Below, piece after piece: positions 1 through 64,000 of a stretch of 64,000 nt of DNA. Location: assembly GCA_014905635.1 (NCBI GenBank), contig JABVCE010000040.1, forward strand, positions 124,001 through 188,000, in the 5' to 3' direction. The notes under the pieces were generated by a model. That model saw nothing but the letters and a program-made list of their open reading frames with translations. It was not told the origin of the DNA and did no database searches. A program made the translations under genes and the position numbers. The number at the start of each line of letters is the position of its first letter. Positions within the stretch are counted from its first letter, which is position 1. This DNA comes from Scenedesmus sp. PABB004. Its lineage: Eukaryota.

Positions 1-586
1 CGCGGTCAAGCCCGCCGCGGCTGCGGCCGCTGCGGCCAAGCCCGCCGCGGCCGGCGGGCCCGCGGGCCGCCGCCGCCTCATGCAGCCGTCGACGCCGTCG
101 TGGGCCACGCCCACCGACCTGCCCAACAGCCAAACCCTGGACGGTGCCGGCACCGCGACCTCCGCCCAGGACGATGCCGACGCGACCATTGAGGGCGTGG
201 CGCGTCCCAAGCGCGCGGAGCCGGGCACGCCCGGCTGGGCCAACCCCTCCATCGGCTGGGGCAAGGTGCGACCGGCGACGAGGCACGCGCGGGGCGCGCG
301 CTCTCACCGACCCACACGCGCGGCCCGCCCTGGCGCCCGGCCGCGCGCGCCGCAGTCGATCAGCTGGGACGCCGGCGACACCAACCAGGGCGGGGACACC
401 GAGGGGCAGATCTCCGGCGCAGTGAGCGCGCGCGCGGCCCGCCCCAGCACGCCGTCGTGGGCGTCGCCGAACATCGACCTGGGCAAGTCGATCAGCGCAG
501 ACACGTCTGGCACGAACAACCAGAACGCCGCCGAGGCGCAGATCAACGCCGCCGTGGCGGGCTACGACAGCTCTGGCTGCTGCTAG
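1..586 (+). CDS. 3' part of upstream tandem paralog of the fasciclin/repeat-tail gene (5' end outside window); intron 266-355
   Basis: Reads [41 protein letters not shown]...GYDSSGCC*, colinear with ~2891-3482. It has the same GT-AG intron and a similar 3' flank. Confidence 0.85.
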   Translation, partial: AVKPAAAAAAAAKPAAAGGPAGRRRLMQPSTPSWATPTDLPNSQTLDGAGTATSAQDDADATIEGVARPKRAEPGTPGWANPSIGWGKVRPATRHARGARSHRPTRAARPGARPRAPQSISWDAGDTNQGGDTEGQISGAVSARAARPSTPSWASPNIDLGKSISADTSGTNNQNAAEAQINAAVAGYDSSGCC

Positions 587-1121
587 GCGGCGCCGCTGCC
601 TGCCTGCTGGGCAGCGCGCGTGCGGCCGGGCCGGCTGCCAGTGCAGCTGCGCTGCATCGGACCGCGGCGCGCCAGGAACGCGCGCGGCGTCCGGACGCGG
701 GCCCACGCGCTGGGTTCGGCGTCGTGATTTGATGGCTGGCTGACTCAATCGGGGGCATTCGATGGCTCGCTCACTCAATCCAGGGTCGTTCCAACGTTGT
801 GTGTCCGCGCCCAGCACGGCGCCACGGCGCTGCTGCGCCCGGCCGGGCCCCGTTCCGCAGCGGTGCGCTCGCCGGCTCTGCCGTCGTGGTGCTGGTCGAC
901 GACGGCCCGTCGACGGGCGGCTCGTTGCAGATGACGGCGCAGGCCTGATGCGCACGTGGCGAGCAGCAGCGGAACAGCGGAACTTCTCACCCCGACCGCG
1001 AACCCTCGTGAAAGCAACGCGCACGCGCGCCGGCGCGATCGTTCCCACTCCCGCTGCCCGCGCTTGTCAGGCGGTGACGGCCCCGCGCCAATCGCCCGGC
1101 GCCCGCGCGCGCGCGTGAAGA

Positions 1122-3482
1122 ATGCCGCTGCAGACCAGCCGGCTCAGGATGCTGCACACCGCGTTGCTGCTGGCCTGCGCCCTGTTGGTGGCGCCCAGAG
1201 CCCTGGTGCGCGGGTTGAGGCGGTCCGGCAAGCCATTAGAGCCCCCGCGCGCGTGGCCGCTGGTGCTGCTCTATCTGACGCACGCTGCCCGGCCCACGCG
1301 CCGCGCGACGCCCGCCCCGCAGGCGCAGCAGGCCACGCGCGCGCAGGAGGAGGCGCTGATGACGGCGATGCAGCCCATCCGGGGGCACCCCCAGCTCAAG
1401 ACCATGGCCGCGCTGCTGGAGACGTCGGGCGCCGCCGACGTGATCACGCCCAAGGCTCGGCTGACCTTGCTGGCGCCGACCGACCAGGCACGGCATCCGC
1501 AGCCGCGGCCGCGGCGGCGGCGGCGGGCCGCGCGCGCAGCGCGCGCAGCGCCTCCGCGCTGCGCGCAGCGCTGCGGGCAGCGCTGAGGCGTCGCGGCGGC
1601 GGCGCGGCGCGGCGGCGCCCCGCAGGCGTTTGCGCGCTTCTTCGCCGAGATGGGCATCGGCCTGGGCCTGCTCGCGCGCGACGAGCCCCTGGCCGACGCC
1701 ATCGCGGCGTATCACATGCTCATCGGCGCGACGCTGGACAGCGACACGATCTTCGCCGTCGCCGCGCGGCGGCGCGCCAAGGCCGGCGCCAACGCTACGC
1801 GGCGCGCCGCCGCCGCCGCCGCCGGGCCGGCGGCGCCGCTTGACCGCGTGACGCTCACGCAGCGCGTGTACACCGCGGCGACGCCGTTTTACGTCACGTT
1901 TGGCCGCGGCGCCAACGCCACGTACGTGCGCGGCGTGCAGGGCCACGTGGCCAAGGTGACGGGCGTGCTGCGCGCGGGCAGGCACATCGTGCACATCATC
2001 GACCGCGTGCTCTACAGCGGTGCGGCCGCGTGTGCAGGGGCGCGGGGTGCAGGGCGGGTGTGCGTGCGTGCGGTGCGCGCGTGCACCGCACACACGCGCC
2101 TGCGCGGCGCGCAGGTGAGTATTTCAACACCCTGGGCGACCTCGTCGCGGCCTATCCGAGTGGCCTGGGCAGCCTCGGCGCGGCGCTGCGTGACGCGGGC
2201 ATGGGCGGGCTGCTGACGGCCAAGCCCTTCAACGACACGCTGCTCGCGCCCAACAGCAAGGCCTTTGCGGCGGCAAACCTCGCCGCCAAGGGCTTCACCG
2301 GCCGCCGCCTCGCCACGCTGCTGGCCGACCACATCGTCCCCGGCCGCTACACGCTGCCCGGCGGCAAGACCAAGCCCCTCACCACGCTGGGCGGCACGGC
2401 CATCACCGTTGACGGCCTGAAGTGAGCGCCGCTCGCCCTCGCGCCTGCCCTGCATGGCATGTGGCCCCTCGTGTGCCCCTGTCAACCATACCCACACCAC
2501 ACGTGAGCCCGCGTGCCCCACGCACCCCCAACGCAACCTGCCGCGCCGCGCCGCGCCGCGCAGGGGCCCGTCGGGCGATTTCGTGCTCGTCGACACGACC
2601 GGGCAGCGCGCGCCGATCACCAAGGCCGACCTCTTTGTCTCAAACGTGCGCCGGCAGCGCCGCGCCCGCGCCGGCGCCACGCCCGCGCCGGCACCGCCGC
2701 GCCCGCGGCGGCGCAGGCCGACGCGCGCTCCGCACGCCCGCTGCCGCGCAGGGCGTGGTGCAGGTTATCGGCGCGGTGCTGATGCCCAAGGCCGCCGCGG
2801 CCGCTGCGGCCACGCCCGCCGCACCCGCCGGCGCAGCCAAGCCCGCCGCGCCCGCCGCCGCTGCGGCCAAGCCCGCCGCGCCTACGGCCGCTGCGGTCAA
2901 GCCCACTGCGGCCGCGGCCGCTGCGGCCAAGCCCGCCGCGGCCGGCGGGCCCGCGGGCCGCCGCCGCCTCATGCAGCCGTCGACGCCGTCGTGGGCCACG
3001 CCCACCGACCTGCCCAACCTCCAAACCCCGGACGACATGGGAGGCGCCGCGACCGCCGCAGAGGACGATGCCGACGCGACCATTGAGGGCGTGGAGAGTC
3101 CCAAGCGCGCGGATCCGGCCACGCCCGGCTGGGCCGACCCCTCCATCGACTGGGGCAAGGTGCGACCGGCGACGAGGCACGCGCGGGGCGCGCGCTCTCA
3201 CCGACCCATACGCGCGGCCCGCCCCGGCGCCCGGCCGCGCGTCTGCCGCAGGCCATCAGCTGGGACACCGACGACACCTCCCAGGGCGAGACCGCCGAGG
3301 CGCAGATCGCCGGCGCGGTGAGCTCGAGCGCGTCCGACCCCAGCACGCCGTCGTGGGCGACGCCGAGCATCGACCTGGGCAAGTCAATCAGCGAGACGAC
3401 GTCTGACACAAAGGAAGAGGACGCCGCCGAGGCGCAGATCGACAACTCCGTGGCCGGCTACGACAGCACCCCTTGCTGCTAG
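1122..3482 (+). CDS. Secreted protein with two FAS1 (fasciclin) domains, Ala/Pro/Lys linker and three ~45-aa C-terminal repeats (7 exons)
   Basis: Signal peptide MLHTALLLACALLVAPRAL. FAS1 motifs TLLAPTDQ|AF, AYHML and HIVHIIDRVL; second domain TLLAPNSKAF, LADHIVPG and GVVQVIGAVLMP. Stop TAG 3480-3482. The start could be 1122 or 1149. Confidence 0.85.
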
Positions 3483-4174
3483 GCGGCGCAGACGCTGCCT
3501 GCTGTGCTGCCTGCAGCGTGTGGCCGGGCTGCGCTGCTGCATCGGGCACGACCGAACTCGCGGCCGTGGGTCAACTCGCAGCGGCCGTGGGGCAACGCGC
3601 TGGGCCAACGTGCTGAGCCAACGCGCTGGCCTTGGTGACTTGACGGGGGTCGCTTACTCAATGGGCGGGGGGATTCGATTGCTCGCTCACTCAATTGGGG
3701 GTCCAACGTTGTCCCACGGGTGTTACCGCGCTCGCCCGTCGTCGCTGCCGCGCGTGGTATTGAAACCTTGCTTGCTCTCCGTCCTGGGCGGTCCGGCGGA
3801 AGGGGCGCGCTCGTGCCGGCGACGAGTGTGGCCCGGGGCTCCCCGGGCGCAGCGCTGCACCGTCGCGCCGCCGCCTGCTCGCGCGCCGCCGCGCCGCGCA
3901 GCCCTCTCCACTCTCACACGCCGCACACCGACACGCCCTCGTCCCCAGTCCTGCGAGCCCAGTCCTGCCGCGAGAGAGGCCTCTCTGCGCCTGCCTGCCG
4001 CCCAGCCGCGGCCGCCCCCCCCCCCCGCCCAGCCGCGGGCCCCGCGTCCCGGTCGCGTCCCCCCAGGCCCGGATCAGGGCGTGCCCGCCCGCCCGTCGCC
4101 CCTGCGCGGCGTCCGCCGGCCGCCGGCGGGCATCACCAGCACCCGCGCGCCCTGCGCGCAGCGGCGGGCCCAGG

Positions 4175-4608
4175 ATGCCCAAGATCCAGCCGCCCGAGCT
4201 GAAGAAGTTCATGGACAAGAAGCTCAGCAGTGCGGCGCGGCGCGGCGGGGAGCGGGCCGCCCGCGGCGCCGCGCGGCGCCGCGCGACCGCCGCTGCTGCT
4301 GCTCACCGGCCGCCGCGCGCAGTCGTGCTCAACGCCAACCGGCACGTCACCGGCACGCTGCGCGGGTTCGATCAGTTCATGAACATCGTGCTCGACCAGA
4401 CGGTCGACATGAAGGCGAAGCAGGACATCGGCATGGTGGTGCGGCTGCGCGCGCGCGGCGGCGCTCGGGCAGCTCCCCACGGCGGCGGCGGGCCGCGGGC
4501 GCCCGCTCCCCGCTCACGCCCCGCCGCCGCCGCGCCCGCGGCCCGCCGCGCCAGGTGATCCGCGGCAACAGCATCATCACCATTGAGGCGCTGGAGCCCA
4601 TCTACTGA
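4175..4608 (+). CDS. SNRPG: Small nuclear ribonucleoprotein G (Sm-G); exons 4175-4229, 4323-4438, 4555-4608
   Basis: Spliced product [43 protein letters not shown]...[21 protein letters not shown], with Sm1/Sm2 motifs. Confidence 0.95.
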
Positions 4609-5568
4609 CCCCGCTGCCCCCCGGCAGCGCCGCGCGCGGGCCGCCGCCGCGGCGCCAGGTGCAGCAGCGCGGCGCGCGCGCGGCGGGGGCGGGCCCCGCC
4701 GCGCGCGCGCGCGCGCGCCCCGCAGCAGGTCCGGCGGCCCTGCACGCCCCGCGGCGCCGCCGCCGCGGGCGCCGCCGCCTGCTGCCGAGGGGGCGCGCGT
4801 TGCGGGCCGAGGAGGGGAGGCGCGGGACAGACTCTGTCGTCGCTGACGGTGAACCGAGGGAGCGAGTGCGCCGTCACCGCTCTCTGCATCCGCCCGCCCG
4901 TCGCGGCGCGCAGCGCGCAGTCCAGCAGCAGCAGCAGCAGTCAGTCAGCTGAGGTAGATCGAGCAGGCGCCGCCGCCGCCACAGTCCCTGAGCTCACGCG
5001 ACCGACCAAGAGTCCTCCCCGTCTCCTGCCAGCCGGGGGCGCTGCCTCAGCTCGGGCGCGCCCCGTGGATTGGTGTGGCTGGTGCCGCGCGGTGGGGCTG
5101 CCGGCGTCGCCGCCCGGCAGCCCCCCGCCGCGGCGAAGCACGTGGATACGCCGCCGACCCCCGCACGGCCGCTCCTCCCCAGCGTCACGGCGGGCTGCTG
5201 CGGTTGCTGCGCTCACCGCGCGCTCGCAGCGCGTGCGTCGCCGGGGCGCCGCGCCAGCGAGACACGACCGCGCGCGCGCTCGCTGCGCGCGCAGTGGCCA
5301 GGCCGGCGCGCGCCCCGACGCCCGAGGCACCCCCTCCCCTCCCGCCCACACGGATGTGCACTGAAAATCGCTGCCGCCGTGCAGCTGCCGACTCGCCAAA
5401 CCAGGGCCGCGCGCAAGCTAAAAGGTATGCGCCGCGCCCCCGCCCCGCGCGCGCCTGCCGGCGCCGCCGGCCTGCGCGCGCTGGGCCCGCCGGTCGCGCC
5501 GCGCCGCGCCGCGCTCGCGCGCTGCACGCGGGCCGCGGCCGCCGCCGGTGGTCTCGCCGCGCGCTCGG

Positions 5569-6927
5569 TCAGGCCTTGGCCGCCGCGGCCGCCGCCTGCT
5601 GGTCGCGCAGCTTCTTGCGCAGGCGCTTCTTCTGGCTCGCGCTGAGCTTGCCGTCGCCGGCGTCCTCCTCCTCCTCAGGCGGCGGCGGCGCCGCGGCCGC
5701 GGGCGGTGCCGCCGCAGGCCGGGGCGTGATCGAGGCCTTGGCCGCCATCTCGCGCGCCAGCTGGCCGGCGCCGCCGCCGCCGGCGCCCGCGGGCGGCGGC
5801 GCGCCGCGGCGCTGCTGCGGCGGCGGCTGCGCGGCGCGCAGCGCGCCCTGGCCGGGCTGCGCCGCGCGGTGCGGCGGCGCGTGCTGGTGGTGCTGCGGCG
5901 CGCGCGCGGGCGGCCCGCCGCTGGGCTGGCCCGGCCGGTGGTGGTGCGGCGGCCCGGCGGGGCCGCGGTGCTGGGGGCCGCGCGCATAGCCGTTCGCCTG
6001 CCCGCCGTGGGCGGCGACGTTGCCGTGCCCCGCGCCGTGGCTCTGCTGGTGGTGCCCCGGCCCGCGCGGCGGGCCGTGGCCGCCGTAGCCGGCCTGGTGC
6101 CCGTGGCCCTGCGGCGCGGCGCGGCGCGGCCGGGGTCGTGGGCGTGGGCCGCACGCTCACGCGCGCCGCGCTGCACCACGCCGCGCCGCGCCACGTCGCC
6201 CCCCCCCTCTCCCCGCTTGCGCGCACCTGGCTGCCGCGGTAGGCGCTGCCGTTGGCCTGCGGGCCGCGGTAGCCGCCGGGGTGGCCGCCGCCGCCGTGCC
6301 GCTGGCTGCCGACGTGCGGGTGGCTGTGGAAGTGCTCGGGGTGGTCCAGGTGCTGCGGGCGCGGCGCGCGGATGCGCGCGCGGGTCGGCTTGCGCGCGCG
6401 CGCGCCGCCGCGCAGCGACAGCGCCACGCGGGCGCGCGGGCATGCGCTGCAGGGCCGGGGTGCCGGCCAGCCGGGCAGCAGCGCTCGCGCCCGTCGCGCG
6501 CGCTCGCGGTGAGCGCGCGCTCACCGCGAGCGTCGGGGGCTGCACGGGGTGCAGGTTCTCAAAGCGCTTCTGCGGCGGCAGCTGGATGTAGCCGCTGCCC
6601 ACGGTTTGCACCTGCGACGCGGCGGCGGCGCGCGCTCGGCGCTCGAGCGCCGCGCTGCAGCGGCGGCGGCGGGAGCGCCGCGCCGGCGCTCCCCGCGCCC
6701 CTCAGCAGCGTGCGCCAGGCTGGAGGCGTGGCGCCGGGTACGGACCGGCCCTGGCGCGTCCCGGAGCGCCGGCCCCGGGCAGGGAGGGGCCGGGAGGTGC
6801 TCGCAATCACGGCCTGCTGCTCCCGCCCCCCCGCCACCCGCGCCCGCGCGCCGGCGCCGCTCCCCACCTTGATGGCCATCGTCGCGGCGTCGATCTCCGC
6901 CTGGCTGCGCCCGCCCCGGCCCGCCAT
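5569..6927 (-). CDS. Hypothetical Gly/His/Pro/Gln-rich disordered protein (4 exons)
   Basis: MAGRGGRSQAEIDAATMAIK|VQTVGSGYIQLPPQKRFENLHPVQPPTLA|HLDHPEHFHSH...|GHGHQAGYGG...EEEEDAGDGKLSASQKKRLRKKLRDQQ...AKA*. GT-AG junctions keep the frame. Confidence 0.65.
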
Positions 6928-7380
6928 TGCTGCTCGCGGCGCGGGGAGCCCGCCCGGGCGCCGGAACGGGTGCTGTCGATGCCGTGGCGGGCGCGGGAGT
7001 GGCGAGCGCTTCCGGGGGCGCAGCCGCGCGGGTCCACAGGGCACGGGAGGCGACCGGGCGCTGAGCCGTTGCACTTAAACTGCCTTGCGCGCGCACGGCG
7101 CGCCGCCGCCACCCCCCCCCCCCACGCGCACACCCGTCCCGCATTCCCCCGCGACCGCTGCCCGCCTGCCGCACGCCGCCCGCGCGGGGGAGCTGCTCGG
7201 CACACACGCTCCTGCGCCCTCTCGCTCGCCGCGAACCGACGACGCCTGGGAATCGGGAGCCAAGAGGACACGCGGCAGGAGGCGCCGGGCCCGCTGCCCG
7301 CCGACGGGGGCGCCGCTGCAGCGCCGCCGAGCGGCCCCGCCGCCGCGCGGGGCGGGCTCCGCGCGGGCCCGCCGGCCGCC

Positions 7381-9294
7381 ATGGAGGCCTGCCGCGGGAG
7401 GCTGCAGTTCGTGGACCGCACCGGCAGCAGCCTGATGCCGCACGACGGCAGCAGCCGCAGCGGCGCCGACGGCGGCGCGGGCTCGTCCGCCGCCGCAGCG
7501 GCCGCGGGCGCCGCCGCACAGCAGCAGCCAGCGCTGCAGGCGCAGCAGCAGCAGCAGCAGTCGCAGCAGCAGCAGTCGCAGCAGCAGCAGCAGCCGTCGC
7601 AGCACCATCTACACCACCACCCGCGGCAGCAGCGGGCGCAGCCGGCGCAGGCGCAGCAGCAGCAGTCGCTGCTGCCGCCGCGGCCGGTGCCGCCGGGGCT
7701 GTTCAGCCAGCCGTCGCAGGCGACGCAGGCGCCGCCGGGCGAGCCGGGGCTGGGCAGCATGCGGCAGCCGCTCGACCTGCGGCGCATCAACGTGGCCATC
7801 GCCAACGTGCAGATTCGGGACGACGACATGGCCACGAGCCAGGAGACGCGGCCGGGGCCGCCCGCGCTCGCGCGCGGCGGCAGCACGAGCAGCCGCGCGC
7901 TCACGGTCGAAGTGGTGCCGCGCATGCCGAGCCAGGACATGTGGTGCGCGCGCGCGCGCGCTGTGCGCTCGCCGCCGCCGCCGCCGCCGCGAGGCCGGCG
8001 CGCCGTGCGCGCGCGCGGCCCGCGCCCGACCCGACCCCGAACCGTGACCCCGCGCCCCGCCGCAGCGGCAGCTTTGACTACGCCACGCCGGTGGAGCAGC
8101 AGTTTCAGTTTGACTACGACCTCAGCATGCAGCAGGACCAGCGCAGCCGCTCGCCCGCGGCGAGCCCCGTGCGGCACGTCACCAAGCGCCCGCGGCACGC
8201 GGCGGGTGCGCGCGGCGCGCGGGCGCGGGCGCGCGCCGGCGTGCTCGCCGCGTGCGGGCTGCGCGTGACGCCCGCGCGTCGCCCGCAGGCTTTGAGGACG
8301 GCTCCGAGGCGACCAGCCAGCCCAGCCAGCAGCAGATGGCAGCGGACGAGCCCTGCACCAGCAGCGTGACCAACTCGGGTGCGGGGCTCGCACGGCGCGG
8401 CTGCGCAGCGCGCCCGCCGGCTCGCAGCGCGCCCCCGGCGCGCGCGGCGCGCTGCTCGCCCGCCGCCCACGCCGCCCGCCCGCGCCGCGCCGCGCCGCGC
8501 CGCGCAGGCGGCACCTTCAGCCTGCCGCCGGTGCCGTCCCGCGTGCTCAGCCGGCCGAGCCGCTTCGGCGGCCACGTGCGGCCGCAGTCGCCGGCGTCGT
8601 TCAGGTGCGGCGGCCGCGCCCGGCGCCAGCGCCTGGCGGCGGCGGGCGCGGGCGCGGCGGCGGGCGTGAGCGCGGCAGCGGGCGCGGCAGCAGGCGGTCG
8701 AGAGCGCGGCGCCCGCCCGGCCGCGCGCCCGCGTCGCTGCCCCGCCCGCAGGAACCCGTTCAAGACGGGCGTGGACGGCGACCAGCCGCACGAGTTTGAC
8801 AGCAGGAGCCTCAAGCAGTGCCCCACCGTCTCGCGGCTCAGGTGCGCCCGCGCACGCCGCGCGGCGGCCCCGATCCAGCCGCCCGCCTCACCCCGCGCTC
8901 GCGCGCCGCCGCCGCCGCCGCCGCCGCCGCCCGGCCGGCCTGTCGCCGCGCCCGCCCGCCCCGCGCGCGCGCAGCGCCGAGTTCCGGCAGGTGCGGGAGA
9001 TTGGCAAGGGCGGCTTCAGCGTGGTCTTCCGCGGCACGCACCGCCTCGACGGCTGCGAGTATGCGCTCAAGCGCACCAAGACTCCCGCGTCGGACAACAA
9101 GGACCGCAACGCGTGGCTGCAGGTCCGCCGCCGCCCGCGCAGGGGGGGGGGGGGGTGACAACGCGGGCGGCGCGCGGGCGGCGCGCGGGCGGCGCGCGGG
9201 CGGCGCGCGGGCGGCGCGCGGGCGGCACGGCGGCGAGCGCGCGCGCGCGCGGGGGAGCGCCGTGGCTCACCGCGCGCCGCGCGGTGGCTCACCA

Positions 9295-9333
<39 letters not shown>

Positions 9334-10516
9334 AGGAGGTGCAGGCGCTTGCGGCGGTCGGCGCGCACCCAAACATCGTGCAGTACTACTCGGCCTGGGC
9401 GGAGCCAGACATGCAGGCGCGCTGCGCTGCCGCCGGCGGCCCCGCGCGCTCTGCGCGCTGCGCTGCCCCGGCCGCCAGCCGCGCGCGCGCGCGCGCCGAG
9501 CGGAGCCGGGCCGCCAGCCAGCGCAGCGTGCAGCGCGCGTACGGGCAAGCGGCGGCCGGCCGCTCAGCGGCGCGCCCTCCGGGCGCGGCGCCCCACCCTG
9601 CGCCCCGCGCGGCCCCGCTCAGGGCGACCAGCTGTGGATTCAGATGGAACTCTGCGGAGACAGCCTCGCCGCGACGACCCGCCTGCGCGACCGCCAGCCC
9701 TGGCGCGAGCCGGAGCTCGTCGGCCTGCTCAAGCAGGTGCGGCGGCGGGGGCCGGGGCGCGAGCGCGGGCGCGACACAGGGGTGGCAAGCTGCTGCCGCG
9801 CCGCGCGCGCCGCGCCTCACGCCGCGCGCGCCGCGCCTCACGCCGTGCCGCCGCGCCGCCGCGGCGCGCGCGCCAGATGGCGTCGGCGCTGGAGCACATG
9901 CACCGCCGCGGCATCGTGCACCTCGACCTGAAGCCCGACAACATCTACTGCAGGTGACCCGCGCCCCGCCGCCACCGCCCGCCGCCGCGGCCCGCGCGCC
10001 CCCCGCCTCCCGCCGCAGCACGCCGCCGCCGCGCTGGCCGGCTCCCGGCGCGCGCGCGCGCCCGACCGCGCCCGCGCCCGCGCCGCCCCTGCTCCTCCCC
10101 TGCTCCCCCACGCTTCCCAGCCGCGAGGGCCACGGCGAGGGGTTCAAGCTCGGCGACTTTGGCCTCGCGACGCTGCGCGGCGGCCACTGGCGCGTGCAGG
10201 AGGGCGACTCGCGGTGCGCGCCGCCCTCCGCCGCCCCGGCTGCCGCGCGCTCCGTCCGCCCGCGCGCCCCGCCCCGCGCCGCCCCGCCGCGCCCACCCTG
10301 CGCCGCGCCCCTGTCCCGGGCCCGCGGCGCCCTGCCCCCGCGCAGGTACCTGCCGCTGGAGCTGCTGAACAACGACACCAAGCACCTCGACAAGGCCGAC
10401 GTCTTTGCGCTCGGCCTCACGCTCTATGAGCTCTCCACCGGCAAGGCCCTGCCCGCCAACGGCCGCCGCTACCAGGCGCGCGGCGTCGCGCGGCGCGGCG
10501 GGGGAAGGAGGGGGCA

Positions 10517-10562
<46 letters not shown>

Positions 10563-10951
10563 AGAGGGGGAGCAGGGGGGGGGGCGCCGGGGAGGTGGCG
10601 CCCGCCGCCGGCGCGGCGCGCCGACCGCGCGGCGCGCCGCCGGCCGCAGGAGCTGCGCGAGGGCAAGATCCCCATGCTGCCGACCTACTCAAACTCCTTC
10701 CAGAAGCTCCTCGCGGTGAGACTTGCCTGACAGCCTTGTGGCATCGCGGCGGGGCAGCGGCGCGCGGCGGCGCGCGGCACCGACGCCCCGCTGACGCCCC
10801 GCGTGCCGCGCGTGCTGCGCAGGGCATGCTCGCGGCCGACCCCGGCAAGCGCCCGTCGGCGGAGGACGTGCTGCGCCTGGTCAGCAAGGCGGCGTCCAAG
10901 AGCGGCCTCGCGCTCGCCGCCGCCGGCGGCAGCGCGCGGCGGTCGCTGTGA
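7381..10951 (+). CDS. WEE1: WEE1-like CDK-inhibitory kinase (multi-exon)
   Basis: IGKGGFSVV, HRLDGCEYALK, HPNIVQYYSAW, IQMELC, HLDLKPDNI, KLGDFGLA and the Wee1-diagnostic EGDSRYLPLE; also KADVFALG and a long Q-rich N-terminus. Confidence 0.93.
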
Positions 10952-11208
10952 GGCCGGGGCGGCGCGGCGCGGGGCTGGGTGCTGCAGCGCTGGGGGAGTG
11001 GCCGGGCTAGCCTAGGCCAGGGCGGGCTGCAACGGGGCGTGCGTGTCCCGCGCGCAGCCGAGGGTCGCGGGGGTGGCGCCGCTGGACAGAGCTGGGCGGG
11101 CGGCGGCGCGCAGGAGACTAGGGCGCGCCGCCGCTGCCCGGCAGAGACCGACTGCTGACTGGTCGTGTGTGATCATTCATCATCGCCGCAGCTGGCGCGC
11201 GTTTGAAC

Positions 11209-11219
11209 TGTAACTGTAA
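11209..11219 (+). terminator. Tandem TGTAA polyadenylation signals of WEE1
   Basis: tgtaactgtaac ~260 nt downstream of the WEE1 stop. UGUAA is the known chlorophyte poly(A) signal. Confidence 0.65.
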
Positions 11220-12431
11220 CCGTCGCCGCCGGTTTGAACCGCCGCTGTTACCTTGGGCAGGTCGCGGCAGCGGGGTGCCGCACGCAGCAGCGGCGCATGA
11301 ATTCAGAGAGAGAGGCCGTCAGTGGTGGTCACGTCACGTCAGTGGTCGCGGCGCCGCCCGCCTCTGCTGCGCGGCGCCTGGGCAACAAATCTACACCTTT
11401 TAGGAGGGGGCGCCGTCACACCGGTCCCCCGAAGACTGGGGGAGCCGGCGGGGCGAGGCATTCTGCGCTTTGGCGTGGGGCCAAAGCAACGCGCCAAAGC
11501 AACGCGGCTACGCGGCGGTGCGCGCGCACAAATCGCTCGCTCGCGCACGCTGGGCGCACGCTCTCGCTGGAGACGACCAAGCAACGCTCTCGGGAGGAGG
11601 AGCACGCGTGCGCGCGTCGACATCGACGGCGGCGGGCGGCTCGCTCGGCCCCGCGCGGCGCGGCGCGCGGCGCGCCAGCCTGCCGGCTGGACGCGCGCGC
11701 GCGTCGCGCCGCGCTGCACCCCACGCGGGGTGGGCGGGGCCTCGCTGCCGCCAACAATCGAACCGCGCCCGGGCGTTGCCGCCCGGGGCGAGCCGCATTT
11801 TCTGGAGCTTTCTTCATCATGCCCGCGTGCATGTGTGTGCGGCGCGTGTGTGTGCCGGCAGGTGCGGCAGCAGCAACAGAGTCTGTAGGTGCATCAACAG
11901 CAGCGATGCCCTGCCTCTCACTATTCAAAGGGTGAGACTACTCAAGCGCAAGCTCCCCGCCCCAGATCGGCCCATGGTCGACCAACCAGAGGTGGGTGGT
12001 GCATCGCCGGCCGTGTGCGTGTGCGTGCGCGCGTGATGCGCCGAGCCCGCCCCCGCCCAGCTCCTGCTGCTGCGTCGCGGCCGCGTGGCTAAAACCGCAC
12101 CGCGCGCGCCTGCGCGCGGGCGCCGCCGCCGCCGTGCCGTGCAGCGGCGCGCGCGCGCGGCCGGGGGCCGCGCGGCGGCGCGCCAGGTCAGTGCCGCCCG
12201 CCTGTGTGTCTTCTCTGCCTGTCTGGCCCACGCGGTCAAAAGTCGTCAGTGGCGTCAACGCAGTGCACGCCCCCTCCCGACCCGGGGCCGGGGGCAAAAT
12301 TGAGTTGCTGGGTGGAGCTACATTGGCGGCCGGGGGCGCGCACTGGGCTGCTGCAGCGCGGTGTGCCCGTGCCGGCCGGAGCGGCGCGCGCGCATGCGCG
12401 CGCGCCGGCAGCCGCGGCGGGGCGCCCGGGC

Positions 12432-13828
12432 TCAGTGCTTGCCCCAGCCGCTCTGGAAGCGCACGCCACCGGGGCCCTGCAGGCGGCGGTCCTGGTTCTT
12501 GGTCCAGCCGTTGGGCTGCTTCTCCCACCACGGCTTGGGCGTGGGCTTGGTCCACCACGGCAGCTTCGCCTGGCTCTTGGGCTTGTACCAGCAGGGCACG
12601 TCGCGGTACGACACGCCGATCACGCCCCACTGCTTGCCCGCGAGCTGCGCAGGCGCGCGAGCGCCAGGCGGCGGCGCGGGCGGGCGGGCGGCAGGGTGAG
12701 CGCCGGCGCGCGCGCTCGCGCGGGGGCGCTGCCGCGTCGCAGCTGCGCTGCGCGCGCGCGCCGGCGGCGCGCCGACAGCCCGCCGCGCGCCCGCACGCGC
12801 CGGCGCGGCGCGCACCTTCTCGTACGCCCAGACCGAGAGGTCGAAGTGGTACATGTCGCCGCAGCACCAGCGCTTGTTGCTCGCGTAGTTGTCCGGGTAG
12901 ATGCAGGGGCAGGTGTCGGTGACCATGACGACGACGCTCGAGTAGTCGTTGTAGCACACGTTCTGGCGGTCCAGCCACTGGCCGTAGCCGTCCGAGAAGC
13001 TGCTGGGCTTGCACTTCACCTCCTTGCACTTGCTGCGCGGGCGGCGGGCGGCGGCGGCGCGGGGTGAGCGCCCGCGGCGGCGGCGGCGGGCGCTCTAACT
13101 CTTGAGCAGCAGCAGCTCGCGCGCCGGGTGACGCGGCGCGCGGTGACGCGGCGGCGCCGGCCCGCGGGCTGGGAGCGACCGCCCCGCGCCCGGCGCGCGG
13201 CGGGGCGCGGGGGCTGCTCCGAGCGCAGGAGTGAGGGGCGCCCCGCTGAGGCGCTGACCCCGTTCGTAAACCGACCCGCTCGCGGCGGCCCGGCGCTCAC
13301 CCGCAGCTGCCGGCGTAGTCGCCGGCCTTGTCGGAGATGGCGGCCACGTCCCAGCCTGCGCGAAGAGGGAGGGGGCCGGGGTCAGCCCATCACGCTCACG
13401 CCCCGGCGCCGACGCGGCCCGGATGGCGCGCCCGCTGCGCGTGGCAGGAGCCCGGGCGCGCGCCGGCCGCCCCGGCGCTGCGCACGGCGCCTGGCGGCGG
13501 GATCTGGCGCCGCTGGCGCAGCTGCCGCGCGGCGTCTCACCGGTGGCGACGTTCTTGTCCAGCCAGCCGTAGCCGCAGCTGCCCTTGTGGATGCTCCAGG
13601 CGTCGATGCCTGGGGGCGGCGCGCGCGCGTGTGAGACGGAGCGCCTGGGGCGGGCGCTGCGGCGCGATTGACTGCGCCCCCCGGCGGCGGGGGGGCCCTG
13701 CACGCCCTGCGCGCCGCACCATAGAACGTGGCGCGGCCGCTCTGCCAGCCGCCGAAGCCGTTGCCGTCGGCGGCCGCCAGGCCCGCCAGGAGGCTGCAGA
13801 GCAGCGCGGTGGCCACCAGCGCCGCCAT
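12432..13828 (-). CDS. Expansin-like secreted DPBB protein (5 exons)
   Basis: Signal peptide, WQSGRATFYG, GSCGYG, GSCGKCKEVKC, VMVTDTCPC, HFDLS, GVIGVSYRDVPC. Confidence 0.9.
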
Positions 13829-14715
13829 GGTGCGCCTGCTGCTGATCTGACTGGGCGAACGGTGCGAGGGCGCTGCGCGAGGCAGGCGTCCGAGCGCGCA
13901 GGGGCTGCGGCCGGGCAGGGGCGCGGGGGCGTGGAGGTGGGGGCGCGGGTGCGTGTGGGCTGGACGCAGGGGGCGCCGGGGCAGGAGCAGCGACGGGCCA
14001 GAGTGGCCAAACGGCGGGGCGGGCGCGCTTATGGGCGCGCCGGCCTGCTGCGTGCAGCGCGACGCTTGAGTGCCCGTCGGACGCGCCGCACTGCGCCCGA
14101 CGCACCGCGCAGCGCCGCGGCACGGGCCTGCGGCGCGCGCTACTGGACGTGGCGCGCCAGTGTCAGGCGCCCGGGCGGCCTCTCGACGGGCGAGGGGGGC
14201 GGGCGGAGGCGGTTGCCCGCGCTGCCCGCGCGGTGCGCGGTGCGTTGCCCGTCCCATCGCGCCCGACGCAGCGACGTAGCGTCCCAGAGTTGAATTTGGG
14301 TGGCACCGAGCCCGCCCGCGCGCCGCACAGGTCAGTTTTGTTGGTTGGCGCCCGGATGCAGCAGCGGGCGGCGGGTGACACCGCGCGCCGGCGTCCCCAC
14401 GCGCTGTCCGCGCGCCGAAAAGGTGACTGACGATCTGAAAAGCTGGATCCCGGGCGCGCGGCGCGATCGGAGGCCCCACCGCGCCAGGCCAGGAGTCATG
14501 GCGTGTCTGCTGCCGCCTGTCTGGGTCGAGTACGGGATGCGCCGGGTCACAGGCGCCGGTTTCAGGCGCACAGATCACGCCACACGCCCCTGCGCCCCTA
14601 CCGCGCCGGCTCCGCCGCCGGCGGCCGGCCCAGCCCCGCGGCCAACCCCTCGCAGGGGGGGCTGCGCCGCCCCTGCGCCGCCCCTGCGCTCCCCTGCGCC
14701 GCCCCGGCGCCGCCC

Positions 14716-17700
14716 CTAAAACCTGGCCCAGTAGTAGCCGCCCCCCTCCTCCTCGCTCTCCTCCTCGCTCGCGCCCCAGTAGGCATGCTGCTGCGCGTCG
14801 TGCCAGCGCGCGCCGCCGCCGCCGCCGCGCGCGGCGCCCGCGCGCGCGCCCTGCCCGCCGGCGCCGCCGGCGCCGCCGGCGCCGCCGCGCGGCCGGGCGC
14901 CGCCGCCGGCCGCGCCGTACTGCCGCGACCAGGGGTCGGACGCAAAGCCGAAGCCAAAGCCGGAATAGCCGCCGCCGCCGTAGCCGCCCCCGCCGCCGCC
15001 ATAGGGGTTGTACGCGCGCGGGCCTGCGGCGCGCCGGCGCCTGAGCGGGGGCCCGGCCGTGGGCGCTGCGCAGCCGCGGGGCCGACCGAGCGGCGCGCGC
15101 CGCACCTCCGCCGCCGCGCGCCCCATAGCTCGCATACGGGTCGTGGCTGCCGGCGCGCTCGTCGTCGGCGAGCCCGCGGTCGACCTGCAGCGCACGCGGC
15201 GTGCCCGCCGCCGCGCGTCGGCGCGGCCCGGCGCGCAGCCTCTCTGTGCGAAGCCGCCGCGCCCCGCGCGCGGGCGCGCGCCCGCGCGCCGTGCCCGCGC
15301 GCCGCGCGCCGCGCCTTGCTGCGGCGGGCCTTGTCGCAGAGCTCCTCGTGCGCCGCGCTGAGGTAGCCAAACACCTCGTTCGCCGCCGCCGCGAGCGCCG
15401 CCTCGACGCCGCCCGCGCCGCCGCCCGCGCCGCCGCCCGCGCCGCCGCGCGCGCCGCCGCGCGCGCCGAGCGCGGGCGCCCAGCGGCAGTGCTGCAGCGC
15501 CTTGTCGGGGTGGTGCTTCAGCGCGAGCCGCCGGTACGCCCTGCGCGGCGCGGCGCGGCGCAGCCCCTCGGCCCGCGCCGCAGCCGCGGCCGCGGCCGCG
15601 GCGCAGCCCCCCAGGGCCGCCGCCGCCGCGCCCGCCCAGCCGCCCCGAGCGCGCTGCCGCTGCGCGCGGGGCGCCTGCCCCGGCGGCGGCGGCCGCGCGC
15701 GGGCGGGCACTCACTTGCGGACCTCGTCCTCGGTCGCCGCGCTGGTCAGGCCGAGCAGGCGGTAGTGGTGCGGCGTCTTGAGCCGCCGCGCCGCGGCCTG
15801 CGCCGCCGACAGCTGCGCCTCGTACTTGCGCCGCTCGGCGGGGGTCAGCGCGACGCACGCGCGCTCGGTGAGGTGCCCGCGCTCGCCGACGCCGCCGCCG
15901 CCGGCGCCGCCGGCGCCGTCGCCGCGCGGCGCGGCGAGCACGTCCTGCAGCACCACGACCGCCTGCGCGGGGCGGTGCACCGCCTCCAGCACCGCCGCCA
16001 TCCTGCGGCGCCGCCCGCGGCGGCGGCGGCGGCGGCGCGTGGGCTGCCGCGGCGGCGCGCAGGCCGCCGATACCCGCCGCCGCCGCCACCGCCGCCCCCG
16101 CCGCACCCCTCCTGCCCCGCGCACTGGACCGGCCCCGCGCGCGTGCGCCGCGCCCCGCGCCCCACACACCGCCCCGCGCGCCGCCGCCGCACCGCAGGTA
16201 CGCCTTGCCGTACGAGGGGTCGAGCGCGACGGCACGGCCGCAGTCGGCGAGCGCCTCTGCGTAGCGCTGCAGCGACTGGTACGCCGCCGCGCGGTTGCTG
16301 TGTAGCAGCGCCGCGTAGCCCGCGCTCGGGCGCAGCCCCAGCGCCTGGCTGTACGCCTCGACCGCCGGCTCGTAGCGCTTTGCGCTGACCGCGGCGTTGC
16401 CGGCCGCCTTGAGCGCCGCGAGCTGGGAGAGGCCGGACGCGAGCTCGTCGACCTCGGCCGCGCCCGGCAGCAGCGCGGCCGCGACGCACGCGCGCGCCGC
16501 GCCGCCGCCGGCGGACGCGAGCGCGGACGCGCCCTCCCGCAGCAGCGCCTGCGCCTCCGCCAGGTCGCCCTTCTGCCAGCGGACCTGCGCCTCGAGCCAC
16601 CAGCGCCACGCCACGGCCGGCCCGCCCGGCGCGCCGGCGCCGGCGCTCGCGCCGTGCGCAGGCGGCGCGCACGCGCCCGCCGCGTCGGCGAGCCGCCCCG
16701 CCCGCAGCAGCAGCCACGCCTGCAGCGCCCACGCGTCGTCCCAGTAGGGCATCTCATCGACCAGCGCCGCCGCGTCGCGCAGCAGGCCCTCGGCGTCGCC
16801 CGGCTCGAGCGGCGCGCGCGCGGCCTCGGCGAGCTCGCGCGGCAGCGCCGCCGCGGCGGCCGCCGCCGCCGCCTCGGCGGCGTCCGTCGCCGCGCCGCCC
16901 GCGGCCGCGGCGTTGGCCACCGCGAGCGCGGACAGCAGCGCGCGCGCCGCGCCGTCGCCGACGCCGAGCGCCGCCGCGACGACGCGCGCCTGGCGCGCGC
17001 GCAGACCCTCGACCTGCTGCCGCTTCGCGAGCAGCTCGCGCCAGTGCGGGCTGCTGCCGCTGGACATGTCCAGCACGCGGTCGAGCACACGCTCCGCCTC
17101 GGACAGCTGCCCCAGCTTCACGTGGCACGTCGCCGCGCGGAGGTAGCCCTTTGCAAACTTGGCGCGCACCTGCGCGGCGCCGGCGCCCAGCCGGCAGCGC
17201 GGCGTTTGGGGCTCCGCGCGGCGGCAGCGGCGGCCGCGCGGCGGCGCGGCGGCGCACCCGGATGCTGGCCAGCGCGTCGTCGAGCGCGTCGCGCGGGCGG
17301 TGCAGCCCGAGGCGCGCGCTCGCGCGGTGGTTGTGCAGCTGCGCGAGCAGCGCCGCCGCCGCGTCGCTCGCGGCGGCAAAGGGCGACAGCGCGTAGATGC
17401 CTTGAGTGAACTCGCGCTCGCTCTTCTCAAACTGCCGCTGGTCCCAGCTGACGCGCGCGCGCGCGACCCAGTCCTCGGCCGCCCGCAGCGCCTGCTGCTC
17501 CGCCGGCATGGCCGTCGGCGGCGGCGGCGGCGGGGCCGTCGTCGCCGCCGACGCCGCGCCAGACTGCCCGGCCTTGCGCGCCGCCGTCCTGGCGCCCGGC
17601 GCCTTGCCCCTGGCGCTGCCGTGCGCGGCCTTGGCCGGCGACGGCCCCGCGCCGGCGGCGCCCATGCTGAAGGCTGGCGGCGCGCCGACGCCGCCGCCGC

Positions 17701-19657
17701 CGCCGCCGCCGCGCGGCGCCACCGGGGCCGGCTGCTGCTGCGGCTGCTGGCTGGGCCGGACCGCGGCCACCCTGCGGCGCCCGGGCGTGCCGCCTGCGGG
17801 CTGCTGCGGCGGCGGCGCCGCGGCGAACACCGGGCCGGCATGCCCTGCTGCTGCTGTTGCGCTGCTGCTGCTGCTGCCGCTGCTGCTGCCGCTGCCGCCG
17901 CCGCTGGCCGTGCCCGCCGGGGGCTGCCACGCTGGGAACGTGGGCGCCGCTGGCGCTGGCGCCGGCTCCGGCGGCGGCCGGGCGGCCTTGCCCGGGGTGT
18001 GCTGCTTGCGCACCCGCGCACCCTTGGTCGGCGTGGTCGCGGCGGACTTGCCCAGAGTGAAGCCAGCAAAGGCGTCTGCCGCCGCCGCGACTGCCGCTGC
18101 AGCCGCCGCGCCCGCGGCCTCCTGCTGCTCCTGTGCGGCAGGCGCTGCCGCCGACGCGCCAGGCGGCAGCTGCTTGGGCTGCGCCGGCGGCGCTGGCCGG
18201 TGCTCGCGGGGCGGCCGCTCCGGCTCCGGCAGAATGCCTTCAGTCTTGGCCAGCGCGCTCCGAACGGCTGCGCCAGCCGCCGCGCGCTCCTCCGCTTGCT
18301 GCTGCTGCTGCTGCTGCTTCTGCTCCGCCTGCGGCACAGGCTCGCCCTGCAAGCCCAGGCCGCGCAGCCGCTCCGCGACGCCCTCCGCCGCTGCGGGGGC
18401 CTCAGGCGCGCGGGCGCCTGCCGCCGCCTCGAACCCCCCTGCGCGCTCGCCGGCGTGAGCGCCAGCTGCTGTCGGTCGCGTGTCGTCCGCCGCCACGCTG
18501 CCGCTCACCCCCATGGCTGCAAAGGCAGCATTCAGCCGCGCCGCCACGGCCGCGAGGTCTGGCTGTGCACCAGCTGCCGCCGCCGCCGCAGCCGCGGCCG
18601 GCCCCGCCGTGCTCGAGCCCGCGCCCGCGCTCGCTTCCGCCGGCACCGGCGCTGGCGCCGCGCTGGCGCCGGGTGTGGCAGCTGCGGCGGCGGCGACGCC
18701 GTCGGCCGGGCTCCAGGCCATGGGGCTCTGGCCCGGCGCGGGGCTCAGGCCCGGCGTGCTGCCCGCGCCCGGCGTGGCGCCGGGAAACGCGAAGCCCCCG
18801 GAGCTTGACGGCGCGCCGCCCCGCCCCTGCGGCGCCGCAGCTGCTGCTGACGGCGCGGGCGGGAAAGCAAAGGGGCCGCTGCCCGCGGCCGGCGCGGGCG
18901 AGCCGAAGCTGGCAAACGGGGCGGGCGTGGGCGGCGCGTTTGCGGCGCCGCCGCCGCCGCTGCCGCCGCCGCCGCTGCGGCCGCGTGCGCGCGGCGTGCT
19001 GCGCCGCGCCTGCTGCCCGGGCGTGCCCTGCTCGGCGCCTGCGGGCGCGGCGTGGGGCGGCGTGAGCGGGTGCGGAGGCGCGCAGCGGCTGGGCCGGCCG
19101 CCTGCGCGCGAGCTCGCCGCGGCGGCGGCGCGCGCGCCAGCCCCGCGCTCACCCAGGGTGAAGCTGAAGCCGCCGCTGGCCCCGGCAGGGCTGGCCGCCT
19201 CGCCGCCGGCCGCGCCAAAGCCGGCAAACGGCACGCGCGCGTCCGCCCGCCCCGCGGCCGCCCAGGGGTCGGCGGGGCTGGCGCCGCCGGACGTGGCGCC
19301 GCCGCCGGCGGTGGACGGCGTGGCGAACAAGAGGCGCTTGCCGGTCACCGCCCCGCCGCGCGCGCCCGGGCCGGAGCCGGCGCCGCTGCTGTCGGCGCGG
19401 GGCGCGGCGCCAAAGAAGCCGCCGAAAGCGGCGGGCGTGGCGAGGCGCTGCGTGTCCACCGCCATCGCGCTGAACGGCACCGCGCTCGGCGGCGGCGCGG
19501 TGGGCATGCCCCCGTCGCTCGTGGACATCGCAGAGCCCGGCGGCGCGCCCGCCGCCGGCGGCGCCGGCGCCGCGCCGGGCGGCCCGAACGCAAACGGCGG
19601 CGTGCCGGCGCCCGCCGCCGCGGCGCCACCCCGAGCGGCGAGCCGAACGTAAAGCCC

Positions 19658-19726
<69 letters not shown>

Positions 19727-20235
19727 GGCGGCTGCTGCTGCTGGCCGCCCCCGCCGCCGCCGCCACGCCGCTGGCCGAATGCCGCGGCGCCGGGGCTCTC
19801 GTACGCGGCCTGGAGGCTGTTGAGCATCGCCGCCCACGACGGCATGTCTGCGCCGCCCGCACCCGCGCCCGCCGCCCGCGCCCGCGGCGGCGCGGCGGCG
19901 GCGCCGTTGTCGGGCGCTTGCTTGGCGTCGGGCTTGTCGCCGCCGTCGGCCGCGGCAAAGCGCGGGCGGCCAAACGCGGGCGCCGCGTTGGCGTCCAGCT
20001 CCGCGAAAGCCGCGTCCGCGGCAAAGGCGATGCCGGAGCCCGGCGGCGCGCGCGCGGCGTGGTTGATCGGCTTGGTCGGCGGCCGCGCGGCGCCGCGCGC
20101 CTTGCCGCCGCGCCCGGGCGTCCTGGTGCCGCCGCCCGCGGCGGCGCCCTCCGCGCCGCTGCCGAGGGTGAAGGCCAGGCCGCGGCCGCCACCGGCCGGC
20201 GTGCCCAGGTCCATGGGCGAGCCAAAGGTGGCCAT
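14716..20235 (-). CDS. TPR-repeat protein with C-terminal J domain (DNAJC7/TPR2-like) and long disordered N-terminus
   Basis: TPR segments LHNHRASARLGL, KGYLRAATCHVKLG, KAAGNAAVSAKRYEPAVEAYSQAL and LHSNRAAAYQSL. J domain HYRLLGL...EDEVRK|AYRRLALKHHPDK. Confidence 0.88.
19659..19725 (-). repeat. (CAG)n poly-Gln tract within the TPR-DnaJ gene
   Basis: Long tgc/ctg run on + strand encoding a ~22-Gln tract. Confidence 0.9.
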
Positions 20236-20729
20236 GGCGGCGCCCTGCGGGCGGGGCGGCGGCGGCGGCGCGCGGGTGCTGCCGCTGCCGCGCCGCCGGC
20301 GCGCCGCGCGACCGCCGCGCCGGCCTGGGGGTGCGAGGGCGTGGGGCGCCTGCCGACGGCCACGCAAGCAGCGCCTGGGAGCCGCGCCCGCGCGCACCCC
20401 GCGACAGCACGCGCCGGCAGGGCTGCGGGGCTGCTCAGGGCAGCGCTTGCATGCTTCTGGCGATCTCCGAGCGGCGCGAGCTGCGCTGCGGATCGGCGGT
20501 GCGGCGAGGCAACGGCCCGCCGCCGCTGATGCCCACCCCCACGCCGCTGGCGGCGACAACTCACGAGTCGCCCTGCTCGCTAGGTCACGGTCTGACGGCG
20601 CGCGCGGCGCCTGCCAGCGCCTGGGCGACAGGAACGCCGCCGGTCGCCGCTCGTTCAAGTCGCGACGCCGCGCTTCAGGTCTCAACGCGCCGACCGCCCC
20701 GCCACGCGCACGCGCACGCGCCGCCGCAG

Positions 20730-21745
20730 TCACTTGCCCTTGTGCAGCCGCCACTCCGCCTCGAAGCCGTACACGCCCACGCTCTCGCCCGCGCGCTCGC
20801 AGTATTCGCTCCAGTCGTCGCGCAGGTCGACGTCGCTCCACACGCTGCCGCCCGCACTCGTGACCACAAACCCGTCCTCTGCGGCGGGGCGGCAGCAGCG
20901 GCGGAGGCTGCTGTTTGGCCACACCACTGCGCGCAGAGCCGCGCTGCGTGGCCCGGCGGCCGCCGCCGCCGCCCGCTCTCGCCGCGCGCCTGGGTGGAAG
21001 GCGGTCGGCTCGATGCCCCGGCACTCAAACGCGACGATCGGCACAAACTTGCCGTCGTCCTCGCCTGCGGCGCGCGGCAGGCCCGGCGCGCGGGCGCGGG
21101 AACCGTCGGCGCGCCGCCTCCTCTGTGTGCCGCCGGCGCGCCGCTGCGCGGCCGCGCCGCCGCCGCTGCGCCGCGGGGCGCCGCCGCTGCTTCGTCGCGC
21201 CTGTGGCGGGCCGCGTGACGCCCTTGAGCTGCATCACGTTGATGCTGCACTCGTGCCGCGAGTCCTTGGCAAACTTCATGACTGCAGTGCGGCGCGGGTG
21301 CGCACCAGCCGCCGCGGTGTGGTGCATCAGCGACGTGCCGAGCTCGACGCGGCGCAAGGCCGCGGCGGCGGGGCGCATGCGCGCGCGGCAGCGGCCGGCG
21401 CGCGGCGGCTGGCGCACGGCGGGCGCGGGCGTGCGGCGCCGCACCGAAGTTGGCGGTGCCCTTGCTGCCCGCGAGGTCATGCTCGTCGGTGCCGGTTACG
21501 TACACGCGCTCGCGCGCCTCCGAGCCCGCGCTCTCCTTGACCTGCGCGGCGCGGCGCGGCGGCGGGGGTGGCGCGGCGCGGGCGGCGCGCGGGCGCCGCG
21601 GCGCCTCGCCGGCGGCGGCGGCGGCACGGCCGGCGCGGCCGCGGCCGCTGCTGCGCACGTCGATGCAGAAGCGGTGCGCCGGCGTGATCTCGAGCTTGCC
21701 GATGTTCTCAAAGTCCGCCTTCAGGCACAGCAAGAAGGTCGGCAT
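20730..21745 (-). CDS. CZIB: DUF866/UPF0587 (CZIB/C1orf123-like) protein (5 exons)
   Basis: [60 protein letters not shown]. Confidence 0.88.
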
Positions 21746-21821
21746 CGCCGCCCCGCCGCGCCGCGCGGCGCCGCGCTCGCCGCCGCCGCTCGCCGCCGCC
21801 GCTCGCCGCTGCCGCCGGTGT

Positions 21822-21852
<31 letters not shown>

Positions 21853-22265
21853 CGCCGCTGGTGACTTTCAAGGGTGCGCGGCGTCACGACCGGTGCAGAG
21901 CGAGCGAGCGGTTGTGCGGCGGCGGCAGCGGCGTGTGCGGCAGCGCGTCGCGACGCGGGCAGCGTTGCTGCCGCGGCGGTTCAGCTCCGTTCACCATTCA
22001 CCGCAGCGCCGTCGGCCGTCCACAGCTCCAGGTCCACGCCAATCGCAGTGCGCCCGCCCCCTGCCGCGCCAACCCCCCGCTGCTGCTGTGCGCCGCGCCG
22101 CGCCGCAGCTCGGCGGCCCCAGCTCAACCCGTCAGCCCCGGCCAGCCACAGCGTCCCCGGAGCAGGACCTGTGCGTCGGGGGGCGCGGCGGCCGCGGCGG
22201 CCGGAGCGGACGCGCCGGCGGGGCACGAGCGCCGCTTGCCTCGCGCTGCTGCGCGGCTGCCATCG

Positions 22266-23887
22266 ATGGCGGCGCCGGCGACGTTCGGCCTCAGCCAGCC
22301 CGCGCGCACGCTGCGCGCGGTGCCGGGCGTGGCGTGCAGCCAGTGGCTGGTGGGCACGACGTCGCTGCGCGAGGAGAACGAGGTGCGGCTGCTGGAGCAC
22401 GACGCTGGCCAGGATCAGCTCCTGTCGCGCGGCAGCTGGGCGCACGCGGACGAGGTCTGGGACGCGGCGGCGTGCCCGGGCGACGCGTCGCGGCTCGCCA
22501 CGGTGCACAGCAAAGGTGCGCGGCCGCGCGGGGCGACGAGCGGCGAGCGGCGCGCGGCGCGCGGCGGCGCGCGGCGGCGTGCGGCGGCGCGGCTGCGACG
22601 CGGCGCCGCCCGCGCGCGCCCGCAGCCGGCGCGTACGGCGCGACGCTGTGGCAGGCGCGGGCGGGCGTGGCGCAGCTGGAGCCGCTGGCGCAGCTGCCGC
22701 ACGAAGGCGTCGTGCGGCGGTGCGCGGCGCGGGGCAAATGCGCCGCGGCGGCGCGGTGGTGGCGGCGGCGCGCCCACGCGCAGCGCCCCTCGCGCACGCA
22801 CGCGCGCCCGACCGCGCTCGCCCCGCCGCAGGGTGCTGTGGACGCAGCTCGACCCGCAGCACCTGCTGACGGTCGAGCAGGGCGCCCTGCGCACGTGGGC
22901 GGTCGGCGCGGGCGGCGTGCAGGTGCGGCCGCGCGCGTGCCTCGCGAGCGCCGGCGCGGGCGCGCAGCGCTGAGCCGCCTCGCCGCGCGCCGCGCGCCGC
23001 GCGCCGCAGCCGCTCGCGGCCGGCCGCGCGGGCGAGCTGGAGCGGCTCTGGACGGCGGCGCGGCACCCGACCGACCCCAAGCAGGCGCTCGTCGCGTCGG
23101 GCGGCGGCGTGCAGCTGTGGGACACGCACGCGATGGCCGCGGCCGGCGGCGTCGCGGCGGCGCACCGCATGCGCGCCTGGGACGTGAGCTGGGCGCCGCA
23201 CAACCCCCACCGCTTTGCCACGGGCGGCGACGACGGCGCGCTGCGCTTCTGGGACACGCGGTGAGCGCGCCGCGGCGCGGCGGCTTGGCGGCGGGGCTCG
23301 GCAGCGGGGCGTGCGCGCGCGGCGGTTCGGCGGGCCGGGCCCCCCTCCCCTTCACGCCGGGCGGCCGCGCGCGCGCGCGCACGCAGCGCGCTGTCGCGGC
23401 GCGAGCCGCTGCTGGAGCTGAGCGGTCACAGCCACTGGGTGTGGGCGGTCGCGTACAGCCCGCACCACGAGCAGCTGCTGCTCAGCAGCAGCACCGACAC
23501 GACCGTATGCGTGTGGTTCGCCCCCGACCTCGCACGCGCCAAGGGCCCCGACCCGCCGACGACGCAGCTCGGCCGCCGCAGCGGCGGCGGCGGCGCCGCG
23601 CGGTGCGCCGCGCGGCGCGGCGCGGCGCGGCGCGGCGCGCGGGCCGCGGCCGCCGCCCCCCGGCCCGCGCGCGAGCGCCGCCGCCGCCGCCGCCGCCGCC
23701 GCTGCCGCCGCGGCGCAGGCCCGGCGGCGCCGACGGGCGCGGCGCGGCGTTTGACGAGCACGAGGATAGCGTGTACGGCCTCGCCTGGTCGGCGTCCGAC
23801 CCCTGGCTCTTTGCGAGCCTCTCCTACGACGGCCGGCTCGTCGCCAACCGCGTGCCGAAGCAGCTCAAGTACAAGATCCTCATCTGA
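22266..23887 (+). CDS. EIPR1: WD40 protein EIPR1/TSSC1 (DWA2-like)
   Basis: [75 protein letters not shown]...KYKILI*. Confidence 0.92.
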
Positions 23888-24108
23888 CCCGCGGCGGCGC
23901 TGCGGGAGCGCCGCGGCGCTGCGACGCGCGCTGAGCCCCGCCCGAGAACCTCGTGAGCGCGTGTGCTGGCAACCCGTCATGCCCGCCCTCCCAGCTGCCT
24001 CCGGATTGCCAGAGCACGCTCGCAAGCACAGAGCGCCGCCGCAGCGTCTGCCGCCGCCGCTCGCGAGGCCGCGCGCTGGCTGCGGCGCCCGCCGCCTCCA
24101 GCGCGCGC

Positions 24109-26110
24109 ATGAGTCGCCTGGCGCTCGCGTCGCGCCAGGCGACCCGCGGCCGCTGCATCGTGACGCACGCCGTGGCAGGCGCGCAGCAGCTGCTCGCGCG
24201 CCGAGCCGCAGCGCCGAGCTCGGCGCTGCTGCAGCCGCGTCCGCCGCCGCGCCTCAGCGCCGGGCCGCCTGCGCGCACAGGCAAGCGCTATGCCGTCGTG
24301 GGGGCGGGCCTGGCGGGACTGGCCACCGCCTACCACCTGCTGGTGAGCCGGCGGCGCGGCGGCGGCCGGGGCCGGCCGCTGCCGCGCGCCGCGCCCACCC
24401 GTGCGCGCCGCGGCGCGCCCGCCGCCCGCCGCAGCGCCAGGCGGGCGGGCCCGTGCACGTGACGCTGGTGGACGCCGTGGGCATCGGCGCGGGCGGCTCG
24501 GGCGCGGCGGCGGGGCTGCTGCACCCGTTCACGCCCAAGGGCAAGGCGCGTGCCCTGCCTCCGCCGCTGCTGCTGCTCCGCTGCCCGCGTGCACCGGCCG
24601 GCCGACCCGCCGCCGCCCGCCTCGCGTCGCGCAGCTGCTCTGGCGCGCAGAGGAGGCCATGGCCGCGGCGCTGGAGCTGCTGGAGGCGGCCGAGGCCGCG
24701 GCGCCGCCGGGCGCGGCGGCGGAGCCCATCGCCTGGCGCACCGGCATGCTGCGGCCGGCGGCCAGCGTCAAGCAGTCGCAGGACCTTTGGAGGGCGACGC
24801 AGGCGCAGCAGCAGGCGCAGCAGCAGGCGCAGCAGCAGCAGGCGGGCGGCGCGGCCGCGCTGCGTGCGCTGCTGGGCAGCGCGCTCGCCGACGGCGCCGC
24901 GGCCAGCCGGCTGGTGCCGGGCGTCACGCTGCCGATGGTGGCGGCCGCGGAGCAGCCGTCGCAGCCGTCGGCGGGGGCCGAGCAGGCGCCGCGGAGCCGG
25001 CGGGGCGGGGCGGCGGCGGCGCGGCGCGCGCCGCCAGAGGGCTGGGCGCCCGCCGCGGCCGCCGCGCTGCACGTCCCAGGCGGCATCACCCTGGCACCGC
25101 TCCCATACATGCGGCGCCTGTGGGCGGCCTGCGAGCGCGTGGCGGCCGCGCGGCGCGACGGCAGCAGCGCCGCGCTCGCCGTGCGGACGCTCTCGTCGCT
25201 GGCGGAGCTCTGCGGCGGCAGCGGCGGGGCGTACGACGCGGTCGTCGTCGCCGCGGGCGCGGCGGTCGGCAGCCTCGCTGAGCTGCAGGGCGCGCTGCCG
25301 CTGGAGCTGTGCCAGGGCTACACGGTTGACCTGGCGCCGCCGCCTGGCGACAGCGACCGGTACGCGCCGGGCGCGCCGAGCCTGCTGGGCGCGCCGTACC
25401 TCGCGTCGCAGGGCGGGCGCGCGCTCGTCGTCGGCGCGACGCAGCAGCACGGCTGGGACGTGCAGCGGGCGCTGCGCGAGCTGGGGCGGCGCGTCGAGCC
25501 GCCGGGCGCGCTGCGCGAGCCCGCGGCGGCGGCCGGCGAGGCGGCCGAGGTCGCGGCGGCGGTGGCGGAGCTGCTGGGCGGCGCGGCCGCGGCGTGGCCG
25601 GCGGCGGCGGCGTGGCGCGTGGCCGGCGTGCGCAGCGGCGTGCGCGCGCTGCCGCCGCGCACGCAGGCGGGGTCGGTGCCGCTCGCGGGGCGCTGGCGGC
25701 CGCGCGGCGGCGCCGCCGGGGGCGACCACCTCCCACCCATCTGGCTGCTGGTCGGCCTCGGCGCGCGGGGCCTCGTGTACCACGCCTGGCTGGGCCGGCT
25801 GACGGCGGCGGCGGCGCTGAGCGGCAGCGAGGCGGGCCTGCCGCCGGAGACGCTCGCGTGGCGCGCCGCGCGCTGCGCGCCTGCCGCAGGGCTCAGCGTT
25901 GAACCGTCGCCGCGCTCTCGCTGGCATCGAGCGCCGCTCTCCGTGCGCCGACACAGTTCGATCGCGCTGCGGGCGCACGCGCCGGGCCGCAGCCTCCTGG
26001 CCCAGCAGCGCGTCGCAGCTGCTCGCGCGCGCCGCTGCTCCTGCGTGCGCAGTGCCGCGCCGCGCACGCCGCGCGCCTCCGCCGTGTCGGTACCGTGTCG
26101 GGGGCCATGA
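24109..26110 (+). CDS. FAD-dependent oxidoreductase (DAO/MnmC-C-terminal-like), probably organelle-targeted
   Basis: YAVVGAGLAGLATAYHL, GAGGSGAAAGLLHPF, YDAVVVAAGA, SGVRALPP, WLLVGLGARGLVYHAWLG. The C-terminal end is less certain. Confidence 0.85.
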
Positions 26111-26947
26111 AGACCCGCGGGTGAAGACCCGCACCGCGGGGCGCGCGCCGCGCCGCCAGCGCACGCGCGACAGCGGCAGCGCGCCGTGCCGCGCCGCGCC
26201 GGAGAGCCTCGCGCGCACCGACGCCCGGCGCGCCGCACGGGCCGTCCGCAGGCAGCAGCGGGGCGCTGACGGGGGCGGCGGCGGCGCCGCGCCCGCCTTC
26301 CGCCGGCGGCGCCAAGAAGAAGCAGCAGCAGCGGCCGCGCGGCGCCCCGGCGCCCGCCGGCGACGGCGGCGGCCCCAGCGCCGGCGCCGGCGGCGGCGCC
26401 AAGAAGAAGCAGCAGCGCGGCGCCCCAGCGCCCGCCGGCGACGGCGGCCCCAGCGCCGGCGCCGGCGGCGGCGCCAGCAAGAAGGCCAGGAAGAAGGCCC
26501 GCCCGGCCGGCCCGGCGGCGGCGCCGGCGGGCGCGGGCGCCGACACGCTGCTGCGCGTCGTGCGCAACCCGGCGGTCGTCTGGTCGGCGCCCGCGCTCGC
26601 CCGCCTGCTGTGCACGAGCCGCGCCGTCAACGCGGCCGCCGCCGAGCACCTGCGCGGCCGCGTCGTGGCGCGGCTCGACGGCAACAAGCTCGGCATCAAG
26701 GACTGGCTGCGCCGCCGCGGCGCGCTGCTCGGCGAGCTGCACCTCAACGCGGGGCGCGTGCGCCGCACCAGCGCCGGCTGGGGCGACGGCTGCGGCTGGG
26801 GCTGCGGCTGCATGCCCGAAGAGGACCCCAGCATGATTGTGAGTCGGGGTGACCGGGTCGCACACACTGCCAGGAGGGGACGGGCGACGCTGGCGCTGCA
26901 GCCGCCCGCGCAGCGCGCCGTTCCGCCACTCCGCCGCCCGCCACGCA

Positions 26948-26988
<41 letters not shown>

Positions 26989-28529
26989 AGGTCGTGGAGA
27001 CGCAGCACGCGCGCCACCTGGCCAAGGCGCTGCTCGCGGCGGGCGAGGCCGCGGGCGGCGTGCCGCTCGCGAGCGTCGCGCTGCCCGCCGACTACCCGCC
27101 GGACGGCGACCCGGCCAGCGACGACGAGCCGTACGACTCAGAGTTCTCCGGGGACGACTCGTACGAAGATGAGTACGACGACAACTACCAGCGCAGGGAC
27201 GCCGCCGGCGTCGCGGCGCACCGCGAGCAGCGCCTCGCGGCCAAGGCGGCGGCGGCGGCCGCCGCCGCCGCCAAGGCGGCCGCGGTGCTCGCCGCCGCCG
27301 ACCCGCGCGTCGGCCTGCAGCTCCGCGCCTTTTCGACCGCCACGCCGGCCGCGGCGCTGCTGGCCGCGCTGCCGGCCTCGCACCTCACGCGGCTGGAGCT
27401 CTCGGCGCACCGCGACGACACGCTGTCGGGCTACGAGGCCATGCAGGACGCGCTGGCGACCGCGAGCGCGCTCACCGCGCTGCGCTCGCTGCGCATCACG
27501 CGCCGCAAGGGGCGCGGCCGCTTTGGCGGCAGCGGCGTCGACGGCGCGCTGCGCGGCGGCGCGCTGCGCGGTCTGCCCGCGCTGGCGGACGTCGAGCTGG
27601 ACTGGCTGAACGACCCGGCGAGCCTCGAGCAGCTGCCGAGCTGCGTGACGCGCGTGCGCGCCGTCATCGCCGGCTGCAGCAGGGGGCCGAAGCGCCGCGA
27701 GTGCGACGACGCCCCGGAGCCGCTGCAGCTCGGCCACCTCACGGCCCTGCGCCAGCTCTCCCTTCCAGACAAGGGAGACTCCGTGGCCACGGACGACGAC
27801 GACAGGGGCTGGCTCGTCGAGGGCGACACGCTGCCGCCGCGGGTGGAGGAGCTGACGCTCGGCTCGGCCGGCGGCGAGCTCGGCCCGCTGCTGGCGCTGA
27901 GCGCGCTCACGCGGCTCGTGCTGGGCGCCTGCTACGCGCCGGCGAGCGCGCTCACGCGGCTCGCGGCGCTGCCGGCGCTGGCCGAGCTGGAGCTGGTGCA
28001 CCCGACCGCCAAGGCGACCAAAAACGGCGCGCCGGCGTGGGGCGGCCTGCCCGCGCTGCGCGCGCTGAGCGTGTGCGGCGCGCCGGCGGCGGTGTGGGAT
28101 TACTGCGCGGAGAAGTTCAAGCCGCGCGTGGCCGGCGCCGGCGTGCCGCTGGCCGAGATCGCCACGCAGCTCACGCAGCTCACGCGGCTGCGCCTGGAGC
28201 TCGCGGTCGCGGACGCCGGCGACGTGTCGCGCGCGCTCGCGGCCCTGCCGCGCCTCGCTGACCTCACGCTTGACGGCCACGCGGGCGCCGACGGCCCCGC
28301 GCACGTCGCGGGCGCGACCGGCCTCACCCGCCTCGCGCTGTGCCGCTGCGAGCTCGGCGAGGACGCGCTGCCGCGCCTCGCCGCGGCGCTGCCGCGCCTC
28401 ACGGCGCTCGCTGTGCTCAGCTGCACGCCCGCGGCTGTGGCGCCGCGCCGGCCGGTGGGCGCGGCCCCGGGGGACGGCGAGCCTGGGGCGCCAGGGAAGA
28501 GCTTCTGCAACGACGCCGCCTGGGACTGA
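26107..28529 (+). CDS. Leucine-rich-repeat (RNI-like) protein with Lys-rich N-terminal repeats
   Basis: Many LxxLxxLxL units (LTALRSLRI, LGHLTALRQLSL, LSALTRLVL, LTQLTRLRL). Model is MKTRG|SGALT... with introns 26121-26255 and 26839-26990. The start is tentative. Confidence 0.75.
26300..26485 (+). repeat. Coding tandem repeat (~80-90 bp, ~2.3 copies): GGAKKKQQ..RGAPAPAGDGG(G)PSAGAG
   Basis: gccaagaagaagcagcagc occurs at 26311 and 26398, with a partial third unit at ~26473. Confidence 0.8.
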
Positions 28530-28792
28530 CCGCGTGCACGGCGGGAGGGCCCGCCGACGCGGCGGCGCGGTGCGGTGTGGCAGGTTGACCAACGTCGAGC
28601 GCACGCAGCGGGGGCAGCAGGAGGCAGCAGGATGGGTGAGAGTTGCAGGGCGGCTTGCGCGTGCGGCAGGCGAGGTTTTGCAGTTGTGGTTACTCGGCGT
28701 TTGACTGAGTAACACAGGCAGTTGACCGGTCGGCACCACGGGGCTGCGTCTCGCAGCAGCCCGCCGGCAGCACGCCGCCCTCGCAGCGGCGC

Positions 28793-30161
28793 TCACTTGC
28801 CCGGTCCGCCGCGCCCCGCCTGCTCGCCGCGGGCCCCGGCCACCGGCGGGGGCGCCGCGCTGCAGCTGCCTGCCGGCGCGCGCGTGAGGCGCAGCACGTC
28901 GACGTCGGAGGTCTGGAAAACGGGGTCGAGCTCCGCCGATGGCACGCGCGACACGGCAAAGCCGGCGGCCGCGGCGGCGGCGACGAACGCCGGCTCGGCG
29001 GGGCGGTTGCGCCCGTGCGCGACATACGCAACGCCGCGGTCGGGCGACACGAGCGCGCGCAGCGAGGCGACCAGGTCGGCCACGAGCTCGTGGACGTACA
29101 TCACGTCTGGGCAGACGCATGGCGCGGCGGCATCGGCGCGGGCGGGCGCCAGGGGCGGGCTCGGGGCGCGTGCTCGGGGCGGGGCGCGCGCGGCCGGCGG
29201 CCAGCGGCTGCACCCGTCGGCGGCGCGGGGCGCGGGGCGCGGGGCGCGGGGCGCGGGGCGCGGGGCGCGGGGCGCGGGGCGCGGGGCGCGGGGCGCACCG
29301 CAGGCGACGACCACGTCGAATGGCGCTGCGAGCGCGCCCGCCGGCGGTGTGCCCCAGCGGTGCTCGACGACCGCAACGCCCGGCACGCCTGCGGCGCGCC
29401 CCGCGGCGGGCGGCTGGGACGCCGGGCGCCACCTGCCGCGGGCGCGCCGCGGGCGCGACCCCTGTGCGCGCCCGCCTGCGCGCCCGGCGTGCGCCGCACC
29501 GTTGGCGCCGCAGTTCTCGCGCAGCAGCGGCAGGTTGGGCTCCAGGTCGGTCGCGGTCACGTCAGCGCCGAGCTTGGCCAGCACGATCGCTGCGGCGGCC
29601 GCGGCGGACGGTCGGCCAGCCAGAAGCGCCCGGGCGCGCCGGCAGCCGCGACAGCCCAGCGTGCCGCGGGCCGCACGGCGCGGGGCGCCGCGCGCGCCGC
29701 GCCGCGCGCCGCGCACCGACGAGGCCGCAGCCCGCGGAGAGGTCGAGGCAGCGCCGCCCGGCCGCCCAGCGCGGGCCGAGGCGCTCGAGCAGCTTGGCGA
29801 CCACGATGGAGCTGTCCCAGACCGTGGAAGCAAAGCCCTCGGGCCCAAACCTGCGCTGCCTGATGGTCAGCGTGACGGTCACCGGCGGCGGGTCCCCGGG
29901 CGCCGCAGCGTCGCCGCCGTCGCCCCGCCAGCGCCGCCGCCGTCGCCCCCGGCGGGCAGCGACACCATGTGGCAGTACGGCCGCACGAAGCGGTGCTTAT
30001 CGGGCCTGCGCGGCCGGCGGCGCGGCGGCGGCAGCACGCGCGTGTGCGGCGGCGCGGCCCAGGGCGGCCCGGCGCCGCGGCGCTCACAGGTGCTCGCGCT
30101 TCCACGCCCACGCCCTGCAGAACGCCTTAAAGTCGTCATCGGCACTTGAACCTGCCGCCAT
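28793..30161 (-). CDS. Lysine methyltransferase, METTL21/Methyltransf_16 family (apparent frameshift in exon 2)
   Basis: FASTVWDSSIVVAK, CLDLSAGCGLV, VTATDLEPNLPLLRENC, HRWG, FDVVVACDVMY. Confidence 0.85.
29222..29295. repeat. (GGCGCGG)n 7-mer minisatellite in methyltransferase intron
   Basis: About 10 consecutive ggcgcgg units. Confidence 0.9.
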
Positions 30162-30944
30162 CGCGCGCCGGCGTGCTGCCCGCTGGCGGCGGCGCGGCGC
30201 GCTGGCCGCTGCCGCCCGCCGGCGCGGCGCGGCTGCCGGGGCTGCGCGGCGCGCGCCGGCGTGAGGCAGGGCAGCTGACTCGTGGCGTGTGGACGCTGGG
30301 CCGGCTGGCCCGCTCGCCCCACGCGCGCAGCGGGCGCCGGCGGCGCCGGCCGAGCGCGCTGCGGCGGCAGTGGCGGTCGCGGCGCAGCGAGCGGGGGAAG
30401 CGGCTTGATCGCGCGAGAGTTCTCAGCGCACGGCAAGTACGCGATTGACGCCGCAAAGCAGGCCGACCGCCGAGCTGCCTCTGCCGCGAGCAAAACAGGT
30501 CTGCTCCCGCTGCTGACGCGCACACTCCACGCCGCCGCGCGACGCCCGGGGTCGACACGCACGAGCAGGGAGCAGCAGGCGGCAGCCGGCGGCCTCTCCC
30601 GCACCTCGGCGGCGCAGGCGCCACAGCAGCGGTGAGCGCTGGCGCATTGGCTTCCGGCATTGCCAGGGTCACCGGGCGACGCGCGCCGCGCGCCGCGCGA
30701 GGGCGGCGCGACTGGTGGCCGCGGCGCCATTGCGGGCGCGGGCGCTCGCGCAGCGGTCCGGGGGGCGCCCGCATCGCCGCCCGGACCCCGGAGCAACGCA
30801 ATACGAGCGCCGGAGCGCGCGGCGGAGGCGGCAGCGGCGCCGTGGCGTCGGGGAGGCCGGCTGCTGCTGCCCTCGCCTCTCGCCTGCCTGCGCGCCCCAA
30901 TTGAGCGCCCCCCGCTCCCGGCCGCCCCCGCCCAGGCCCGCAGG

Positions 30945-31622
30945 ATGGCCGCCGCGGGCGTGATGCTGGGCGCCAGCACCAGCAGCTTCTCCGGCCGCGG
31001 GCTGGCGCTGCGCAGCGACGCGGCGGCGCCCGCGCCGGCGCGCGCGGCCGTGGTCAGCGTGGAGGCGAAGCGCGTCTGCCAGCTCACAGGTGCGCGGCGC
31101 CGGCGTCGGCGGCGGCCGGGAGGCGGCGGCGGCGCGGCTGGGACGGGGCAGCAGCAGCTGGCAGCGGCGGCAGCCGCAGCAGCGGGCGTCAGCGGCTGGC
31201 CGCGCTGGCGCAGCAGCTGGTGGCGGACGCAGCAGCAGCAGCTGGCCGCGCGCGCAGGCGCTGGCTGCGGGCGCAGGCGCTGGCCGCTCGGGCGCGGCGG
31301 CTGGCCGCTGCGGTGCGGAGCCATCGCCGCCGCCCACGCGCGCGCCGCCCCTCCGCTCACCGCGCAGGCAAGAAGCGCAACAAGGCCAACGTCGTGACCT
31401 TCTCCAACAAGCACAACCGCAAGTGGCAGGAGCCCAACCTGCAGCACAAGAAGGTCTTCTGGGAGACCGGCAAGCGCTGGGTCAAGCTCCGCATCTGCAC
31501 CAAGGTCCGCCCCGCCGCGCGCCCTCCCGCGCCGCGCGCCTCCCTCCCTCGCCCGCGCCCTCCCCGCGCCGCGCGCCGCCCAGGCAAAAGCGCCCGCCGC
31601 CTGAGCCCGCCCCCGCCCCCGC

Positions 31623-31700
<78 letters not shown>

Positions 31701-32202
31701 ATCAACGCTGCGCCGCGCAGGCCATCAAGTCGATCGAGAAGAACGGCCTCGAGGCGATGGCCGCCGAGGCGGGCATCGACCTGTGGAAGCTGCCGTTTGA
31801 GGACGCGCGGCCCGCGCGCAAGCAGTACCTCGCCGACAACGCGGGCAAGGTCCCCGTGGTGCGCGGGGCGCGGGGCGCGGGGGGCGCGGGGCGCGGCGCC
31901 CGTGCGCGGGGCTGGCGCGGCGCGCGGCGGCGGGCGGGCCAGGCCCGCCCACGCCCGCCCGCGCCCGCCCACGCTCGCGTCCACGCGCGCGCCCGCAGGC
32001 GGCCAACCCGCGCGCGATGCGCAACGCGGCCAAGCTCGCGGCGAGCACCAAGCAGCCGCGCTACCCTGTCTACGAGCAGGGCGGGCGCATCGTGTGGATC
32101 AAGCCCGGCATGGAGGAGCTCGTGTTTGGCGCGCCCGCCGCCGCGGCCGGCGGCGCCGCCGAGGAGGCGCCCGCCGAGCTCAAGATCACGGTGCAGGAGT
32201 GA
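30945..32202 (+). CDS. PRPL28: Plastid ribosomal protein bL28c with transit peptide and algal C-terminal extension (4 exons)
   Basis: [39 protein letters not shown]...[18 protein letters not shown]. Confidence 0.95.
31624..31696. repeat. (GCC)n microsatellite in PRPL28 intron 2
   Basis: About 24 uninterrupted gcc units just upstream of the acceptor. Confidence 0.9.
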
Positions 32203-32631
32203 GCGCGGCGCGCGGCGGGGGTGAGGCGGGGCGGGGTGCGGGGACGGGGCGCAGCGGCGGGATTGTGGGCGCGTGAAACGCAAGCTGCGTCCGACGTGCG
32301 TGACGCGGTTCAGTGGCGGCGCGCGCTGCCGCAGCTCGGCGCACGAGCCAGAGCGGTCCCAGTCGCCACCGGCCAGCCCCTGCACGCCCCACGCAGTCTC
32401 GGTCCGCTCCGCGCGCTGCTCCCGCTGCGCTGCTGCCGCTCGCTGCCGCCCGCTGCCGCCGCCGCTGCTGCCCTTCCCTCATTCGCGGCCGGTCGCCGGG
32501 TCGGCGCGGCCACCGGCGGAGCTCGCAGCGGGGGCACCTGCGCGCCTGGGGGGAGGCGCTAGCGCCCTCGCGGGCCGCAACCCTCGCCCGGCGCGCGCGC
32601 AGAGGCCGCGCCGGGCCGCGGCCGCCGGTCC

Positions 32632-33663
32632 ATGGGGCAGGTGAGCTGTCGCGAGCGCTGCGGCGTCGCGATCGCAGCGCCAGGGGCCGCAGCCGGCGAG
32701 CGGCGCGCCGCCCATCGCTGCTCGCCGCCGCCGCGCGCCGCAGGCCATCAGCGGCGGCCTGACCCAGCGCGACGTGGACGAAGTCATCGCCACCTGCAAG
32801 GGCGCATGTGCGCAGCCCGGCTCCCCCGCGCCGGCCGCGGCGGCGGCGGCCGCGGTGCCGCGCGAGCGCTCGCAGGCACCGCCCGCCGACCCGCGCCCAC
32901 GCCGTCCGACCCGCGCCGCGTGCCGCCACAGGGAGCCAGCCCGAGGTGGAGTCGCTGTACAAGCGCTTCCGCAGCCTCGACCGCGGGCGGAAGGGCTACA
33001 TCAGCGCGGAGGAGCTGATGGGCATCCCGGAGCTCAGCATCAACCCGCTCGCGCAGCGCCTGGTGCGGCCGGCGCCGCGCGCCTCGCGCGTGCGGCGCCG
33101 CCGCGGCGCGTCGGCGCGCGCCGACGCACGCTTGCACGCCGCAAACAACGCAAACAACACACACACGCAACGCGCTCAGGTGCGCCAGTTTGAGAGCGTC
33201 AACTTCCTCGACTTTGCCCGCCTGCTCGCCGCGTTCAGCGACCGCGCCGCGTATGAGGACAAGGTGCGGTTCATCTTCAGGGCATACGACGTCGACGGCG
33301 ACGGTGCGCAACGCGCCGCCTTGGGCCGCGGATCGGGCTGCGGCCAGGGGCTGGGGTCGGAGCAGCCGCTGCCGCCGGCGCCGGCGCCGCAGCGGACAGG
33401 ACCGAGCGCGCCCGCCGTCCGCGCCCGCTGCCCGCGCCCGCGGCCGGCTGCCCGGCGCAGGCCTGGTGACGCGGGACGACCTGCAGATCATGCTCCGCCA
33501 GCTCGCGGGCAGCAGCCTGAGCGACGACGACATCGGCGGCCTCGTGTCGCGCGCGCTCGCCGAGGCGGGCAGCCCCGGCGGGCTCACGCTGCAGGCCTTC
33601 CGCGACACGCTCGCGCCGGCCGACCTCGGCGGCATGGTCGTCAGCGTGCCGACGGAGCTGTGA
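32632..33663 (+). CDS. Calcineurin B/CHP-like EF-hand protein, potentially N-myristoylated (5 exons; first coding exon 9 nt)
   Basis: MGQ|AISG..., LYKRFRSLDRGRKGYISAEEL, IPELSINPLAQR, KVRFIFRAYDVDGDG|LVTRDDL. Confidence 0.9.
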
Positions 33664-34277
33664 GCCGCGCGCCGGCGCGCGCCGCCGCGGCGCCGCGCCC
33701 GTGCGCGGCCGGCCGGGCGGCGCGCGTGCCGCGTGGCGGCGAGCGCCGCGCGGCGCGTGCGCCTGCTGCTCTCGCCCGCCGCGGGCGAAGCGTGCGTCGT
33801 TGGGCCAAACTGAGAGAGCTGAGCGGCGGCGGCCGCTGAGAGGAGGGCGTCGGGGCGACGCCGTGCAAACTGCTCGGTCGGGACCACGCACCTGCCGCTT
33901 TCGCTCACCGTGGGAGCTGCCTGCGTTGGGGGGCGAACGAAGAGCGCGGCGGCAGCAGAGCGTCACCCGTGGCGCCCGCGACGCTGGGCCGGCATCGCCC
34001 CGCGCCGGGCTCCCTGCGCCCCGCTGCGCCGTCTCGGGGCCGCGGTGACCCCGGCGGCGCGACCCGCCAGCGCGCGAGGGTGCGCGCACAGGCGGCTTCG
34101 AGTTTGTGACCGTCCCGCGTGCAAACTCGCACCACGCAGTGACCCGGTGCCCCCGCACGAACCCCGCACGAGCGGTTCTGCCCGCCCGTCCCTCAGGTCG
34201 CTCGAGCCTGGCCGGTCTCACACCCGAGCCAGCGGAGCCCTGCGAGCCCGGAGCGCAGCGCGCGGGGGGCTGCCGCG

Positions 34278-37200
34278 ATGGCCCCGGACAACGGGCTGCC
34301 GCGCCGCTGCTGGCCAGGCCGCGGCCCCTGCGGCGCGCTGATCCTGCTCCTAGAGGCCCTGGCAATCGGCTGCGCGGCTGACAAGGAGCATCGCGCAGGT
34401 GGATCACCGCGCAGGCCCGCGGTCGTCGCGGGCGCTGCCCTGCGCTCCCGTCGTCACCCGCGCCCGCGCCGCCCCGCCGCAGGTGCACCTGGGCGCAGCC
34501 TGCTTCGGCGCACCTGCACCACGGCCAGCGCGTGCGGCACGGCCTGCACGCGCTGCGCCAAACCGGCCAAGGGCGGGCGCGCGGCGTGCGTCGCGGGCGC
34601 AGCCGGCGTGTTCGCCTGCGACGTGCGCTGCAACAAGGGCTTCTCGCGCGCAGTGGTCAACGGCAGCCCGACCTGCCAGAAAGCGACCTGGTGCGTGGCG
34701 ACAGCAGCCGCACCTTGGCGGCGCGCGTGCGGCGTCGCCGCTCTCAGCTTCCGGCCGCCTCCGCCGCCGCCTTGGCCGCAGCGGGCCCGCGTGTGCGCGC
34801 GCCACGGGGCTGCTGTTCCGCGGCAAGGCGCTGCAGTCGGCGCGCGACCAGCTCGCTGACTACTCAGGCCTCCAGGCGCGCGCGAAGCGCGTGCGCGACA
34901 TGGGCGGCCGCGGCAGCGGCCGGGGCGGCAGCGGCGGCCCCCGGCGGAGGGGGGAGCTGCTCGAGGCGGTGTGCGGCGCCGGCGCAGCAGAGGCATGCGA
35001 CGGCTACATGGACGCGCTGCTGTTTGCGATCCTGCCACCGGCCTACGACGCCAACGACACAGCCGCGACGCTGGGCGGGCGCGCGTTTGTCGGCCCGGCG
35101 CAGGACCAGCGCGCATGCAGCTCGTGCGTGCCGTTTGCTGCGACTGCAGCAGCCGAGGCCGCAGTTAACACCTACCTCGGGCAGGACTGGACGCAGCTGG
35201 GCCTGTCGGAACAGGACCTCGCGTTCTGCCGGCTGGGGCGGCCGCTCAACTGCGCGACGGGGATGTCGTTTGACGACCTGGCCGCGGACGTGACCGCCGG
35301 CAGGCTGGACGCGCGCGGCTGGGCGCGCCGCGCCTGCCTGGCGTACAACCCGAACGCCGTGGGCGACAGGTGCTTCCGGTCAACGGGCGTCAACCCTGTG
35401 TGCCAGTCAGCGCTGCCGGCAGGTGCGCCGCGGCCGCAGCTAAGGATGCGGCTGCGCACCCGCCCACCTGCACCACTGCGTGCGCGGCGGCGGGTTGCGC
35501 CCAGTCGGCGCGCCGCCCACGCACCCCGCCCCCCTGTGCGCTGCCGCCGTGCGCGGCCCGAAGGCCAGCGCTTCAGCATCCGGGCGCTCAATAGCGTGGC
35601 GCGCATGAAGCACCACATCCTCACGCGTGGTGGCGTGGTGACGTCGATGGTCGTGCAGCCAGAGTTCAAGGTGTTTGCGCCGACGTCCGCGCAGCAGGTC
35701 TACACCGCGCCCAGCCTGCCCCCCAGCACCGACCTCTGGTCGCAGGAGTGGCACGCGATCATGTGCTACGGCTGGGACGACGCTGCCGGGGCGTGGCTGT
35801 GCAAGGTGAGCTGCCGCGCTGCCGCTGGTCAGCGGCGCAGCGCGCGGCCGCAGGCGGGCTGCCAGCCGTGCAGCCACCGACCCCAGCGCTCGCTGCTGCC
35901 CGCCCCGCACCGCGCGCCTGCCTCCTGCTGTGCGCGCGCCCGCCGCCCGCAGAACTCCTGGGGCCCGGCGTGGGGCTGGCGCGGCACCGCGCGCGTCGCG
36001 TACGGCTCCGCTTACATCATGAGCAACGGCGACACGCTCGGCCTGGACTTTGGGCCGTCGATGGCCGAGGCCGAGCTGGCGCGCGTGGCCAGCGTCTTGA
36101 AAGACTTTGAGGGCCGCGTGTCCGAGGCAGGGCCCGAGGCCCCGGGCTGCGCGCTGTATGCGCCGGCGCGGCCCACACGGCTGGCGCACGTGTGGAGCCA
36201 GCTCACGGTGCTGCAAAACGCGGCGCGCCCGGAGACCGCCGACGCGGACGCCCTGCTGGAGGAGCTGGTCGCGGACAACGTGGGCGAGCTGGGCGCGGGC
36301 CTCGGCAGCGCTACGGCAGGCCCGCTGCGCGTGTGCGGCGCGGCGCGCGAGCTGGCGACCGGCGCAAACCAGACGACTCGAATGCAGCCGCTGCTGTCGC
36401 TGGGCGTGTTCCACTCGTGCGCCGTGACGCCCGGCGGCGGCGTGCGTTGCTGGGGCGATCAGTGGTACAAGGCAGCCGCGAACTGCAGCGCCGCCGGGTC
36501 CTGTCACAAGTGCACAGGGGCCTATGCTTGCTGGAGCGACCCGCCAGCGGGCCTCGCAGGGGTGACGGCGCTGTTCCCGACGGGCTATGTGAGCGCCTAC
36601 AGCTCGTACGCCACCTGTGCGGCGTCAAGCAGCGCGGGGCTGGTGTGCTGGCCAGCCAGCATCGCCACCGCCAAGGTGCCGCCGGAGCTGCGCGACCCCG
36701 CGCTGGCGGCCGACGTTGTCGGCGTACACTTTGTTGACAGAGCGACCAGCGACGGCCGCGCGCTCGCGGGCGCGTGCGCCGGCATCACCGGGCGCGGCGC
36801 GCGGCCGTCGCGCATCGTGTGCTGGGGTGACGTGTGGGACCCTGCCGGCGACCCCGCGACGCTGCGGGAGGCCACGGGCATCCCGGGCGAGGTGCTGGGC
36901 GACGACCTGGCGTCATTTCAGGAGGGGTACGGAGATCCGTACGTTAGCGGCTGTGAAGTTGTCGCTGTGACGGGCGACGGCTCAATGCTGTGCCTCGACT
37001 TTGGGTCGGCGACCGGCGCGCCATGGGCGTTGGTCAACCCTCCGCTCCTGCTGTCCGGGCAGCGCGACCCGGACTGGCAGGGCCTGATCGACACCCAAGC
37101 GGGCGCTGTGTGGGCGTCCAACGTCGCCGCGGTGGCCATGAGCACAACCACGTGCCGGCTCAACCTGACAGGCTCGCTCCTGTGCTACGCGGTGGTGTAT

Positions 37201-37593
37201 GGCAAGGAGTCGCCCCAGAACAGCCCGGCTGGCCGCGCCCTTGCAATGATTGAGCGCGCGTCGGGCGTGGTCGCGTTTGCGGCGGGCGGGTACTTGGCGT
37301 GTGTCTTGGAGCTTGGCAATAGGCTTGGCGCGTGCGCCGGCCATGTGTACATTGAAGTAGACCCCTTCAGGGTGCTGCCCATGGCGGTGCCGCCGGAGCT
37401 GGTCGGCGAGCGCGTGCTCAGCCTCGCGGTCGGCCCAATGAATCACGCTTGTGTGGTGCGCGCGGACCGCCGCGTTGCGTGCTGGGGCCAGCCAGAGGAC
37501 GTGCGCGCAGCGGCTGGCGACCTGAGCTGCCTGTTCCCTTCCCTCAGTGACCCAAAGGTGGTCGTGCCAGCCGACCTGGCCCGAGCTGTTTGA
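34278..37593 (+). CDS. Papain-family (C1A) cysteine peptidase fused to C-terminal RCC1/BLIP-II-like repeats; probably secreted
   Basis: QDQRACSSCVPFA (Gln/Cys), LSEQDLAFC, WHAIMCYGW (His), K|NSWGPAWG (Asn). Repeats LSLGVFHSCAVTPGGGVRCWG and LAVGPMNHACVVRADRRVACWG. Confidence 0.82.
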
Positions 37594-38541
37594 TTGACGG
37601 CTGCCGCCGACTGGCCGGCGGGCCCCTGGCGCGCTCGCCCGCCGCGCCGGCTCGTGGCGCGCGCACGGGCGCAGCTGGGGCGGCGCAGAGCACCTGACCT
37701 GAGCTGGCCAGAACGGCCCGCCCGCCGGACTGCGTGGGCGCGCGTGCTCGGTTGGCATCACCTTGTCTGCATTGTACATGCATCGTCTGCATCATTGTAC
37801 ATGCGCTTGCATCCCTTTGGCTGGGCGAGGGCCCTGCTGCGGCGGCCGCCGCAGGGGCCGGGGCCGGGGTGGGACGCTGCACACGCTGTCATGGACCGTG
37901 CGCGCTCGCGAGCTGACGCCGATCGGCGTCAGGCGCCTGCTCGCTTCGCTGCTCGCTGCGCCGCCAATTGACGCCCAGCGCATATGCGGGGGATGGGGCG
38001 TGTGTGTTTGGGGAGAGAGATGTGCTGCGGCGCGTTGACTTGCCACGCCCCGGCCCCGTCGCAGGCGGGGGGCTGCGCGGCGTGACGGCGGCGGCTGGCG
38101 CGGTGACCACTCGTTACCGTGTGCAAGTGAGCAGTGCACGCGCCGTTTCTCGCGGCAGGCGAGCAAGCGATTTAGAAACCCCGGCTCAGTCAGGACGGCT
38201 GCGCCCAGACTGGCCCCGTCCTAGCCCAGCCGCCCACACTGCGCGAGCGCTCAAACGCTGGCGCGATGAAAGATCCAGCGCCACGCGGCCACAGTGCCAG
38301 CCCCGCGCGCGCTGCCCTGACCCCCCCCCCCCTTCCCCCGGTCTCGCGCCGCCTCGGTTGCGCCCCGCAAAGCAACGCGCGCCGCCGCCCCAACAGCAGG
38401 CGCCCCGCACAGCTCCCGGCGACCCGTCAACACACCCCCAACATCCCGGCGTCCTCCCGGCGTGCGCTCGCCGCGCCGGCCCCCAGCCCTGCCGGGCAGC
38501 CGCCGGCGGCGCCGCCGCCGCCGCGGCCGCGACCGCGGCGC

Positions 38542-41500
38542 TCAGCAGATGGTGCAGCCGCAGGCCTTTGCGTCCAGCGCCGCGAGGTCGCCCGACGCCG
38601 CCGCCGCCTCGAGGCGCGTCACCACCTGCTCCATGCTCGGCCGCTCCGCGGGGTCCTGCGCCCAGCAGTCCTGCGTGGCGCGCGCGGGCCAGCGGCGGCG
38701 GGCGCGGGTCGGCCGCCGCGCGTCGCGCGCGCCGCCGCGCCGCGCGCCAAACTGCCAACAGCCCCGCGGCGCGCGCCGAGCAGCCCCGCCGCGCCGCCGC
38801 CGCGCCGCGGCACCGCCGCCGCCGCCGCCGCGCCTCGATGATGCCGCGGATGCTCGTCGGCCAGCTGTCGTGCAGGGGCGGCCTGAAGCCGGCCGCGACG
38901 CGCGCGGCGTACTCGATCAGCTCCTCGTACGTCCCCTTGACCGCGACGGCGCTGAGCATGATGTACTTCTGCATGACTGCGGAGGGGTGGCAGGGCGGGG
39001 CGGGGAGGGGCAGGGCAGGGGAGGGAGGGAGTGAGGGAGTGGGTGGGTGGGTGAGTGAGTGAACGAATGAGTGAGTGAGTGAGAGAGTGAGTGAGTGAGC
39101 GAGTGGGTGGGTGAGGGAGTGAGGCAGCGAGCTGATTGGGTGAGCGAGTGGGCAAACAAATGAGGCAGTGATGCAGGCGGTGATGCAGGCGTTATGCAGG
39201 CAGCGAGCTCGCGGCGGCGCGGGCGGGCAGGCCTCAGCGCACCCTCGCTCATCATGATGCCAAAGCTGAACACGTCGGCCTGAGGGGCGGCGGCAGCGGG
39301 CGGTGGGCGGTGGGCGCGGGGAGAGAGGCCGCGGCGGCGGCGAGGGCGCAGGCGCGCAGGCGGGTCGGCGGGCGGGCCGGCCGGCCGGCCGGCGGCGGCA
39401 GCGCGAGCGCGAGCGCGAGCGCGAGCGCGAGCGCGGTCCGAGCCCTCTGCCCGCGCAGCCCAGCGCCCGGCGCGGGGCGCGGCCGGCTGTGCGTGTCAAC
39501 AAAACAAACAAGGCGGCGCGCCTTCTCGTTGTAGGGCGCCTCCAGGAAGACCTCGGGCGCCATGTACCTGCGCAGGTGCAGCCGGCGGCGCGCGCGCGGG
39601 TCCAGTCGGCGGCACGCGCGCGGGTCGGCGCGGTGCGGCGGCGCTGTGCGGCAGCGCGCCAGCGCGCCGGGCGCGCTGGGCGCTGCTGCTGCGTGCGTGT
39701 GCGCGCGCCGGGCGCGCCGGCCGCTGCTGCGTGCAGGCGGCTGCGCGCGCGCGCACATGAGCGAGCCGGTGCGCCCGGTCAGCGCAAACGTGGTGTTGGC
39801 GGGCTCGCGCACGTCGGCGGGCGACGGCGCGCCGTGCACGCGCATCGACTTGATCGACATCATGCGCCGCAGGCCGCCCGCCGGCGGCGCCATGTCGTGG
39901 CGCTCCGAGGTGCTCGTCGCGGTGAAGCTCGCGGGGCGGAGCTTCGCGCTCGCGCGGCGGCGCCACTCCTCCTCGAGGTTGGCCGACTGGTGCCTGCGGG
40001 GGCGGCGGCGGCAGGAGGAGGGCGTGGGTAGGGCGCGCGCGCGCGGGCGATGGGGAAGGCGCCGCGGCGGCGGCGCCGGCTGGCGGCGCGCCGCCCCGCG
40101 CGCGCTCACTCGCGCAGCGGCGCGTTCGAGGCCTTGCGGCGGAAGCACAGCACCCTGCGCTTGCTCTCCACGCAGCGGCTCAGGCCAAAGCTGCGGCGGC
40201 GGCGGCGGCGCAGGCAGGAGTCAGCGCGGCGCGCGCGGGCCGGCCGGCGGCGGCGCCGGGCGGCGGGCGGCGGGCCCGCTGGCCGGCCCCTCCTGCCTCC
40301 CTCCCTCCTCCCTCCTCCCTCGTGCCGCACTCACTCGGCCAGCTTCACCTCATAGCCCTGACCCTTGGCGGGGTTGGCGCCTGCGCGTTTGGCGCGGCGC
40401 GGCGCGGCGGCCGCGTGAGCGCGCGCGTGCGCGCACAGCTGGGAGCGCACGCGCGGCGCGGGGGCGCGGCTGCTCACTGCGCAGCAGCACGTTCTCGAGC
40501 TTCAGGTCACGGTGGATCACCTGCGCCGCCGCGCCGGGAGCGCCGCGCGCGGCAGGCTCAGCGCCGGCCGCCCGCGCGCGCGCGCGGGGGCGGCGAGCGG
40601 CGCGGGCGGGGCTGGCCGCCCGGCCGCCCGAGCCGAGCGGGCTCGGGCGAGGGCTGCTCCTGCTTTTGCTGCTGGTCCGGCTGGCGCCGCTGCTGCCGGC
40701 CGGGCTGGGGCCGCCGCTGCCGGCCGTGCCGCCGCCGCGCCCGCCGCCGCCGCGCACCATTGGGCTGGTGCTGTGCAGGTAGCGCAGCCCGCGCGCCATC
40801 TGCAGGCAGATGTCGAGCGCCTGCTCGTTGGTGTAGACGCGGGCGCCGTTGGCGAGCATCTGCCGCGTCACGAGCTGCTTGAGCGTGCCGCCGCACATGT
40901 ACTCCTGCGCCGCGCGCGCGCGTGGGCGGAGCGGGCGGGCGGGCGCGCGCGTGGGTGGGCGGGCGGGCGGGCGGCGCTCAAGAGCGCAGCGCGCTGGCGC
41001 GCATGCGGCGCGGCCCCCGCGGCGGCGGCGGCGGCATGCGGGGGCGCGCCTGCACGACGAACGCGCTCGTCGAGCCCTGGTCGAGCTCGCCGGCGCCAAT
41101 GAAGTCAACGATGTTCCTGGCGGCAGCAGCGGCGACCGGTGGCCGGCGGGGCGGCGGCCGGTCAAGCGACAGCGTTGCGGGCGCAGCGCGCGGCGGGCTT
41201 GTCGCAGCGGGCTCGCGCGCACCCCAACCCCGCACGGCGCGCGGGTCGGGCACGGCGCAGCGCGGGGTCGCGGCCGCACCTGTGGCGCAGCTTGCGCATG
41301 AGCGAGACCTCCTTGCGGAAGAGCGTGAGCTCGCTGGGGTTCTCAAACAGCTCGCGCTTGAGCCGCTTGACCGCGACCAGGAAGCGCGTGCCGCCGCCGG
41401 GCGGCGTGTACCTGCGGCGCGCGGCGGGGCGCGGCGGGCGAGGCTCGGCGGGCGCTCGGCGCGGGCGCCCGCGCGGCGGCGCCGAGCACGACCGCCGAGC

Positions 41501-41781
41501 GCGCACCAGGCCTGCTCGACTGTCGCGAACGCGCCCTCGCCGAGCGTCTTGACCGTCTCGAGCGTGTCGGGGTCGATGAACTCGGTGGACCCCATGTCGC
41601 GCAGCGTGTGCAGCTTGGTCGACAGCCCCACGCCGCCCATGACGCCGCGCTTCGCGACGCCCCACTTGCCGCCGCCGTCGGCGCTGCCGTCCGCGGAGGT
41701 GCCGGAGCCCACCCGGGACGGCGCGTCCGCGGAGATGCCCGAGCCCACCCGGGCATACGGGCTGTCCTCCTCCAAGCCCAT
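38542..41781 (-). CDS. TKL/Raf-like protein kinase with long activation-segment insert and C-terminal CaaX-like motif
   Basis: LGEGAFATV, VAVKRLK, HRNIVDFIG, IHRDLKLENVLL, VKLAD|FGLS, GSLM|YMAPE, K|ADVFSFG, CWAQDPAERPSM, ending CGCTIC*. Confidence 0.9.
39028..39150. repeat. Imperfect (GAGT/GGGT)n simple repeat in kinase intron
   Basis: gtgagtgagtgaacgaatgagtgagtgagt..., compositionally distinct from the flanks. Confidence 0.85.
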
Positions 41782-42424
41782 CGCGCGTCCTGGACGTGGG
41801 CGCGCGGCTGCTGCTTCCGCGGCGGTGCCGCCGCTGCTGCCGGCGCCGCTGCCGGCGAGTCCCGTCACCGCCTGCTGCGCGCGTCCGGCCGGTGCGGTGG
41901 GGTGGGTCGCCGGGGAGACCTGGGCGTGTGCGACGCGGGCGGTACGGGCCCGTGGAGCACGGGCGTGCCCCGTGGAGCAGTGCTGTTCGGCGGCAGGCGC
42001 GAGCGCGAAGCGGCGCGCGGCGCAGCGCTGCCCACCGCGCGGCGATCTTTGCGGGAAGGCGCGGAGAGCAGGCGGCACGGGCCGGGGGCGCTGCTGCAGC
42101 AGGCGCGGGCCCAGAGCTGCTGTCGGGCTGCCCGCGATCGCGCGGAGCGGAGCTGCGAGCAGTCCAGGGAGAGCACTGTCGACAATGCGCGCTGCGGATG
42201 CGCCGGGCTGCTGCAGCGGCACCGACGCAGCAGCAAAAGCCCTAGCGCCGCGCCGCTTGTTGCCTGACGCTCACCTCACCTCGCCACCCCCCGCATCACG
42301 CTCGATCGCGGACGCCCGGCGTGATCGAGCGCCGCCGCCGCTGCCGCCGCCGCGTGCGCCGCCTGACCTGACCGCGGCGCTGCCCGCGCTCGCGCCGCGG
42401 CCAGACCAGGTCCGGCGCCCGCCG

Positions 42425-42745
42425 TCACAGCCCCGCCCGCGCCAGCTGGTGCTCCAGCTGCCTGATCTCTTCCTGCCTGCGGCGCCGGCGGCGGCGGCGG
42501 AGGCGGCAGCGGCCGCCGTCAGCTGCGGCGACGGTGACGGCACCGCTGCCGCCGACGCGCGGCCCGCCGCTTCCCCGCCGCCAGCGCGCGCCCACGCGCG
42601 CACCAGCCGTCCATCTTTGCCAGCTTCTCCTGCTCCTGCGCGCTCAGCGCCGCGCCGCCGTCGGCCGCGCGCTCCAGCAGCGCCTGGCACTGCCGCACCT
42701 TTTTCGACAGCGCCTTGATCTGCTTGTCGAGCGCGGCGGCGCCGC

Positions 42746-42776
<31 letters not shown>

Positions 42777-43530
42777 CGCCGCTGCGGGGGCCGCCGCCGG
42801 CGCGGGCGCTGCTGCTGCGCGCGGCGGCGGCGGCGCCGCCGCGCTGCGCGCGGCGGGCGGGAGCGGCGGGCGGCGGTCACGCACCGTGGGCGCGCCCGCG
42901 CGCGCCGGCCCCGAGCCGAGCCGCGCCGGCGCCGCCGCCGCGGGGGGCGCACCTCGGCGCCGCCGGCACTGCCTGGGTGCTGCCGCCGTCGCCGCCGGCG
43001 CTGCCGGGGGCGCCGTCTGCCTTTTTGGCTGCCTTGCGCTTCTCGTTCTTTTTCGCAGCCTTGGTCTTGGCCGCCGCCGCGGCGCTCGACGCCGCCTCTG
43101 CGCGGGGCCGGGCGCGCGGCGCTCAGCGACAGCGGTGCGCGGGAGCTGGGCGGCTGCGGCCGGGCCAGCGTGCGAGCTGCCGGCCGCCGCGCGCGGCGGC
43201 GGCGCGCGCGCGGCGGCAGCAGCAGCGCCGCGCGCCGCCGCACTCACGCGCCGGGTCGAGGCCTGGGCACCTGGGGACGCTCTGCCGCGCCTGCGTGGCG
43301 TGCAGCGCGCCCCGTCAGCGCCGGCGCGCCGCCCGGACCCGCCCTGCGCGCGGGAGGGCGAGGAGTTGCGCCCTTCGGCGCACCATCACGCCGCCGGATT
43401 GATAGACCGGCTGCTCGTCCTGCGGCGTGTAGCCCGCCCTGATTCTACGCTCCTTGCGCAGCGTGCCGTCGGGCCGTCGCGACGGCGCGAGCACCCGTTC
43501 GCCAGCCTCGTTGAGGACGTAGCCCTCCAT
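42425..43530 (-). CDS. PYM1: Partner of Y14 and Mago (PYM/WIBG)
   Basis: GERVLAPSRRPDGTLRKERRIRAGYTPQDE (Mago-binding), KTKAAKKNEKRK, DKQIKALSKKVRQCQAL...EQEKLAK. Confidence 0.92.
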
Positions 43531-44318
43531 GCCGCTGCTGGCGCCGCTGCTGCCGGCGCGGCGGCGTGCGGGGTGCGCGGCGCGCGGGGCGGCGCGGCAG
43601 CTGGTGTGCTCGCTCCGATTGTTGACGGCGGGCCCAGCGGCGCGTGTGCTGTGTGTGGGCGGGCGTGCGCGCGGGCGAGCCTGGACCCCAGCGTGCGTGG
43701 CGGCGCGGCTGCGGCAGCGGTGCCAACGCGCAGCCCGCTCGCGGCCCACGCTCCCCGGCAGCTCGCGAGCGGCACTGCCACGCCAGCGGCGCGCCTGCTG
43801 CAGCCTGGCACCGACGCCGCCCACGCGCGGCGACCCGCCCTCTCTCCCCTCGCCGCGCGGGCAGCGGTGCTGCTGAGCTCGCGGCGTGGCCCGTGGCCAG
43901 CTCAGTGGTGCGTGGCCAGCCCAGCCAGCAGCTCGCGCGGTCGCAGCGCCCGGCGCGCCTGGCGGCTGGCGGCGAGGCGCGGTCAGCGCCGCTGCCCACG
44001 GCGAGCAGCAGTCGCTGGTGCGAGGTCCACGCACCAGGGCGCCTGGCGAGCCGCGCTGCTGCGCCGCCCCGCCGCCGGCGGCGGCGCCCCCACCGCCGCC
44101 GCCGTGCCGCGCCGGGCGGGGGCGCGCCAGCTCGCGCAGTCGCGGCGGCCGCGGAGGAGAATCCGGCACAGCGGGCGCTCGCCTGCCCGCGACCCGCTTG
44201 GTGTATTAGCGCGCAGAACCGCGAGATCGGCTTGACATCTCCGTCGCCTGCCGGCCCCGCGGTCGCCAGTCTAGCCCGGAAACGCTCCGCTAGCCTCACC
44301 GCGCCGCCCATCGCCACC

Positions 44319-46791
44319 ATGGCCCTGCTCGCCAAGTCCACCGCGGGCTCGCGCACCGCGTTCGCGGGCCGCAGCCGCGCCGCGCCCAAGGTGCGGGAAC
44401 GCGACCAGGAGGCCGCATCCGGGCGGACGGGCGCGGCGGGGCAGCCCTGGGGGCGGGCCAGCCCGGGAGGCAGGCAGGCCGGGGCCAGCAGCAGGGCGCG
44501 CGCGTGCCGATGCGGCCCCGCCCGGCGCCGCTGCGGCGTGCGCAGGTCGCCCGCAGCGTGCAGGCGCGCGCCTACGGCCCCGACAGGCCGCTGTGGTACC
44601 CGGGCAACCCCGCCCCCGCCTACCTCGACGGCACGTAAGTGGCGCCCCCACGCGACGCGGGGGGAGGCGCAAACGCCGGCGCGCCGCCCGGACCGCGCCG
44701 GGAGCAGCTGCCGGCGCGCCGGCGGCGCGGCGCGGGGCGGCGGCGGCGCCGCGATCTGCGGGCGCGCCGCGCGCTGCTGCGCGCGGTGCGGCGCGGTGAT
44801 CCGCGCGCGCCGCGCCGCGCGGCGGGCGCGCGCGCGGCGCAGCAGCACGGCCGGGCTCGTGGCGGACAGACGGCCGCCGGATCCCCCCACACCGGGGCGC
44901 CGGGCGGCGCGCTGCGCGCGGCAGCGGCTGCGGCAGCTCAGCTGACGCGCAACCGCCGCCGCCGCCCGCCGCCGCCCGCCGCCGCCGCCCAGCCTCGCCG
45001 GCGACTATGGCTTCGACCCCCTCGGCCTCTCCTCCGATCCGGAGACGATGCGCTGGTGAGCAGCGGCGGCGGCGGCGCGGGCGCGCGGCGGCGGCGAGCT
45101 CGGGCGGCCGAGCGCTGTGCGGCGGCGCCGTCGCGGCGGCGGCGCGAGCGCTGGCAGCTCGCCGCGGTTGGTGTGGTGGCGGGGCGGCAGCGCAGCAGCT
45201 GGGAGCCATGGCCGCGGCGGCGGCGTGGGCGCTCGAGCAGCACGCGCGGCAGCGAGGTGGGCGTGGCGCCGCCCGCCCGCGTCACCGGTGGCCGTCCCAA
45301 CGCGCCGCGGCTGCCCACGCGCACAGGATGGTGCACGCCGAGCTGCAGAACGCGCGCTGGGCGATGCTGGGCGCCGCTGGTGTGCTGCTGACCTCGGTGA
45401 GCGCCCGCGGCTGGTCGCCAGCGCAGGCGGCAGCGCAGCACTCGGGCGACGGCGAGGGCTGGGCGTGCTCACCTGCGCAGGGCACAGCAAGCAGCACAGC
45501 AGCAGGGCGGCCAGCGGCGGGGGCGACGTCGTGGCATGCCGGCGCCGGTGCTGCTGCTGGCGGCGCTGCTGCCTCCAACAGCTGCCGTCCGCCGCTGCCG
45601 CCGCCGCAGATCGGCGCGGCCGTCGGCCTGCCCTTCCCTGAGTGGTTCGAGGCCGGCAAGGCGCCCCTGCCCTCCACCGTGCACGGCGACTGGAGCCTCG
45701 GTGCGCGCCGGCGCGCGTGCATGGGCCGGGGCCGCGCGCGCCGCTGGCTGGCGCGCGCGCGCGGCGCGCGCGCCCGTCGTGTCCCCTCGCCGACCGCGCG
45801 CGCTCCACGCTGGCGCCGCCGCGCTCTGCCGCGCGCAGGCACGCTGACGGCGACCATGTTCCTGCTGTTCCACTGGGCCGAGCAGAAGCGCATCATGGAC
45901 TTCCGCAACCCCGGCAGCCAGGGCGACGGCAGCTTCTTCGGTGCGGCGCGGCGCGGCACAGCGCGCGCGGCGCGGCTGTTGAGCCAGCGCGCGGCGCGGC
46001 ACGCAGCGCGGCGCAGCACCGTGCGGCACAGCGCGGCGCGGCGCGGCTGTTGAGCCAGCGCGCGGCGCGGCACGCAGCACGGCGCAGCACCGTGCGGCAC
46101 AGCGCGGCGCGGCGCGGCTGTTGAGCCAGCGCGCCGCCGGCCGGCAGCGCGCGCGCGCGCTCACGCGCCCCGCCGCCTCCGCCTCTGCCCCTGCCCCCGC
46201 GCCGCGCAGGCATCACCGACGACTTCAAGTCCAAGGAGAACGGCTACCCCGGTGCGCCGCTGCGCCGCCTGCCGCCGCTGGGCCCGCCCTCCGCGGCGCG
46301 CCTGCCCGCCCGTCCGCCCGCGCTCCGCTCCGCCCCGCTCACCCCTGCGCCTCGCTCCCGCCCGCGCCCGCGCCCGCGCCCGCGCCTGCCACCACCGCCA
46401 GGCGGCCGCCTGTTTGACCCGATCGGCTTCAGCCGCGGCGACGAGGCGATCTACAAGAAGTACAAGCAGAACGAGATCGTCAACGGCCGCCTCGCGATGG
46501 TCGCCAACCTCGGCTTCTGGGCGCAGGCACGGCGCCCGCGGGCGGCGGCGGCGGCGGCGGGATGCGCGGGGGCCGCTGTGCTGCGCGCGCCGCAGAGGGC
46601 CTGCCGCCGCGTGCGCCTCCCCTGACGCCCGCCCACCCGTCCGCGCGCTCGCCGCGCGCCGACGGCGACCGCGCCGCGCGCAGTACGCCGCGACGGGCAA
46701 GGGCCCCATCCAGAACCTCGCCGACCACCTGGCCGACCCCTACCACACCACGTTCACCACGAACGGAATTTCTGTGCCTTTCTACAAGTAA
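44319..46791 (+). CDS. LHCA7: PSI light-harvesting chlorophyll a/b protein, Lhca7-like (9 exons)
   Basis: [86 protein letters not shown]...TNGISVP. From recall, it is closest to Chlamydomonas Lhca7. Confidence 0.88.
45956..46137. repeat. 71-bp tandem repeat (~2.5 copies) in LHCA7 intron
   Basis: ctgttgagccagcgcgc at 45976, 46047 and 46118. Confidence 0.9.
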
Positions 46792-47445
46792 ACGGGGCCG
46801 CTGCACGCTCGAGGGGCTGACACGGGGGCGGCGCGGGCGCGCGCGCTCGCGTAGGTATGCAGGGGTCAGCGTGCGCGCGCCGCGGTGCTGCGGCGGGCGT
46901 GCGTGGAGGAGGAGGAGGGCTGTGAGTGTTTGGCTCGCTAGGCGCGCGCGGCCAGCTGGGCCGCGCGGCGCGAGAGGAGGACGGGGGGCGGCGCAGGCGC
47001 GCCGGCCCCGGGGAGGCTGCTTGGAGGCAGCGGGGCGCGCGCGGCCGCGTGTGGGCGGGCAGCCGCCGCGCGTGCGCGTGCGCAGGTGGTTGGTTGGCGC
47101 GAGAGGTGCCTGCGGCGCCGTCGCCGGCGCTGGCGGCGGGCGTGAACGCGCGCGAACGACAATGTGCCGCTGCGACCCCGCGGGTTCAGCGCTCGGGGCG
47201 ATGCAGCCCCGCCGCCAGCGCTCTCAGGCGCAGACCGCTGTGCCTTGTCTCCCCCCGACGCCGCCCGCCGCTGGCGACCCCACTTGCTGCCCGACCCCGC
47301 CGCAGCGGCGGCAGCAGCGAGCGGCCACACGGGAGCGGCCACACGGGAGCGGCGGCGCCGCTCCCGTGTGGCTGTGCCCGCGCCCGCGCGTGTGCCCCCG
47401 CAGCCCGCGGACGCTTCGCCGGTCCATCGCCGCGCCCGCGGCGGT
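46504..47445 (+). repeat. Copy 1 of ~0.9 kb direct duplication (LHCA7 3' end and downstream region)
   Basis: Near-identical to 49211-50114 apart from scattered substitutions and small indels. Confidence 0.93.
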
Positions 47446-48328
47446 CTGGCGCGTGCCTCGCAGCCGGCGCGGGCAGCCCGCCGAAAGCGCATCCCCCCCG
47501 GCCCCGCTGCCCCCGCTCCGCCCTTGGGCGACAGCTCGAGGCCCATGAACTCCTCCACGCTCGTCAACGCGTGGCGCAGGCGCAGGCCCAGCGCGTGCGG
47601 CGCGTGCTGGCGGAGCAGCAAGCGGCGCCGAGGAGCAGGCTCGGCGCGCGCTGGTCGCGGTCAGGTCTCGCGTTGGACTGCAGCCCGACCACGACCAGGG
47701 CGCCGAGCCCGCGCTGCAGCGTTGAAGCGCGCGCCGTCGCAGTGCGGGCCGTGGCCTCGCCGACGGCCCGGGCTGCGACGGCCCCGCGCCCACCTCCACC
47801 CTGCGGTGCAGGGCGCGGCGCTGCGCCGCACACGGGGTTGGCCGCCGGCCGCGGCCGCGCCGGGGAGGTGCGCGCGGCGGGCGTTGGCCGCAAGCCGCGC
47901 TGCGCGAGCGGGCGCGCGTCCCGCGCGCCGCGCCGGCTGCTGCCGCCGCGCACGCCGCGTCCCTTCCCTTCCCTCGCCGCCCCGCACAGATTCCTGGTGC
48001 TTGGCAATCACGCCGTCCTTGCTGAGGCGTTTGGGAATCTCGTGTTTGAATCCCGGCCGCCTGATCAAGGGCCGCGTGGCCGACAAGCGCCGGGGCCTGC
48101 TGTCGCTGCGTGCCGACGGGTGCGACGCCGCGCCACGCGGTGAGGTTCTCGCCGAACGCCGTGGCCAGCGACGTCGTTTGGGGGAGAGCCCCGCCGCGTG
48201 GCGCGAGTCAGAGGGCGCGTCGAGGGCGCGGCAGGTGCGGCGGCAGCGCGGCGCCGCCCCCGGGCGTGCCCGCGCGCGCACGCGCGCGGGGAGCGGGGAG
48301 GAGGCAGCACCCGCCCCGTTGGGGTTGT

Positions 48329-48445
48329 TGGCGGGCGCTCTCCAGCAGGCCGGCGCGGCCCTGCCAGACATAGTACATGTTGCGCCGAGGGTAACATGTA
48401 CTACGTGTGGCAGGGCCGCACCGGCGTGCTGGAGAGCGCCAGCCA
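48329..48445. ncRNA. Long inverted repeat; candidate miRNA/siRNA hairpin precursor
   Basis: Arms 48329-48383 and 48391-48445 are complementary at 49/55 positions around a 7-nt loop. Looser pairing continues to about 48275/48492. Confidence 0.5.
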
Positions 48446-49210
48446 CGTGGCTCCCCGCGAGCTGCTCCGCCGCCTGCTCTCGGCGCGCGCGAATGCAGCG
48501 GCAGCGCGGGCGCACGCGGCGAGCGCGGCGGGCGCTGCCGCGCGGCGCCACTGCTGCCGCGCGGCGCGCTGCGGCGGCGCCGCGTCGCTGCAGCCTGCAC
48601 TGCCGCACCCCCTCCCGTGCTGCGCAGGTTGTCCACCCAGACCTCATCGGGGTGGCCACCGAGCAGCACGGGGAGGGGTGCGGCAGCGCAGGCTGCTGCA
48701 GCGACACCGGGGCAGAGCCAGAGCCACTCTGGCGGCGCCGGCCCCACGCTCGAGGCGGCCAGCGCGGCGCGCGAGGTGCGGCGCAGCGCCTCGCGCCTCG
48801 CGCCAGCCCGCCGCGCGCGGCCAGCGTCGGCGCGCGTGCGCCGCCACCGCCGCACGCGCACCGCCGCGCCGGCGCCGCGCCACGATGGTGAAGGAGGTCA
48901 CTGCTCGACACGCTGACCACCCCATCATCGTCGGCGTGCTGCGCATCCGCTGGACGCGCAAGGCCGCGTGCGGGGGGGGGGGGGGGGGGGGCGCTGTGGC
49001 TGGATGCGTGTGTTAACCTCCCAAGTAACCTCCCAAGCACTCAACCCCCGCCCGCGACCAGCCCCCGCAGCGCACCGATCGGCCAGCGCCGGCCCCGCTT
49101 AAGTCAGCAGGTCAGCTTAGGTCAGCCCCTGCCAGCCCGCGTCCCAGCGCTGCTCCGCAGGCCGCGCCGCATCCCGAACGGTCAGCTAGGGTCTGGCCGC
49201 GTGCGGGTGC

Positions 49211-49499
49211 CCAACCTCGGCTTCTGGGCGCAGGCACGGCGCCCGCGGGCGGCGGCGGCGGCGGCGGGATGCGCGGGGGGCCGCTGTGCTGCGCGCGCCG
49301 CAGAGGGCCTGCCGCCGCGTGCGCCTCCCCTGACGCCCGCCCGCCCGTCCGCGCGCTCTCCGCGCGCCGACGGCGACCGCGCCGCGCGCAGTACGCCGCG
49401 ACGGGCAAGGGCCCCATCCAGAACCTCGCCGACCACCTGGCCGACCCCTACCACACCACGTTCACCACGAACGGAATTTCTGTGCCTTTCTACAAGTAA
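49211..49499 (+). pseudogene. 5'-truncated LHCA7 fragment (end of exon 8, last intron, last exon) in duplication copy 2
   Basis: NLGFWAQ|YAATGKGPIQNLADHLADPYHTTFTTNGISVPFYK* with no upstream LHC exons. Confidence 0.88.
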
Positions 49500-50114
49500 A
49501 CGGGGCCGCTGCACGCTCGAGGGGCTGACACGGGGGCGGCGCGGGCGCGCGCGCTCGCGTAGGTATGCAGGGGTCAGCGTGCGCGCGCCGCGGTGCTGCG
49601 GCGGGCGTGCGTGGAGGAGGAGGAGGGCTGTGAGTGTTTGGCTCGCTAGGCGCGCGCGGCCAGCTGGGCCGCGCGGCGCGAGAGGAGGACGGGGGGCGGC
49701 GCAGGCGCGCCGGCCCCGCGGAGGCTGCTTGGAGGCAGCGGGGCGCGCGCGCGCGCGTGTGGGCGGGCAGCCGCCGCGCGCGTGCGTGCGCAGGTGGTTG
49801 GCGCGAGAGGCGCCAGCGGCGCCGTCGCGGCGGCGGGCGTAACGCGCGCCAACGACAACGTGCCGCTGCGACCCCGCGGGCTCAGCGCTCGGGGCGATGC
49901 AGCCCCGCCGCCAGCGCTCTCAGGCGCAGACCGCTGTGCCTTGTCTCCCCCCGACGCCGCCCGCCGCTGGCGACCCCACTTGCTGCCCGACCCCGCCGCA
50001 GCGGCGGCAGCAGCGAGCGGCGCCGCCGCTCCCGTGTGGCTGTGCCCGCGCCCGCGCGTGTGCCCCCGCAGCCCGCGGACGCTTCGCCGGTCCATCGCCG
50101 CGCCCGCGGCGGTC
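49211..50114 (+). repeat. Copy 2 of ~0.9 kb direct duplication
   Basis: Begins ccaacctcggcttctgg and matches copy 1 through cgcccgcggcggtc. Confidence 0.93.
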
Positions 50115-50186
50115 CTGCGGGCCGCGCAGCCGGCGCAGGGGGCGGCCGATTCCGCATCACCCGCTGCAGCCCCGCGATCCCGCGCC

Positions 50187-51885
50187 ATGCGGGCTCTCGC
50201 GGGCGTGCTGCCGCGCCTAGCTGCCCAGGGCGGCGCTGAGGCTGCACCCGTGCTGTGCGCCTGGCTGCAGCGCATGCTGGACGCCGCCGTGGTGGGCAGC
50301 AGCAGCGGCAGCCGGCGCGGCGTGGCGAGCCAGGCGGCCGCCGCGCAGGCCGAGCCCGGCGACGACCCGGCGGCCTGGAAGCGGGCGCAGCGCCCCGCCT
50401 TCTCCATCCGGCCGAGCGTGCTGTCGCCGCTGCACGCCCTGCACCGGTGCGAGCCACGAGCACCCTCCGCCCGCGCCCGCGCGCCGCCGCCGGCCGCCGC
50501 GCCACCGCGCCCTCCACTTGCCGCCGCCGCCGCAGGGAGGGCGCCGAGGTGGAGCAGCGCATCAACCTGCTGGGCAAGACGATGACGGCGCACATGAAGC
50601 TGTCGGAGGAGCTCCACCCGGACGAGCTCGCCGCGCACGCGGACGCGCCCGACCCGGTCGCCGCGGCGCTCGGCGCGCGGCGCGCCGCGCTCGCCGAGGC
50701 GCGCGCCGCGCACGACGCGCTGCTGGGGCAGCACGTGCTGCACCCGGAGATGTCGCGCGAGCGCGCGGGCGGGTACATCGGCGCGCTGGAGACGATGGCC
50801 GCGCTCAAGGACCGCGCGGCGTCCGACTTCCAGCGCGTGCTCGAGGGTGGGCAGCGGCGCGGCGGCGGCGCGCGCGCCGCCTGCGTCCGCGGGTGCCGCC
50901 GGCGCCGGCACCTCCACGCCGCACCCCCGCGCGCGGCCCCGCTGCCGCTCACGCCCGCGCCGCCGCCCGCTCTCTCTCTCTCTCTCTCACGCACACACGC
51001 AATACCACACACACGCGCAGGCGACAAGAGCGTGTGGGAGTACTGGTTCAAGGACTTCACGCCAAAGTACGCAGGCCTCCCGGGGCTGGGCAGCCTCGAG
51101 AAGATCATGAGCGAGGCGCGGGTGAGCGTGATTGACAAAGCGCAGCGGGCGCGCTGCGGAAGCTCGCGGCGGGGGCGAGGCGCGCGGCGGGCCAGGCGGC
51201 GAGCCACAGGCGGCGCGGCGCGTGGCGCTGGCCGAGACCTCCGCCCAACCTGCCTCCCCCCCCTCGCTGTCCGCCTGTCTGCCCGCAGGAGGAGGGCATG
51301 CTGCGCCAGCTGGCGGCGCTGCGCGCGTCGGCGCCACGGCCGGCGCCGGCGCCGCGCGTGGACCACCTCGGGCGCGCGCGCGCGGTGGGCGGGCGCAAGA
51401 CGAGCGTCGCGCAGGTGCGCGGGGCGGCGGCGCGCCGGCGGCGGCGGCGGCCGTCCCCGGGGCGGGGCTGCCCCTGCGGGTGCGCGAGGCGCGCGGCGTG
51501 CGCCCGCCCGACCGCTGCTCCCGCCGCGCCGCGCCGCTCGGCGCAGGTGTATCTGTGGCGCGGCGAGGGCCGCGTGCTGGTCAACCGGCGGCCGCTGGAC
51601 GCCTACTTTGGCGACCTGCTGCTGCGCAGCAAGGCGCTGCGCCCGCTCGCGGTCACGGGCCTGCTGGGCGGCGTGGACGTGCTGGTGCAGGTCGACGGCG
51701 GCGGCAGCTCGGGCCAGGCGCAGGCGGCGGCGCACGGCATCGCAAAGGCGCTGCGCCGGCTCGACCCCGGCCTGCGCCCCGCGCTCAAGGCGGCGGGCCT
51801 GCTGAAGCGCGACCCGCGCATGGTCGAGCGCAAGAAGCCGGGCAAGGCCAAGGCGCGCAAGGGCTTCGCCTGGGTGAAGCGCTGA
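50187..51885 (+). CDS. MRPS9: Mitochondrial ribosomal protein uS9m with long N-terminal extension
   Basis: GRARAVGGRKTSVAQ|VYL, VDGGGSSGQAQAAAHGIAKAL, GLLKRDPRMVERKKPGKAKARKGFAWVKR*. Confidence 0.9.
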
Positions 51886-52153
51886 GGCGCCTGGGGCCGC
51901 GCGCGGCGGCGTCGCGCGGCGGTGCAGCGTCGGGGCCTGGCGGCGCCCGGCGGCTCGCGTGAAACGCGCCCCACGTGTCGCCCGGACCTCCCATCGCTCG
52001 TACCGCGCGCTGCCAGCCCCGCCCAGCCGCCGCACGAGCAGCAGGGCCGGGTCAGAGCTGGGGCGCCCAGTTCCAGGCCTGCCCCGGCGCGCGCGGGGGT
52101 CTGCGCGCCCCCAGCTGGCGCCCTCGCAACGCCAGCCGTCCCGGCCAGCCACG

Positions 52154-53751
52154 ATGAACGACGCGGGCAGCGGCGAGCCGTGCCCAGGCAGCCCGCTGCC
52201 CGATGGCCCAGGCGGCGAGGGCGAGGCGTCCGACGACGACTTTGAGTACCAGGAGGTCGAGCTGGTCAGGTGAGACGCCGGGGCTGGGCCCCCGCCCGGC
52301 CCGCGCAGCGGCCGCGCGCGGCGGCGTGGCGCGCGGCGCCGAGCCGCCGCTGTCGGCGCGCCGCCGCCGCAGCGAGGACGAGGACGACGACATCAGCGAG
52401 GACCTGGATGCCGCCATGCGCAGCCTGCAGGCGCTGACCAGCAAGGTGGCGCGCAGCGCACGGCGCGCGCCGCTCGCGGCCAGCCGGCGTGCGTGGCCGC
52501 GCGCGCTGACCGCCGACCGCCGCCGCCGCCGCCGCCGCGCAGCGCCCGACCGGCTCGCCCGCGTGCGCCGCGGCGCGCCTCTCGACGCCACCGGGCGGCG
52601 TCGTGCGACGCCCCGAGGTCGTCGACGACTTTGTGCGCAACTGGTGCGCCAAGATGGGCCTGTCGCGCACCGCGGAGGCCTTCGAGGCGGAGTGGTACGA
52701 GGCCAAGGCCACCGGCCGCCTGCCCGAGGCGCCGCAGCACGTGCCGGACGTGTACCTGCACAACGGGGTGCGCAGCCGCGCGTTGCGACCACGCTCTTTG
52801 ACCGCCGGGGGCTGGGCTGGCCGCTGGCCCCGCGCACGCCTGCCCGGCGCAGCGGAGGGCCACGCTGCCGCGCCGCGCCGTGTGCCGCGCAGGAGCTGGA
52901 GGAGGAGCTCGCGGGCATGCGCGGCGAGCTCGCGGCCGCGCGCGAGGTCGCGGCGCGCGCGGCCGCGACGTGGGACAAGTTCCGCAAGGCGCGGCGAGCT
53001 GGCGCATGCGCACTCCCGCCGCGCGCTGCGCCGAGCCGCACCAAGCCGCGCGCTGACCGTTGCCCCGCCCCGACCCCGGCCGGCCCGCCCCGGCGCTTGC
53101 AGGAGCGCGACTTCCACCGCATGCACCACAAGCGCGTCGCGCAGGAGAAGAACCGCCTCATCGCAGACATCAAGCGGCTCAAGGCGCGGGGGCGGGGGGC
53201 GCGGCCCTGCCGCGCGTGGCTGCCGCCTTGGCTGAGCCCCGGCAGCGCCCCCGTGCCCAGCGCGCGTGGCGCCGCGCGCCGCCGGCCGCCGCCGCTGCGC
53301 TCCGACCGCCGCCGCGCGCTGCCGGCCGCGCTGTGCACACGCGCGCGCTGCCGGCCGGCCCAATCCCTCCCAAACCCTCCCAAACCCTCCCTCCCTCGCC
53401 GCGCAGGCGCACTACGCCAAGTACGAGCCGACCATCCTGGAGCTGCGCCGCAAGTACGAGGCGGCGCTCAAGGAGAAGATGCTGGCGGGGCTGGAGCGCG
53501 ACAAGATGGCCGCCAAGGCGGGAGCAGCGCGCAGCGCGCAGCGCGCACAGCGCGCGGGCGGGCGGCAGCACGAGCAGCGCGCGCGCTGCGCCGCGGGCCT
53601 CCTGCCGACCGCTGCCCGGCCGCCACGCCGCGTTGGCGCAGGTGCACGCGCTGGACGAGCGGCTGCGCAAGCAGGCGGCGGAGCAGCAGCAGCAGCAGTC
53701 GTCGGCGGTGCAGCTGCAGCAGCAGTCGGGGCAGCAGCCGGAGCTGCTGCA

Positions 53752-53784
<33 letters not shown>

Positions 53785-55583
53785 GCAGGCCGGCGGCGGC
53801 GGCGGCAGCCGGCAGGCGTCGGCGACGCTGCGGCACGGCAGCGCCGGCCCGGGCTCGCCCTGGCCCACGGCAGGGCGGCGGGACCTGGCGGCCAGGGACG
53901 ACGACGACCTCGAGCTCACCCCAGCCCAGGTCGGGGGCTTCACCTGCCAGAAGAGCTTCAAGGCGCGGCGCGCGCCGGCGCGCGCGTGCGTGCGCCTGTG
54001 CCAGGGCCCGGCCGCCGCTATTGGGGCTGCGCGCCGCGCGCGTGCAGTCGCCCGACCTGACCGGCGCCCGCGCGCGCGCGCGCTGGCACAGGGCCACTTG
54101 CTGCCGGTGGCCAACGTCGCGCTGCACCCGAGCAAGCCCATCCTCGCGACCGCGAGCGACGACAAGACCTGGAAGCTCTGGCACCTCCCGCACGGCGACC
54201 TCATCATGTGCGGCGAGGGACACAAGGACTGGGTCGCGGGCGTCGACTTCCACCCCTCCGGCACGAGCCTCGCGTCCGGCTCGGGTGCGGCGCGCGCGCG
54301 CGGGACGCAGAGCGCAGGGCGCGGAGCGCGGCGCGCGGCGCGCGGCGCGCCGCGCCCCGCCGAGCCGCGCGCCCGCTTGCGACACCCGCGACGCCCGGCC
54401 AGGCGACAGCACGGTGAAGATCTGGAGCTTTGAGCGCCAGCGCTGCGTCGCGACGCTGAGCGACCACAAGCAGGCGGTGTGGGGCGTGCGCTACCACGAC
54501 CAGGGCGACTGGCTCGCGAGCTGCAGCCTCGACCACAGCGTGCGGTGCGTGGCCCGCGCCCCGCGCGGCGCGGAGCGCGACGCAGGGGAACGGGGCGCGC
54601 GCGGCGCCGGGCGCTGGCGCCCGCTCACCGCGCGCGCCGTCGCCGCGGCGTCGTCGCGCCCGCGCCGCGCGCAGGCTGTGGGACCTGGCGCTGGGCAGGT
54701 GCCGGCAGGTGCTGCGGGGGCACGTTGACTCGGTCAACGACGTGCACTGGCAGCCCGCCGGCGCCGCGATCTGCACGGGTGCGCGCCGCGGCGCCCTTGC
54801 AGTCAGCCAGCCCAGCCCCGCGGCGGCGACGCAGCGGCGGCCCACTGCGCGGCGCCGACCCCGCTGCGCCGACCCTGCCGCGCGCCGCGCGCCGCGCCAG
54901 GCTCGTCCGACAAGACCGTGTCGACGTGGGACCCGCGCAGCGGGCTGTCGACGTCGACCTTCTACGGCCACCGCAACTCGGTCAACGCCGTGGCCTACAG
55001 CGCGCGCGGCACGATGATCGCGTCCACGGGTGCGCGCCCCGCGGCGGCGGGGCGGCGCCGGGGCCGGGGCTCGCGCGCATCCGCCAGCGCTGCGGCCCGC
55101 GCGCCGCACGCTCCCATGGCACCCAGCGCGGGCGCGGTCGCCCACGCCGCCGCGCCGCGCGCCGCCGCGCCGCGCGGCGCAGACGCGGACGGCGGCGTGC
55201 GGCTGTGGGACGTGCGCATGGTCGCGGAGGTGCTGGCCCTCGAGACGGGCAAGTACCCCGCCAACAAAGCGGCCTTTGACGCGAGCGGCGCGGTGAGCTG
55301 GTCGGTACGGCGCAGCGCGCCGGCGACGCGCGTGTGTGGCGGCGGCGGCCAGCGGCGCCGCGCGCGGCCGCCCACCCAGGCTGCCCGCCCACCCGCCCGC
55401 GCGGCGCAGGTGCTGGCGGTCGCGAGCGACGACGGCAAGGTGCGCTGCCTCAACACGCGGAGCGGCGAGGTCATCGTCGAGCTCTGCGGGCACGAGGACG
55501 CGGTGCAGGCGGCCGTGTTTGACCCCGCCGCGCAGTACCTCGTCTCGTGCGGCTCCGACAACACCTTCAAGCTCTGGAGCTGA
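52154..55583 (+). CDS. PF20: Flagellar central-pair WD40 protein PF20/SPAG16
   Basis: EVVDDFVRNW...FEAEWYE, WDKFRKERDFHRMHHKRVAQEKNRLI, KYEAALKEKML, then WD40 repeats ending CGSDNTFKLWS*. Confidence 0.93.
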
Positions 55584-56981
55584 CGCGGCGGCGCAATGGG
55601 GGGGGGGGCGGGGGAGCGGGGAGTGGGGAGCGGGGAGCGGGCGGGACAGGGCAACCGCGGCCCCAACCGCGCCCGTGCGCCACGGCGGCAGCTCGCAACG
55701 CCGCGCGTTGCTGGCCCGCCTGGCGGGCCTGACCAACTCCCGTCTCGCCACCGCACGCGTCTGTGTCCTCCAAGAGCGACCAACCGAGCAGCCCGCAAGC
55801 GGGACCACATGCTGGCAAGCCGGCGCAGGGCGTGTAGCGAGCATGGCGCGGCCCAGGCGCGCGCAACCCACCAGCACACCCACCTGCACGCCGCCCGCTG
55901 GTCTCGATCGCGCGCCGGACCGTGGCACAAGGCAGAAGAACCGCTGCGAGGACCAACCCCCGCACGCCCCCGCGCCCCGCCGCCGCCCCCCGCGACCGAC
56001 GCCGCCTTCTCGCCCCACCCCGGTCGAACGCACACCCAGCCCGGCGGTGCCCCGGGACTCCACACACACCGGCCCACAGAACTGGCAGCGGGGCCGCACC
56101 AAACACACACGCCCGCACACACCCAAAGAGCCTCACGCACCGGCCGGCCCGAGCGGCGCCGGGCACGGTGCAGAGGAAGGGGGTGCTGCGCCGCAAGCAG
56201 CGCAACACACCGTGGCGGGGTCGCGCAGCGCGCGACAAAACCCGCGAGGCAGGCCCAGGGCGACGCCGCCGCCGCCTGAAGGTCCTGCTGCAGCCGGAGC
56301 GCACACGCTCACGGCCGCCTGTCGCCGCCGCCGCGCCTCGGGGGGAGGTGCGGCAGGCAGCCTGCCGAAGAGGCGCTGACCAACGGCCTCGGCGCCCTCC
56401 ACGCGCCTGGGTGGCGCAGCCTCCTGCGCGCCCGCCGCCGTCTTGGTCTCGAGGCTGTCACTGCTGGGGATGGCCGGGCCGCCGGCGGGGTCCCACCACC
56501 ACGGCCGCTGCGACGCTGCCGCTGCCGCCGCCGCCGCCGCTGCCGCTGCCGTCGCCGCCGGCCCGGCCAGGCGGACCGACGCTCCACACGCCCGAGAGCC
56601 GTGGCCGCGCCCCGGCGCGCCGCGGCGGCCCGGCCTCGCCGGCGCCGCCGCGTGCCGCGCTGCCCCGCCGTGCGCGCCGTCGCGCACCGGCGGGGCCTGC
56701 CGCGCCGCCCCGGCCGGCCGGGCGCCCCCGCCAGGCCACCGGGCCCGCGCGCTGGGCGCCCGGTGCCACGGGCGCGGCGGATTGTGTTGTTGATTACACG
56801 GCGGGGCCCTGTACGCTCCGGGCGGTTGAGCGTCCCACATCGGAACGCCTGGCGGGCCTGACCAACTCCGCGGATTGTTGTTGTTGTAGCACGGCGGAGC
56901 CCAAGCGCTGGGACCACGCCGGCGGGGGCAAAACAATTGAGGGCATCGGTCACGGCGGATTTGTGTGTTTGACACTGCGCG

Positions 56982-56989
56982 TATATATA
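56982..56989 (+). promoter_or_regulatory. TATA element upstream of tRNA gene
   Basis: TATATATA at -36 to -29 from the mature tRNA start, standing out in a very GC-rich background. Confidence 0.7.
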
Positions 56990-57017
56990 CTGCAGAATCT
57001 GATGTACCTGTGCTGTC

Positions 57018-57091
57018 GCCCTTGTAGCTCAGCGGTAAGCAGCGTGTGGCTTGTAACCACAAGGTCCCAGGTTCGATCCCTGGCGGGGGCA
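57018..57091 (+). tRNA. trnT(UGU): tRNA-Thr (anticodon UGU), intronless
   Basis: Acceptor stem GCCCTTG/CGGGGGC+A; anticodon arm TGTGG-CTTGTAA-CCACA; T arm CCAGG-TTCGATC-CCTGG. Confidence 0.92.
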
Positions 57092-57099
57092 ATTTGGCC

Positions 57100-57103
57100 T
57101 TTT
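57100..57103 (+). terminator. Pol III oligo-T terminator
   Basis: TTTT 9 nt after the discriminator base. Confidence 0.6.
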
Positions 57104-57811
57104 GGCCCGTTTCGTCGGCCCGTCCGGCGCGACATAGTGTTGCTGGCGGCGGTGGGCGCGTTTTGGCAGGCCCTGGCCGACCTTGCGGCGACGCCCCGCG
57201 TTCCTCTCGTTGCCCCTACTGCTAGCTTATCTGCCAGCCCTTCGTTGCTTGCAGCACAGTCAACCTGCGTTGCCGCGCAGCGGCAACGGCTTGACTCTTG
57301 TCCGACATTGAGCTGCCTGCTTGCGCCGGGGGTCTCCCCGCGTGCCGATGTGTGCGGGTGCTGACAACACCTTGCCAGTTCAAACGTGAGAACAGACACG
57401 GAGCGCTCACTGCGCGCAGCCTGCGCCGCAGCGGTGTGTGCATGCTGCGGTCACCCGGCTGCCGCCGACACCGCCGAACAAAACCCCTGCAGCGAGACGT
57501 CTGACACGGTGTGTGTGGCGGTGACAACACTTGGTGTGAATGTGGCAATGCTTTTGGGAGTTGGCGTCGCTGGGGCGGCAACTGCGTGCGAGACTGACAC
57601 GCTTCAATCGTCAAGGTCCCGGCGCCGTAGGCGCCTGATTTCCCCTGTGTAACTCCCTTCTCTTTTCGGCCCGTCCGGTGTGGGCGCCCACGCCGCGCAG
57701 GGGAGGGGCGCGGGGGCAGCGCGGCGCGGCGGGGCGGCCGGCCGGGGCGTCCGAGGGTCACCGCGGGCGCGCGCCCCGCGCGCCGCGCGCCCGCGCGCGT
57801 CGCCGCGCGCG

Positions 57812-60800
57812 TCACCGCGCCGCCGCCGGCCGCCGCGGCCCGCCCGGCGCCGCCGCCGCGGGCCCGCCCGCGCCCGCCGCCGCGCCGCCGGCGCCGCCGC
57901 CGCCGCCCGCGGTCGCGCGCGCGCGCAGCGCCGCGACCGCGCCCGCCATGCCGCACTCGTCGCCCGCGTGCGCGAGCCGCTCCCAGCCCTGCTCGTCGGG
58001 CGCGACGCCCGCCGCGGCCATCGCGCCGTAGAGCTGCTTGAACGCGCCCGCCTGGCCCTGCTCCAAGTAGAAGCTGAGCATGGTCACGTAGCTGTTGCTC
58101 GTCGCGAGCCGCGCCTCGGCGAGCCGCGCGAGCACGGCCGCCGCGGCGGACAGCGACGCCGCGACGACGTGCGGCAGCCCCGGGACTGGCGCGCCGCCGG
58201 CGCCCGCGAGCCGCGCGAGCTCCGCCGCCTCGGCGTTGGCCGCGGCGGCGTCCGCCGTCGCGGCGGCGTCCGCCGCCGCCGCGGCGTCGCCGTCGCCGTC
58301 GCCGCCGCCGCCGCCGCCGGGCTGCCGCTCCTCCTCGCCGCCGGCGGGCGGCCGCGCCCGGCCGCGGCGCCCGCGGCGCGCGGCGCGCGGCGCGCCCGCG
58401 GCCGGGCCGCCCGCGGCGGCGCGCGGCGGCGGCGGCGGCACGCGCTCCCACGTCCGCACGCGGCGGTACGCGTTGATGAGCGCCGTGCCCAGCTGCGTCG
58501 TGAGGCCGACGCGGCGCTGCGCCATCGTGGCCGCGAGGCCGTGCACGTCGACCCACGCCGCGCCGCCGCTGCCCGTGCGCGCCGCCGCGGTGAGCAGCGC
58601 GGTGAGCGTGTAAGCGTCGGGCGAGAGCCCCCGCCCGAGCAGCTCCTGCTCGTACACGGCGCACGCGCTCAGGAACGCGCCGACCTGCGCGACGCGCGGC
58701 GGCGGCGGCGGCGGGGTTCAGGCGGCGGCGGGGTTGAGGCGGCGGCGCGGCAGGGTTGAGCCGGCAGTCGGCGAGCCGCGGGCGCGTGGCGCGCGCCGCA
58801 CCTGGGCGTGCGCGAAGAGCAGCGTGTTGACGACGGTCAGCATGTCCACGCGCGCGCCGCGCCCGCCCCGGGCCGCCGCGGCGCCGGCGCCGGCGCCCCC
58901 CTCCTCCTCCGCCGCCTCCGCCGCCTCCGCCTCCGCCTCGTCCGCCGCGCCCTCCGCCGCGCCCTCGTCCGCCGCGCCGGCGGCGCGCCGCGGCGGCGGG
59001 AGGCGCAGGCTGAGCGCCATGTGCTGGTACAGATGCCGCGCGAGGCCGAGGTTGCCGGCGCGGCCCGCGGCATTGAGAAGGTTGGTGTAGAGCGGCGGGT
59101 CGGCGGGGACGCCATCCTCGAGCATGTTCTCAAACAGCTGCGGCGCGGGCGGGCGCAGGCGCGTGTGTGTGAGGGTGTGTGTGAGGGTGCGGCGGCGGCG
59201 CGTGCGGGCGAGCACGGTCGCGGCGGCGGCGGCGGCGGCGCGGGGCGCGCGGGTGTGCGGGCGCGTGCGCGCGGGAGAGAAAGGCGGGGCGGGGCCGGGG
59301 CCGGGGCGGGGGCGGGGGCGCACCTGCTGCGTGAGCTCGACGCGCCCCGACACGAGCACGCCGCGCATGAGCGCGTTGTAGGTGAAGGTGTCGGGCAGGT
59401 TGGCCGCCTCCGTCTCGAGCCGCTGCGCGGCGCGGCGCGGCGCGGTGCGGCGGTGAGCGCGGCGGTGAGCGACGCGCGACGCGGGCACTCGGCGCGGCGC
59501 GTCTGAGCCGCATAGCACACCACCCCCTGCAGGAGAGAGGCCTGCGACCAAAGAAAGCCAACTAAAACCAACCAACTTAAGCCCCGCCGCACCTGGAGGT
59601 TGTAGACCGCGAGCGCGTCGTCCATGCGCCCCGCGCTCGCGCAGAGCTGGAGGAGGCAGTTGTAGGTGAAGGCATTGAAGCTCACGCGGCGGCGCAGCAG
59701 CTCGTCAAAGACCTGGCGCAGGCGCAGCCGCGGCGGCGGCGCGTGGTCAGCGGCGCGTGGAGAGCGGCGCGTGGCGGGCGGCGCGTGAGGCGCGGTGTGA
59801 GCGGCAAGTGAGCGAGCGGGCGGGTGAGGTTCGCGGCGCGGCGCACCTCGAGCGCGACCGCGACGTTGCGCTCGCGCGCGCAGGCCTTGATGAGCGCCGA
59901 CGCGCCGTACGGCCCGATGTCGTACGCCCGGGCGCACAGGCCCGCCCACGTGCTCAGCGCGAGGTCGAGGCGCGACGCGAGCGCGTAGGCGTTGAACACC
60001 GCGCCGCACGTGTGCTGGTTCATGTCGGGCCGCGCCAGCGCGTAGCTGCCGGGGCGCCGCGCGGCGGGCGCGCCGGCGGGCGGGCGCGCGGCGCGTCGGC
60101 GAGGCGCGCCGACGCGGGCGCGGGCGCGGGCGCGGGCGCGGGAGAGGCGCGGCGAGCGGCGCTGCGGGCGCAGCGCGGCGCGGCGCGGCGCGGCGCACTC
60201 GGCGAGCTTGGGCAGCAGGTGGCTCGCGCGCCACTGCACGAGGCGCGGCATGGCGAGGTGGAGGAACACGATGTCTATGGCGTCCAGCGCGGCGACGTCC
60301 ATGGGCTCCGCCGCGAGCGCGGCCGCGATGAGCGCGGCGCTCGCCTGCTGGTTGCTGAAGCGCTGCGCCGCCGCGGCGTGCGCGGCCGCGCCCGCCGCCG
60401 CGGCGGCGAGCTCGGGCGAGTCATCGGGCACCGTCAGCGCGGCGCTGCCGCCGTGCCGCCGCCGCTGCTGCTGCTGCTGCACCTGCTGCTGCTGCCCCTG
60501 CCGCTGCTGCTGCGGCCGCGACGGCTGCTGCTGCGGCCGCGACGGCTGCTGCTGCCGCGGCGCCGGCGCCGGCGGCGCGCCCGCCGCGGCCGGCGCGGGC
60601 GGCGCCGCCTCGGGCTGCGGCGCCAGCGGCGGCAGCGGCGGCAGCGGCTCGGGCGGCGGCGCCGGCAGCTCGCTGCTGAGCACCGGCGCGGGCGCGGGTG
60701 GGGGCGCTGGCAGCGACTCGCCAGGCAGCGGCCCTGGCAGCGCCGCGGCCGCGACCGCGTCCGCGCGGGGCGCCTCGTCCGCGGCGTCGCCCGGCGGCCT

Positions 60801-61600
60801 CCGCCAAGCCTGCTGCTTGCTGCTGGGAACGTTGAGCTTGGCGACGCGCGGCGCCGGCGCCGCCGGCGGCTCCTCCTGCGGCGGCGCCTGCCCCGCCGCC
60901 GCCGGGCGCGCGGCCTGCAGCACGCGCGTGCGGCTCACGGGCGGCCCCCACGCCGCGCGCAGCGGCGCGGCGAGCTGCAGCGCGCGCTGGTCGTGCCGCG
61001 CGCCCTGCTCCCAGAGCTGGCGCTCGGACGACCCCGTCGCGAGCAGCTCCAGGAACGCCTGCTCCTGCCGGTGCAGCCACGCGCGGTGCTCCGCCTCCTG
61101 CTGCTCCAGGATGCTGCCGTACTGCTTCATCAGCCGCCCCCGCGCCGCGGTGTTGAGCCGCCCGCGCGCCGGCGGCGCGCGGCCGGCGCGGCGCGGCCGG
61201 CGCGCCGCCGCCGCCGAGGCATCGCCGTCGTCGGCGCCGTCCGGCGCGTCGACCGCGGCGGCGGCGGTCGCCACGCGCCGCTCGCCGCGCCGGCCGGCCG
61301 AGCCCGAGCAGCAGGGCGCGCCGGGCGGGGTGTAGAGCAGGCGGCCGCGCTGCGGCGCCGCTGCCGCTGCCGCCGCCGCCGCGGTGCGGCCGGGGGCCGG
61401 CCAGGCGCGCTGGGCTGCGGGGCGCGGGGCGCGGGTGCAGAGCGTGAGGGAGGGCGCGCGGAGGGATGCGCTGCTGGCGCGGCGTGCGCTGGGCGGCGAG
61501 GCGCCATGCGCGTGCACGCGTGGCTGCCCTGCGCGCGCGCCGCCGCACCTGCTGCGCCGGGCGCGGGCCACACCACCGAACCTGCTGGAGCGAGTTTCAT
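57812..61600 (-). CDS. Pentatricopeptide-repeat (PPR) protein, probably organelle-targeted
   Basis: NAFTYNCLLQLCASAGRMDDALAVY, PDTFTYNALMRG, LYTNLLNAAGRAG, PDAYTLTALL, GVAPDEQ. Tentative start MKLAPA|AQRAW. Confidence 0.85.
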
Positions 61601-62117
61601 GGTGCGCGGTGGCCTGAGCAGCGCGCGCGGGGCGCCGCCGAGCGCGCCGGCGAGGACGGGGCCGCGCCGCGGCCGCGCGCGGGCGCTGGCGAGCCCTACA
61701 GCTGCCGGGCTGGCGCGGCTGCTGCTGCGGTGGCGGCGCGGCGCCGCTGCCGCCGCCGCTGCTGCCGCCGCTGCTGCCGGCACGTGCGCTGGGCTGGCTG
61801 GCTGGCGTCCTCGGCGGGGTGGGGGCCTGAGTGTGGAGTGCGCCGGACTGGGCAGCTCCGGGCACGGCAGGGACGTGCGGCGATCAGGGCGTGGTTGCGT
61901 CGCGGCGGTCGAACAGGCGCGCGGCGAACGAACGTTCGCTCGCGCCGCCGCACAGGGCCAGCGCCCGCCGCAGCGGCGCCACACACGTGCCCGCGCTCGG
62001 CCGGCCGCGCGGAGCGGCCCGCGCGCCACCACACAGCAGCGGCAGCGGCGGCGCCTCCTCCTTACGTGCGCGTGCGCCGCGCCCCAACAACCCCCGGCCG
62101 GGCCGGCGCCGGAGGCC

Positions 62118-64000
62118 ATGGAGCCCCTGCTGGACGCGCTGGTGGAGGCGGCGGCCGGCGGCGCGGCGCCGCTAAGCATCGGCGCAGTCGTCGGCTCGCT
62201 CGCGGCCGCGTCGGCGGCGCCGCCGGGGGACGCGGGCGCCCTGGACGCGGGCCAGATCGTGCGCGCCCTCCTGCACGCCGCGCCCGCGGACGCCCAGGCC
62301 GAGGTGCGCGGCGCCGGGGGCGCTGCCGGGCGCGCCGCTGCTGCCGCGGCAGCAGCGGGCCCAACCGCCGCGCGCCGCCGCGCCGCCGCCGGCAGGCGCT
62401 GCTGCTGGAGGTCCAGTCGGCGGCCGCGGTCTACCCCGGCGCGGTGGCGCTGCTGCTGGGCGCGCTGGGCCCGCGCGGCCGGCGCGGCGCGGCCGACGCG
62501 CTCGGCGCGCTCGCCGCGGCGCGGCAGGCGCAGTGGGGCAGCGGCGCCGGCGGCGCGCCGTCGCCCTGGGTCGCGGGCCTGCGCCAGCTGGGGCGCTGGG
62601 ACGTGCTGCTGCTGCTCGGCCTGCGCGGCCAGCCGCGCTGGGAGTGGGACGCGGGCCTCGTGCTGCTGCAGGGGTTGCGGGACATGGCCAGGCGAGCAGC
62701 CGGGGGCGGCGCCGCGCCGCGCCGCCGCCGCCGTCGCCGCGGCCCCTCACGCGCCGCCGCCCCTGGCGCCGCCCGCGCAGCCTGGCGCAGCTCGCCTCGC
62801 TGCTCGGTGCGCTGTCGTCGACGTGCCCCGAGGCGGCAGACTGGCTGCTCGGCGTGGGCCTGGCTTGGGCGACGACCGTGCACGTGGACGTCGCGTCCGC
62901 CGCGGGGGACGGCCCCGGGTTTGAGCAGGCCGGCGGCTGGCTGCTGAAGGCTGCGGCGATGTCCACGCCCGCCCTCGCGCGCGACGCGCTGGCGCGCACG
63001 CTGGGGCGCCTGGCCGCGGGTGCGCGCGCGCGCGGAGCGGGCGCCCGCCCGCAGCACCGCCGCTGCCACTGGCTCTCACCCCGCCGCCGCCGCCGCCCGC
63101 TGCGGCAGAGGCGAGCCTCAACAGTGCCCTCTGGCCCGTCCTGCAGCACGCCGTGGCGCGCTGCGCGAAGGAGCAGCAGGCGCAGCAGCAGCCGGGACGG
63201 GCGCAGCCCGCCGGCTGCCAGGGCCCGGAGCAGCAGCACGCGTGCGCGCGCGCCGGCGCGAGCGGCGCAGCGGCGGTGTGCGCGCGTGAGCTGCTGGCAG
63301 GCCTGCCCGCGGTGCTGCGGCTGCCGCAGACGGCGCTGGCGCTGCGGTACGTGCACACGATAAGGCCCCTCGCGGGCACCAGCTGCGGCGCCGCGTGCGC
63401 CATGCTGGACACCGCGCGCGCGGCGCTGGCGCAGGGCCCGGCCCGGGGCGAACCGGGCCTGGCGCCTGGCCAGGCGGAGGTCAAGCGGGAGCGCCGCGAG
63501 GCGGAGCTGGAGGGCGCCACGGCGGAGGCGGCGGCCGAGGTGGCGGCGCTCGCGGCCCGGCGGCCGCCGCAGCCGGGGCCGGCGCAGCGGCGCGCGCGCC
63601 ACAGCTGGGGCGTGCAGCAGGATCAGCAGCAGGATCAGCAGCAGGGACAGGCAGCGGGCGTTGCGCTGGCGTCGCCGGCCGGCGCGGCGGCGGAGTCCAC
63701 GCCCGGGGCGGCGGGTGTGCCCCCGGTGCCACAGGGCCTCTCGACGCCCCTGAGCGCGACGGTGCAGGGCACGCCAGCGGCGGGCGCGTCCCCGGCGGCC
63801 TGCAGCCAGCAGCAGAGCCCGCTGGCGCCCGACGCGCCGCACGCACGGCCGCAGCAGCTGCGGGCGCTGCTGGCGCGCGTGGCGCGCTCGTGCTGCGTCG
63901 GCGGCAGCGCGTCGCCATCGGCAGCGGCCGGCGGCGCGGGCGATGCTGCCGCCGACGCGACGCTGGCGGGGCTGGAGCCGGCGGAGCAGACTGCGGTCAC
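62118..64000 (+). CDS. Hypothetical Ala/Leu-rich helical protein, runs off window end
   Basis: MEPLLDALVEAAAG...AQAE|ALLLEVQSAAAVYPG...LRDMA|SLAQLASLLG. Splice sites are consistent; no family recognised. Confidence 0.6.

Follow-up and report, generated by a model that had tools for sequence, protein, structure and literature searches.

Plant fasciclin-like arabinogalactan proteins and the Algal-CAM protein of Volvox are secreted adhesion proteins in which FAS1 domains are combined with Pro/Ala-rich glycomodules. Interlocus (ectopic) gene conversion between tandem duplicates is known from textbook cases, such as RHD/RHCE and the opsins, and theory of this process is reportedly due to Teshima and Innan.

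The literature on conversion between duplicates includes an article on the histone duplicates of yeast (PMC4700949). In scenedesmacean green microalgae, the AstaP proteins are secreted, carotenoid-binding FAS1 proteins whose paralogs differ strongly in isoelectric point (10.5 versus 3.6-4.7) and in their C-terminal regions, one member containing two FAS1 domains (PMC7477208). The RRLL/RKLL sequence is described as the subtilase processing motif that releases the N-terminal pro-region of plant type I pectin methylesterases (PMC13477033).

The locus analyzed here lies at the start of the window, that is, the whole 64,000-nucleotide stretch of DNA under study, and consists of two tandem paralogs encoding a secreted protein with two FAS1 (fasciclin) domains in the ~79% GC genome of a photosynthetic eukaryote. 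The initial annotation pointed to nearly identical last introns adjoining strongly diverged last exons and offered two readings, diversifying selection on variable segments between constant motifs and patchy gene conversion. The latter, in the form of patchy interlocus conversion between the fasciclin paralogs, is the best explanation, to which we assign a probability of roughly 60%; it agrees with the mosaic of divergence, the lengths of the identical runs and the contrast at silent sites, whereas the former is not borne out by omega, which does not rise above 1 once codon bias is modelled (pairwise estimates from two sequences).

Gene models and encoded proteins

The deposited gene model fuses both copies into one protein (P0005), which matches the Pfam Fasciclin family (PF02469) in three stretches with E=2.5e-35 and 121.8 bits, against a gathering cut-off of 22; single unspliced frames of the window yield only partial matches to this family (20.8 and 24 bits). 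Among solved structures, the FAS1 part matches TGFBIp, periostin and a bacterial beta-Ig-H3/fasciclin chain, and no others. The full protein of copy 1 is visible as residues 1-522 of the fused model, and the part of this gene that precedes the last intron in the window codes for an Ala/Pro/Lys linker, a GRRRLMQ site, the first tail repeat and the beginning of the second. The protein of copy 2 has a hydrophobic N-terminus, followed by two FAS1 domains, the linker and the tail. The last introns of the two copies differ in length by two nucleotides, which shifts the frame in copy 2, so that the conserved tail stays in frame only if the intron is spliced out; by this argument, and by the splicing in the deposited model, the last intron is apparently genuine in both copies. 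The gene models further include a putative GC-AG intron. In the 3' flanks, which are otherwise diverged, a conserved island (735-800 in copy 1) is probably an element of the 3' UTR or of the poly(A) region. The same genome contains a second tandem pair, consisting of LHC genes, in which ~970 nt are 97-100% identical, with sharp edges and unrelated flanks, a pattern that favours the conversion reading.

Table 1. Features of the two paralogs and segments of the mosaic (positions in the window)
Feature	Positions	Strand	Remarks
Copy 1, 3' part of penultimate exon	1..265	+	Gene start upstream of the window; frame and translation
Copy 1, last intron	266..355	+	90 nt, GTGCGA...CCGCAG; stop-free, in frame
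Copy 1, last (tail) exon	356..586	+	76 codons and stop; end of repeat 2, repeat 3, C-terminal GYDSSGCC; net charge -5
Copy 1, island in 3' flank	735..800	+	Conserved within otherwise diverged flank; ACTCAAT twice, GCTCGCTCACTCAAT, TCCAACGTTGT
Copy 2, entire gene	1122..3482	+	7 exons (our model), 556-aa protein; mapped against P0005; joined frame stop-free
Copy 2, exons 1-4	1122-1205, 1323-1487, 1626-2019, 2115-2422	+	2115-2422: boundary within 1 nt
Copy 2, exons 5-7	2565-2645, 2752-3159, 3252-3482	+	
Copy 2, penultimate exon	2752..3159	+	Exon mapping, open joined frame
Copy 2, last intron	3160..3251	+	92 nt, GTGCGA...CCGCAG; alters the reading frame
Copy 2, last (tail) exon	3252..3482	+	76 codons and stop; C-terminal GYDSTPCC; net charge -13
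Copy 2, island in 3' flank	3648..3712	+	Counterpart of 735-800
Identical tract	23..127	+	105 nt, no differences from copy 2 2914-3018; 3' end of homogenised core
Divergent island	128..167	+	12 substitutions in 40 nt and a 3-nt indel relative to copy 2 3019-3061; repeat 1 spacer
Second near-identical patch	168..355	+	9 substitutions in 188 nt and a 2-nt indel relative to copy 2 3062-3251

Mosaic divergence along the duplicated unit

The last introns of the two copies are 96.7% identical, with three substitutions over 90 nt (315 C>T, 331 T>C and 348 C>T) plus a single indel of 2 nt, close to the about two substitutions and small indel that had been counted initially. The last exons, in a plain, gap-free alignment, differ at 43 of the 231 nucleotides and at 27 of the 76 amino acids, the latter exactly the number first estimated, and PSTPSWA, IDLGKSIS, AAEAQI and the terminal CC are, as had been stated, unchanged between the copies. 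The contrast in divergence between intron and tail exon is thus real (Fisher p=1.6e-4), with two amendments to the way it was originally put. The five adjacent differences at 498-502 represent a single compensated frameshift, in which a deletion of 1 nt is offset by an insertion of 1 nt, and hence the tail exon, free of indels in the plain alignment, is not strictly so. Furthermore, the near-identical patch takes in exon sequence upstream of the intron: in divergence, the exonic part 168-265 (6 of 98 positions) is indistinguishable from the intron (Fisher p=0.50), and the patch as a whole, which covers the entire intron along with the last part of the penultimate exon, differs from the tail exon at p=1.2e-5.

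Farther upstream, near-identity is found again in the identical tract that ends at 127 and throughout the core of the gene. The protein of copy 1, taken from P0005, departs from that of copy 2 at 3 positions over residues 82-360, and both termini are diverged (53-72% identity in the first 80 columns of the protein alignment, 62-75% in the tail). The DNA comparison involves two sequences and 590 aligned nucleotides, and the near-identity of the core is seen at the protein level only, so that strong purifying selection could contribute to it. The 3' flanks of the copies are ~60% identical, where unrelated sequences in the same genome align at ~45-55%. Within 128-586, the longest identical run is 59 nt (256-314; permutation P=0.0024), and the 92-column window with the fewest differences is similarly unexpected (permutation P=0.00095).

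Silent divergence is uneven as well. Of the 24 four-fold sites in the tail exon, 4 differ between the copies, compared to 3 of the 90 positions in the intron (p=0.035, with small counts), and third positions of this exon differ at 11 of 76 (p=0.012 versus the intron); selection on the protein cannot be the source of such unevenness. At its 3' end, the near-identical patch stops no more than ~8 nt from the 3' splice site, which is either a coincidence or the mark of an exon-specific factor that holds the copies apart. When the differences were polarised in a relative-rate comparison, the outgroup shared the state of copy 1 at 7 sites and that of copy 2 at 9 sites, showing no asymmetry, and accordingly neither copy looks degenerate.

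These patterns suggest the following scenario. An old tandem duplication would have given rise to the two genes for the secreted two-FAS1 protein, and repeated interlocus gene conversion since then would have kept their core nearly identical, with conversion tracts growing scarcer and patchier as either end of the homologous unit is approached. One recent conversion patch (~168-355) would enclose the last intron, and the last exon would carry older divergence, silent and replacement alike, because it lies beyond that patch. In the tail, where only short motifs are constrained, the spacers would change near the neutral rate, partly via small indels. On our inference, the mosaic stems from conversion and not from a partial duplication of very recent date. 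If so, the locus is a clean, small example of how conversion yields a contrast between an identical intron and a diverged exon that mimics positive selection.

Selection, assembly and intron function as alternatives

The explanation that competes most directly with conversion is that selection drives or maintains the divergence of the tail, either as diversifying selection on the spacers or as directional selection on net charge, purging conversions that reach the last exon; in that case, how recently the copies were last homogenised would be read correctly from the intron, and selection would have produced or preserved the exon differences. We consider this unlikely, even if several observations fit it. 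Divergence resumes within a few nucleotides of the 3' splice site, and in three relatives with a single tail repeat (P0004, P0006 and P0007), variation is likewise concentrated in the last ~20 residues. All six differences in 168-265 are replacements, although by our own binomial arithmetic (about 0.15-0.18) this is not significant. The NG86 method gives omega of 1.3-1.6: the tail exon has 1.28, the 3' part of the penultimate exon has 1.61, and the range is 1.28-1.38 when the tail exon is taken by itself or with the penultimate part. These values are uncorrected because NG86 takes no account of the GC3 bias of 94-95%, by which silent sites become effectively fewer. With codon bias modelled, omega drops to 0.47-0.97 and never differs significantly from 1. 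For the tail exon, Biopython maximum likelihood yields dN of 0.21, dS of 0.44 and omega of 0.47, and our own pairwise codon model yields omega of 0.53 (likelihood-ratio test against omega=1, p=0.16-0.18); the corresponding omega is 0.64-0.67 when the tail exon and the 3' part of the penultimate exon are taken jointly (p=0.16-0.29 across the tail exon and this joint set), and 0.90-1.03 for the penultimate part by itself. Altogether, omega=1 was rejected by none of the likelihood-ratio tests (p=0.16-0.97; two sequences, pairwise), and conservation in the outgroup failed to separate variable from constant positions of the tail exon (15/52 versus 12/24, p=0.12). Roughly, then, this is the outcome that the initial annotation had named as speaking against selection, namely, dS at least as high as dN in the exon and a near-identical tract over the intron and upstream sequence. 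Protein-level selection also leaves unexplained the ~5-fold greater divergence of silent sites in the tail exon compared to the intron, and part of the variation in question is the compensated frameshift. More generally, naive dN/dS counts mislead in a genome with ~95% GC3. Nor does the tail appear to be hypervariable among strains. The sequence occurs in runs that all come from freshwater metagenomes of low depth, with no RNA run among those listed and with X3 originating from a different study than X1 and X2; among the listed contigs of these three runs, which cover parts of the stretch, the tail exons show no differences over 3299-3482 and one over 454-586 (at low depth, where rare variants are dropped), compared to 778-1347, which carries several indels as well as 9-10 differences within the ~500 nt that precede copy 2. 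The suggested analogy to recognition or peptide-diversity loci is unsupported.

The same low-depth metagenomes, the sole source of the runs, raise the possibility that the near-identity is an assembly artefact, with collapse, cross-polishing or a strain chimera masking copies that in truth are evenly diverged. Strain variants do exist upstream of copy 2, and no listed contig bridges all of either intron together with its tail exon. However, X3 contigs match the window exactly at 3049-3199, where the copy-2-specific penultimate exon is joined to the first 40 nt of the intron, and at 3299-3449; contigs of X1 and X2 match at 454-624 (X1, one difference), 3404-3585 (X2, none) and 3385-3767 (X1, two differences, the one listed being located in the 3' flank). 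As the window itself may derive from one of these sequencing runs, the support is only partly independent. At 105 and 59 nt, the identical stretches do not reach read length and would thus not force a collapse, and the 2-nt intron indel is interleaved with flanking copy-specific differences, unlike what simple collapse would leave. An artefact is therefore, in our estimate, very unlikely. More improbable still is an intron conserved in its own right, because it serves as, for instance, a regulatory element, a small RNA or a structure used in splicing. The intron is indeed the most conserved non-coding stretch between the copies, far above the level of the 3' flank, and it is open and in frame in copy 1; the 2-nt difference in length, though, implies that translation through a retained intron is not conserved. 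Against such a function, no Rfam family matches the intron, the sole Rfam match in the window being one tRNA; its folding energy is no better than that of shuffled sequences (z=0.62 for copy 1 and 0.17 for copy 2); and the same level of identity extends ~100 nt into the upstream exon.

What gene conversion does not readily account for is charge. As noted initially, copy 2 is the more acidic, with a net charge of -13 versus -5 for the tail exon and of -22 versus -8 for the complete tail downstream of the RRRL site; the core carries +18/+19. Among the 19 charge-changing differences, 16 make copy 2 more acidic and 3 act in the opposite direction (sign test p=0.004), a bias that is not predicted by conversion timing combined with pure drift. 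Per residue, the tail of copy 1 (-0.058) is less acidic than those of all five relatives (-0.071 to -0.191), and that of copy 2 (-0.158) is typical. This directional difference is the one hint of a non-neutral process and would be compatible with a degree of selection on the bulk character of the tail, and the charges might reflect a functional differentiation that selection may protect from conversion. Such coordinated charge divergence presents a testable case of paralogs differentiating via a bulk property of a disordered region.

The tail module and comparison with known systems

The tail is built of three repeat units, each with a Trp motif and an acidic helix, ends in CC and is preceded by an RR(L/K)L(L/M) site. 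The constrained motifs are P-x-x-P-x-W-A-x-P-x-I-D-x-G-K-S-I-S, A-E-A-Q-I and Y-D-S-x-x-C-C. Searches of 1.84 billion cluster representatives and of a 5.8-billion collection identified five relatives that share the tail (P0002, P0003, P0004, P0006 and P0007); the exhaustive search of the representatives gave 4 matches, including a dynein-light-chain repeat protein (P0001) that was judged spurious and dropped, and the alignment searches contributed only P0006 and P0007. The alternation of constant motifs and variable spacers described initially is family-wide, the same motifs being present in these distant relatives. A search for longer proteins retrieved only the window's own fused model. No significant Pfam or NCBIfam family was found on the tail, the ESM Atlas searched with the tail of P0002 returned nothing usable, and no solved structure matched the tail or the 102-aa exon alone. 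In metagenome contigs, an exact scan with a copy-1-specific 58-mer gave 0 matches, and an alignment search gave 314 pattern matches but no relative. In genome contigs, the corresponding search produced a single match of 14 residues, in a Chloroflexia MAG (L001; E=2e-4, computed against the candidates alone), and we took it for chance.

The AlphaFold2 model of P0002 (mean pLDDT 52, pTM 0.19) shows only two short helices in the tail, which is thus predicted to be largely disordered, and may be so in vivo. The motif R-(R/K)-L-(L/M) occurs where the tail joins the folded part in each of the 7 family sequences extending this far, as RRLM in copies 1 and 2, RKLL in P0002 and RRLL in P0003, P0004, P0006 and P0007. 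The tail might be released or processed at this conserved site, and the terminal CC might form disulfide links. A Trp-motif tail that ends in CC, is rare, falls outside the Pfam and NCBIfam families and follows a motif of the plant subtilase type appears to be modestly new. It is tempting, if quite unlikely to hold in full, to view it as an undescribed C-terminal module of a rare algal FAS1 group: an acidic array, similar to a pro-region, in which Trp motifs are combined with short helices, cut at a subtilase-type site and ending in a cross-linking CC, in which the paralogs would be driven apart in tail charge against their strongly basic core, with selection for this difference halting conversion at the last exon. 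Under such a scenario, one paralog would be strongly basic overall and the other nearly neutral, and the last exon would be a divergence island held against concerted evolution.

The locus resembles known cases of interlocus conversion in its identical tracts alternating with diverged islands, diverged flanks, uneven silent divergence and a middle that is more alike than the ends; in contrast to those cases, two sequences only are compared here, and one tract edge adjoins a splice site. Like the fasciclin-like arabinogalactan proteins and Algal-CAM, the encoded proteins have a hydrophobic N-terminus, two FAS1 domains, an Ala/Pro/Lys-rich linker, made of AAKPAAP-type units, and Ser/Thr-Pro in the tail motif (S-T-P-S and T-P), the linker and the tail motif being candidate glycomodule sequences. 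Unlike the fasciclin-like arabinogalactan proteins, copies 1 and 2 apparently lack a hydrophobic C-terminal GPI signal and instead carry the acidic, polar repeat tail ending in ...AVAGYDS(SG/TP)CC. The R-(R/K)-L-(L/M) motif resembles that of the pectin methylesterases and is a candidate processing site where the folded part meets the tail; here, however, it precedes a C-terminal tail, and does so in an alga. A further parallel is with AstaP, another set of secreted algal FAS1 paralogs that are unlike in charge and in the C-terminal region, the distinction being that in the present pair the charge difference resides in the repeat tail rather than in the FAS1 domain.

Gene models and layout of the FAS1 pair

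The window, with a G+C content of ~79% all along and introns of the spliceosomal type, opens on two tandem paralogs, copy 1 and copy 2, for a secreted protein. Elsewhere it contains a chlorophyll a/b-binding protein gene and an SmG gene, which points to a photosynthetic eukaryote as the source. In both copies, the encoded protein consists of a hydrophobic N-terminus, two fasciclin (FAS1) domains, an Ala/Pro/Lys-rich linker, the sequence GRRRLMQ, and a tail of ~138 amino acids. The deposited gene model P0005 (1134 aa; window 1-4608; Fasciclin PF02469, E=2.5e-35) joins copy 1, copy 2, and the SmG (LSM) gene (~4175-4608) into one protein and is a mis-annotation. It omits the last 10 residues of each copy as well as the first exon and part of the second exon of copy 2; the complete copy 1 protein is readable from it despite the fusion. 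The second intron of copy 2 (1488-1625; GCACGG...CCGCAG) appears to be GC-AG; this is the sole splice that retains the FAS1 motif LLAPTDQ-AFARFF seen in copy 1; in place of this splice, P0005 skips 16 residues. In the 42 nt upstream of the copy 2 start (1057-1098), a contig from the metagenome run X1 shows 4 differences and then runs into sequence encoding the N-terminus of copy 1 (MLLPRS...); therefore, short 5' flank homology is common to both copies.

Features of the window, divergence between the copies (copy 1 coordinates), omega estimates, and metagenome contig matches
Feature	Positions	Strand	Result
Copy 1	begins before window, ends 586	+	tandem paralog of copy 2
Copy 2	1122-3482	+	seven exons (model built in this analysis)
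Last introns, copies 1 and 2	266-355; 3160-3251		3 substitutions, 2-nt indel, 96.7% identity
Tail exon of copy 2	3252-3482
Copy 1 vs copy 2	23-127		0 differences
Copy 1 vs copy 2	128-167		12/40 differences, 3-nt indel
Copy 1 vs copy 2	168-355		9/188 differences
Copy 1 vs copy 2, tail exon	356-586		43/231 differences
Copy 1 vs copy 2, 3' flank			~60% identity
Omega, tail exon			NG86 1.28; Biopython ML 0.47; own pairwise codon ML 0.53, p=0.16-0.18 against 1
Omega, 3' part of penultimate exon			NG86 1.61; Biopython ML 1.03; own codon ML 0.90-0.97, p=0.88-0.97
Omega, both combined			NG86 1.38; Biopython ML 0.64; own codon ML 0.64-0.67, p=0.23-0.29
X3 contig	3049-3199		0 differences; copy-2-specific exon sequence and first 40 nt of intron
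X3 contig	3299-3449		0 differences
X2 contig	3404-3585		0 differences
X1 contig	3385-3767		2 differences; the one listed falls in 3' flank
X1 contig	454-624		1 difference (517 C>A)
Conserved 3' islands	735-800; 3648-3712		~65 nt, ~150-230 nt past stop codons
LHC repeat	46504-47473; 49211-50140		~970 nt, 93.8% identity overall
tRNA-Thr (anticodon TGT)	57018-57091		only Rfam or ARAGORN match in window

Mosaic divergence between the copies

The initial annotation, made by reading the sequence alone, described near-identical last introns followed by variable last (tail) exons with constant motifs. This observation holds: the introns are indeed nearly identical, the tail exons differ at 27/76 residues, and the motifs named there are unchanged. 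The difference densities of intron and tail exon are distinct (Fisher p=1.6e-4); when the differences were reshuffled over 128-586, the longest identical run (59 nt, 256-314) was matched in 0.24% of the trials and the sparsest 92-column window in 0.095%. The near-identical part includes the intron but extends beyond it, the real patch being 168-355, with 6/98 differences in its exon part vs 3/90 in the intron (p=0.50). Likewise, the tail exons, described as free of indels, are of equal length, but five adjacent differences (498-502 and 3394-3398) are explained by a compensated frameshift, with 1 nt deleted and 1 nt inserted at a spacing of 4 nt, changing A-D to E-T. The copy 1 intron is in frame and open; the copy 2 intron must be spliced because the 2-nt length difference otherwise takes the conserved tail out of frame. 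The last intron has no match in Rfam, and its folding compared with shuffles yields z = 0.62 and 0.17, so nothing points to an independent function.

Only 3 positions differ between the two proteins within residues 82-360, with identity of 53-72% in the first 80 alignment columns and 62-75% in the tail; thus, the gene ends diverged, and the middle was homogenised. For the 3' flanks, the baseline is the 45-55% at which unrelated sequence of this genome aligns. The near-saturated flanks surround a conserved island, AT-richer than the neighbouring sequence, that contains ACTCAAT twice, GCTCGCTCACTCAAT and TCCAACGTTGT, and might be an element of the poly(A) site or of 3' UTR regulation.

Gene conversion, selection, and assembly

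Patchy interlocus gene conversion between the copies, one of two explanations put forward initially, probably accounts for the mosaic (probability of roughly 0.6) and is supported both by the mosaic itself and by uneven silent divergence. In the tail exon, 4/24 four-fold sites (p=0.035) and 11/76 third positions (p=0.012) differ, vs 3/90 in the intron; unequal times since the last homogenisation can explain this. The diverged ends and homogenised middle are the expected picture of an old tandem duplication, which would have been followed by continuing conversion that weakens at the margins of the homologous unit, and the evolutionary pattern is that of ordinary interlocus gene conversion in which the ends diverge. 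Further along the window, another tandem pair takes in the 3' part of a chlorophyll a/b-binding protein gene (PF00504, E=1.9e-11). Here, most 100-column blocks are 97-100% identical, the edges are sharp, and the flanks, at 45-55%, are unrelated; two blocks, which hold 12 and 28 gap columns, drop to 84 and 72 matches. These LHC paralogs have either been duplicated recently or undergone conversion; homogenisation of this kind, or else very recent duplication, is therefore found at another place in this genome as well.

The other explanation, diversifying selection typical of recognition loci, finds no support in the tests possible with two sequences: no test showed omega >1 (our own pairwise codon ML used codon frequencies from the copy 2 CDS), and the NG86 values are too high because, at GC3 of 94-95%, few silent changes are tolerated. 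A narrower alternative, hinted at by the charge data, is that selection acts differently on tail net charge in copy 1 and copy 2, which could also help exclude conversion from the last exon. The charge-changing differences make copy 2 more acidic in 16/19 cases (sign test p=0.004), a directional difference not explained by drift, and each of the 6 differences in 168-265 replaces an amino acid. The tail carries a net charge of -8 in copy 1 vs -22 in copy 2, with cores of +18 and +19 and whole-protein pI of 9.85 vs 7.06; compared with its relatives (-0.07 to -0.19 per residue), the copy 2 tail (-0.158) is typical, and no tail is less acidic than that of copy 1 (-0.058). Outgroups agree with copy 1 at 7 of the tail-exon differences and with copy 2 at 9, so neither copy looks degenerate. 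Nevertheless, we consider this alternative unlikely, given that omega does not significantly exceed 1 in any test and that silent sites diverged more in the tail exon than in the intron, an excess beyond what protein-level selection can produce.

An assembly artefact is an unlikely explanation of the near-identical stretches. The only public runs with parts of this sequence are freshwater metagenomes. Contigs from three freshwater metagenome runs of two studies (X1, X2, and X3), compared with 1-3900, match window segments with 0-2 differences, although depth is low, one run is possibly the source of the window, and none of the contigs listed bridges a whole intron plus its tail exon. The tail exons show 0-1 contig differences vs 9-10, along with several indels, at 778-1347 in X1 and X2 and, at this low depth, are thus not visibly hypervariable among strains. 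In X1 and X2 contigs, five differences fall within 55 nt (1145-1199; signal-peptide region in exon 1 of copy 2), and further differences and indels are spread across 820-1343, so it is the 5' end of copy 2, rather than the tail exon, where strain variation is concentrated. The 517 C>A difference, found in a single low-depth X1 contig and possibly an error, by our reading of the codon changes Asn54 of the copy 1 tail exon to Lys, which copy 2 encodes there by another codon.

The C-terminal tail and its relatives

The tail consists of three internal repeats, each with a Trp motif, P-(S/A/G)-T-P-(S/G)-W-A-x-P-x-(I)-(D)-x-G-K-x-I-S, an acidic spacer, and A-(E/D)-A-(Q/T)-I-x-x-x-V, and ends in G-Y-D-S-x-x-C-C. 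No family in Pfam or NCBIfam matches it, and nothing was found in the ESM Atlas. Among 1.84 billion cluster representatives, 4 matched in an exhaustive HMMER search; P0002, P0003, and P0004 are real, and P0001 was judged spurious. Beyond these, word-indexed searches covering 5.8 billion proteins yielded only P0006, P0007, and the model from the window itself. The five relatives (39-53% identity; motifs kept, spacers not) all start in the last FAS1 strand (GVVH-V-AVL-PK) and contain one to three repeats, with R-(R/K)-L-L directly before the first Trp/Phe motif in 5/5 and the Y-D-x-x-x-C-C end in 4/5 (absent from P0003). The AlphaFold2 model of P0002 (7-row alignment; mean pLDDT 52, pTM 0.19), with only two short helices in the tail, over acidic A-E-x-x-(I/V) segments, fits a tail that is disordered for the most part, although low confidence can also come from a shallow alignment. 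In plant type I pectin methylesterases, RRLL and RKLL are reported to serve as subtilase processing motifs (PMC13477033); by analogy, the tail might be cleaved off, or processed, at the GRRRLMQ / R-(R/K)-L-L site. Within the wall or matrix, the terminal CC could form disulfide bonds.

The C-terminal tail of these FAS1 proteins is undescribed. FLA and Algal-CAM proteins resemble the window proteins in being FAS1 proteins, but the latter lack a GPI-type hydrophobic end and carry this tail. A functional parallel, likened by description, is AstaP of green microalgae, a set of secreted FAS1 paralogs with differing pI (10.5 vs 3.6-4.7) and differing C-terminal regions, as reported in PMC7477208.
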